A DNA stretch of 62,396 nucleotides, counting the filler, from Rhabdomonas costata (lineage: Eukaryota): the NCBI GenBank assembly GCA_019059605.1. It is 35 parts of 35 records of this genome, joined end to end, with 100 filler letters (N's around TTAATTAATTAA, not from the genome) between each part and the next. Parts side by side here need not be neighbours in the genome. Positions count along the whole stretch, not along the records: positions 21,434 to 23,119 come from JAHMHO010010673.1; 34 more parts are not named here. The stretch is one strand, 5' to 3'. Positions 1 to 62,396 of this stretch are shown piece after piece (the first letter of the stretch is position 1; each line of letters begins with the position of its first letter). Position numbers and translations under genes: made by a program. Under the pieces are notes generated by a model, which made no database searches, was not told the DNA's origin, and saw nothing but the letters and a program-made list of their open reading frames with translations.

Positions 1-1191
1 GGGTTTTGGTACATACTGAAATTAGAGAGGGGCGCGTACACATGCCTATGTGATTGTTTTGCTACACATCGCTTGCGCAAGCAGCCGTCCGGCTGTAGGC
101 CAGTGCGAGAGTTTGAGTATGTCTGTATGTCCGCCCACGCGGTTCAGGAGGAGGGATGCCTCCTTGTTGGGTCTTTTGTCTCTGCTGGTCATCCCCGTTG
201 GCTTGGCGATCTACGCGACGTACCGTACATGGAAGACGACGACGTCCGGACCCCAGTCCCTGGCTTAAAGGCTACAGAGAAGATTCGCGCTGCCATCTAG
301 GGGGGTGTCTCTCTTCCTCTCCAAAGGAAGGCAAAGGAAGGCCATTCCTTTACCTGCAAGTCTTTCCCTCAACCTGGCCCCGGTGTCGGTCCCAATTAAC
401 AGACAGGGTTGAAGCACATGCTTCGTTACGGCCGTTCCATGGGAATCGTAAGCCCCCTCCCCCGGAAAAATGGGTCCTTGGTGCATTCAGGTAATATTGT
501 TGCATGCTAGGTGATGGATTTCCTCCGTTCCCACCAGAGAGGCTAACCTGCAATAGCTAATGTTACTCTCGAACATCCGAAAAACATCGCAAAAAAACAG
601 TAGTTGACGCTTCGGAACTTCGGTGCATACGAAGTACATCGCTCTGTTGAAACGGGTTTCAAAGAGAGAGACTTTCTAATTTCCCTTAACCCCTGTTCGT
701 CCAAGTTGAAACATTTTGGTTCCTCCTGTTTCTACTCTCATTGTGGCACGGGCCATGTAATCAAGGAAGGCAATGCTTGGGCAGCTGTTAGCCCCGCCCC
801 GCTCCACCTCCACCACCTACAAGACCGGAAGGGCCGTGTTGATGGCGAGACCGGTTCTACTACTCCCGTCTTTCTTTCGGGCGTTTTTCAGGGGATGGGG
901 GGAGGGGTGGAGCCATTCATTATATCCCGTTTTGCTGGTACTTTCTGCGTCCAATGCCTGGACTCCTTTGCTCACAGCGCAGCCATGCGCCTGGTTGTCG
1001 CTGATTTGTGGCAAACCTTGGCGAACGTTTTTTTTCAATGGGACCGCTTTTCTTAGTGGGGGAGAAGGAGAGAAGGCTGTTCAGCTTTCGATGCATTTCT
1101 CTTCATTGTCCTACTCTTCTAATTTCTCTCTGTGCTGTACTACAAAATGGCAAGTCTGCACCTATCGTGCCCCCACTGCGTCGGTCTGCAT

Positions 1192-1550
1192 GATCTTAGG
1201 TGGACAAGTGTATTGGGGTGCCTTAAACGTTTAGCAGTGCTAAACGCTAAACGTTTAGGTCAGAATGCAAGGGCGAAGAGTGGTTCCCAGGAGATGGCAG
1301 TAAAAGGAATTTTAGTTAGTTTGGGTGCGAAGGCCAGCACCGCGAAGGCGAGTCCGCGGCGCGACCGGATTATTAACTACCTCTGTGTTAACTATCTCTA
1401 AGTACATAACTTTTAGCAAAATGGGGGTCAGGTATGCTCTCTTTTGACCCCTAGACAGACATTTTAATTTGATGGTTGGAAATTTGTGACCGTTTAGCGG
1501 TGCTAAACGTTTACCCCCAAAAAAAACTACAGGAAGCCCGATCTTAGGTG
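1192..1550. mobile_element. MITE-like insertion with 11-bp flanking direct repeat and subterminal inverted repeats
   Basis: GATCTTAGGTG at 1192-1202 and 1540-1550. Inverted repeat TAAACGTTTAGCAGTGCTAAACG (1224-1246) matches the reverse complement of 1491-1513 at 21/23. No convincing ORF. Confidence 0.55.
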
Positions 1551-1687
1551 ATGCACTTTTTCCCCACAACTTGCCAAAAATGTTTGGTGAGAAAAACCCT
1601 CATTTGCGCTGGGACGCATCGCACCCAACCAATCCTAAGGCAACCCCAGCAATTTCGGAGCGTGCACCAACAACACAACCCCACACC

Positions 1688-1787
1688 NNNNNNNNNNNNN
1701 NNNNNNNNNNNNNNNNNNNNNNNNNNNNNNNTTAATTAATTAANNNNNNNNNNNNNNNNNNNNNNNNNNNNNNNNNNNNNNNNNNNN
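1688..1787. other. Artificial contig spacer (first of 34): N44-TTAATTAATTAA-N44
   Basis: The identical 100-bp spacer with six-frame stops recurs about every 1.79 kb, giving 35 contigs of ~1,670-1,700 bp. Confidence 0.99.
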
Positions 1788-4700
1788 GTGGGGTTTGCTT
1801 TCTGCTTTTTCATGGGTGGTGTGAAAGCCTTCAAAGAGGGAAACCTGTAAATATTTTCCTGAGAAGGAAACTTTTATTGGACTGCGCACGGCGTACCGGG
1901 CAGCCGCCCTGGAGGTTGCCCCCTTGGCAGAAAGCCACGGGAGGAGGTCGTGGGCACCCCATGCTGACCACCGGGGCCCCCTTGGGGAACACCCGCCACA
2001 GGGTTGTCTGGGAGGTCTCCCAGGACTTTTCCACAGTGACGGGGTGGTACGGGATCACATTGTGTGGGCCACCAAGAAGCCTGCATGAAGACAGCGTGCG
2101 ATCAGGGAGCAGAGGGAATGGGTTGAGTAACAAGGACTGACATTTCTCCTCTCCTCCTTTCTGATGCCTATCTCGTCCACTCCCAAAAAGTTTTTCTTAC
2201 TCTCTCATTGCTGCACCTCAGCAGCATCCCTGTTCGGTGCTCCTGCTATTCCTGGCATATGCGATGGCATAAACATGACTGCCTCCAGTTTTGCTGTTTG
2301 GGCCTGCTCAGAAATACGGGAACGCCTGCTGCGACGGGTGAGATGGGAAGGCAGCTGCTCCTTCGGGAGGGGCCAAAAAAAAGAACTCATGTTCCGCGCA
2401 CATAAATAAAGCGGGCGAAGGGAAGAAGTAAACGCATAGTAGGTCACGGCTAAGCCGACGCTGCCCAGGCATCCAGCTATGCTGGTCATTGTAGTGCAGC
2501 CAAATATAAGCTGAGCGAAAACGCGAACCCAAAACCCGAAATTTTCAAAAGCTGACAGCTCGAGCACTGCACCCGGCCCCGGATCACCACGCTACGATCC
2601 TGAGCTCAAGGAAGTCTAAGGAACCCTAACGGAACGGGATGGAGTCAGGCTCAGCTCCCGATGAGTATCCATTCATGCACGCCGCGGGACAAAACCCCAG
2701 ACCACCACAGGAAGGGAGTGAGCAGAAGTGAGCCTAGACAGAGGTGCGACGGCTATGAAGGCTTGTGGTTCACATTTCTGACTTGAGAGTAGGATGCGAC
2801 AACACACACAGACCCAGCTCGTACGAAACAACGGAGCGGGCCCGCCTGGCACCAACACAGGCGCCACACACATTGTGCACTTGGCAAGGATGATCCTTTT
2901 CTGGGGAGTACTTGAGTCCAATTCCCCATGAGCTCCCAACTTTCGATGGGACATACACACAGAGAGGCGGCAAACCCTTTTCTGCTCCAGAGCATGACCA
3001 ACCCGCCGGGGCACTTCACCATGGTGATGGGTTCCGGGGGCCCTGAGCTGGTCAGCTGGATGATCGGGTGATTCCCCTGTGGGAAACGCACCGCCCAATT
3101 AGCCGCATCGGTCCTGTCTCAACTCGCCTCCCCCCAAAAAAAACGGTTGTCTGCGAAAGATCGGCACTATTCAGGCACAGGAGGTGATGATCTGCAACCC
3201 GTGGGCAACGCAGAAAAGCAATTTATTGCGTGCGATTCGTGAAACGGAAAATCAGGCAGCTGTTCATACACCAACGAATATACCCACCAACGATCATTAC
3301 ACTGCAACCCCATCGGAAAACGCATCCCTCTCTAACCTCTGCAGATTTCTGCTGAGCCCCAGCAAGCTTTCTGACTTTCGGATGTCCCGAAAAAATCTGG
3401 ATCAGTGACAGCTTAGGCGGAACGGATCACTCACCTCGTCAGGAGTATCTCAAAATCATTGCACCACCACACANNNNNNNNNNNNNNNNNNNNNNNNNNN
3501 NNNNNNNNNNNNNNNNNTTAATTAATTAANNNNNNNNNNNNNNNNNNNNNNNNNNNNNNNNNNNNNNNNNNNNTTGTTTGTGTCCTACCATCTGGCAGGA
3601 TCCAGGGTCAAGCATATGTCCCTGAAAAAGACGCCGATTCGTGTTCTTCGACAGAGCTCATATTGACCGATCAATGTTGTAGATAGCGCTGGATGGTATT
3701 ATTGAAGGGGTTGAGGGCGCGGATTTTAGAACTGAAGCTGATCTTCATGGACCAATGTGGACTGAGTCCAACCGAGGTGAATGGCACGTCCCTGCTTTCA
3801 TTGCAAGATCAACCGAAGCATAACCCAACCCGAGAAAACATTGATGAATTGTCACAATCAGTTGCTCAGTGCCCATTGTTCAATGCACGGGACCATTGAC
3901 AACGAGTGAACAATTAAACAAACGAGCTGACAGTAGTCTTTTGAACTGCTTTGAGTCTTTTGAACACCTAACCTTTCCTGTGGTGTGAACCTGTGAACCT
4001 GTAACCTGTGGCCCGGCTAAAGCAGTAAGGGCTCCTCGTGGAGTACCCGTCCAGATAACACTGACATTGGGAACCTCAGTGGCTACCAAGGTGTGTTCCG
4101 TGTTGTGGATAAGTTAATGTTGCGCTGTTTGCACAGTGAGGTGTGCATCGGACAGATGTTCCCGATGCCACCGAAACCATTCCACAACACACCACTTTTC
4201 ACTACTCCACAACGCAGTGAAGCACATGGTTCTGCAACACCCAGTCTCTTTTCCTCCATTTTCCATTGAGAAACGTCAGTCTCACGTGACTCTAAAAGGC
4301 CACTCTCACGACCCAAGTCCACAAAAACAAATTTCCACATGCTTCCTTGGGGGGTCGCGAGCAACGGGCCGCAAAACAAAAGACTGTGGGCTCTGGGAAA
4401 ATCAAGTATTTAAAGAATTTCATGATCAAGGAATCAGGAACGTCCATGACAGCACGAATTGTGAGGTCCCGAGTTCTGCCTCCCTGTGCGTTCGCGATTA
4501 CGCCGTTGGGAACCTCACCGCGACTCTCCTCACAGAGCACTCTGTCGTGGAAAACAAGGAAATTCAATCGCTCCCCTTTTTGCGTCCCCGTTGCTGAACT
4601 GACTTGCTCCCGTTTTTCATGTGTTTCAGTCCTCTGTCGGAGACTGTGCAGCTTGACTAACCACGGCGGGTACTGTAGACGCTGCGTACTACCGTGGGAG

Positions 4701-5809
4701 CATAGCGGGATGAGTACCTGGTGTTGCCAAGGCTCCATCCGCTCAGGTGTCTCTGGTCGTCAACAACTGCAAGAAGGGACTCCACTTGTGCTGTTTGCAA
4801 GCCAATTGCTCATCTAATTATATCCGTGTTGGCTCGGGTCCCTGAAGTTCATTATGAGGGGAGGATACCCATAGAACGGCGAAGACTAAGTGATCCTGGG
4901 TTTCCCTGAGCATTGGTGCCAGCGTACAAGGCAAGATGTGTCCGTGCAAGCGCAAACATCTGAATGACCGGACAGGAAAACGGAGGTACTGTTCGCCATG
5001 TTTTGTGCCGGCTACCATCGCAGTTCGGCAGCAACGGTGTCTTCCAGTGCGTTGCAGAATGATCGGTCACGGCTGTTCAATGAGCACATCTGTATCCCCA
5101 AGCAATGAGGGGAATCAATGTAACAACCCAAACCCTAATCCCACGTACAACACCTACAGGAGATAGAGCTCACACCGGAGGCTGCAAAGCAGAGGCGGAA
5201 GAGGCGGGCTCCGCGGCAGCCGAGGGGATGCCGGGTCCCCCACCCGCGGTCCCCACCACCNNNNNNNNNNNNNNNNNNNNNNNNNNNNNNNNNNNNNNNN
5301 NNNNTTAATTAATTAANNNNNNNNNNNNNNNNNNNNNNNNNNNNNNNNNNNNNNNNNNNNGTGTGTGTGGGTGGGTGGGTGAATGGGACCCTGTCTTTGA
5401 CCAGATGTGACCCTGTCAAGGGGTTTTTAAGGACGTCCAAGGCCATTTTCGGACTTTTCAAGGTGTCCGGGGTACACTTTTTGGACCTTTGCAGGCCATC
5501 CATAGTCTAAGCTTTTGAACGGGGATAAATGGCATCAAGGGTAGGTGCCACAAAGCCCTTGAAACCGTTTGTGGTCTTGTTTACTGACCCCCACCTCTGC
5601 CATCTGCTTGCCTTGTTTTGCAATAGCGCTTTGGACCTGAACTTTTTGTGGAGGAGTGTGTGCCTGTTGAGGATTTCCAATTTATCAATTAAACCATCCG
5701 GTATTTTGGTTTTCCTTCTTCGGAATGGTGAGCTTGCTGTAGTGCTGCTGTGCAAGGCACAGAATCCGAGTGGTGTGAGCCTCTCCACTTTTGCTCCATT
5801 GGGGGTGCG

Positions 5810-6679
5810 CAGCCGGGTTGGGCGCGCTGGCGGGCTCCCCCACCCCCCTGATCTACTTCACGGGCAACGGCCTGCTGCACCGCTCCACGGGCAAGCTCCA
5901 GCTGCTGCCCCAGGAAGCCAACCTGCAGAACCCCCGCGATGACAGCCTCCTGCTCAGCTCCGTCGTCAGCTCCTTCGATGACAAAGGTATGCGTCCACGG
6001 TTTGCGTGTATCGTTGTTGGGTGTGGGTGTTGCTGATCCTCGTCGTCGTGTTCCTCTCCTCATGCTGCCACTCACTGGTTTCGCAAGACTTTTTGCAACA
6101 GATTAAGTCATTCGTGCATGCAATTCTTGCCGGACGATTGGCGTTACAGGACCACAGATAGACAGTCAGGAACGCGGAGGAAGCGGAGCGAAAGGGAGAA
6201 ACCGGCGGTGTCCATCTCACTTCGTTGGAAGGCACACACTTTTTTTTAGAGAGGAAGTGAGGCTCTGCAAAGCGAAAACCGCGAACAATGAAGGACGGAA
6301 CGCAAAGAGAATTACCGCAGCAGTGAGCATTAACCCTCGGCCTTGGCAGTCAGCATGGTGATGGGCTTCTCCGATTTGGAGGGCGTTTGCAAATTGCGTT
6401 AACTGGTCCCCACCAAAGGACATCCTCAAGAAATATTCGGGCACAGGCCGTCTGCATTTCTCGGAAGCTCTCTCGTGCCCCTCCCTTGCAACAGGCTCTG
6501 TGGTGGTGGTCGCGGACCTGGCAACGGTGTACGAGATGCAGGACGACCAGAGCGTCACGCTGCTGCCCACGGGGGCAGGGGTGGTGACCCATGGCGGAGA
6601 CCCCTCGGCGATCTTTGCGCAGCCCCCTACCGGGGGCCTGCTCACCTTCCACATGCTCAACTCCCTGAAGACCCCAGGA
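5810..6679 (+). CDS. Two internal exons of an uncharacterised protein
   Basis: GC3-rich exons ...PLIYFTGNGLLHRSTGKLQLLPQEANLQNPRDDSLLLSSVVSSFDDK|gtatgc and cag|GSVVVVADLATVYEMQDDQSVTLLPTG...LKTPG|gtgccc, joined by a phase-1 GT-AG intron. Family not recognised. Confidence 0.55.
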
Positions 6680-7146
6680 GGTGCCCTGCCTACCCACTTT
6701 GTCTTGCGGGGTCTCTGAGGCTAGGCTTAATTAACTGCACGGACTAAAGCCGCGGCGGGGAAACCCGTTGGTCGCCTCCCCCGCTGGCCAGAAGTGGGAG
6801 AGGTAACAATTACAAGCATCCATCCTTCTCCGCTAAACGAATGTTGTCTTCAATCGTTCACTCAAATCCCAGCCAGAGGGCAGTCCTCAGTCAACAATCA
6901 AAATTCAGGTGCTTGCCCAAAGTCCAAAGTACTCATCCGCGAGGAGAATCCCAATACGACCACCGCAGCCCCAACCACTTTACCCCTCACATGCTATTCT
7001 CGCAGATGCCAAGAATTCACGGGACCCCACCCCACCCACCAAACACNNNNNNNNNNNNNNNNNNNNNNNNNNNNNNNNNNNNNNNNNNNNTTAATTAATT
7101 AANNNNNNNNNNNNNNNNNNNNNNNNNNNNNNNNNNNNNNNNNNNN

Positions 7147-8831
7147 CCTTACCTGGACCAGTTTCCCACTGTAGATTACTCGGCGCGTGAGAAGGGCCAG
7201 CGCCAGCTCGGGGCCTCTGCGGGACTCGATGATGCCGATCTCACCGATGTGGTTCTTTGATTCATTTCCATTTAACCTTGCAGTGGTTTCTTTATTTGCC
7301 AGAAGGTGCTCTTCAGTTTAGTTATTGAGCTCGCTCGCATTCACTGTTCCTTCAGGTGGTGGTTTCGGACATCGATGAGATCCCCTCCCGAAGGTTCGCC
7401 TCTGCCCTGCGGTGGTGCACGTTTGACCGCGGCCTGGTCAGTCTGGACATGCCGATGTACAACTACCACATGGGGTGTCATATGCAGCGATGGCACTCCG
7501 GGGTAGCAGCAACGGTGGAGGCGTTCCGGAACCACCCGGGCAACCTGCGCGATGGCTTCGACACCTATCCTCGCACCGCGTACCCTTCAGGGTTTCACCT
7601 AGGTATGGGTGAATGACTGCGCAACTGATGTCGTCGCCTTGATTTATGGTCGGAGTTGGTGAGAAGGTGAAGTTCTGGAAATGGTGGGCTGAGTTTGTGC
7701 ATCTGATAGCGTCGGTATCTGGTTTTTGTGCATTAGAACGAGGTGCACCTGACACGAACTCAACCTTGTCCTGGATCACATTGTATAGTCCTGAGCACAA
7801 TGTAGAGATGGTGACAGTTTTTCTTCGTGCCAATTAATCACCTTCCGTGTGTTTGAACGTAGCACGGATAATGGCATGAAGGGGGTGCTTGGAGACTTAT
7901 GCACGCACGACTTTCGTGCGCACTTGCGTTCCTGAGCTCGGCTCCAACGAACGCTGGGTTGTTTCTTACATCTGGTGGCCTCCGTGGTTTGATCTGTCGT
8001 GCCCCAATTTCAATGAGATGCCTTAACCATTGGGGGCGATTGGCCAGATCCTGTGGTCATCGGTTGTTCCTTTTTGTGACCTTTGGTTTTGTTTTGGAGA
8101 AAACCGATCTGAGAGGTGAGTATCTCCTTCCAAGAATGGTGAACGATCTTTTTGCGTTTTTGCGAGCATCACAAAACACGGCTTGTGGTTACCAACAAGG
8201 TACGCAACTGTGCGGGGGGTCGGGTGGGGGGCAATAGTTCGGAACGGATTCTGAAGCTGGAATGTTGCCTGGCAGGATTCCAGCCAAGAGCAGCGGGATG
8301 TTGTCCTGCTCTGATGAGGCGCAAATCTTCAAAGCTGATGAGAAAAGGTCCTGCCGCAGGATTATACGCCCAAGATCGTTGTGCGGTTCTGCGGAGATCA
8401 GCAGCGGGCTGCCTTGTGCTGCTTTCTGGCGCTCACTGCCGGACTACCGGGGGCAGCCCCCTATTCCGCTCTTTCCGCAATGCAACGAAATGGAAAGATA
8501 CCTTGATTTCTGCTGTGCTGTGGGCTCCCGTCCCTTGTTTTTAGGACACTTCCTGAGCGCTAAGGGTATCCAAGAAAAGCTCGCCCGCAACGGTACTGCT
8601 GAGTGGATGACCAAGCCGGAGACCAACAATGATGCGAACATTCGCCGTGGGATGGAGCGGTGCGAGAGCTTCTTCAACACCAGCAGCAAGGCGATGTTCT
8701 CCACGGACCTTTCCTGGCTGCCCGTGGCCTTCGTGGAGACCCCGGAGCAGTTCACTCAGTTTGTCCCCGAGCTCTTCCAGAAGCACCTCGCGCTTTGCCG
8801 CGAGAAGTCCACTCGGGGGGTTCTGCACCGC
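7147..8831 (+). CDS. GT17 family beta-1,4-N-acetylglucosaminyltransferase (GnT-III/MGAT3-like), partial, 3 exons (~7147-7248, 7356-7602, 8545-8831)
   Basis: The spliced product has the GT17 motif VVSDIDEIP, then LDMPMYNY, GFHLGHFLSAKGIQEKL (cf. GWHCS...I..KL) and a C-terminal LPxxF segment. GT-AG introns are phase-compatible. Confidence 0.8.
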
Positions 8832-9412
8832 NNNNNNNNNNNNNNNNNNNNNNNNNNNNNNNNNNNNNNNNNNNNTTAATTAATTAANNNNNNNNNNNNN
8901 NNNNNNNNNNNNNNNNNNNNNNNNNNNNNNNAGAGCGGGTTAATCACCTTAGCTTGGTCATCAATGCTGAGCGCTTCCGGCCACCGATGGGCTAGCATGT
9001 ATCATCCTTCTCACATTGGACATCACACAATGGACACTTTACAGGTGAAAGCATAAGGTGGGAATTCGGTTCACACGGGAAGGTTAGTGATTTCCCAGGG
9101 AACGCTTTGTACCCTTAGGCCCCTTGTGTGTCTTTTTGTCGACGTTCGCTGTGCTCTGTCCTACTTTGCTCCAATTTCCCCATAATATCGCACACACAGT
9201 TGTTCTATTCTGTCTGCATTCACGTTTGCACTGCAATATGATTCTTCCCAACGTATTTTCGTCCGGGGAAGTTACCGACCTGACGCAGGGTCGATACATT
9301 CAATTCAACCCGCCCCTCACTCTTCCCTTCTTCTTCAACAGTAGTATTTTCCGTCCTCTCCCCCGTTTTGGTGTATTCAGCTTCACTGGGGTGACATTTT
9401 CTTGTGAAAGTC

Positions 9413-10591
9413 ATGGATGCACGTGGTAGTGTAAACATTGTTGGAATGCTGCTTCTTTTTCTCATTTCTGCGTGTTTTGCCCACTCGACTCTTGGACGTA
9501 CTGGACTAGCCACGGAAGCTGCTGCACCTCGTAATGGCTCTTTGTGTGCCACAGAGGCCACGTACACTCCTGAGAACCGATCCTCACTGTGTCCACTGAG
9601 TATGCCGTGTCCTTCACCTTGCCAGTCTTCCACCAAAGGGAAATACTTTACTCCTGTTCTCTACGCCCCTACTAACCTGAACGCTCCTCCTTCTCCAAGG
9701 GTCGCGCTTTTGATACCATACTTTGGGCCTCTGCCACGATGGTTTCCCTTGTTTTGCAAGACGGTGTCTTATAACCCAGGGTTCGACTGGTTAATTTTTA
9801 CCGAGAAGAAGTTCGAGGCGAACGAGTTTAAGCTTCCTCCGAACGTGATCATTCATGCTATGAGCATGCTGGATTTTTGTGGTTTGCTGGCGCAGAGACT
9901 GGGTGTGCGTCCAATTAATCGGTATCCCCCTAGGAAGGTGTGTGACACCCGGCCATTCTTCGGACTTCTTTTCCGCGAATACCTCGAAGGGTATGACTTC
10001 TGGGGTCACACGGACCTGGACATTTTGCATGGAAATATCAGCCATTGGATCACCCCCGAGGTTTTGCGCAACAATGACGTGGTCACGGTGTTTAATTTTC
10101 TCGCTGTGGGTGACTTCACGCTTTATCGGCGGAGCCCAGCGGTAGCTCGGCTGCCTTTCATGATGAAGGGGTACAGGGAGGCATTAAATGATGTTGCAAC
10201 GATCTACGCCCTTGATGAGTGGACAAACCGGAAGGTCTGCATGGCCAAAGTAATCCGTCGAGAGAGGGACCGTGGGGCGCTGAGGGTGTGGTCCGGCGCA
10301 GAGCCTTGGTCACCTGGATCTTTCGTGCAGCAAGATCAATACTACCCTTGTCAGAAGTTCCGCATCAACTGCATCACTACCATCCCCCCGAGGGTTCGGA
10401 TTTACTGGAGGCAAGGGCAGATGTGGCGCAGCGGACACCCCAACTTCCCAAGGAGCAGGCGCAATTTTATCATGTACTACCACTTCATTCGAACAAAGAG
10501 ATGGGTGACTGCCTCGTACAGCGAGAAGTTTCTTTCAGCGGAGCAGTTTTGTGTGAACGGATCCCATCACTTGTCCTTGACATGCCCCTGA
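9413..10591 (+). CDS. DUF6625-like putative glycosyltransferase, complete and intronless, with N-terminal signal anchor
   Basis: ~392-aa ORF. Hydrophobic N-terminus IVGMLLLFLISACFA, then LLIPYFGPLPRWFPLF...NPGFDWLIFT, KVCDTRPFFGLLFREYLEGYDFWGHTDLDILHGNI and C-terminal MYYHF, recalled as motifs of the bacterial DUF6625 family. DxD-like TDLD motif. Confidence 0.8.
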   Translation: MDARGSVNIVGMLLLFLISACFAHSTLGRTGLATEAAAPRNGSLCATEATYTPENRSSLCPLSMPCPSPCQSSTKGKYFTPVLYAPTNLNAPPSPRVALLIPYFGPLPRWFPLFCKTVSYNPGFDWLIFTEKKFEANEFKLPPNVIIHAMSMLDFCGLLAQRLGVRPINRYPPRKVCDTRPFFGLLFREYLEGYDFWGHTDLDILHGNISHWITPEVLRNNDVVTVFNFLAVGDFTLYRRSPAVARLPFMMKGYREALNDVATIYALDEWTNRKVCMAKVIRRERDRGALRVWSGAEPWSPGSFVQQDQYYPCQKFRINCITTIPPRVRIYWRQGQMWRSGHPNFPRSRRNFIMYYHFIRTKRWVTASYSEKFLSAEQFCVNGSHHLSLTCP

Positions 10592-12503
10592 GTGATGGGA
10601 TCCGTTCACACAAACCCCNNNNNNNNNNNNNNNNNNNNNNNNNNNNNNNNNNNNNNNNNNNNTTAATTAATTAANNNNNNNNNNNNNNNNNNNNNNNNNN
10701 NNNNNNNNNNNNNNNNNNGCCAGAGGGAATCTGGGACACAGTTTGGCAAAAAGTGCCTGTTCATTGTGAAGTTCGTGCATTGCAGTGTCACTCAAGTGAA
10801 AACTTGATAGGGTGAAAGAATTCTCGTTTCCCACACATGATTTGTGATTGGAAAGATCTCAGCAGCAGTGCCAACGTCGCTGCGTGCCATGAAGTGAATG
10901 CTTACTCATTGGTCTCGAAGTTATCCTTCGTGGTTTTGCTGCCCCCTCCCTCCCATTTGGCTTGTTTGCTCTCCTCTCCTCTCCTCCACCTTCGCAACTG
11001 CTATTCCTCCCACTGTGCGTGACTGCCTCCCTCCCTTGGGCCCAGTCTTGTTGGCATGACCCCACTCCTACCCCCACCCCTCACCGAAACTGAACTTTGG
11101 GCAGCTACTTGGAAAAGCTGGCCTTCGCTGTTGGAACAGCGACGCTCAGGCGCTTCGGGAGCGGCTGCTCCGTGGGTTGAGGCCGGTGGGCAGCTGCTGT
11201 GGAGGGGTCCGAGACCCGGGCACCCGCTGCCGGAGAGGGTGCCTGGGCACCTTGACCGGCAGCTTGAGCTCCCTTGGCCACCCGCAAGGGTCCGGGGCCG
11301 CGAGAGGAGTTTGTCCCTTTGCGCAGGCATAGTGCGAACACAGGATGGAAGATTTGGAAAATGCTCCAAGGAAAAATCCCCCCCCCGATTGCCAAGCTCT
11401 CAAAACGCTGCTGCAGTCACGTGAGGAAGCATGCCGTTGGTCATGCTTACAACTGTCGGAGTGTGCTCAAGAGCGTTGAGCGCTTTTTCCGTTCATAGAG
11501 CGCTCTTTCTAAACGATCCTCACTCCTCTTGGGCACCCCCCCCCCCGTAAATATAGTCCGGGCCATCTTAAAAGAAAGAGTTTTTGAAATGGAATCTAAA
11601 GAAGGGGGTTTTACCTTGCAAGCGATATTTAGTAAGAAAAAAGGATGGTGTGGAATTTCTGTTGAAATTTTTTTGAACCGCTTGGCTGGTGGAAATAGTT
11701 TTCAAACGGTGCACTGAAAAGGCTACATGGTTACATGGTTTTCTTTCACGGCACGCGGTGTTTCAGGAAATATTCAGGCTTTTTAGGACATTAAAACGAC
11801 CTTATGAGTGCCATCACATCTCACCTTTGAGGATCTGTGGTCAGTTTTTGCCGAATTATCGTTTCTGCCAACAATCTCACTTTTGACATGACGCGCGCCA
11901 TATTTGCTGTCCCCTGCGCGTGCATCAAGATATTTTTTTTTGCCTTTTTCCACCCGGAGAGCAGAAACAAACGATTTCAACAACCAGAACCCACGGTCCT
12001 TCCTCTTCATCTGGAAACACTGGCTCTACTACTTTTCGTTTTTCTTTGCTACTTCTCTCTTTCTCAGTTGCTTCTTTTGGTGCAAAACTGAACTCAACTT
12101 GGGTGTGTATAACCACACGCATAAAGAATGACCAAAACTCAGCGCTGCTCAATGTGGGCAACATACCCATTAGTTTCTCCTTGCCGATGGTCTGGTCCAG
12201 CTTCGAGGAATGCGTTTCTGCAAAAACAGGCCCAGCACCGCCCCACGTTAGCACCCAGCAACATCTATACCAGAATCCCAGCTTGAACTGTACAGGAAGA
12301 AGCAAGACCTGGTTTCTGGAATCGCAGAAAATCCACACCATCCTTTTTTCTTACTAAATATCGCTTGCAAGGTAAAACCCCCTTCTTTAGATTCCACAAA
12401 AACNNNNNNNNNNNNNNNNNNNNNNNNNNNNNNNNNNNNNNNNNNNNTTAATTAATTAANNNNNNNNNNNNNNNNNNNNNNNNNNNNNNNNNNNNNNNNN
12501 NNN

Positions 12504-14041
12504 GGGTTTTTGTGTCCCCAAAGAGGATGTTCTCCAGCTCCACCAGGTCGGCCTGGAACACACACACGTCGACGCGCTCGCGGAGTTGCCGGACCAGGGC
12601 CAGGCTGTCCCGCAGAGAGGTCGCCCGAGGCTGGCTCAGCGCCATCCCATACTTCATGAGATAGGCCACAATGACCTGGGGGGGGCGCGCAGGTGTGCAC
12701 GCAAACCCGTGAGGAGACCGTAAATGAAACAAAGTAAGGAAGAAAGTTGGTTCCGAATTACTAGTCGATAAAACGCCTAGTTTTTCTTCAAGGAAAACAA
12801 CGGCTGCTCATGAATGAATCATCCGCCATCTGTGCCGAGGAAAGAAACTCCTTTGCTCGGGGTAATTGCCCGCAGAGAAAGGCGGAAAGGAATCCAATTC
12901 ATATACCCCAAAGGAAAACGTTTTGAAAGAGAACCTTTTCGAAGCACGCCTGCGGTAATTTGTTTGTATGTACTTCACGTGCAACAGTGTTACCACAACA
13001 CTTGCCTTCGGCGGGATGTGGTGAGAATCAATTAGTCTTCTGACGTCCTCTGCTTCGAAGGACTTCGGGCTTAGTGCTGATGTTGTTGCGTGGGTGTGGC
13101 TTCTTTGACTTGGGGACAGTTGTATTTGCTTGATCGAGCGCGTATGCGCAAGGGGAAAACAGACTCTCTCACACGCGAAGGAAAGCGTGGAAGAAAAGGA
13201 AAGCTGCCTCTAACCTAAGACGCGCGCAACCAGGGTGAACACATTTTCGTCTGGAAAGGCCAGAAAGGGCAAAAATCTCGAAGCGCTGATCCATTTCAGT
13301 GAGAGAGTGAACCGCACCCGCACGCAAGCATACTGCAGGGGAGCGCGTGATTCCAGCGTCACAGTGCACCAGCACGGACTTGCCCTGCAGGCGGCGGCTG
13401 TGAATGAACTCCAGGGTGCGCATCACCCCAGGGTTGTCGAAGAGGCTGATGTACTCATCGGCGTTGTCCTCCAAAGGATATACGAAGTAATCCTGCAAAT
13501 GCCGTCCCCCCCATGACCCATAACCCTTGATCCGGACACACATACATTAAAGGGTGCAAGCACAGCACGGATTTCTGGCCTGTACAAAATTTTAACTGGA
13601 ACACACATAGGCTCGGGCCAACCTACCCACCAAACGTGCATACACAGTCTTGGGGTCAGCCTCCTCCTCCTCCTCCTCCATCTCTCTCTGGGTCCTTTTA
13701 CTTAAATGTGCTTTCAAGCCTGCGAGTCCGAGAGGTACGAATACTGCGAGGGGGTCGAGGGGGTCGTGACCTCAAGTGGTATCTTGTGTTTCTGTAGCAC
13801 AGCATCTATGTGAGCTGGCTGATTGGGTAACACGGAGACGATCGCGGTGATGCGGAACTGCGCCAGGATCTCATCCTCCTGAGAAAAGGCAGCAAGGGAA
13901 CCAGCTCGTCAGAATCCACGTTCAATGGGGGACCACGGGGGTGACTCAGCCATCGAATAGGGTGACGTTTCCGCACAAAATACGTCTCACTCCCGTACTC
14001 TCGTGGCTGGTTTGCCGGCTGAATGGGTTGAACTGGACAAT
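12504..14041 (-). CDS. Dual-specificity protein phosphatase, partial, 4 exons (14041-~13952, 13878-13771, 13492-13334, 12675-12504)
   Basis: Catalytic VLVHCDAGITRSPA|VIVAYLM, upstream ITAIVSV and PLEDNAD acid loop. The three downstream exons join in phase 0. Confidence 0.88.
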
Positions 14042-15761
14042 CTGGAAAATTGACCACAACATTGACGAGGGAAAGAAGCACAGCTTGTCACCGAGGCCAA
14101 CTACACATCTTTTCCTATTCATCTTCTCTGTAACATTCTTCTTTTCTTCTCCCCCCCCCCACACACACACATTCGGTCCCAACAACAANNNNNNNNNNNN
14201 NNNNNNNNNNNNNNNNNNNNNNNNNNNNNNNNTTAATTAATTAANNNNNNNNNNNNNNNNNNNNNNNNNNNNNNNNNNNNNNNNNNNNGTGTTGGGTGTG
14301 GTTGGTTTTGTGGGTGCCCGGCCCGGTGGGATGTCTTCCTTCAACCTTTTGCTGGTGGTTGTGTGAACCTGCTCGCGGAAGCAGCGTCCCTTGTGGTCTT
14401 ATTCACACGGATGCGTCTCCCCATCCGTGTGAATAAGCTGTCACTTTGGCAGCTCCACCCCTTTACAGGGCGTTCGCGGGCTGTCGCTGACCAATTTGTA
14501 ATAATCTGCCTTTCGTGGAAGTAGGAGCGGGCGTATGATGTCTCTGGATCCTCTTCGGTCTTTTCTCAACAGCCCGAAGACTAGCGTATATTTTGCCAGT
14601 GAAAGACCTGCTCCGCGCTTTCCACATCATTTTGCAGAGGCTCATGTGTGTCTGCACCTGTACCGGTTGCAAGTCCTCTTTGAGAGGACATGCCCTTGAC
14701 ACTGGGTTGGTTTGGCTGTTTATGCGGTGTGTTTTGCCAGCTTTCGCCGTCGATTTTTTTGACCGCGGAGCGTTCATTGCGGGGTCTGCTCCCATTCCCC
14801 TTCCATACTGTCTGTGCTCTTTTTCTGTGTGGTCCTTGACTTCACGATCACTTCTGTGTGTGTGCGTGTGTGAGTATGTGTGTTGTTTTTGTGTATGTGG
14901 TCCACTCTTGCTCCAGCTCATACTCCAGGTGTTTGTTGTTCATGCGTTCTTATCTTGTTCTTTGGATCCTCTCCTCTTTTTTCTCCCTAGCCTCTGTCTC
15001 ATTATTTTTTTCTTCTCTTCTCCCTTTTCGTTCGTGCTGTGGTCCTGTGTGCAAACTCAACCAAGTGCTTTCGAAGACTGTCATTTTCAGGCGTGGGTTC
15101 TTTCGGGGAAGCTCGTTTGAGAACAAGCTTCCAGCTACGTTACATTTGATCAGTCGCTCCACTCATGACACGTGCGTTCTCGCGTCTATCGCGAAATATA
15201 TCAGTCAGACAATGGACTATGGGGTGCGGGGATATTGGGCATTGCAATATTCCCTTATGTTGTTGTTTGTGTGGCAATGTGGATTGTAGGTCAGGGAAGG
15301 GAGGCCAGAAAGCGGAAGTTTTGATGCTCAGGGGAAAGTAATTTGCCCCTCCCCCCTTCAGCGGCGCTTCGCGGCTGAAGACGTCCTGGAAATGTACTTG
15401 CGGACATGTTCATTGCCTCCTAGCCTCCATCGCGTTCTAGCCCCCAACCCGTCTTCCATCGCCAGTTTCTGGATTCTCTAGAACGGCCTTCTGACCCCAT
15501 CACATCACGCACAGATCTGAACCTGCCGCAAATACAGAAACCAAGGGGACACAACCATCATATCCTCCCCATCGGATCGATCACGCACGTAGCCGCTTAG
15601 CCATAGTTTACTTTCAAAGATCGCACCTTCATCCAGAGACTCCGGATGTCTTCTTGCTATCCTTCATGTAGTCGGCTTCTCGCCGTTTGAAATATTACGA
15701 ATTCTCGCACATTCAGGCATTTCTTTTTCCCGTTTTTTCTTCACCTTCCCAATCCTTCCCA

Positions 15762-15975
15762 ATGCATTACACCGCTTCGGGTATCGCTGAATCCGGCGTG
15801 CTGTCCCCACGTCCCTGCTCCTCCAGGCGTTCCATCTCCACCCTTGGGGGAATCACACAAAACGGGTCCTCGCGCTGCCCCAAGCCGCTCAGGCGTCTGG
15901 CGTCGATCCGGGTGCTTCTGTTCGTGGCCTTCCTGCTGCTGATGACCGTGAGCGGGTTCCTGGGGTACTACCTGA
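15762..15975 (+). CDS. N-terminus of a membrane protein (first TM helix), truncated by contig end
   Basis: ATG follows a pyrimidine tract. Basic segment then hydrophobic IRVLLFVAFLLLMTVSGFLGYYL with GC3-rich codons. Confidence 0.45.
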
Positions 15976-17125
15976 NNNNNNNNNNNNNNNNNNNNNNNNN
16001 NNNNNNNNNNNNNNNNNNNTTAATTAATTAANNNNNNNNNNNNNNNNNNNNNNNNNNNNNNNNNNNNNNNNNNNNGGTTTGGTGTTCAAAGCGATATTAA
16101 ATGAATATGAGGCATTTATGAACATGGATTGCGGTGACCCTTCTTACCCATTCCGCTTCGTTGCATTGGCTCCATGTTTATAAATGCCTCATATTCATTT
16201 AATATCGCTTTGAACACCAGGATTCACCCACTTAGATGCACTGGTCTGTGACAAATAAACACAAACACTTTTCTTTACCTTAAGACATTTTTTTGGGAGA
16301 AAAAGAAGTCCTGCCGGATGTTATCACCCATCCGGATACGTACGAATAGCAAGTGGGGTTCACAAGAAACCTTTGGAAACGCTCTGTTGACCCCAAGGGT
16401 CATGTAACAGGCACTATGCAAGACCAGGATTTGACCGCAGCCAAAGCAGAATGAGGCATTTCCACTGGGTTTTTGTGTCTTGGAGTTCCTTCCCTGTGAA
16501 GCCACGGCTGTTGGAAACCGTGGCAAGCCACGATCATTGACCGTTTTCTGGATGCGGTGTGTTCATGGCGATATGAAGCAGGCCATTTTGTAGTTTCGTC
16601 CCGTCCGGATGCAAAGGATTGCAAAACAGTTCCCCGGACGACACAAATTTGCATCACCCATCTGGGTTCTCTTCAATGGAAATGTTTGGGACCTCACTCC
16701 TCCCCCCCCACTCTCTCTCTCGGCATCCCGCATTTTTGGCAGGTCCGGCCTTTTTTTTCTTCTTCTTCTACCGGTATTTTCCGTTTTTCGTATTTCCTGT
16801 TTTCATTTCTTTTAATTTTTATACAAAAACTGCGAAGTCGTTTCTTGCAATTGTTTTTCTTTCAGTCAATCTAAACTTATAAAAGTCGGCTCTGGAGTCT
16901 TCCCTCTTCCCCCAGCACCGAGGGCACGAGCAGGGAGGAGGAAAACGAAGAAATGCTGTCTTTAACCCAACAGCCAAGTCGAACTGAGGAAGATGCAAAT
17001 GAAGGGGGGGGACAAGGAAGCGTGGGGCGATGAAAACCAGACATATATGATGGGGCGCTCGTGAATTTGAATTAAGCATCGCGCAATTGAGCACTTGGGT
17101 TGGAAGAGGGGAGGGGATGCTTCAC

Positions 17126-17653
17126 CTGCAGTTTCTCCACCAGGTCCCACACAGCTGCATTGCCTTCACTCCTCGGGCTCAATACCTGAACAGAACAGAG
17201 CAGCAGCAGTTCTTTGAGAACCAGATGCCCGCGCATTACAAATTCCCAGCAAGCACCTCCTCTCCCTTCCTTCCCCTCCTATTTCCGAGAAGAACCAATA
17301 ATCTTTCCTCCCCGGCCTTTTTGCAAACCACGTCAGAAGTTAGGCTTGGCACGTACACGGACACACCAACAGATTACTAAGGTATGCGCGATAGGGTACA
17401 CGAATTGCCTCCATTACGGTGGCTATCCTTTCCCAGAGACATACCCGTGCACCCCCCCCCCTTCTCCCCATCCCTTCTCGTGCAGACACACCAAAGAGGA
17501 GTTGAGGTCCTCAGTTCCAAAAAGCCGCACCAGGGCCTCGGCAGGGGCCCGGCGCCCCACCCACATCGCCAGCCACCAGCTGGTGTCCAGCAGGTACACC
17601 CCCTCGGCGGTCATGCCCTCCACGGATACCGGGCTGACCCACTCCGGCTGGCC
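17126..17653 (-). CDS. SEC24: Sec24-like COPII coat protein, gelsolin-like C-terminal domain, 2 exons (17653-17492, 17185-17126)
   Basis: GQPEWVSPVSVEGMTAEGVYLLDTSWWLAMWVGRRAPAEALVRLFG matches the Sec23/Sec24 pattern S.E.L...GIYLLD....L.LWVG.......L..LFG. Phase-0 GT-AG intron. Confidence 0.7.
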
Positions 17654-20600
17654 CTACCCCATTCCAAACACATTAATATACAAAAAACTTACACGTACAT
17701 ACCCTCCCCCCTAGACCCCCCCTCGCGGTAGCCTCCTCCAACATGCACCGAAACCAACAAANNNNNNNNNNNNNNNNNNNNNNNNNNNNNNNNNNNNNNN
17801 NNNNNTTAATTAATTAANNNNNNNNNNNNNNNNNNNNNNNNNNNNNNNNNNNNNNNNNNNNGTTGGTGTGTTTGGGGTTTGTGTGTGTGTGGCGTCGGGC
17901 TCTCCGGCTCCGCGCTTGCTATAGCTGGGGGAGGGGCTCTTTAATTGAGGCGCGAACTGGGTATTGGGCAAAATGGGTGGTTTAGCTGGACTTCTCTTGA
18001 TGTGGCTTCTGCTGGTTGCTCGTTTTAAACTCCCGCTCGTTTCAAAGGCCTTTGATTTCGAGGGTTCCGCTGGGAGGTGTGGTCCTGGAGGTATTGCCTC
18101 TACCCATCCGTCCGCTTACGCCAACCCAAAAACGAGGCAGGAAAGAAACGGCACCAAAGCACAGCACAGGGAAAGTGAGAATGTTCAGATCTCAACCTTT
18201 TTAGCCCTGACTCGCCTATACCTCTCTTAGACTGGATCCGCTGATCTTTTTAGCTGTGACGTGTAAAACAGGTAAAAACAGATTTATGATCACAACCCGA
18301 AAACACCACGAAAACCACAGTATACCAAAATCAAACTCAACAAAAAAGCATCCCACGTCAGACGTCTGTTTCCAGACCTTTTTTCGAGATCCCTCTTCTA
18401 ATCTTTTGAAATCGGCGCTGGAGAACACCGACTTGTTCCTCCTGAGATTCACCTTGTCGATCCTCGCTTGCAAAAACACAACAAACTCAAATGCACATCG
18501 GCATCGAGTGGTTGTTTTAACTTTGCAAGAATTTATCTCCGCCATGTCTTTTATAATCATTTTAGCCTTCTGTTTAGCCACTGTCTTGCCTCAAGCCTTT
18601 TCCGTCTACTTGAATGCCTCTCTTCTTATATCTTGGTGCTCTTTACCTCCTCTCATCTCTGCTTGCCGTGCCTTCCTGTTTTTCGTCTTTTGCACTTTTC
18701 CCATTATTCCCATTGCCTCGCTTTCGGGGGCCAATAAAATATAAATAAAATATATATATAAAATATTGTATTTACAACGAACACTGGATCAGGGTGTTTT
18801 CTATTAACTCCGTATCATGGTTGCTTCCCGTTGGGGCCCGTGGCTACTAACGCGGGGGATCGCAAGAGCCACGCATCGGGAAGAGCCCGACACGCCGTCT
18901 TCCAATTTTAGCGTGCGGTATGGCAAATTTGGGGATTCGGCCTTGATCCGCGGGGAACGGGGGCACCAGAGAAGCGGACAAAAGTCAAAGGAAGGAACAG
19001 TAAGGAAGAACAAGATGATGAATAAGAAACGTCGTCCCCCTGGGGGGAGGCGTCTCGGGGTGAGGGGTCCGAAATTACGGGTCGAGTGAGTTGGGCGGAA
19101 CAAACTGCACACAGAGTTTGGACAACGGGGCTGGAACAGCGTGAAGGGCGAGCGCCCCGCCCGGGGACTCCGCCGGGCCGTTCATCAGACCCAACCCCCA
19201 TCCCAGACGCAGTAGGTTCTACGCGACCGACAGGCCACACAAAACTTCCCCTCAGCTAATGACGCCGCACGCCTGAACCCGCGGTTCCCACCCCGCTCGC
19301 ACCAGAGGACTCATCCCAGGCGCGCAGGCACCAGCCTGCGTTCCCCCCCTCCAGCACAATTCTCGGGCTGCCACACGGTCCCCAAGAAAGCACACGGCTC
19401 CCGGTGTCTGTGTACATAACATTTGGAATCCACAAGATAGTCCACGATAGTCCACAAGAAAGAGGAGCTGAACGGCAAGCAATACGTTTTATTTTCGAAG
19501 CTCCCGCGTTGAACGTTCTCCAACTTGTGCTATCTGAACCCACAAAANNNNNNNNNNNNNNNNNNNNNNNNNNNNNNNNNNNNNNNNNNNNTTAATTAAT
19601 TAANNNNNNNNNNNNNNNNNNNNNNNNNNNNNNNNNNNNNNNNNNNNGGGTGGGGTGGGCTCTGCACTGCTTGGAGCCTTCAAGTGCGCTCAAAGGATCA
19701 TCTGGATCGTTCAACATTTCATACAAAAAGGACAAAGAAAAAAGAAAGTCAGGGCACTGAATTCGAAGGCACATAAAAAATGACCAGTTAAGCAATGACC
19801 TCTGATTTAATCGTTATGGAGCATTACCGATGAATCCGTTTTCGTGAGAACCCTTCACACTTGGCATGTGGACCTCGTTGCAAGGGCTATAAAACTGGTC
19901 ATTTTGGCTGAAAAATCGGCCTTCTGCGGGAAATCGGTCGTTGCGAGCCTCCAAAGCGTGTTTTTCGTGCCCCGACAATGGAGGGAGAGGTCACCTTTTT
20001 TGGACTCGACCCCTACTTCGTTTTGGAATCGAAAAAACACGATTTAGCAACAGATTCACCTCTCATATCACTAACACCACCATAAGCATAACTTCACTAA
20101 CATAATAATAATAAACATAAAACACAACAATAAACAAATAATAATAAACATAACATCACTAACACCACAACATAGGATACCACCATGAGACTTAGCGCTG
20201 GGTTGGCACTGGCTGAGATGGCATAAACACCCACCAGGGGCACACACCGCTTTGACACGGATGTCAAGGTGAGATCGCAGCCACCAGCAGCATCTTCTCT
20301 TCTTCCTATTCGTCTTCTCTTCACACTGGCATTCTTACAGTTCAGGTGTTTTGGGGATAAAAATATTTTGCAAAGTTGACGGGCCCCAAAACCCAAACTT
20401 TTTTGTGAGTGGGTGCGTGGTTCGATAAATTTAAATCGGAACTAGTGTTAAAAAATAAATTTAAATCGTCGAATTTTTGCTTGGGACCTTTTCCATCAGA
20501 GGCCCACTCATATTAACATGGGGCTTGAAAAGACGTACGGAGTCTGAAACGTTGACTACCTTGCATGACCAAGCGCTACTTTACGGGGAAAGAGATATAC

Positions 20601-21581
20601 AAACGCACTGGCATTTTGCTATTCGTGTATGTTTCACCCTCAACTTAATACGTTTGTACCGTATAGCAAATCCTGTCCTTTCCAACATCGTCTCGTGCAA
20701 GCGGAGGATTTTCTCAATCTCAATCGATGCAGTAACACTAAGAACGAAAGTGATGTTCAGCACCGCCCAAGCAGAAATACCGCCGAATAATACGGAAATA
20801 TGAATCTCACTTCTGCCGTACTGGAAACAATCTCAAGAATAATTGCACGATAGATCCACATCGGAATATTCCTGTCAGCATGAAACGACCAAGCATGGCA
20901 GGGAGAGCGGGGGGGGGGGCAGAGTCATTCCAAGATGACGCGGGCCCACACCCGTCCTGCCTAGCAGCTGCATTCAAACACACCAAAGGACGGGAAAAGG
21001 GCAGAAAACAGGAAAATGGTTAAAAACCTGCTGCTGAGGAACATCAGAGTCAGTGCCTCCGAGAGGCATTCGAAACTCCAAGAATCTGAAGCCCCCAATA
21101 GAAATGATGATGAGTCCACTGCCCTCACAAGCTCTGATGAAGCACACCGTGGGCTCGCGAAAGCGCAGACAAAAGACCACATAAAAACGGCAAGCACAGA
21201 ACGAATCGCTTCTGCAGCCACAACCATGTGATTCGGAGCTCTAGTGAGATGTTGATGCGCACTGTCGTGAAAAAGTGTTGGGCGAACTCTGCCTGCCTGT
21301 GCAACAATACCACAACCCCAAACACACCCACACNNNNNNNNNNNNNNNNNNNNNNNNNNNNNNNNNNNNNNNNNNNNTTAATTAATTAANNNNNNNNNNN
21401 NNNNNNNNNNNNNNNNNNNNNNNNNNNNNNNNNTTTTTGTGGGTTCAGCTACTCCGTGATTCTGTGATTCTGATGGACCTGGCACCCGTGGGGCAAAACA
21501 CTGGAGTGAAAAAATCAGAAAGTCAGATAAGTAATTTGACGGTTGACACAACGGTGGGGCGAATGTCCTTTATTGTCACAC

Positions 21582-22437
21582 CTGCACATTGTCCGCAGAG
21601 GATGCAGTCGGTGTGGGCCAACAGCTCCCCGTTCTGGGTGGTGGCATACTGGAAACCCTGGTCCTCCATGCTGGTCTCCAGAATGTGCATCCCTTGCTGG
21701 TCCGAGCACGCCCTCACACACCTGGTGCAAGCGACGCAGAGGTTGTTGTCTCGAATGAGGGAGTTCGAGCTCTCGTCAACGAGCGACCGCTTCTCCCAGC
21801 TGTTGAGGCGATCCAGGTCCTCCGTGATCCCCACTGGCACCACACCATACTGGCCCAGAGGAGCCATGACCTGCTTCAACGCCAGCTCGGCCTTCCCCCT
21901 CACGACCAACGAGTTCGTGGTCACGTGCATCTGGGGCGTGACCTTAGAGCAGCAGGCCAACTTGTACATCGACGTTCCACCTTCAGTCACGTGCACAGAG
22001 CAGACGCGGCATTTCCCAGCGGGCCTGAGAAGAAACAAATTATCACTGCGGCACCACACAGACGAACAAGCACACGGAAAGACAAGAACATCAAACACAC
22101 TTCAGCCGCGGATGGTGGCAAACGGTGGGAACAAAAATTCCGGCCTGACGGGCGGCGTCAAAGATCGTGCTCTGCGGTTCAGCAAAAACTTGCTTGTTGT
22201 CGATGAACACTTCGACCCGGGAAGTAACCGCCTTGGCGAGTTGCTCAACCTGCATTTGAGAGAATTTATGTGTGTGTGACCCAAATGCACCCCAAGGGGG
22301 GCTACACACACCGATGTTGAATGTTTGTTGTTTGTTTGTTGTTGTTGAACGGCCTGCTGATGAAAGACCTGTGTGATCCTTGAGTTCTTTGCAATGCACA
22401 CACCGAGGAGTGCTTTACCGCTACCGGGCCGGGTGTA
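21582..22437 (-). CDS. [FeFe]-hydrogenase-type (or NuoG/FdhA-type) N-terminal Fe-S relay, spliced, partial (exons ~22437-22369, 22249-22101, 22024-21582)
   Basis: VEVFIDNKQVFAEPQSTIFDAARQAGIFVPTVCHHPRLK|PAGKCRVCSV...LACC is a [2Fe-2S] domain. DESSNSLIRDNNLCVACTRCVRAC...DCILCGQCA is a 2x[4Fe-4S] domain. A 76-nt GT-AG intron (22100-22025) restores the frame. The H-cluster lies beyond the contig end, so it is not seen. Confidence 0.8.
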
Positions 22438-23385
22438 CTGCAACAGAATAAGTATTCTGCCCTGTATCTAATAAAACTTGAAACTGAAGTTTACACGTAT
22501 CTGCATCTTGAAATTCTTCACCGTCACCTACTTCTTGCTCACAATGTTCTCCTTTCGGGTTTCGGTACCTCAACCCACCGCCTGGGGCCAACTCCTGTCC
22601 CCGCGTCTGCTGCGGATATTCTGGCGGTGATTCCCTTTTGGCGTGCATGGCTATCCAATCAACCCCTCCCCTTTGGTTAGTTTTGGTCTCCCTTGCAGGT
22701 GGTCTTACCGTCCCCTTTTCGTATACACTGACAGTGGACATTCGGCAACTGTTTTTTCCAAACTAGAAGTATATACGTGGACGCTGGCCCCCTAAACGCC
22801 ACCTCTTGGGTGGGCAGTAAAAACCAAGCAGAGCTGTATGGGCTCTTTCATTGCCTAAGGCAGGCGCGTAAGTTCTCTCTACAGAATGAACCGCTGCGTA
22901 TTACGCACTTGCGAGGGAGTGGTCCGACTTCCTGTCGCCATCCCGCCTTTCTTCGCATTCTTCCACTCATATGGCGCACGACCCACTGTGAATCTCCATC
23001 GCCCTCACATCCTCCCATGGAAATGCTGTGGATGCGCTGTCCGGTTTGCACCAGCTCAAGCATCCCTTCCACCACACCCCGGTTTTGGCAACGTAACTCG
23101 TCTCACTCTCACAACACCCNNNNNNNNNNNNNNNNNNNNNNNNNNNNNNNNNNNNNNNNNNNNTTAATTAATTAANNNNNNNNNNNNNNNNNNNNNNNNN
23201 NNNNNNNNNNNNNNNNNNNGGGTTGTGGGTCTCTTCCAAATCGCCATTTGAATCCTTGTAAATTCAAGTTCCGTCCAAAACCTAGTGCTCCAAGTTCCGT
23301 TCAAAACCGTGTGATAACCTCCTGTCTGCCATTTTTGGTGTAATCCCACCCACACATGATGAGAGCAAGCGGCCTTTGTTTCCAG

Positions 23386-24106
23386 GAGGAGAAGTACAAA
23401 AACGTGGCTTTTGGGAGGTGTCCTCGAGTGATGTGCTCTGGTCACTCCGTCCTTCCCGTGGGGCAGTCCGACATTCTACGTGAAGCGAGTGTAAAGATCT
23501 TCTGCGGCAAGTGCAACGACATTTACTATCCGCGCTCCTCTCGGCACAAAAGTGCTGCGCCCGCCCACCGACTCACTTTCTTGCGCGGATGTTTACTTTT
23601 CGAACTTCGGCATTTTGGCAGTTGCTGACTTTCCACGAATCTGCACCTTTCGTCTTCACACGTACTCATTATAGGCAGGGACAGTTGCATGACGCGGTCG
23701 TTGGGCGCGTCGTGTGGAACGTCTACCCTCATAAATCAGAATGTGAGCTGGGCATCGGCCGACATCGGAAAACCAGATCAGCATGCAGCAAACGCACGTT
23801 CCAGTATTCAGACGGAAACTCTCAGGATTTTGGGCCGCTCTGCGCTCCACCGCTGAAGATTCTCTCCAGAGGACTACAGCAACTCCTGTAAGACCCGTAA
23901 GTTCGCCTCCAACCAGCCTGATAGATGCTTAATGTTTTCTATAATCATTGTTCCTCTTTTGCGTGTTCAACTGTTCATTCATTGAATTTTATATTCAGGT
24001 TTAGACGGCGCATTTTGGGGAACAACTTTTCCTCACCTCTTCCTCATGACCTTCCCGGAACATGTGGTCTCACGGTCCAAGTACATCTACGTGCCCAAAA
24101 TTTACG
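23386..24106 (+). CDS. CSNK2B: Casein kinase II regulatory (beta) subunit, 2 internal exons (23386-23551, 23999-24106)
   Basis: EKYKNVAFGRCPRVMCSGHSVLPVGQSD...VKIFCGKCNDIYYPRSSRHK|SLDGAFWGTTFPHLFLMTFPE...YVPKIYG: diagnostic zinc finger and DGAxxGT motif. Confidence 0.95.
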
Positions 24107-25235
24107 GTGCTTGTGTAAGGCTGTGGTGTACCATATCCGGTCCTTTTTCATGCAAAAGAAATGAGCTGTGCTATGAAACTTTTGTCTGGAGTGCATTCGG
24201 GAGACACAGCTGGAAGGGAGGCACAGAAAGAAAACCGCCATCAGGGAACGTGGGTGCGGCAGGGTCATGGCCGGGGTTGCTCGCCGGCCACCCTGGAACT
24301 GTTCTGCAAGCAGGTACACGCACCCAGAGTTGTGAAGTGCACGGGCGGGACGAAATTTCCGCCAAAGGTGATTGATTGGTCCGTTAGCCCGTTGCCCACA
24401 GGGCTGTCATGAATTCATCAAATTGATTGAATCGCGGTGATTAATTGTTCAGCCAGATCTGCCAGAAAAATGCGAATTTTCTTTATTATATTACTCTCTG
24501 TACTGGTCTGCTTCGGGGTGCATGTCAAGTGTTTTTCCAGAGTTCGCCGCAATAATTTATTGTGAACCTTTCTGAAAAATTAATCCAAAAATCATAAAAA
24601 AAAATCTTAAATTTTAGATTGCAGTTTAGGGTTCTTTTTGTGAAATAGAGGGCTTCCCTTGCTTGGCTGATTGGATGCACCTTGACAGTGAGCGCTAGCT
24701 TTCTTGTTCCTGCAGAGGAAGGGAAGTTGGCGTTGACGGGGCGACGGCGGTTCTGGTTCCTCTCCACTCCCCCAGTCTGTCTTGACACTCGGCTTCTGCA
24801 AGGGGCAAGAAGCGGCAAAAAAAAGGGGATACGAAAGAGCCACTAAAACTGGTCGAGGGTGCAAGAATGGAAGCGCTGTGGACCTGACACAAAACCCACA
24901 AATCTNNNNNNNNNNNNNNNNNNNNNNNNNNNNNNNNNNNNNNNNNNNNTTAATTAATTAANNNNNNNNNNNNNNNNNNNNNNNNNNNNNNNNNNNNNNN
25001 NNNNNGGTTTTGTGGAGGGTGGGACGCGCCACTCTCAGGGGAAAGCAAAAAAGGGAAACTAATCCAAGAAGATTTCGCTACTTTTTAACACTATATTAGG
25101 TGTTTAAGTACAATACCTTTAAAATGCAGAACCAATGTGCGCAAGTTTTCCATCAGTTGAAACATGGAAAAGCTCATCCGTGGCGCCATTTACAGGACAA
25201 GTAGAGGCGCTGAGCGCCGGCGGCTGAGGGGTCCC

Positions 25236-25270
25236 GAAACGAAACGAAACGAAACGAAACAAAACAAAAC
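25236..25270 (+). repeat. (CGAAA)n/(CAAAA)n pentanucleotide microsatellite
   Basis: cgaaacgaaacgaaacgaaacgaaacaaaacaaaac, with a partial inverted copy (tttcgtttcg) ~50 bp downstream. Confidence 0.8.
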
Positions 25271-25376
25271 GAGGTCAAACTGAGGACACTGCTTGCTTCT
25301 TCGCACCTCGGTTCATTTCGTTTCGAGAATAATCCTGCCCCCCGAAACTCTCTTTCCTCCCCCTAAAAGAAAGAGC

Positions 25377-26691
25377 ACCGACCATCCTTGGTGTGAGCAA
25401 AGGTGGAGGAATCCAAGTGATGGCCAGGATAGTCCTTATCAAATCGCCGCGGAAGGCTCTCGATGAAGTCCTTCAGCGCCTTGTTCTCTGATGCTAGCCT
25501 CCGGGCCTGCTCTTCGGCTTTGAGGATTTGTTTCACGTCCGGGAAGGCTTCAAGGGCAAGTGCAGGGCGCATGTCCAAAGTCATTGGATCAAGGAGCTTA
25601 ACCTCGGCGGCGTTGTTGGAGAGCACAGCGAGCATGAGGGAAGTCCTGCCCGTACCTGGGTGCGAAATATGCGAAATGTTCGCAGAGGCCCCTGCCCCAA
25701 GACGCTGCTGAACCCTCGAGGTCCTGCCAAGGTGGGCTCCCTCGGCGAGGAGAGTGTAGCCTGTGGCGGAGCATGGCTCATCAATGGCGGGCGGACATGG
25801 TGATGAACTGTTCTAGGTCCACGGGATTCGAGGCAGGAAGCTTCCATGGCAAGGTCAAGGGATCTCACGTTGCGCCAGTGAGCGGTTGAACTCCAACTGC
25901 GGCAGGATCAGAGAGGGGTCTGCCAGGATGGATGCAAAGTCTGCGCCAAACTCCACCAGAAGAACCCCGATGAGCACCGATCTGACGGCATAGGCAGCGC
26001 AAAGCGGTGGGGCTGCGCGGAGGTGAGCCATGCCCCGCACTGGAAGACCCTGCTGGCATTCCACGCTGCCGAACACGTGGCGGTTGGGCTGACGAGTGCA
26101 GAGAGGACTCAGCCTCAGCTTTAGCAACGCCGAATCCCTCAGGGTTTGCGTGGTTTTGCAGAAGCCATTTGACAACGTCGCACTTCTTGAATTCAATCGC
26201 GAGAAGCAGCAAGGTTGTATCGTCCCCACTGGTAGGGTGCTTGACCACCTTGTCCGCCCCAAAGGCCTGCACAAACTTTGCCAGCTTTGGAAGCTGGCTC
26301 TCCTGAATGGCCGTGGCAAGCTCCTGGTGGGGAAGAACGATCATCGCGATGATTTCCTGGGCGTCCTTAGACGAAAGGGAAGAGTCAAAGCAAGAGATGC
26401 AACTCTCTCCTTGGCTGTTGACAATCATGGGATCGCAACGGCCGGAGTCCAACAGAAGCTGAACAACGGCCTTGTGTCCGCGGTAGCAGGCGACATGCAG
26501 GGGGGTGTTGCTATTGCTCACACGGAGCTTCGGATCTGCACCCCACTTCAGGAGGTGCTCAACAGCAGCCTCATTCCCTGCCCGAGCGGCGGTGTAAAGC
26601 AAGGTCGTGCTCACATCACCATCCAAAACAATTTCCATGTTAGCGAGCTCAGGATATGAGCCAAGCAAGGCGACCAATTCAACTGCCTGGT
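25377..26691 (-). CDS. Ankyrin-repeat protein, partial, multi-exon
   Basis: Repeats TLLYTAARAGNEAAVEHLLKWGADP, NTPLHVACYRGHKAVVQLLLDSG, TLLLLAIEFKKCDVVKWLLQNHANP, PPLCAA...LLVEFGAD and (after gtgaga...cag) GRTSLMLAVLSNN. Confidence 0.9.
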
Positions 26692-29600
26692 NNNNNNNNN
26701 NNNNNNNNNNNNNNNNNNNNNNNNNNNNNNNNNNNTTAATTAATTAANNNNNNNNNNNNNNNNNNNNNNNNNNNNNNNNNNNNNNNNNNNNGCCTCGGGG
26801 CGCATCTTAACGATCCTAACGTAGTCTCTTTGCTCTCTGCCTGTTTCAGACTTCCCGGACTCCATAGCAGAGCTTCAGAAAGATCTCGAGGTCACCCGGG
26901 CCGGACACGCCTCGACGTCCCATTTCGTTTCCCGCATGTGGTCCTGCGCTTGCCTTTTGGTCGCATTGCCCAGCAATCAACAGGTTGTGGTGAGAGGGCT
27001 CGGCTTCCCGAACCCCTACTGGGGCTCAGGGCCGGGCTGACTGATATTTACTTTACAACAAACTTTGCTGATTTGGTAGAAATTTAGTTCTCTTTCCCAA
27101 TCCCGAAACAAAAACCTTTAGGAACCAAAAGACAATTCCAATTTAGATTCCTTTTGTTATGGTCAGCGCGGTAGCAAATTTCAAAACAAGCCGGTATGGT
27201 CAAGTGACCAAAAGGTCCGCGGGGGAAAGCGGTACCCTAGGAAACCAAAAGCAGGAAGAAAAGCACGAAAAGACAATGGGTGTTGTGCACGGAAAAGACG
27301 GTGACAACGGTCAAGGGGGAATGGCCAGAAAGGGCATTTGTCGGTTTCCGTTCCATCCGGCATTAGCGGTGCGAATATCTGTCTGCTTTTATCCCGTCCG
27401 TGTCATCACAGGAACTACCCATGCCCAATGTTTGGAATTAAAAAAACAAACTTCAACCATCGACCGCAAGCTTCCAGAACGTGTCGCTTTTCGTGGCCCC
27501 ACGGATGTCCACCTGGATTGCCATCACGCCCGACTTCCGCGCAACCAGAACGCGCAAATCGATTGTAGATAGGCTCCGCTCGTAATCCACTTCGTTGGTA
27601 GATTTCAGAACCACCCAAACGCTTGCTACAAGTGGCTTTGGCGCTTGAGCCGCTGGAAGAACGTCCCGGTTCACGCTTGCGATGGTCTTCTTGGGTTGTT
27701 GTGGTCTCAGTTGTTTAACGTTTGCATTGAATAATATCATGCCAGGTCCAAGAAAAAGGCAGCTTATTCCTGGCTTCTAATTTGGTGTTGTTATGCAAGG
27801 CAGCGCGGTTTATATACATAATGTCTTTTTGTTCTTTTCTATATCACAATAATTCTAGTGAGACGGTGGGTTCTTAACACGCCTAAGTCCCCTTTCGTCA
27901 CGAGCGTTAGCTGATGTAATGCGTGCGGTTTCCCCCATTTCAAAGACAGGCGTCGTTCCAACAATGAATGTATGACAATTCAAGTGGCCCCCGCTCAATT
28001 CGCAACTGTGGTAGTAACAAGGACGGGGTTTTGCCGTATTCCCCTCATTTGTTCCCGCATTATTTACTGTGCCCTCATTTTTCACTTTTTGCTTCGTTCC
28101 ACCTTGCCCTGTTAATAAGACATTTGGCTTCTCCTCGCAACGGTAAACGGGCACAGACAGAACTAATCAAGAACGGAAACATGAAACGTGCCTTCCGAGT
28201 GGCGCGGCCGTTTTACCATTTCATTTTTCGACTGCCACATGAGAATTCGGGAAAGAGTAAAGACGCGAAAGAACAAAGCAATTACGGGAAAAGTGTTACG
28301 GTCCAGATCACCCAGGTGTTCCACATCCAGAGAAAAAGGGGAAAAGTCACGTGCGTGGGACACAGACATTTTCCAGAGGTTTCCAGAGTGCCCTTTTGTC
28401 AAGGGTCAGCTGAGACAGAAGTCGAAGCTCAGCCCCTCGTGAGCCAGCTCCTGGCCAGGCCATGGGTCAGGCTATATANNNNNNNNNNNNNNNNNNNNNN
28501 NNNNNNNNNNNNNNNNNNNNNNTTAATTAATTAANNNNNNNNNNNNNNNNNNNNNNNNNNNNNNNNNNNNNNNNNNNNTGTGGTGGGTGTGGCCTTTTTT
28601 CATTGAAAATGGCCACAACCACCATTGGCACCACAGGCACAAGAGCTGAAATGGCTTAAAAACGATCTTAAAAGCCCCTAAGAGGTGCGCTAACGCCTCA
28701 CGCAAATGTGTAGTCTGAAAATCTAAAGTAGTCCTGGGTACCATCATTGGACACACTAAGGACCTCGGTCTGAGAGCTTGAGCGCTGGTCTTGACCATGA
28801 AAGGGTTCTTTGTAATTTTCTAAGTCGAAAGGCCCATTTGACAATTTTTTTTGAACCCAGGCCACCCTATTCGGCACCAATCAAGAAGAGTGTATCGGAG
28901 ATCTTTTTTCGCGCAAACGAAACTTTTGTCCTGATGACATGGGCTTTGTCTCCTGATGACATACTCATGACACATTGCTGATGAAACCGTTTTGTACAAT
29001 TTAAGTGCTGGTATTCGTATCCCAAAACCCTCTAATGAAGTGTTCCGTTTACTGGCCTAAGTCCTAAACCGTAACGGCCACCGTAGTGGCTGGAGGTGAG
29101 CTTGGTCTGACACCACGCCCCTGCGTTGGGTACGTCAACTTAGCCTCCAGTGGTGGACATGAACCCACGTCAGAAGCATGTGGTAGTAGTGCTGGAAAGG
29201 TGACCCAAGATCGACCCGCTGTGGGCTTGCAAACCCACCGTAGGGAACAATAAACCCACTCCACACACACACACGAGGAAAGTGATTGAAGTGAGGTGCT
29301 ACCGGTGACACAACATCACTCACACCCTTCCACCCGAATCATGCCATCGATGTTGGTACGGATGAGTGTAACGGCCTACGTCCTAAACCGTAACGGCCTA
29401 ACAGGCACACAGACCTCTCCACCGAGGCGCTTTGGAGGCATTTTGGACATACCCCTGCCGCCGCATGCCTCCTGTTCCTCCCTACGATCTTCCACCAAAT
29501 CGTATAACACCAATATGAGTAACATGTATAGACAACGCTGTTAACCGCATACCGTACCACTCCCCCCCTGGCGCAAGGGTTTGGGTTCCAAGAGATAAAA

Positions 29601-30902
29601 GGCGACGCATCAGTCGTTATGAAGCCGATAAAAGCGAGTAAGATAGAGGTACGGCTTTCACACACGGTCTTCAGAGAACGCAAGCGGGAAAGAGGATGAA
29701 AGAAAATCCATCAATGCAGCGGACTGAGGCGGTAGCGACATGAAAAGCACGCCAACATTCAACGCACATATTAACAGAAGAGCTTGGAAATCTTCTTGCA
29801 TGCACCGGAACACCACAGCAAGGACTGCATCACGTTGAACAGGGACATCTCTCGTTGGAAGAACAAGGAGTTGCTACTGCTCTGCACCAAACGACTGTCC
29901 CATAGCGTTATGAAATGTAGCCGTGCGCAGAAAGGGCAGCGCAATCTTCCTTGGGATGACCTGCTCTCGGCTCACACCCAACCTGCGTTGAACCCAAAAA
30001 CAAAGGACAAGCAAAAATTGACAAGAAATCAAACTAAAACTTTGGAAATGTTGACTCCTCTGGCATACTGAGACCGAGCGAAACCTGGCTTTGAATTAAA
30101 ACTAAAATTGACAGATTTTATCTTCTGAGGTATGGGTTCACTCAAACACCTTAACTACTCAACAGGAACACTGCTCTATGGCAGAAAAAGCAAGGAGCAT
30201 TCCGGTCCACTTTGGTGCCAGCATCAGGTGCTGACTGGCCTACCTTGGAGTACACCCCCCACACNNNNNNNNNNNNNNNNNNNNNNNNNNNNNNNNNNNN
30301 NNNNNNNNTTAATTAATTAANNNNNNNNNNNNNNNNNNNNNNNNNNNNNNNNNNNNNNNNNNNNTGTGTGGGGGAGGGGGTGCATTGTTTAGCGGCCGCA
30401 GTGAACGCAATTGCACACGCTCTCACACACGGCCGCTAAACAATGCACCCCCTCCCCGGCTCGCTGATCAGCTGATCAGAGCAATTGACGCATCCCGTGC
30501 CACATCTCACTACATCTCACTGGCAGCAACAGCAACGACTAGCCCCCGAGCCTCAGCAGTGCGGTGCCTTCTGATCACAATAGATGCTTTGTACGACAAA
30601 CGATAGTGACCAGTCAGGACTGTGCGGTTGTGGTGCGACAAAATAATTTACAGCAGAAAAACACAAGGCTCACCAAGTTACAAGAAGTTACAAGGTGATA
30701 GGTATTAGAAGAGGGACATGACAAAGAGAAGGGGAAGGAGAGGGAAGAACCAGAGCTGAAAGGAGATGAACGGTGGTGAATCAGGGAGAATCCGTGCGGA
30801 AAAAAGAGGCCAATTCAGCAAATCAGACACAGCGTTGGGTACTGAGAAAGTTTCGCTCCGAGGGAACGTGCGTGGGAATACGCGCCCTTGCCGCGTGTGC
30901 AG

Positions 30903-31100
30903 TGAGCACGTCCGCCCTGGTCACCAGCCTGTCCCTGATGGGCCTGATGTCCATCGACGTGCACGCGGTGCCCGGGGCCGCAGCTGGCGCCCTGGCCCTG
31001 GTCTCGGATATCCTCCACAGCGGACGGGATACTGCGGACGCCACCATCGCCTCCGCTAGCCAGCCCCTCATCGTCAACATCATCGGCAACATCCTCACAG
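30903..31100 (+). CDS. Internal exon of a probable surface protein (REJ/PKD1-like helical region, tentative)
   Basis: GC3-rich 198-nt exon STSALVTSLSL...AAAGALALVSDIL...IVNIIGNILT. Bounded by cag| and a putative GC donor (gcgcgg). Confidence 0.4.
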
Positions 31101-34011
31101 GCGCGGCGCATTTTCATTTGGACGCGCACCCCCCCCCCCACATACATTTTTGTGCCGCTGTTTTGCGTGGAGGACACTCGACGCTTGCTAAGGGCCCTAA
31201 TTGCTGGTATCCTATTTATTGCCAGAATCTGTCCCACATACACAAGTTATCTCAGATAAAGAGGGGCGCGAGAAGCTTTTGGGGGAGAGGGGGGGGTGCA
31301 ACGAATTGCCACAGCTGCCATACCGCGTAGGCCCTTCTGGGAGTTGGACAGAAGTTGGGTTGGGGAGTTGCGTTTAGGATCCCTTCGGGAATACATACCT
31401 AACCTAATTAACTTTCGAAAACTCACCCGTTGACTTTCTCTTTCACCCCCTACTGCTGTCTTCCCTTTCCATGATTTCCGTGCATATTGACGTGAGGTGT
31501 TGGCCCTCCACACCCAGGTTATCAGGTCGAGGCCTACGGGTTGCCAATTCTGGCGGACGTCCCTGAGGTGGCCACTTACAACGCTTCGGCGTTCACTTCG
31601 GTGTGTTTTTTTTGCCGGGGCCACCTGAGCAGAGGTTTTTATCAGAGGTCGATTAGTCGTGTTTTTTATTTGCAAGTGGTGTCGAAAAACGTAAATTTAA
31701 TGGAAAAGGCTGTTGTTGGATTGCGATTGAAATGCTAAATTCGAACAGCCTGGTTGTTTGCTGGCGACAAAATGACCTTTTTCTCGATGGTGGCCGTGAT
31801 GATAATGATGATGATGAGAGTCTCGAGAATTTTCGCAGCCTTTTCCAGACTTCGAAACGACTTATTTTTAATGTCCTCTAAATTTCGTCTTTTGATTTTC
31901 CGTGGCCGCAGCAGAAATATCGGCTGCAATTCTTGCTTTTAACGTGACTGGAGCCGTAATTTTTGCATCCTGATCAGTGCCCTTTTTCCCGACCAGGGGC
32001 GCTCTCTCCGCACGCCTCGTTCTCTCAGTCTCTCTCTCTCTCTCTCANNNNNNNNNNNNNNNNNNNNNNNNNNNNNNNNNNNNNNNNNNNNTTAATTAAT
32101 TAANNNNNNNNNNNNNNNNNNNNNNNNNNNNNNNNNNNNNNNNNNNNCTGTTGACGTTGTGTTTTTTGTGATCTTTCTTTTGTGAGTTGGCAACTGCCTT
32201 CTCGCAGCAACCCTGAAGGTGTTGTAGGGTCTGTCGTTTGGTGTGGCGTAGGGTGTGTTGGTAGGGTCGTTGGGTCGTAGGGTTAGCGCTTGTTAGTCAT
32301 GGTGCCGTTGGTCTTGGTGTCGAAGTGTGTGCTGGGTCTGGTGGTTCATGCTATGTCTGTCTGCTTCCTTGTTGTTGGCAACTCTAACAATGCTCTCAGT
32401 GTTCGTGTCAACCATGCTCTCTGTACCTGTATGTGTCAAGGCTTAGTGTGTTCCTGATGTCAAGCTGAGTCGTAGGGTGTGTGGTAAGGGTGGTTGGTGT
32501 GGTGGTGTTACCGGATGTAAGGGTTGGTGTTGGTGGTGATTGCGTTCCGGTCTCAGCCTCTGTTTGTGTCTCCTGGCCTTCCCCAACCATGCTCACTCGG
32601 TCTCACGGTCTCATGCCTTGCTGCCTCTGTTCATGTTCGCGTATCTGTCATGGCTTCATGGTGTTGGTGTGTTGGCGTAACGGTCTCTGTCTCTACTGCT
32701 TCGTAAGTGCTTCTGTTGTTGGTGTTGTTGCTACCGCTTGTCAAGTGCTTGTTGTTGTCAGCGTCTCCGATGGTGTGGTGTACCGGCTCTGTGTCCATGG
32801 CTGTGTAAGGGTGGTATTCTGTGTCTTTTCGTGCATTTATGACGGTTGTAGTGTGGTTGCATTTGTCTTCTGGTGGCCAGGGGTCTGAGGGTGTGTCTTC
32901 GGGTGTCTTTCTGTATCAAGGGCTGTGTAAGGATGGTGTGTAACGGTATTCCTACGCGCATTGTGAAGGGGTTCGTGTGTGAGAGGGTGTCAAGGGGTTC
33001 TGTAAGGGGTGTCTTGCTGGAGAGTGCCGGTCGTGAGGTCGCTGCGCTCCATCCGTCCCTATGAGTGATGCCTCGGTCTCTCCACCACCATAAGATGCCT
33101 ACGAGACCTCTGAAGCCAAGCTGAGGACCTGATGCTATCCTTACTCGATGCCTTGTAAGTGATGGGGCCCCTTCCTTAACGCTTCGTCGCTACGCTCCTC
33201 GCTTAGTTTACCAGGTCGTCAATCGCTACGCCCGTTCCTCCTAGAAGTTGAACTCAAGGGGTGGAGAAGAATACCTGATGTAAGGATGCCATCCTTCCAT
33301 CCTATCCCCCTGAGGGGGTGAAGGGACCATCATGAGAGCGAAGTGACACGTGTAGGTGAGGGTGGTGGGGGGAGGGGGCTCGAAGGACTGAGAGACCCGA
33401 CAAGTGATGGGTTCTTGATGTCGGGATGCCTCGACCTACGGTCTCAGCATCCCTTCTACATGTGGATGTTCAGTCGTTACGTCGTTGTGTCCGGCACATG
33501 TGAAACAAACTACCTTGCTTGAATCGTTCTCCAGAAAACCTCATTCAATTAATTTGTCCCCGATAATGATAGCGTCAGGGTCAGTTAGCGTTAAAGTCCG
33601 GTCTACCTGATCTACTCTGTGTTTTAACCCTTTTGATTTTAGTTAACCGAGAACTTCTTCTGGGTATGATCCCAGTTTTCTTTCTCTCTTCCACTGAAGT
33701 GAAGAATCATCGGTAGGGAATCACAGTTCACACGGTAAGTTCAACACAGGAAGATTGAAAGAAGGAGAAGGGACTAACAGGAAAAGAAAAACACCCCGCC
33801 TGATCCCGAGACGTCGGTTGGCGGTTGGGATTTTNNNNNNNNNNNNNNNNNNNNNNNNNNNNNNNNNNNNNNNNNNNNTTAATTAATTAANNNNNNNNNN
33901 NNNNNNNNNNNNNNNNNNNNNNNNNNNNNNNNNNGGGTGGTTGTAAAGGAGAAGAAGAAGCTTGCACCGTTGCGTCCCATCGGATGAATTCGGTAAGCTC
34001 TTATCTTATCC

Positions 34012-34640
34012 TTATCCAAGCTTCTTCTTCTCCTTTACAATCAACTTCTTCAGCTGCTCCACAGTTTTACGGATGCCATCAGGGGCGGGGCGGTTATAAG
34101 TGGTGGTGTCCCCTCGCAGGAGGGACTTCCCTTCCAAGAGGACCTCAAAGGCATCCAGATCCTTGACCTCCTCAAGCCGCACACCGAACTTCGAGGCCTC
34201 CAGGCGCTCCTTCAGAGGAATCAAACTTTGAGGTCTGTGCAATAGTGGGCCACAGCGAGAGACTTTTACAGCAAAGAAAAGGAGAACTAGCTCACAAGGC
34301 GGGGTGCAGGGGGAGGTACATATCAAAAGATGACAGCGAAAGTGTTGATGGGAAACCGTCTTTGGTAAATATGCTATCGTAAAAGACGAAGATAAAATGT
34401 GAAGTCCTGGTGGTCCGTGAATTTTCACGAACGGGGCCTGTACGTACAGAGCTAGTTGGGTGCGGTCCCCCAAGAAGACAACGCAGGTGGCATACTTGAA
34501 AATCCAAACCCTGCAGGAATGTCCGATCAAAAGAAGACACAGCTAAGATAAAGGGATCGTACCGGTGTGCAAGCCGTCCTCACTTCATGTATGGCCCGTG
34601 GCGAATCACCAGCGTGGGCCAGGTTGGAGGAGCTGCCTTG
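34012..34640 (-). CDS. UPF0728/C10orf53-like small protein, C-terminal 3 exons (~34640-34584, 34510-34448, 34234-34012)
   Basis: Spliced TLVIRHGPYMK|VWIFKYATCVVFLGDRTQLAL|PQSLIPLKERLEASKFGVRLEEVKDLDAFEVLLEGKSLLRGD... resembles the V.IRYGPY ... L.GL...L....V.LE.I.D...VEL.VN pattern. Both introns are GT-AG and phase-compatible. Confidence 0.55.
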
Positions 34641-37600
34641 ACATTGTGTGTCTCGGGTAACGGGGTAGCATCACACATTTTCAACCACACGTTCACTGCG
34701 CCAACTTTCTTTCCACTTGGTATTCCTGGAAAATCAATGCGTCGCTCAAATTGTACGCAACTTCGAACAGAGGAATGGGATAATCTACTAAAGGAAAAAT
34801 GGCAGGGCATTTCATCTTCATGTCGCGAAATAAGGGTGAGAGCCAAGCACCGAGGGTACACATTTTTTGCTATGGCACCCGGACGGACATGTGTTGTTCT
34901 CCTTGGGCACAGCGCAAGCGCTAATCCAAAAATGATCGTTACAGAAAAAAAAAAGAAGAACAACTCCAGGTCATGTATCAGTGTCATTTTGGGGGAGGAT
35001 GTTAGAACGCAATGCTGGGATAATACTTTGCCTGCGAGCAGCATATATGTCTTGCATGTGTGTTTTCTTATTTCAAGGATTTCTTTCCTTACTTGACGGA
35101 ATGCATTCGGGATGGACAATTCCTGATAATTTCATTGTTTTGTCTTCAACCAGGGATTTACGTAATCCCAGGGACCCCTTGCTAAACATGAGAATGCGAT
35201 GCGCACAGGGTCTTAAAATAGTTCGACTGACAGATAAAAACTGCGTTCTTAGAGCATCGTGACTGGAGTAAAATGCCGGTTCTTTTGGATATCGCATCCC
35301 CAAAACCCATTCCAAAGAAGATGCGAGTCAACAGACTCACATGGCAAAGCAGAGCCAAAGGACCGGTTTGGAGCCCAATCCGCCCTCCCAATGTGCACGC
35401 ACCCCAAACAACACACAGGCACACAGGGTTGGAGACGTCCACGGGTGGTCTCCGAAGGGCACGCCCAGACCAGGCCAGCTTCACCAAGCCGCGGTGAACA
35501 CCATCTGAGCTGCAGGGTTCCACTAATGTCTGGGGTTTGCCCCACAGCCCTTCACAGTCCGCAGCTAGGTGAACGCCAGCAGTCAGCGAACCCACGGAGA
35601 AAAAAACAGTACCACACCACNNNNNNNNNNNNNNNNNNNNNNNNNNNNNNNNNNNNNNNNNNNNTTAATTAATTAANNNNNNNNNNNNNNNNNNNNNNNN
35701 NNNNNNNNNNNNNNNNNNNNTTGTTTGTTGTAAGCCAGAAAAGTTAGGACCGCATTGTGTGGGTTCAGTGGGAGACCCATCTCTCAGTGAAAGCTTGCGT
35801 TTAGCTGCGAGAAGGGCGGCCCCGTTTTTTGTCAGATCCTGGGCAAGCTCGAGGACTCCGTGCAGGCCTCTCAGAAGGCCTCTGACGACCTGTGGGGCAT
35901 GTTGGAGCGCAAGGTTGCCTCCCTGCTCGCATCCTTGCTTATGCCTGTGGCGAGACGAAGGGATGGAGGGCAGAAGAGACCCTTTTAAAACTGGTTTACT
36001 CAGGCGTCTGGTCACTGTCATAAAGGTGCCATATAGCCCCCCCTTCCCGAAATCCATCCTTTTGATGGGACGAGTGAGGAGAAGCTTTGGCCAGCCTGCG
36101 GAACGTACCAAAGCACGCCTCTGTTGAACACAGCAACCGTTTTCCACAGAAGTGAATAACGCCCAAGTGCCTGGTTTATTTTGACCGCAAAATAAAGCAG
36201 TTTACATCATCGCAATGAAAGAGCTTATGGTTTGGCGGCAAAAAGGATATCCAACGCCAAAAGCGGGGTGATTGACAGTCACCATGATAACCTCCTTTTG
36301 GAAATACGTTGCGCAGTATTCTCTCACTTGTTGGGTGTTGCCTTCTTTTTTGTGCCCCCATCTTTTCTCCCGCTAACATGCGCCTTTTCATGATTACCGT
36401 GATCGAAGAGCCCGTTCATTGAGTCCCCCCAACCATTTTTCACGCACGCACAACCGGTTTCCCAGGTTCTTTCGAAGTTGGAAGAGCTGCGCACCTTCGA
36501 GGAGGTTGACGTACTGCAGTGCAGCGGCTTCGAGGACAAGGCGTGTTACACTCCAATACCTTTCTCCTGTCAGACAGGAAGGGGATGAAGGGGAGGACAG
36601 ACAGAGAAACTGTCATTCAGGTTGCAGGTTTTGGGTTCAGTGTGACCAATCCCCCTGGCTGGTTGCGCTTGCTTCCCAACACAGGTTGCACTGAAGATCA
36701 AGGACTCCCTTCATCAGCAGACACTGACGGACTTACAGTGCAGTGCTCTGGAGACGAAGGTTTGGCAAAAATGGGAAGCTGGGAGATACTTGCTTGCCCT
36801 GTGTGCCCTTGGTCTACTGGAAGGAGGTGTGCAGGTTGTCCTGTCAACTCAGTTGCCTGTTGTGCCTCGCGGTGCCCTGTTTTTTTCATTCGTAGCTGCT
36901 CTCCGCGTTGAAGATGCATGCGCTGAGCATTGTCAGTGTACAAAAAACCGAAGTATGTCGCCCCAGGTCTCTCCAGGACTTTTTTCTCGTTTTTTGGGAC
37001 CATTGCTTTTTATGCCGCTCTTTTTTTATATTGTGTGGCTTAAGTTTTTTTCACCACCTTTCTGCCTTGTGTCAAACTTGTCAGCCTATTTTCCATCTCA
37101 CTTGCATAGGTCCGGATTTGTCGTTCGATTGGCCTATTTTGGCTGCCTTACCGTTTTTCTCTTGTTCAGTTGAAGTTTTTCAACCTCCACGAACTACAAA
37201 TTGCTGAGCTGGCCAAAGCAGTCGCCCTACAAGTGTGAATATGTGTGTGTGTGTTATGTTTTTGGGTGTCCACAGTTAATATTGCATTATTGTTTTTATC
37301 AGTGTTCAACCCAGCGAGCAGAAAAAAGGAAAAAGGAAAAAAAAAAGGAAGAAACCATGAAAGAAGAGGGAGAGGGGAGACAAAACAACCCAAACACACC
37401 CACCACNNNNNNNNNNNNNNNNNNNNNNNNNNNNNNNNNNNNNNNNNNNNTTAATTAATTAANNNNNNNNNNNNNNNNNNNNNNNNNNNNNNNNNNNNNN
37501 NNNNNNTAAGTTTTCGCACTCGCAAATATTACACCGCCCCCCTCCCCAGCGTCAATTGGTCCCATCAGAGAAAACTATGGTCATGTGGACCCTTCCTTTT

Positions 37601-37813
37601 TTAAAACAACCTTCAATGGAAATTTGTTGGGAGGGGGGGATGACAGAGACCCCCAGCCAATTTACTACGCACCTGAGTTATCTCAAGGTGACAGGGGTCA
37701 AAAGGGGTTCCCCCATGCTCGTTCGCACAGTTATTTTCTTGCTTTCCATTCTTTCGGCGTACTGAGCTGAGCAATCATCACAGGAGGGCTTATGAAACCA
37801 GGTGGTGGATGAC

Positions 37814-38880
37814 CTGCACGACATCTCGGGCGTGCACGTCGATCACAATCAGGGTTCCGACGCACTGCCTCTGCAGGCGGGTCAGGCTGCCCTTAACCAG
37901 CTCCACGGTGCCCTCAATCTGGGTGACGTAGGACTGGAGGTACCCCGAGAGGGCGTCCGGGGACTCGCGCAGCGCGGACAGGGCCTGCTCCACCTCCATC
38001 GTCCACACCACCTGGTCGATCACCACGATACACATAGCCGGGAACTCGAAGTACCACTGCGCCCGGGTGGTCTCCCAGTAGGCCTTCTGGCAGACCTGTG
38101 AAGCAGTGACACACAAACACACACACACACACACACACCGCATTTTCGGCATGAGCAGGTATGAGAATGACTGCCAGTTGCTTGGGTGTTGAGCGGGAGG
38201 TATGCGAGGTATGCAGATGCAGACTAATCGGGCTGATGCAAAAGTTGTCTGACTATTTCACGCCCAGTGAGCTTCTGCTCTGCTCCTGTGCCCGGAGTTG
38301 GCTGGCTGGTGTTGTATGTGACTGGTCGTGTTTGGCGTTTTTTAGAGGCTATAAGTGCAAAAAAAAAAGTTGGGAAAAATCAAAGCGCGAAATCGCGGGG
38401 TATCGGAAAATTCATAACGAAGCTCGTAGATGTCGTAGAAATCGCCTCAGGGGACACCACTATGACTCTCGGGGTGGGAAGGGGGAAGGACGAGACAGGG
38501 TCCTGCAGAGAGCGAGTGTGTGTGTATGTGCGTGTGTGCGTGCGTGTGTGGAACTTCACCTTGAGCTGATCCTTCACCGTGCGGCGCATCATGGCCTCGA
38601 TCTGGCTCAGCCAGCTCTCCACGTTGCCTCGGGCCTGCACGGGGGCGCTGAAGGGCACCCACTCGTCCTCCCCGCTGATCATCCCCAGGATCTCATGCGT
38701 GCTGCCGGGCTTGAACCGCAGCTCCTTCATGTTGTCAAAGCACTTGCGGAGATGGGGCTGGACGGCGACAGGGTTGCGGACGTCAGACAGGATCTGCAGA
38801 AGCTCGTCATTGCTGAGGAAGTAGAACCGCGGGAAGGCGGCACGCTTGGTCTCCAGATAATCCTCGAGCTTCTTTTGAAC
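37814..38880 (-). CDS. Axonemal dynein heavy chain (linker/DHC_N2 region), 2 exons (38880-38560, 38095-37814)
   Basis: VQKKLEDYLETKRAAFPRFYFLSNDELLQILS...VQPHLRKCFDN...GNVESWLSQIE|...LIVIDVHARDVV are canonical axonemal (inner-arm-like) DHC motifs. Confidence 0.96.
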
Positions 38881-40307
38881 CTTGTGTGGGGACATGGCAA
38901 GGGTGTGAAGGTGAAGGAGCATATATATGGAGAGGAACTTGACAAAAACGTCTCGCTCTAATGAAGATCTGCTTTCTGGTTTCCTGTTTTTTCCGTTTGG
39001 CATAGAGAAATCCAGGGTAGCGATATCGACCAGGTGCAATTCATAAATGACATTTACGGAATGCCGTTTGTTTTTGGACACAACTTTTCGGCAAGCAAGC
39101 AAGGAGAAGGTCAAACCGATAAAGAGTTACTCTGAACACTTCGACCCGAGAGCCCGCCCACTTCACTGGATGCCAAAAGGAAAAAACAACAANNNNNNNN
39201 NNNNNNNNNNNNNNNNNNNNNNNNNNNNNNNNNNNNTTAATTAATTAANNNNNNNNNNNNNNNNNNNNNNNNNNNNNNNNNNNNNNNNNNNNGTTGGGGG
39301 GGGATACAGGTCCCCGACTCATAGCGTAGCAGGACCGCATCCGCAAAGCGAGTGTCGTCGTCGTGGAGCGGTCATGCAGATAGCGGGCCTGCTTGGCCAG
39401 GAGGTCCAAGGCCGCATTGCCCAAAGCTTTCACAACCCCCTTGGCCGCCGCCGCGGTGTCATGCGCCTTAACATTCTCCATGATAGGGGCATCCAGACGG
39501 AGAGTCCACTGGTGAAGGAACCGGCGCACCACTTCACGCTCAGGGCAGCGGAAAACCCGACTGGGCGGGCCAAGACCCCAAGATCCCCGAATCTGCATGG
39601 CACAAAAAGAATCGGTGAGCACCAAGGAAGGTGGAGGCTGGAAGCCCGCCACGAGGGTAAGCGCCACAAGCTCGCAGTGGGTGGAACTCCGCGGCTGAGA
39701 GACGTGGGTCGGGAAGGAGGTCGAGGAATGCCACGGAGAGCGGCCGCACCACCGCCTACGTTCAAAGAACCATCCGCCCAGACCGTGTTCCGCGTGGTGG
39801 GGTAGTCTTCCGGAGAATAACAAATTTTGCCAACGTCGTTTTTTATTTTCGTTTTTATTATCCGCCGGCGTTTTCAAATTCTTTCTGGGCCTGGTCGATC
39901 TCAATCTTGACTTCGACCGGGATCTCTTTCGAACGTTTGTTGGTGTTGGTATTTTTTGGGTTCCACATTGTTGTCTTCTCAGGTGGCGCCAATGGACCCG
40001 TAAATCGCCTTCTGAGGAGTATAAATGGACCAGCGCCCAGAAATTGATGCGTCAAGAACCGACTGGAAGACCAGATGGCAGCTGCAGTGAAAGAAAGTCA
40101 AAATCCACCGAGTGAGTGAATAACGGCAACCACTGCAAAGTGGGTGGGTAGGCATTGTATATGCAAAACTGCCACGTCCTTTCGCCTGGAACTCGGCCAA
40201 CAAAAAGGAGGAATTCACTGAAAAGAAAGCCACGTCGAGCAACTTCATGACGAGATAACGAGATGGATAATCAAAAGCACACTGTCATAATTGGGTTCCA
40301 ACCTAGC

Positions 40308-40853
40308 CTACTTCTTCTTGTCTTTGTCAGCAGATCGACCCGCGATAAACTCCTGCATCTTTTTGAACTGCTCCGGAGTCATGGTCTTGTAGTAGTCCAG
40401 CCCACACTGCTTCTCCATTTCCCGGGCATCGGCAAGACCTCGGTTGAGACCATCTCGAATTACCTGCGTGTAAAAAACTCGGTTCAAGGTCGCCGAACAA
40501 AACTGGGAATTGCGAACAGATTATACACGAAGCATAAGTACCCTACTTCGAATAACACATAACTCCGTCACAATAGAGCAGCTGAATTTTGCGCCCATCA
40601 GTAGAACCGTACGGCCGAAACTTCTGGACAGTTGTGGGGAGAAGAACCGTGTCGCGCAGGGGCGAAGGAAACAATAATTCGGGCGGTGGCATAAACTGCG
40701 GACTTTCACTTCAAACCTCAAACCTGAAACTGTGGCCACAAGCTACCTTCTTATAGCGCCGCACGAGGTCCGGAGAGTTTGAGGCTATGGCAGAGGCCAG
40801 TTGCATCGCAGTGGGCATCAGCTCACTTGCGGGCACAACACGGGTCAAAAGAC
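40308..40853 (-). CDS. Enoyl-CoA hydratase/isomerase, last 2 exons (40853-40747, 40463-40308)
   Basis: GLLTRVVPASELMPTAMQLASAIASNSPDLVRRYKK|VIRDGLNRGLADAREMEK...YYKTMTPEQFKKMQEFIAGRSADKDKKK* is a crotonase C-terminus resembling plant ECHIA-type enzymes. Confidence 0.85.
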
Positions 40854-41463
40854 CTGAAACATAGTGCAAACCAATGCAACGCAACACCCAAGGGCACCAA
40901 ATAGAACACTGCAGAGTCCCAGAGTCCCGCACAAAGTTAAACTCCTGGCGGGGGCTGGATGGCTCATCCCCAAACCCNNNNNNNNNNNNNNNNNNNNNNN
41001 NNNNNNNNNNNNNNNNNNNNNTTAATTAATTAANNNNNNNNNNNNNNNNNNNNNNNNNNNNNNNNNNNNNNNNNNNNGGTGTGTTGTAAACGTGCATTGC
41101 GACCACCGAGATGCACCAGGAGACACGTGCAACGCTCCCAAATCCCCTGCAAGGTCTTCTGTGTTATTGGACACGAAGTGCATCTTAGTGGGTCTGGGTC
41201 CTTAAAATGTACCGCAAAAGGGGTCCCCAAAATGCCCCAGCGCTGAATTTTTCTTGGCCATCACTTTTGGATTGCTAATATTAAGCCTTCCAACATATTG
41301 GCTGTGCACCCGTGGAACGAGGTGAAGGGGAAAGCGGTGAAACCAGCAAGTGCCAATACGCTGAGAAAACGAAAAGAGATGGATGGAAAACGGAAAATAT
41401 GTTTGAGATGATGGGAATTTTCTCGGAACGACATTTTGCGTAGCGATGAAGGGGCTTGCGTAC

Positions 41464-41575
41464 CCTTCAGCACCATCGCCTCGGAGAGATCTATCCCGTG
41501 CAGCCCCTTCTCAGGGTAGCCCATGCTCCGTAGCTGCTGCAGAGTGCGCCCAAAGCCGCATCCGTAGTCCAGCAC
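41464..41575 (-). CDS. Class I SAM-dependent methyltransferase fragment (motif I), joined in frame to a transporter exon
   Basis: VLDYGCGFGRTLQQLRSMGYPEKGLHGIDLSEAMVLK|gtacgc contains motif I (VLDxGCGxG) and the post-I GIDLSxxM. Confidence 0.75.
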
Positions 41576-42468
41576 ACACACCACCACAGGGGAGCACGAC
41601 CGGAACACAATCACGGTGTCCACGTTGCTGTCCTGCATGGGGCACGAAGGGGTGGGGGTGGGGTGGGGTCGGTGAGCGTCACTGACTTGAATGGTTTAAA
41701 TGTGACCTGCAAGTGCGCATCACCTCATGCATCCCTGGTTACCAAGGGCCGACAACAGTCCCAATTTCATCCAGATTCACCCAGAGGTGCACTGGAGGTT
41801 GGGTAGGTGTGGGGGTGACCGTTACCACTAACCCCTGCATCTTCCATTGCGCCAATCCTTTCAGCCAATTTTGGTGCAGTTTTTGTAGGTTTTACAATGT
41901 TGTACAAATGTAAACACAAGGAGGCCGGCACCAACAACGTCAAACACCAGTCCCACAAAAAGCATGGCACCAGTCCAAGAGGGGCGGAGGTATTCTTATT
42001 CCGGTTACTTCGTTGAGCTTCACACTGCCGTCTTCCCTGAAACCCTGAATCGCGCTGATGCCCCCGGATCGCATCCTGATGCCTGAGCCGTATCCCGAAG
42101 TCTACTATTGCTTTCCTCTTCCCCTCAACGCAACAACAGCCGATAGCTCTGAAAACAACAAGCATCGACGATCATGCCTGCAATGCCCTCATGTTGGCGT
42201 ACAGGCTGCCCGCAAAGGCCAAGTTGTACACCAAGTAGGGCTTCACCTTCGCCCATACCAGCTTATCAAGCTGCACCATCCCCAGCAGCGCTGCCACATG
42301 AAGGACAAGTACGCAGAAGATTAGCTGCGCCACGCTAACGTACGATGGCAGCGGGATGAAGTGCACTGCCAGCTTGTTCACGAGGATCATTCCCCCGGAG
42401 CATAGGCTGTAGCTCAGCACCGAAAGCAGGACCGTGGTGCGGGCAGGGGGACGGACCTCGATCACCAT
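41564..42468 (-). CDS. GONST3/4-like GDP-sugar transporter, N-terminal 2 exons (42468-42178, 41632-41564)
   Basis: YSLCSGGMILVNKLAV...VSVAQLIF...SLYANMRALQ|DSNVDTVIVFRSCSPVVVCVLDY. The NVDTxIVFRS motif is typical of this family. Exons join through a 545-nt GC-AG intron. Confidence 0.88.
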
Positions 42469-45400
42469 TTTCTGACCACCCCTCCCCGGGAACCACCCCT
42501 CGCACGCCGACACACACTCTGTAACGTAACTCTACGAGTGTTCGCCGCACTGACTAGCACGGCTCTAAGAAAACGGAGTGCGGTTCTACCAACACCACGA
42601 AGTCAAAAATAAATAAACACGCAAAAAGAGGCCTGGACAATAAAAATAAGAACAATTAACTGCTGAAAGCAGGACAAGGGAAGCCGAGTCACGATCGATG
42701 AGGCGGGGGCTGGTGGTCGACATCGAACGCTATTACACGAAATGAGCCTCCCACCAAACCCCNNNNNNNNNNNNNNNNNNNNNNNNNNNNNNNNNNNNNN
42801 NNNNNNTTAATTAATTAANNNNNNNNNNNNNNNNNNNNNNNNNNNNNNNNNNNNNNNNNNNNTTTGTTTGGGAGCAGGCATTCTTCTTTTTCTCCTGGGA
42901 TTACCTCCGCAGCAACACCTCAATCCCATAACCATAATGCCCACGAACTTCCGGCACTGTGGGCTAACTACAATGAAAAGGGGCTTGCCGCTCGTGGGCA
43001 TTATGGTTATGGGATTGAGGTGTTGCTGCTGAAGTAATCCCAGGAGAAAAAGAAGAATGCCTGTTTCCAACAAATAGCGGGGTGCTTAAAAACTGGTTGG
43101 TGGTCAACCCGGTGCATGTCCATGCACCTTTGGCCGGTTGGGCATTTCCTTGTGGATAATGGCTCCTCAGAGCGATGAGTGCGATCTTCTTTCTGTTTTT
43201 TGGCGCAAATGTTCAGAGTCAACGGGGCAGTAGTAACCGGTCCTAAACAGCACAACCTTTGTTTATTCAAAACCTGTTACCTACTCATTCGAAAAACTAT
43301 GTGTTTCCTTTTGTGCTGCGGGACTGCGGACACTGGACATGCTGTTCATGAAAAAAGGCTGCCCCCATTCCGCTGTGGGGCTCATCCGGGAAGTCCCGAA
43401 GTTGTTACCGGGTGAGTGTGATCACCACCGCCCGACGACGACAACAATTTTTCCTTCACTTTGACTTTTCAGACATCAGAAATGCAGAGATCGTGTGTAG
43501 TTTTCTAATTCTGGGATGCCGGTTGCAAATTTAAAAAAGGAGCTGCTGGCGCAGATTGAAGTGTACCGCAATGCTGACCAAAAGAGGCAAGAGCTGCGGA
43601 GGAAGGCCAAGAAGGACCGCAAGGAATCCACGGAGATCCAAAAGGTTTGAGAGGGTTCTGTTTGTGGAATTGTCCCATGGGGGTAATGAACGGACCTCCT
43701 GCGAAAATGTGCGTCCTTTAAATTTCCGTCTCTTGTGTGTCGCCCTATCTGTGTTTTCCATTCACTCACACATGGAGGAAACCTGTCTTTCTCCATGCGT
43801 ATGATAACCAATTCTGCACGGCATATTAATGATACTGATTGTGGTACAGACCGTGACCACCGACGGCATCAGTCGGAACCTTGAAGCTCCTCTTGTCTGC
43901 CTTCCACGTGCTTGGAGGAGCATGCCTCTCATCGCGATTTCATGTTTCGCGAATTTTCTATTACCCTTCTTGTCCTGCGGTGTGTTGTCTGCAAGTCGGC
44001 AACTCTTTTCGTCTTTTTCATCTTCGCTGCCTCGGCATCAGTTTCTTGGCGGGGAACAGAGCAGTTGTGCATCGGCGTCCAGTTTTTTCTGACCGTTGTG
44101 ACCGTTGTCCAAAACTCACTCTTTCCCGCACCTTTGGTCGTCGCAGGCGTTTAAGGTGAACCCGAAGAAGGTGAACAAACTCTCCCCGAAGTTCCGGAAG
44201 CAGCTGCACTACGTTCGGGTCCACGGCTTGAACTCCGTTATGACGGCCTAAGCTGCTGCTATCCAAGCAAGCTGAGCTAGCGAAGGGAGGCACTTCCCTC
44301 CTTTGGCTTTTGGCTCCAGCGTGCGGTGCGCAGCCGCGGCAGACTTTTCTTTTGCTGCTGTGTCCCCTTGGGCCTTCTGCGCCTTTGACTGTGGCTTCAC
44401 AATTACAATTGGCGCCAGCGTGCGAAGAATCTTGTTGTTTTGTCCGTTGTGGTGCCTGCTGTGCTTTGTTTCACTGACGTGGCTCCAGATACCAAGAAGT
44501 CTGTCCTAGACATTATGGTGGAGAGTCAGTGAAACCAACCCCACACNNNNNNNNNNNNNNNNNNNNNNNNNNNNNNNNNNNNNNNNNNNNTTAATTAATT
44601 AANNNNNNNNNNNNNNNNNNNNNNNNNNNNNNNNNNNNNNNNNNNNGTTGGTTTTGGACAGAGGGCATTTTTCAGATCAGACCACGTTTTTCTGGCGAAA
44701 CTCAACTGGGGACCGTTTACATGTAATCACTGCAGTTTTCACAGATTACAGTGAAGGAAAGAACGGGAACGGGCACTGAGAGTAATTCGGAATGATATCA
44801 CTCGGTAAAAAAAAAAGGAGGGCAAAGAACCGTGAACACATCAAAGGAGCCCGCACCGGCGTAACCACACCAGACCGTGGAAGCCAAAACGCGAGAGCAA
44901 TTAAATGGTATCAGAATCGGAACGAACATGCAGTGCATAGTGGCAAAGTCAAAGAGGAGGAAATTCCATCTGTAGGCAATGGATTCAAGGATGAGCACCG
45001 TAAGAGGTCAGTATGGCAGGCATCGTACACACAGGCTCCACTGAACGCGCCGATATGTGGAACAAACAACCCTGCGACCACAAGCACTCATGCTAGACCA
45101 AAACCGAGAGGAAGCATCGATTTACTTTCTTCGCCTAATTGTACAAAATTCAAGCGGACCAGAAGGTCGATCTGGAACCCCGCACACTGCAAAAAGGGCA
45201 AAACGAGCCATTGGTTGACTGAGGGGCTGTTGATTGGTGATACACAAATGAAAATGCACGAACAACTCAGGATAGAATTCTCTCATCGATTCAGCACTAG
45301 ACACTGAGGTGGGAGCTGAGAGGCATGGGCGGTTGGCAGGGTTTGCTGAGAGCTGCAGCACGGGCTGAGGAAGATGACAGGCAAAGACGAGCGACACATG

Positions 45401-45568
45401 TAGCCACGGAAACAGGAAACAGAAGAACAGAATCAGGGGAGACACAAAATTTGTATGGATGGATTGGCTTTGGCACAGACAGGAACACGCTAACGCAACC
45501 CATGCCGGCCTCAGAGATATTGAAAAGTGTGCGTAACCAAGTTGCGGCAAAAGAAAGTCCGGAATGGT

Positions 45569-46331
45569 TCAGCTACGATCGCTGCATCGGCAGAAAAAGA
45601 GATTAAGCCCGTTCACTATGATACTGGTTGGGCCGATGCTATATATGGGGGGAGGTCGAAAGGCCAGCGAGTTTATCCTTTCAGGGACCACAACAATCTG
45701 AGGGCCGGAGTCAAAGTCCGCGCTGTACACCGACGCAGGGGTACGGAGCTCGACGGGGGAAACGGAGATGGTCCTGCTGCGTGGGGCGGTGCCCTGCTTG
45801 TGCCTGCGGGAAACCATGCGGATACCCCGAGTTAGAGTAACCCCTGCAGCGACTGCCACGACAAGGCATGAGAAGGACAGCAGCACCACAGCATGGGCGC
45901 CCAAGGCGAAGGGCGAGTCCGCTGCGGAGAAGGCCGAGCATAGCAACCCGTAGGCTGGGTCGAGGTTGTTGCCGCTGATATTAATCTGCAGTCCTGCAAC
46001 AATCACAAAAGGGATGGACCCTAGGGATCCCACAATGGAGTAATTCGCGCCGTCCTTTCGTGGGCGAAACCCCGTACCCGGGCGGTAGTAACGGAGGAGA
46101 TCAAAAACAGGGTGGTAGGCCCAGCCCTCCACAACGGCGAGGACAACCCACAGGGCTTGCGAGGCGACCCAACCGATGATGGCAAGGCGAAGAGTGATCA
46201 TGTAAATGTTGACCGCGCACATGAACTCCCGAACTCCACTGTAAAGCGTGTAGTCACTCCACAGCCCAGGGAAGAGCTCATGGACGTGGGCGATGTAATA
46301 GACCTTGGCACCAGTGGAGCACACAAAAACC
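45569..46331 (-). CDS. Multi-pass membrane protein, possibly GPCR-like (partial)
   Basis: Open frame of ~250 aa with several hydrophobic segments (LRLAIIGWVASQALWVVLAVV; YSIVGSLGSIPFVIVAGL; AVVLLSFSCLVVAVAAGVTL), a Cys before the first helix and in a loop, and a basic Ser/Pro tail. Confidence 0.45.
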
Positions 46332-46759
46332 NNNNNNNNNNNNNNNNNNNNNNNNNNNNNNNNNNNNNNNNNNNNTTAATTAATTAANNNNNNNNNNNNN
46401 NNNNNNNNNNNNNNNNNNNNNNNNNNNNNNNGTGTGTGGGTGGGTCCCTTGGGGGCTCGGTTCAGTCAAGGTTCTGGTTAGGAAACTCCTTGCATCGGCC
46501 TGTTTTATGAGGGTTTGTGCTGATTGACGTGTTGTACAAGGGTATGTCCTGTCCCGGGACTATTGAGGCAGAAGGGAGGGTCACTGTTTCTGAAATGCAC
46601 ATCCTCCATGGCACCTGACGCTCCGAAGAACCCTCCCACGTGCACCCGTGACGAACTGCGCGTGCACGCCAATCGGTAGCTGTCACCAACTGTCAGTCGG
46701 GCAACAGCGTGTCGCCCCTAGACGCTCGCACGAACTCACCTACGCACGCACGTCCGCAG

Positions 46760-47740
46760 GACATACTTCGCGGCTTTTACTCCGGAACCTTCTGCGACGC
46801 GTGCCTGCCCCCGTACGAGGTGGACCCATTGACTGGCCTGTGCACGGTGAACCCTACGTATGGAATGGGGGGAATGGCAGGCTCGCCTCCTCTCCCTGCA
46901 CCGTGTAAGGGGTATTTCTTGCAATAAGGGAATTCATTTACCCGTGGCTCTCTAAGAGCTTGGAGTGAATGGATCCTTTCAGAGCATGGAGGCTCAGAGG
47001 AAAGTAGGGCCAAGGGTTCCAGAGAATGGTGTTCACCCCTCCCCTTCCCTTCCTCCTCCTTTCCCTCTTGTCTCAGGTGCTCGGGCAATGGGGTGCACAA
47101 CTCCAGCATCGTCCCGCCGTGCACCTGTGTGGGTAGCATGGCGACGGGGTTCTGGGGGGGCAGCTCCTGCCAGCGCTGCGCGGACGGGTACGGCGGGCCT
47201 CAGTGCCGGTGTGCGATGGACGCGACCGTGGGCCCGTGCAACGGGCACGGAGTGTGCCTCAACGGGACGTGCCAGTGCACTCAATCCCCGGTGTGTGCGG
47301 ATTTTTTTTGCTCGAAATTTAAGGAGGAATGTTCTCTCTAGCGCTCTGTCATGATCTGACGTAACTATACAACCAGTCTCAGCTGCGAGACCAGACCGGC
47401 TCAAAAATGAATGAGAGACATCTACTTCCATGCTATCTCCTTGCGCACACTCTCTCTCCACTAGAATCGAAGAACTTGTCCTATCATGTTTTTGTGCTGT
47501 TCCCAGTCCAGTTTCCGAACAGAAAATATCATCGCCAAGCTCACACCCTCAGGCACGCTGTCCTTCACTCAGGCCACGGGCTTCTGGGCGGGCGACCAGT
47601 GCACGTCGTGCGCCCCGGGATGGTTCGGCCCTGCCTGCCAGTACTCCACCAACTGCTCCGGGATGGGCACCTTCTCCACCTCTTCTGGGGCCTGTGTGTG
47701 CGTCGGCAACGTCTCGGTGGGATTCTGGGGTGGGGTCATC
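46760..47740 (+). CDS. Laminin/tenascin-type EGF-repeat surface protein, several exons
   Basis: GFYSGTFCDACLPPY, CSGNG...CTC...GFWGGSSCQRCADGYGGPQC, CNGHGVCLNGTCQC, GFWAGDQCTSCAPGWFGPAC, CSGMG...CVC...GFWGGVIC. Confidence 0.85.
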
Positions 47741-48216
47741 TGTACGCAGTATGCCCCGCTAATCGTCATGTTCTCTCTGTTCTCACCCCAAACTGCCCTG
47801 ATCTCCCTCAATAGCCTAATAGCGTCCCTGGTGTAGGTTGGCTGCGCTACCATCGCCATCGTGTCTGGACAGCGTCGGCTTCGCCCATCAGTGCTGTGAG
47901 TATTTTTCGGGTTTCCTCCCTGCCAGCTTCTCTTGACAGCATGCCCTTGTGCCCCTCCCATGGCCAAGGCGAAGATCCCTTCCCATGTCTGCCTTTCTCA
48001 CCAGATGTTGTTTGCACTCCTTCTTCCCTCCTTCTTTCTCGTCTTCATGCCGCATTTTGCACGGCATACTGAAGAAATTCCCACGGGTACCTTTATCCCT
48101 GCTCCACGCGAACTTTNNNNNNNNNNNNNNNNNNNNNNNNNNNNNNNNNNNNNNNNNNNNTTAATTAATTAANNNNNNNNNNNNNNNNNNNNNNNNNNNN
48201 NNNNNNNNNNNNNNNN

Positions 48217-49315
48217 CGTTATCATAGTGACAGGTGAAAGCAGGTATGAGGCGGGTGGGTGGGACTTCAACCCGTTGACAAGGATCATCTCGCTGAGCTC
48301 GCTGGCCTCACCTCGACCCACAGTGCCCACCTCGAAGCCTGCGCGGTAGCCCGCGGTGTGCACCGGGTTCAGCAAAAGCTCCCGCGGGGCATCCCCGCTC
48401 AGCATGTTGTGCACGCACCCTGCAGAGGCAATAAAAATGTTGGTGGGACCTGATCCTGCAGTACCGGGGATTTTCCTAAACCCACAAGAAGCTCAACAGG
48501 GGTCAAGCGCACCTTTCCCCACGAGACCTGACCCAGGGGGAGTAGTAAGAGTGAACTTAGCGCATAACGCGCTGGCTGATGTCGACTGATGTCTCCAAAT
48601 AGGATGTTGTGCTGCGTTGATGAACTGCGCATATGCCTCGAGCTGGCCGGTGTGAAGCATACACTCGTCGATTGCTCGCTGATACGAGTGCGTGCGTGTA
48701 TTGTGTGTGCACGTGGGCGAATCACACCGATGGACAAGGTCGAGTTTTTTCACGGACCCCAAACAGCGGCAATCCGACAATTGAAGGTGTGGAACGCGCT
48801 ACAACCCCTTGACGAACATAAACCAAAACCTATTGTTAGCTAAAAAGCTAAAAGGAAGCTTGGAGGCATTTTTAGCGTCAGCAAAGCCATTTTCTGACCC
48901 GGGTCGTGTGTGTCAGAAATCAGGACCCTACACATTCTCTCTTGGTGGTGGTGTACAGTGTGGAACTGCCCGTGGTACTTGTTTGTGTGTCTCCCCGTTG
49001 TCTGTTTTCTTCCCCCAGGCATGATGACATCCCATCTGTGCGGTTGTGCCCATGTTTCCCATGTTTCCAAGCACCTGGAAGATGCGCACGAAGAATAACG
49101 GCGGCGATACTTTCCAACACACCCTACCTTTCACACTCACATACCGATGTCGTGCAAAGTAGTACCGCCGCCCTCCCTCAGCCGAGTGACGTCAATGTTG
49201 GCCGCGGCGTGTGGCGGCAGCAGGGGCTTTACGGTCTGCAGCGGGAGATACTCCCCGCGGTGCAGGGCCTCCAGCAGAGCCTCGGATAGCTCGCGGTCCC
49301 GCGCCAGCGCCTATA
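48217..49315 (-). CDS. Multi-exon uncharacterised protein
   Basis: GC3-rich exons ALARDRELSEALLEALHRGEYLPLQ...TLHDI|gtatgt, ...TPPGSGLVGK|gtgcgc and cag|GCVHNMLSGDAPRELLLNP... The last junction is phase-compatible. Family not recognised. Confidence 0.5.
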
Positions 49316-50687
49316 GGACGGGGTGCACACCACCACAACCATCAAAGATTCATCTGTCTTGCTTCCATCGCTTTGTCGGCCTCGTTTCAAAGATATTATT
49401 TCTCGTCTTTGTGACTCAGAATCCAAAAACTTGAAACCTTGGAATCTAGTTTGCCATTGCAATGCCGCTGTTACAGTGGCACATATGGGGACGGAACATT
49501 TCCCAAAGAAAAAACCGACAAGCGGCTATATCATCTGAGCCCACAAAAATCAGTTGCTGTATCCATATTCTCTCTACCTCTCCGACTTCAACATCTCTCT
49601 CCATCCTTACCCAATCCTCCCCCTCCCCCTTTCCCAATATTTAACGTGCTCTTGGCCACACCGTTGAACAGACCCTGGACATTCTGTCGTGACTTACTTT
49701 ACTTTACCTTAAGCACAGAAAACCTGGCGGCGGGATCGAACCAATCACCCAATATTGATACTCACTTATCTCACTGACTTATCTCGTTTCCATTAAAAGA
49801 GGAATCAAAGCGCTTGCCCCTTGGTAGGAAATGACCGATCGGGCATCATCCACGGTTGCAGAGGAGGCCGCCCATTACCTTGCGACCCACACAACCAACA
49901 ANNNNNNNNNNNNNNNNNNNNNNNNNNNNNNNNNNNNNNNNNNNNTTAATTAATTAANNNNNNNNNNNNNNNNNNNNNNNNNNNNNNNNNNNNNNNNNNN
50001 NGGTGTTGTTGAATCGTATAGAGACCCCATAGCTTGTTTAATTTGCCGAAGAAGTTGTCCGCGATGTTCTGCTTGGGCGAACCTGTTGGTCTTTTTTTCA
50101 GGGTGGAGGCCAGGGGTGGATAGAACGACCCGCCGCACCTTGAAGAGACACATGGATGGCTCCTCTGCAAAGTATGCCTGTCGAACCTCGCTCGGTGCTA
50201 TCGTCTTCTCTCCCATCTTTTCTCTCTCTTCCTTTCTTTTTCAAGCACCCCGTCCCTCCGCACCTCAGACATCCCATCTCAGAGCCCGCAGAACCCGACT
50301 CCTATTTCAGATGAAAAGGGTTCCACAAAAAGCCAATCTCAACCCCAGAGTCTCAAAGAACCCAGCGAAGAGCGTCCAAAGCACGCGCAAATAGTGCCCT
50401 GCTAATGATGACTCAACCACTCTGCCGGGTCGAAACGCCAGCCACTCCAGCAGCGGATGAAATCAGTCAGCTCCTCAACTCACCCCTTTCATGGGCGCCC
50501 CTTACACTCCCAAGCTGCGAGAATACCCCGCAAGACCCAGGTGGGATTGATTGAATTGTCAATGTACGAGGGAAAAAATGTACGAGGGAAAAAACCTCGA
50601 CACATCAGCTAAGATCAGCTTGAGAGTGTTGTGAGGGGGGGCTAAGATTAAGCTTTTCTCCCTTGTTTCGAATCATCAGCATCCAGA

Positions 50688-51671
50688 ATGCACGACGCGC
50701 ACAGGAGGGCGCCTGTGTCGGTGGGAGGTTGGCGACCACGGGGCCAGCAGCAGCAGCAGGCCGTGGTGCTATTTGACGAGGCCGACGTGGTTTTTCCAGA
50801 CGAGGCTGGCTTCCTCTCTGCGGTCCGACAGCTCATTGTGGACAACAAGTGCCCCGTTGTGCTGACATGCACCTCCGCCCCGGAGGCCATCGGGCAGATG
50901 GAACAAGTCTGCGAACCCTGTTTTTCTGTCTTCTTTTTTTTTTGCACCTGAGAATCGCAAAAGGGGTGAGTCCTTAGCCAGCATTCCCATCATTTCGAGG
51001 ACCAAAACAAACAGCTTGAAACTGATGTTTTGCCGCTTTCACGTAGCCTCTCCTCACAGATTACTCTGGCCTCTGGTTATGAGACGAGTGTGCAATCTTG
51101 CCTTCCTCCCTGGCATAACAAAAGTTTGCGAAACAAACTAAATGAAAAAACATTCACATCTACTCACCCCATCCGAAAGAGAGAAGAGAAAACCGAAAAC
51201 TTTAAGCCAAGATTAAAACACAGAACACGGTGTTTTGGGAACAAAGAACAAAGAAGTGGAGCAGAAAGCAGTTCTCAGGAGTGGTGGATTGCATAGATTC
51301 CGACTATTTATCGCGCTTCTTGGGTGCTCAGATCCAATCTTGCGTGGCGGGGAATTAATGCATCACCCAACGGGACTGTCCCCTGCCCTGCCCGCAGGTC
51401 CTGGAGATCCCCTTTACATCCGATCTGGGCCCCGCCGTGATGGACGTTTCCGCGCTGACGCTGCAGTGGGCTCAACAGCAGGAGGCTTTCCCAGCGCCTG
51501 TCGCACCCACTGCGGTCCTTCCAGAGGCGAAGCCTCCCACCGCTGATCCAGTGGAATCGCAGCCGCTCGAGGTCCGAGAAGGGTTGGACAAGACATTCCA
51601 GGAACTTTTTCGGGACGGGGAGTCGGGGACTGGGCCATATTCCGCAGTCCCCATACCATATCCACCACCCC
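50688..51671 (+). CDS. ATAD5: ATAD5/Elg1 (RFC-like clamp unloader) AAA+ region, 2 exons (~50688-50906, 51398-51671)
   Basis: AVVLFDEADVVFPDEAGFLSAVRQLIVDNKCPVVLTC matches the Elg1/ATAD5 Walker-B/sensor region (LILFEEVDVIFDEDAGFLNAI...KRPVILT). Confidence 0.8.
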
Positions 51672-53630
51672 NNNNNNNNNNNNNNNNNNNNNNNNNNNNN
51701 NNNNNNNNNNNNNNNTTAATTAATTAANNNNNNNNNNNNNNNNNNNNNNNNNNNNNNNNNNNNNNNNNNNNGTGGGGTGGTGGGAACGGTGCTGTGGGAT
51801 ACCGGCTCACCGCAGAGCGTTCCACATACACATGCGGGAACCTCCCGTCTTCCCAGGCCCTTATCGTGCAGCTCGGGTCTCTGAGGACTCCGTGCTCCTT
51901 TTTCGCTGGGGGTAAGTATTTCTGTGTTGAGCATGAGGCTCATGCAGGGCTGTTTGCTCGGTCCGCCACCTTTTGCGCGGAATTTGCGATATCGGCGTGT
52001 GCTGGTTGGAGAGGTGCTCCTCCCTCCATGGCCTAAACGGCCTTACGAACCTTTCCCAAGCAGAGATAGCCGGTGTGGAGACGTTCACCCTTCTGCATTT
52101 CTGCCACTCCTGGGCTCGCCCCCAGGATCTGGCCACTTGGACTTTGGATGGAGGTGAAGTGAGTTGTAGCCCTATTGTCAATAATCGCCCGGTCATGATG
52201 ACCAGGACGCCTTCCCCCATCGGCAACGCACCTGATTTCACAGAAAATATCCCAATGTGGTGGGATGCATGAAGCGTGGCGCTTGACCCCTGCAGCGGCA
52301 ATACAAGTCTTACAGCCCTGCTGCGCACAATGTCAGTCCGTGGGGGTTGGTACCTTGAACCCTCCCCATCCCCATCACTTAAAATCCTTACTTTACAACT
52401 GAAAAGCAACCCCCTGCTATACTCACACGTTCTCAAAGCCTCTCTCACGCCAACAGAGCCTCTCCTCCAAACGCAGTGTTTGGGATTGCAACTCCGTTGA
52501 TTTCAAACGGTATTATCGCTACGAGATGATATGGACCGTGCCAGGCTCAGAAGTCGACCACACCACACGCCATACAAGTCCGTTTTACGCAGCTAACGGA
52601 ATTTAGTGTTTTCTTTTTACTTAGAACAGAGAGATGATCACAGAATGAATTCCAGGAGTGAATGGAAACATGGAAACAGAAAGGTTCCCCAAAAGGCCTG
52701 CTTTCAGTTCCAAAGAAAGAACTTGACGGCGTGAAGCCAGTTGGGGGGTGGGGTGGAGCGGTGTTGATCACCATCAGCAGTTACCGTCATGATCAGCAGT
52801 GGTCACCAGGCATCGTTACCATTGATAATCATGGCTCATTGCTTTCACATAAAAACTGAAACGTAAAACTCGGACAGTTACAATACAGGACAGGTTTCTC
52901 ATACAGCCCCGTCGAAAAGGTCTCATTTTGATACAGGCTCTCGTTTGCAAAGGTAAAAATGAGCAACTGTTTCCCTTTGCTGCGACAAAGAATCAGTAAT
53001 AGCAAATGTGACGTGGTACGTATCTCCCATTCCAAACACTTGAAAACTTGAACACCTGAATCTCCCAAACCCACATCCGGAAGGTCGATACACTACGTTC
53101 TGAGAAATCGAATCATGGAGACAGCAGACCGGCCGGCTTTAGCAACTCCCTTGTGTATGCGTCATGCCGTGCAGCCACACATACCGCCGGGGTGGCTGCG
53201 TTTCCGAGGACATTCCCTCAACATGCATAATGCGTCGCGCTTTGATGCCGCTGGCTCGTGAAACAACACACTGTCACACAGAACCCCTCCTCCCCTTGGA
53301 CGGTGCGGGGAAGAACCCTCAACACTCACAGCAAAGCCGGTAGAAAGAGTGAGAGGGGAGGGAGGCGGGCGGGCGGAGACCAACCTTCCGAGCATTCAAA
53401 CACCTCACGCGCCGCGGCGGCTGGGGCAAAGATCGGGAGGTTGGTCAACCCCACCCNNNNNNNNNNNNNNNNNNNNNNNNNNNNNNNNNNNNNNNNNNNN
53501 TTAATTAATTAANNNNNNNNNNNNNNNNNNNNNNNNNNNNNNNNNNNNNNNNNNNNAGCATCACGTCTGCAGCGTGTATCATTAGGGTAATTTGGTTACC
53601 CTGTGACCTCTCAACTGTGGTGGTGGTTGT

Positions 53631-53668
53631 ATAGCTGGATTTCAACTAGCTGGATTTCCACTAGCTGT
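53631..53668 (+). repeat. 15-bp tandem repeat, ~2.5 copies
   Basis: tagctggatttcaac tagctggatttccac tagctg. Confidence 0.75.
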
Positions 53669-55943
53669 GATGTTGACACTCGCTCAATCCTCAGTCCACT
53701 TCACCATTTGAGTGGTGATGACTTTGGTGGTGGATGTGGCAACATGAGCACTTGCATATGTGGTGGTGTCAAACGTAGCTGCCTTGTAGCTGTTGTTGTG
53801 TTGCTAGTACACGCTAATGGTTTGCAGACATTACCTTTGCAGCATCACGTAAAGAGAGTTGGCCCATCGTTTGGAGTATTGTATCGTACAAGTTGAGTGT
53901 GTTCTAACGCTTACAGTGATGTGGTGGTTGCGGTTTCAACAACCACTACTGCGGTTGAAACACACACTACCTGCACCGATGTGACCTGTAGCTAAAATGC
54001 TGAGCGTCACTCCTACTAGTGGTAGTGGTCGACCGTTAACTACTGTGGTAGTTTGAGTGTGTGAGAGTACAGTAGTGTGTCTCGCAGTAATGTCACTGGT
54101 TAGCACAAGATGCAACGCCATGTACACACAATATTGTTGTTCTGTCATGGTAAATCATGTTTGTAGGTTGTTTAGTAGCATTGTGGTAAGTGATCACGAC
54201 TTCCCATATGATTACACAACAAATACAGTCACTCATGATGTGATGTGCAGACTAAACTGGTTTTCCGTTTATAAGCTGTTGCGTTCCACATTTTAGCTCA
54301 CAGTGTCGTCATTGACATCATCACCATAACTCATGATGGTGTAGACATAGCCACGTTGTGTAGTTGCCATCCAGCTCACCTCCATTTTCACAATAGGTGT
54401 CAGTGATTAGGATTTGAGTTGTAAGAGTCACAGATCTTTTTTTACTTTTTTGCGCCGCAAATCGCCCCAAAGCATGAATGAATGGGGAAAAAAGCCACAA
54501 CGCACTTCACAACAAACCGGCTGCCCCAAAATCCAAAATAAAAAAATTGCTGTGTCAATGGATCACTGTCTCAGTTTCAGAGCTGATAGCGTCGAAGCCC
54601 CTCCGCTTTCATACTAACGCTTGCTGATTCAATACCGCTGGAGTTAATAAATGTGGCTTTGTCAGTCGAATGTGTCTTTTAAAAACTTACTTCCAACACG
54701 TTGTTACTTTGTACAGGAAAATATATAAAAAACCACACTAGAATAGTGCAAATTACGATTTTGGTCTATGCTTGCACAGAGCCCATTTACGTATAGGATA
54801 TCTAACTCAAGAATCCCAAGACCAGGCAAGTAGTTTTGCTTCAAATAGAGCACTCAATACCTGCAATTTCACAGATATTATTTCTGCTGCGCAATAGTGT
54901 GTCATATCGTTGTATTTTGTGCGATGATAATTTTCAAAACCAATGCCTGTTAATGTTCAAAAAATGCTGAATACGATTCCTTGCTATGTGTTAAATAAAC
55001 TACGTGCCTTAACTAGTTTTATACAAATGCGATGTTCTTTGTGCATTGCCTGTCATGTGTGCTTTTATTTTGTTTGCATTGTTTGCACTTATAGGAGATA
55101 AAAGTGACACCAATTTTCTGAGATATATCCGCATATGGGAAAAGATGCTCTCATTTTACAACAGCGCGTATTATTTTCCAGAAACAACTTGACTTAGAGA
55201 ATGTTAACCACAGTAGTTGCCACACTAGATAACAATATCAANNNNNNNNNNNNNNNNNNNNNNNNNNNNNNNNNNNNNNNNNNNNTTAATTAATTAANNN
55301 NNNNNNNNNNNNNNNNNNNNNNNNNNNNNNNNNNNNNNNNNTGTGGTGGTGGTCCACTCCGCGAAAGGATGTTTGACTTCTCAGTGCTGTTCTACTGCTG
55401 TGGCGTGACTTGCAGGACACCGCCGTCTTTGCGCCACAAGTCGAGACTTTTCTTTTGTGAGTTTGTGACAGTTTTTTTTAGAAGGAGCTTGGCGTATAAT
55501 TAAGGAGATTCTTTTTTAGCGCCATGCTGTGTGCTGTGTGGTTTCTCACTGCCTGTTTAGAGCATTGCGTTTTATGTCACCGCAGGACTGCGTGCCGTGT
55601 ACCTCTGACGGTGGCCAGTGAGTTGACCGAAGCGCGGTGGGCTTCAGCGTGCGGCGTGGAGTAGCGGATGGGCGCAGCTCGTGATTACGTTTGGAGTGCC
55701 GTGGGTGGACATACGGCACGCTGTTAGAGGCCTTCCCATGAGCGAACCCTTTGCCGTACCCTGGCACTTGGATTGAGAGGTTGCATTAAAATCCCCCTCT
55801 GCGGTGGCGGCCTGTACTTTCCCGTGGGTGGAAGCACACAAAAAGGCGCGAAAAAGAAACGGGCATGTTGCACCCAGGTGGGACTCCTTGCGGAGTCCCG
55901 AAAGGGTGGAGTTTCAAAGATGGGTTTGGTTTTCAGCATTTTA

Positions 55944-56111
55944 ATTACAATCTTAGTGGAGACTGAGTGGGCTCCCTGGATTCGAATCCCACCTTAGCGA
56001 TTTGTGGGACGAGGCGATATGGGGAGTGTCGGAGTTGAACCCGCGACTCTTGGCACGGGTGCCACGTACTTACCCCCCCCCCCCCGGGTACCCCCTTATT
56101 ACAATCTTAGT
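55944..56111 (-). mobile_element. tRNA-derived SINE-like element (140 bp) with 14-bp target-site duplication
   Basis: ATTACAATCTTAGT at 55944-55957 and 56098-56111. The minus strand reads GGGGGTA...GGTAAGTACG-TGGCAC-CC-GTGCCA-AGAGTC-GCGGGTTCAACTCC-GACACTCCCCA (tRNA-like, B-box GGTTCAACTCC), plus a second B-box-like GGATTCGAATCC. Confidence 0.7.
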
Positions 56112-56334
56112 ATCAACATTTGTCCACTTGGGGTCTTGGGTATTTTGGGGTTGGAGTATCAAGGAGACAATTTGTCACTTTTTTGGTGATCTTATTTGCG
56201 GAGTCCTGCTGCTGCCAGACTTTTCGACAGTGAAGACGCATACGTAACTCAGGAAGGACAGATTTGTCCATTTGAGCATAAGTTTCCAGGTGTGCCCCAC
56301 TCGTACATCTGGCCAGCGACCATTGGTTTGATTT

Positions 56335-56370
<36 letters not shown>

Positions 56371-57884
56371 AATTTTTAAGAGCCGACAAACGTCCAAAAG
56401 CTCCTGGACATCCGGTACTATGGAGCGTTGGGTTGCGTGAAGCAGGGGAGAGAGGGTTCTCGAAAGGTTCAAAAACCCTCCCGCACTGTATAAAAGCCCT
56501 CAACTTCGCCCGCTGCTGTACGGAAGCCCGCACCAGCTCGACCTCTTGTTGCCCTACGGCATGCATGTTTGCCTCAAGCCAGGCCATAACTTGCAATCTC
56601 GGAAGCAGCATCGGGCAAAAAAGGCTTTGCCGAATGTTGCAGACTTTGCCAATGATGGGTTTTACGGTGGATTCGCCGGATCCGTGGGAATGTGCAACGT
56701 TGCCTGTTACCCTCGAAGTCTTCGATCAAAAATATGGGGGGCGGGTCTCCATTTGTAGATTTGAGTCATGAAGGAATTGACACTATCCCCCGCTTCTGAG
56801 ATGTTGGCCACACCGGCCGCTATTTTCTCAGATAGGAGACAAACCCAAATCTTGAATTGTTTACTGGCACACCAACCTGCAGGTAGGTGGGCGGTATGCC
56901 AGCCTTCGGTTCTTTCCCTCATAAAAAAATCAAGCCGGAAAGCTCGAACCTGCCCGCTTATTCCGGTGACAGCAGGAATTGCTGCTTTGGATTTCACTCA
57001 GTATTTTGCCCAGAGAACCGAAGTAAGTCCCCCCCCCCACANNNNNNNNNNNNNNNNNNNNNNNNNNNNNNNNNNNNNNNNNNNNTTAATTAATTAANNN
57101 NNNNNNNNNNNNNNNNNNNNNNNNNNNNNNNNNNNNNNNNNGGTTTGTGGGAACATTGTGACGGTTGCAATTTCCAACGAGGTTGTCTTGCTTCTTCTCT
57201 ACAGGACATCGACGACTTGGAGCTGCAGCCCTAAGGTCGCCGTGTTCTGGTGTTGGTGTGAATGGAATTGGCTTCTGTAGTTGTGTAATTGGACTGTTCA
57301 GTTTCTGAGCCTAGTGTGTGACGAAGGCCTTATGTGTTGGCCTCACAGCCTTTTTTCCTCCACAGTGTAGTATATTGCTTTGTTTTTTTTTTTTTTGTGA
57401 AAACTATGGTGTCTCTCCCCCTTCCCTGTGCACAGTGTTTTGCCGCACTCTGGCTCCGGTTTGCACGATTTGCTTTGAAAACATATGATGGATAATTCGC
57501 AGAGATGGGATCAATGGAGAGGAAGTTTCTCGTGTTATCAAGGATTAGATGACCCAGCGAATTCGATAAATGTCAAGTTCTTTTTTATCCTTTTTTTTTG
57601 ATCTTATCTTGAGATTGGTTGCTGTCCAACTGGCTGGAATGCGTTCCCACAGCTCCCAGCGTTCTGTTGTATTGGTGTGCGCGCCACTTCCTCGGGCCGC
57701 TCACAGGCCAATATAGCCCGACTTGCTGCCGTGTTGTGGTTGATTGTAGTTTCTGACAATTCACCGCTTCTTTCTTCTCGCCCACTTCCAGCCAATGTAT
57801 TTTGCCTGACGGAATTTCTACCCTCACTTCTACCCCCTCTAATCCCATCAAACTTTCACTTTTCTTGTACGGCCATTGCGAAGG

Positions 57885-58826
57885 ATGCCTGGAGTGAATG
57901 TGCCGTGTGGTTGCGCGGGGGTTTTGGTGGTGGTGCTTTTGGCCGTGCTGTGGGTTCAGCTGTCATGGTGGAGTGTTGACCGGCAAGGTCTGGTTCGCAG
58001 CGCCCTCTTCCTGTCGGATGTATGCTACTATGCTACTCCTCTTGCACTGCCCGGGGAAAAGAAAGGGCTGCGGAGGAAGCGTCAAAACGATACTGCGGTG
58101 GTAGAAAAGCGCACGCCACAAAGAAGGCAAGGTGAAGGGAGACGAAGCAGAAAGAAAGGGATAGTGACGTGCAGGGAACTTGCTCTGGAAATCACGAGAA
58201 AGACGAAACATCTTGCGGGAAAATGGGAGTGGCGCATACTATCTTGTTCGCGATTATTCTCCCATATGAAAGAGCTTTTGTGTGGTGTGCCTAGTTTTGA
58301 GGGACGGGCGTAACAGGCTCTCTCCCCTTGCCTCGTGGTGCAGATGTGGCTGCCCGTGAATCGCCTCAGGGCCACGTCGTGGTGGTTGGCGGTGGACTTG
58401 CTGGGCTGCTGGCAGCGTATGCTTCTTTCTCCGATGTCTTCTTCGAACAAATATCCGAGTACCGGGTAATAACGTGCCTTTACACCACACAGCCCTGCGG
58501 TGCGGACTCATACATTCACTTTCGGAGCGCCTGTACATTTCTCCCCAGGAGCATCAGCGCACAGTGCATGCCTTCAACCAAAGCGGCGACCCAAATTCAT
58601 TCTTAGGCTGGTGAGTTCATGATGATTTCCGAGCCTTCAAAACGACCCCTCCCTCCCTCCCTCCCCATGATTTACTCGAGAAATACATCTTGAGAAAATT
58701 ATCACCCTCCAGGTACTCCGCGCTGCAGGACGGTGGCGTTGCCCATGTAACACTTGTCGAGAAGATGCCTCGAATTGGCGGAAACTCGATGAAGGCCAGT
58801 TCTGGCCTCAGCGCCGCACCCACAAC
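57885..58826 (+). CDS. Flavocytochrome-c/Osm1-Frd1-type soluble fumarate reductase, N-terminal 3 exons (57885-57987, 58344-58416, 58713-58826)
   Basis: Spliced MPGVNVPCGCAGVLVVVLLAVLWVQLSWW...HVVVVGGGLAGLLAA|YSALQDGGVAHVTLVEKMPRIGGNSMKASSGLSAA has the FAD-binding GxGxxG and the family motif GGNSxKASSG. Both introns are GT-AG and phase-compatible. Confidence 0.88.
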
Positions 58827-59245
58827 NNNNNNNNNNNNNNNNNNNNNNNNNNNNNNNNNNNNNNNNNNNNTTAATTAATTAANNNNNNNNNNNNNNNNNN
58901 NNNNNNNNNNNNNNNNNNNNNNNNNNCAGCTCTTGCATGGGTCGACGTTGGAACATTCCCGAAAATTCGTGTTTTTTTGGTTCGCAAAAATTTGTACGAA
59001 AAAACTTGTTAAAATTCGTATTCGCAAGTCAGTGGGGATCACTGGTTGAAGTATGTGAAATCGTCTTCGCTCTTTCATTGGAACCGGAATACATACACCA
59101 TGAGGGTGTGATGGTGGTTTGGTGGTGGTGTGGTGATGGTGGTGTGGTGGTGGTCTTTTCCGTACTAAGCCATCAAAGGAACAAAGGGCTCTCTCTTTCT
59201 CTTGAATTAAAAGAAAAGTTCTGACCAAACGCAGAGGAACAGGAC

Positions 59246-60108
59246 CTTCCCCGGGCCAGCTGCCGAAGGATCGCTCTTGGGCTGTCTCAGCGGGGCTTGC
59301 TCATAGACCGAGCCCCCAAAGAGCGCCAGCAGCAGGTAGGCCAGTCCCAAGTAGTTCGCGTGCTTGTCCCACATCAGCGTATTCCCGACGATGGGAATCA
59401 GTTTGCACATCACCCCCACTGCACAGGCGAGATAATAAAGCGACCCAACGCACCAGGCACCTGCCTAAAATCAAAGGCTCCAGGGAGACTGGACTCCGTT
59501 CACTGCTGCATCGGCGATGGGAGATGGCGGCCGCATATGCTGAAACGAGCGCTCGGCAGGGTGCCGACCAAGCAGCGTCGAACGCATGAGATGAAAAGCG
59601 CGACTGGCAGAGGCTGTGGTTCTATATCCAGCGCCCACAGTGGGCGAACCCAGGGAACCCCAGTTTTTTAGTTGTTTAATGTTTTCGGAAGGATGTTATT
59701 CCATGGCACCCCTCAAAGTGGACAGTGGCGCCGCTGGAGGGAGGTTGCTCATCGATGCCCAGCCACAGCAGAGCTCAGGGGTACGTGGGATAGTTTACTG
59801 AACCTCCTTTACCCCTTGCGCAGTGTGATTTTTTTGTCTTTGAGCGAAGAAATATTCAACGCGTCTCAAAGAACGCCAGCCGAAGCATAGACAAAGGTAC
59901 CGATGGTGAAACCCGTGGCAGAGAGCACAGTGCGGCAGTGCCAGCCTGTCCACGAGATCGCCACCCCGACAATGGACGACAGCGCAAGGAAGAACCACGC
60001 CTGCCTCGAGAGGGTCATCGAAGGGAGGCGTTCCAGCTCCCCACTTCCAACCACCATTGCGATCATGATGGGTATACTCAGCAGGTTGGTGTAGTAGACA
60101 TGCCCCGT
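59246..60108 (-). CDS. GONST3/4-like GDP-sugar transporter, C-terminal exons (60108-59901, 59418-~59246)
   Basis: VYYTNLLSIP...SSIVGVAISWTGWHCRTVLSATGFTI|VGVMCKLIPIVGNTLMWDKHA...GGSVYEQ. May be the same gene as 41564-42468 or a paralogue. Confidence 0.88.
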
Positions 60109-60764
60109 CTGCGCAGAACAAAAACGCAATGCCCAGAAAGATGGCGCGTCTGTGAAGGGAGGTAAGGTCAAAGCCCTGACGACCCACGCATTTCGAGCGT
60201 AGCGACGAGACGTCAGTCGAAGAAGCGTAGCGAGTGACAGCCCCCGGCAGGGAAGCATCATCCCTTACATCAGCATCTTGGTAGGGTATCGGCCCTAAGA
60301 CCTTCTCTAAGGCTCCTGATTCGATCGAGCTCCTATCAGCACACTAGCAGAGTGGCAAGCTCGTGTCAACTGGTTTGACTATCGGCGGATCGGCCACTGC
60401 GAGAGAGGTGAGGGTTGAACGGCCCAACTGAAAACATCGCGTGCAGCAAAACAGTATTGCAGTTTGACTTTAGTTTGACTTTGCGTTGGCAACTCACCTC
60501 GCGCTGCTCAGCTCCGTGATGAGTGCTTCTGCTGCGCTTCTGTATGTGTTATGTGTTTTGTGGGCAGAGTGTCACTTCAAACCATTGTCAGCGTGCAGGG
60601 TGTTCTGCTGANNNNNNNNNNNNNNNNNNNNNNNNNNNNNNNNNNNNNNNNNNNNTTAATTAATTAANNNNNNNNNNNNNNNNNNNNNNNNNNNNNNNNN
60701 NNNNNNNNNNNTGTTGTGGGTCCTTCTGGGTGCGTCACGAAAAAACTCAGTTTGCTCAGAGCAG

Positions 60765-60830
60765 CTGTGCATCCCGAAGCTCACAGTCCTGAGAAAGCTC
60801 AAAAAAATTTTCCTGTTCACCAACAACCTA
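60765..60830 (+). CDS. Possible small leucine-rich-repeat exon
   Basis: cag|LCIPKLTVLRKLKKIFLFTNNL|gtgcca fits LxxLxLxxNxL. Confidence 0.3.
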
Positions 60831-62396
60831 GTGCCATCCCGCCATTCTGCCGCCATCTGGGCAGTAGAACTCAACTGGCCCTCCATGGCTCTTGCTCAAA
60901 AATGTGGCGGGTGCGGTACATAGGAACCTCTTCATGTTGTGAGAGGGTCGGAAGTTGCCAGCGCGTGTCCGGTGGTGTTTGCCTTCCTGCCACAACTGAG
61001 CCAGGCGCCCTGGAGAAGGTTGACGGCACAAAGCCAACCCCGGGGTGACGCAGCACCTTGCCTCTTCCTCTTTCCCTCCTTTGCAGGAGTGACAGTCCAT
61101 TTCATTGGGTTCAAGATTTTCCACTTATGGGAAAGTCTTGTTACTTCCATTTTTTTCTTCGTTTGATGTTTGAAGTGATCCTATTCTGGGGTTGCTTGCA
61201 CGCACCTTCGTTGACGTGTGCACCAAAGTTTATTTCACGACACGAAGACTCTCTACACACAGAAGGAGTATTTTAGCTCACAGTTTGGGTGAAATGAAAG
61301 TGCATAATTTACAGTTGAAGGGCTGAGACTGAAAGCCTGGCAAGATACATGGGAAATTTAGTGTTCACTGATAGCGGAAACAGCACAGTGCACCTGGGCA
61401 CACGTGGACACAAGCCCACCTGGGACGGAGCGGCACGTGTACGCAGTGGTCTCAGTTTTCCTCACAAACATCCGGCACGGTATATTCCTGTGTTCGACCG
61501 AACTCGAGCTGTGAAACGACAGGGCACATAACAAGGTTGGCCACAACCTGGGCAAGTCATTTTTACGGCAGCTATGCTCTTGGAATGTCTTTTTGGTCGC
61601 AGTGGTCTACTTCTCCGCTTTTGCGATTATTTTGACTCGCGTTTGAATTGCCGTTCATTACTTTGCTGTTTCTATTGTTTTTTTTCTGCAGCTGATCGAC
61701 CTGTTCACGCCCTGCGGTCCGATATCGTACGTTAGGGTGATCGACCAGGCCACTCACTGCTTCTCCTTTGTTGAGTTCATGGTTTGCTGCCCCCGGGCTT
61801 GCTTTTTTTCTCTCCTCGGCGTGTGGCGTGTTTGTTGCTGTGTGCAGATCTCTTCTTCTCAGCTGTGCAGATGGAAACTAGAACAAAAAACTCACAGGCC
61901 TGCTTCAGCTTTCATCGCACAAACATACACAAACGCGAACAAGCAGACACAACTGTTCGCGTCAAAGAAGAAAGCCCTCAAAAACAAGCTTGTAAAACGT
62001 ACAAGCTGTACCAGTCACCCTGAACGAACTGCTTCCTTTTTCCGCATTTCTTGTGTTAATTGTACCGACTGCTTCAATTTGGCAAAAGCGTTTCGGTGAG
62101 TTCAGAGACTTCTCCAAGTCTGGGCTGGACATGTGCTTGCTGCAGTAATTTTGCTTCTCGTCTACAGGGTAAAGATAAGATAAGACACTCCACTCATCGT
62201 TTTTTTTAATCCTTTTTCGGCAATTATCTTTATCTCTGCTGTATTTTATCTAGTGCACTCGTTGATCTTGTGTTGCATAGCTGCATGTTGTGCTCGACGA
62301 AGTTCAGAGGTGCGCTCTTGCCTTATTGGGTGACCTTTGTGTGATTGCATGTGGTTATGTCACGGGCTCAGGATGCAGCTATGCAACACAACACAA

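Follow-up and report, generated by a model that had tools for sequence, protein, structure and literature searches.

Does a short, intron-split iron-sulfur module in the assembly of the flagellate Rhabdomonas costata belong to an [FeFe]-hydrogenase of the host nucleus, and if so, how might a respiring euglenid use such an enzyme? The window, that is, the whole stretch of 62,396 nucleotides analyzed here, comprises 35 unlinked contigs of about 1.7 kb from the R. costata assembly (G000; 97,249,925 bases in 104,289 contigs), separated by spacers of the form N-TTAATTAATTAA-N, and the piece in question is the contig at window positions 21434-23119 (G000:C10673, L010). The reading that we favor, with a probability of roughly 0.7, is that the gene encodes a fused euglenid [FeFe]-hydrogenase that would interconvert NAD(P)H and H2 with no need of ferredoxin, most likely releasing excess reductant as H2 in the anoxic cytosol. 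The closest protein is P0001, the R. costata protein RCo029411 (EukProt EP00906), a HydA-CysJ fusion of 1175 aa, and the window gene is designated copy 2 of the three copies described below.

Four sequencing runs, X1, X4, X6 and X14, were aligned to the window contig; X4 and X6 come from two studies and have no RNA label on record, and X14 is the single run recorded as RNA. The features of the window gene, followed by those of three other pieces, are listed with their window coordinates. The dynein and CK2-beta exons were considered as gene neighbors and dropped, each lying on its own contig, unlinked to the hydrogenase piece.

Exon 1, 33 nt, on L022 (G000:C64482): start codon and GT donor; found as a loose end of the spliced X4 and X6 contigs with a single occurrence in G000.
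22250..23119, minus strand: 3' part of intron 1; the acceptor CAG ends at 22250.
22101..22249, minus strand: exon 2, with C55 and the first half of the [2Fe-2S] domain (Pfam Fer2_4, E 6.5e-6), covered by spliced contigs.
22025..22100, minus strand: intron 2, 76 nt, GT-AG; joint "skips 76, CT..AC" in X4 and X6.
21582..22024, minus strand: exon 3, completing the [2Fe-2S] domain (C66, C69 and C85), with a linker without a His-ligated cluster, and seven of the eight cysteines of the 2x[4Fe-4S] domain.
21501..21581, minus strand: intron 3, 81 nt, GT-AG, phase 1; joint "skips 81, CT..AC" in X4 and X6.
21480..21500, minus strand: the opening 21 nt of exon 4, which include the codon of the eighth [4Fe-4S] cysteine (C211); supported by aligned pieces and by loose ends in X4 and X6.
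21434..21479, minus strand: foreign sequence closing the contig, which lacks a GT donor and probably reflects a chimeric join.
38383-39126, minus strand: dynein heavy chain exon (PF08393), own contig.
23368-23553, plus strand: CK2-beta exon (PF01214), own contig.
25868-26689, minus strand: ankyrin-repeat frame, own contig.

Elsewhere in the window (9395-10588, plus strand) there is an intronless frame of 398 aa with a match to DUF6625 (E 5.7e-44).

Introns 2 and 3 are both skipped by single contigs of X4 (depth 189) and X6, that is, in two of the four runs aligned and in two studies, and for this reason we read these contigs as transcripts of the window gene. The spliced X6 contig shows three third-position differences, the X1 contigs over the gene are unspliced, and X14 contributes a 134-nt exact match within exon 3. 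The statement of an earlier note on this DNA that spliceosomal introns interrupt the module is thereby borne out for two GT-AG introns; the coding extent that it gave, 21582..22249, holds as part of the gene, and the 21 nt of a further exon at 21500-21480 had been overlooked. The bounds of exon 2 are identical in copy 1 (L046), and the intron before exon 4 is displaced by one base among the paralogs, being in phase 1 in copies 1 and 2 and in phase 0 in the third copy (L003:60-61 and window 21581 vs. L011:609-610, 1080). From the start of exon 4 onward, the X4 and X6 transcripts continue towards the H-cluster domain; the contigs reach 193 and 255 nt further downstream, respectively, and no more, and an exact-pattern search of G000 for the direct downstream continuation of the transcript gave no matches. 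A candidate for the next exon, L003, which has the same intron phase and residues, was rejected: it belongs to copy 1, being identical to P0001 and showing synonymous differences from the transcript.

The contig end itself calls for a separate explanation. Positions 21434-21487 are 91% like G000:C57218 and have a depth of 137 vs. about 12 in X1, and the foreign tail shares an 8-nt word with the exon and recurs elsewhere with different flanks. Because of this recurrence, and because exon 4 is whole in copies 1 and 3 (L003 and L011), a chimera is a simpler explanation than an intron at 21479; the junction is probably a chimeric join at the shared 8-nt word, likely an amplification chimera, and possibly a non-conventional euglenid intron with a non-GT junction. 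Several X1 contig ends carry G/T-rich, primer-like tails.

The spliced model of 215 aa contains the four [2Fe-2S] cysteines (C55, C66, C69 and C85) and eight [4Fe-4S] cysteines (C157/160/163/167 and C201/204/207/211), so that both ferredoxin-type motifs are intact, as had been noted, with the eighth cysteine contributed by the overlooked exon. The motif HxxxCxxCxxxxxC of the His-ligated cluster, which had been reported missing between the [2Fe-2S] and [4Fe-4S] domains, is likewise absent from this model. Pfam recognizes Fer4_10 (E 1.1e-4) in the module in addition to Fer2_4 (E 6.5e-6), the best NCBIfam match of exon 3 is FeFe_hydrog_A6 (E 2.5e-19, compared with 9.5e-8 for NuoG), and its best PDB sequence matches are the [FeFe]-hydrogenases 7p5h, 7q4v, 8a6t and 1c4a. 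Among the 32 protein matches of exon 3, the top one is P0001 (87%) and the second is another hydrogenase fusion (40%). The downstream loose ends of X4 and X6 encode the same ten residues as P0001 216-225, just after the last Fe-S cysteine; the transcripts thus extend into what in the R. costata paralog is the stretch ahead of the H-domain, which upholds the assignment to an [FeFe]-hydrogenase-type module, and in these reads they lead to the hydrogenase linker and to no molybdopterin domain. Exons with the H-cluster motifs TSCCPAW, MPCxxKxxE and ExMACxxGCxGGG are present in the genome, and three of them (L004, L002 and L005), which by their identity to P0001 appear to belong to the window copy, share with P0001 the motifs TSCCPxW, MPCxxKxxE and ExMACxxGCxxG. 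We regard the window gene as almost certainly that of an [FeFe]-hydrogenase. An assignment to Nar1/IOP1 was rejected, given the presence of the [2Fe-2S] module and the non-degenerate H-cluster motifs of the copies. A Nar1/IOP1-like exon separate from the three hydrogenases does exist in the assembly (L001:640-867; G000:C9533, minus strand), with ACPGW and CFDKKLE, motifs that we take to be of the Nar1 type, where the hydrogenase copies have TSCCPAW and MPCxAKKDE.

The domain order of P0001 is Fer2 - 2xFer4 - Fe_hyd_lg_C - Fe_hyd_SSU - Flavodoxin - FAD_binding_1 - NAD_binding_1, and the protein scores 501 bits against TIGR02512, above the group A cut-off of 406. The window model is identical to it at 180 of 215 residues (84%). 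In the assembly, the Fe-S module and the CysJ half are each present three times, and the copies sort into tiers of identity to P0001. Nine contigs (L046, L003, L009, L006, L028, L024, L029, L025 and L030) are about 100% identical to it and represent copy 1. At 70-92% lie the window module, the H-domain exons L004, L002 and L007, L005, and the CysJ exons L031 (88%), L036 (90%) and L033 (59-86%, with one exon at 59%). The third tier (58-76%) consists of L011, in which the same His-less module is followed across two introns to the first H-domain residues, and the CysJ exons L032, L038 and L026, which are closer to P0033; among 13 candidates scored, no H-domain exon of this tier past its first residues was retrieved. 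The three hydrogenase copies in the genome are probably all fused. Of the 26 matches of the CysJ search in G000, ten come from other diflavin proteins, with 30-43% identity. Four contigs (L023, L027, L035 and L037) carry long uninterrupted CysJ-like frames, 30-36% identical to P0001, that are probably PNO or other diflavin reductases, or contaminants. The metagenome contig L043, which is intron-bearing, has an intron position in common with L024/L029.

A tree was built from 51 N-terminal modules, after removal of a row for which no module end was found. In it, the window module is the sister of P0001 (100/99); both belong to a five-row clade that also contains L011, P0033 and P0034 (100/100), and this clade falls into a 32-row clade of eukaryotic flavin-fused enzymes (100/100) that excludes both the FdhA outgroup and the hydrogenases with a His-ligated cluster. 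In another, quick and unrooted tree, the euglenid clade may be sister to a Stygiella/Archamoebae group, with an unstarred SH-aLRT value of 90. The module does not branch with the 75-kDa subunit or FdhA, the outcome that the earlier note had set against a hydrogenase. Its claim of a nuclear, intron-bearing host gene, as opposed to bacterial contamination, is supported. The euglenozoan host that it had suggested is supported, beyond the R. costata paralog, by nine matches to paraflagellar-rod genes in G000 (none in 14 control genomes) and by a long, expanded euglenid-type 18S (L012:855-2839, G000:C1946; 62% GC), of which 1842 nt cover model positions 4-1116 only. Because the nine contigs of copy 1 are about 100% identical to P0001, the host is the osmotrophic euglenid R. 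costata or extremely close to it.

How far the missing His-ligated cluster characterizes such fusions was addressed by two censuses. In the first set (120 proteins listed, 22 with an incomplete module and unscored), the motif occurs in none of 60 CysJ-fused and none of 17 flavodoxin-fused proteins with complete modules, and in all 21 without flavin domains. In a wider, independent set of 131 further proteins (43 unscorable), it is absent from 12 of 12 CysJ-fused, 4 of 4 flavodoxin-only and 2 of 2 FAD-only proteins, but it is missing as well from 19 of the 70 hydrogenase-like proteins that have no flavin domain, some of which are fragments or have other inserted domains. The lack of the cluster is fixed in the flavin-fused clade but occurs outside it too: as a marker of fusion, its loss held in the first set and failed in the wider one, and its absence from the window gene is a family trait and no peculiarity of one gene. 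The cysteines of the clusters and of the H-cluster are kept in 49-50 of 50 aligned fusions, and the reductase residues S958, C1128 and E1173, which we take to be the P450-reductase catalytic triad, in 47, 43 and 46 of them. The NADPH-phosphate position is occupied in P0001 and in 19 of the 50 aligned fusions by His and not by Arg, the residue that presumably binds the 2'-phosphate of NADPH in P450 reductases; because of this replacement in P0001, NADH is possible as the electron donor instead of NADPH.

These data bear on three other readings of the gene. The module could be the N-terminus of a NuoG/75-kDa subunit of complex I or of a formate dehydrogenase alpha subunit, given that the other 30 of the 32 exon 3 matches are FdhA/NuoG-type proteins at 27-33% identity and that the NuoG model does score, but we give this practically no credence: the two best matches are hydrogenase fusions, the transcripts proceed into the hydrogenase linker, the tree sets the module apart from FdhA with full support, and the NDUFS1 of R. 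costata is a separate entry, RCo032243, in the portion of Table S8 of PMC8219788 that we consulted. Both features by which a NuoG, NDUFS1 or FdhA would be recognized, the His-ligated motif and a molybdopterin-oxidoreductase domain, are missing. There is a very slight chance that the gene comes from a contaminating eukaryote that is not a euglenid, a source suggested by a second, plant- or green-alga-like 18S in G000 (L013, placed by eye). This sequence (G000:C25815:30-1145), an 18S with an inverted end, is foreign DNA in the assembly. Against such a source, the nearest protein sits in the R. costata protein set, the clade is far from the hydrogenases of Chlorella and Chara, and an environmental relative, L042, has a spliced-leader-like end (268-294), with TTTTTTCG located 18 nt before the ATG and occurring once in 4108 nt; TTTTTTCG is the 3' end of euglenid spliced leaders (leader sequence as given in the part of PMC8219788 used here). 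Finally, the window copy could be an unfused, ferredoxin-dependent hydrogenase whose CysJ half was lost or never present. No single contig or read joins the window module to its own H-domain core or CysJ half, so that no physical link to a CysJ exon is seen, and the His motif is missing also from the 19 non-flavin proteins of the wider set; we nevertheless consider this improbable, since the second-tier CysJ exons L031, L036 and L033 match the divergence of the window copy from P0001, and its sister P0001 and close relatives P0033 and P0034 are all fused. From the matching identity tiers and the position in the tree, a CysJ-fused window copy appears very probable.

Taking the gene as that of a fused hydrogenase, we compared it with known systems. 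It shares with RCo029411 the positions of the introns that flank exon 2 and of the one ahead of exon 4, as well as the lack of the His cluster, but the two are paralogs, different genes, with exon 2 just 70% identical in DNA. In the examined part of PMC8219788, RCo029411 is seen only among the tips of a supplementary tree, which stands one page after that of cysH. The CysJ-fused [FeFe]-hydrogenase 2 of Stygiella incarcerata (P0035) is 47% identical to P0001, and the fused hydrogenases of Stygiella, Trichomonas, Pygsuia, Pelomyxa, Trimastix and Paratrimastix have the domain order of P0001, no His cluster and no targeting peptide; the euglenid sequences form a clade of their own apart from them. 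Such protist enzymes are predicted to be cytosolic and hypothesized to make H2 from NAD(P)H (PMC4989108 and PMC10703272, each in the part consulted), and the database matches extend the fused type to Cantina, Leptophrys, Mastigella, Rhizomastix, Barthelona, Carpediemonas and diatoms. The hosts of the Stygiella/Trichomonas type are anaerobes with hydrogenosomes or reduced organelles, usually with ferredoxin-linked hydrogenases in addition, whereas R. costata has cristae, complexes I-V and rhodoquinone, survives a month of anoxia, and oxidizes pyruvate by PNO only (from the sections of PMC8219788 used here). We consider it a facultative anaerobe with a full respiratory chain and not a hydrogenosome-bearer. 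CpI of Clostridium pasteurianum and the electron-bifurcating HydA proteins (1c4a, 7p5h, 7q4v and 8a6t) likewise have [2Fe-2S] and 2x[4Fe-4S] domains before the H-domain, but keep the His-ligated cluster in the linker (seen in the alignment for 7q4v), unlike the window gene, and work with ferredoxin or HydB/HydC partners in place of a fused diflavin module. The Fe_hyd_lg_C fold is common to hydrogenases and Nar1/IOP1, and in the passages of PMC10407231 available, Nar1/IOP1 is the only protein of this type reported in Euglena gracilis.

For the maturases HydE, HydF and HydG, the earlier note had proposed a search of the assembly. All three are present as exon-sized, intron-split matches, HydG on L015, HydF on L016 and L017, and HydE on L044 and L045; each exon matches its own NCBIfam model best, and all fall below the whole-protein cut-offs, as is to be expected of single exons. 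The part of Table S8 of PMC8219788 that we used lists HydF (TargetP 0.86) and HydG (0.90, annotated as a thiamine protein) as predicted mitochondrial, in the category "Unknown"; this predicted mitoproteome table has no hydrogenase row, and P0001 is not among its "hydrogenase" rows. By eye, copies 1 and 2 start with about 22 residues of low charge ahead of the Fe-S domain and have no presequence-like extension, with three basic and two acidic residues among the first 25 of copy 2, so the predicted location of the maturases does not match that of these copies. A search of G000 for the first exons of copy 3 gave copies 1 and 2 alone (three matches). The short N-terminus suggests that the window enzyme may be cytosolic. 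P0034, a Logan protein of the euglenid-like clade, has a longer, basic, presequence-like N-terminus (residues 1-40, by eye), which suggests that some fusions of this clade may be mitochondrial. On present sequence evidence, we think it likely that the window enzyme is matured and active.

In the mechanism that we propose, electrons would pass from NAD(P)H to FAD, FMN, the [2Fe-2S] cluster, the two [4Fe-4S] clusters and the H-cluster, a path drawn from the established chemistry of diflavin reductases and CpI-type wires. FAD would take a hydride from NAD(P)H and FMN would hand single electrons to the exposed [2Fe-2S] cluster, from which the two [4Fe-4S] clusters would deliver them to the H-cluster for the reduction of protons. 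The tethered FMN domain would stand in ferredoxin's place, the His-ligated side cluster thereby becoming dispensable, and without oxygen, surplus reductant would leave the cytosol as H2. For NADPH at -320 to -370 mV, and with general background values for the midpoint potentials, the computed equilibrium H2 pressure is 66 to 3300 Pa; venting would therefore work where neighbors hold H2 low, and uptake in H2-rich pockets only. PNO, the only pyruvate-oxidizing enzyme of R. costata according to the part of PMC8219788 consulted, yields NADPH, and five PNO rows stand in the predicted mitochondrial set of that source. Because of this supply, and because no unfused hydrogenase that could act as an internal H2 source was found in G000, where every copy retrieved looks fused-type, H2 evolution seems a somewhat better guess than uptake for the direction in vivo.

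The same fused enzyme might run in reverse, taking up environmental H2 and reducing NAD(P)+ or cytosolic acceptors. Reduction of NADP+ becomes favorable above about 0.07-3 kPa H2, the title of Smutna et al. (2022) gives the cytosolic Trichomonas vaginalis enzyme, the one homologue studied biochemically, a possible role in H2 uptake, and the part of PMC12483993 at hand speaks of an "H2-oxidizing, cytoplasmic Fe-hydrogenase". Trichomonas, however, has an internal source of H2, whereas the R. costata copies retrieved all look fused-type, so that uptake would need H2-rich surroundings; we judge it unlikely as the main direction, though not to be neglected. Smaller still is the chance that the gene is a transcribed but non-functional relic, or that its product is an apo-protein never given an H-cluster and at most a flavin reductase. 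The differing predicted compartments of maturases and hydrogenase would fit such a fate, as would the barely detectable H2 of a diatom with HydA and without maturases (PMC10407231, in the part used), but the frames are open and the ligands conserved, the codon differences between exon 2 and its counterpart in copy 1 comprise 18 synonymous and 15 non-synonymous ones, and three copies are kept together with all three maturases.

An H2-venting fused enzyme in R. costata would be of an enzyme type already known from anaerobic protists; what is new is a member in a lineage for which no hydrogenase description was found, in a literature search with subscription journals, bioRxiv supplements and stray supplementary tree tips outside its scope. 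The word "hydrogenase" has zero occurrences in the main texts of PMC8219788 and PMC7052976, and "euglen" has none in PMC11216029. New from the window piece itself are the splicing evidence for another copy, the count of three tiers and the His-cluster census. For Euglena gracilis, the one euglenid studied biochemically, the parts of the sources consulted report a lack of HydA (PMC10407231) and fermentation to wax esters (PMC6856725); the latter also mentions hydrogenosome-like organelles in anoxic relatives, from ultrastructure only. A full hydrogenase set in a free-living, culturable, respiring euglenid would bring one more major lineage of eukaryotes into the H2 economy of anoxic sediments, and one organism would serve two questions, the direction of HydA-CysJ where no other hydrogenase appears to be present and cytosolic maturation with maturases predicted to be mitochondrial. 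A single-chain NAD(P)H-to-H2 enzyme would also be of biotechnological interest. More speculatively, and with the odds somewhat against it, there may be an overlooked ferredoxin-free H2 metabolism of euglenids, in which PNO-derived NADPH would be vented by the HydA-CysJ family in cells whose mitochondrion respires fully, and mitochondrial HydEFG would export the di-iron subcluster or load a mitochondrial copy, and which might extend to uncultured euglenids (L042 and L043). If this is true, Euglenozoa would have their first H2-producing system, and the export of an H-cluster could be studied in a culturable model.

Finally, several of the database matches (P0098, P0102, P0105, P0109-P0112, P0119, P0127 and P0153) have unusual architectures, among them WD40-hydrogenase-flavodoxin fusions in Anaeramoeba, a PFO-hydrogenase fusion in Blastocystis sp. 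Blastoise, and a 4122-aa protein with ten matched stretches.
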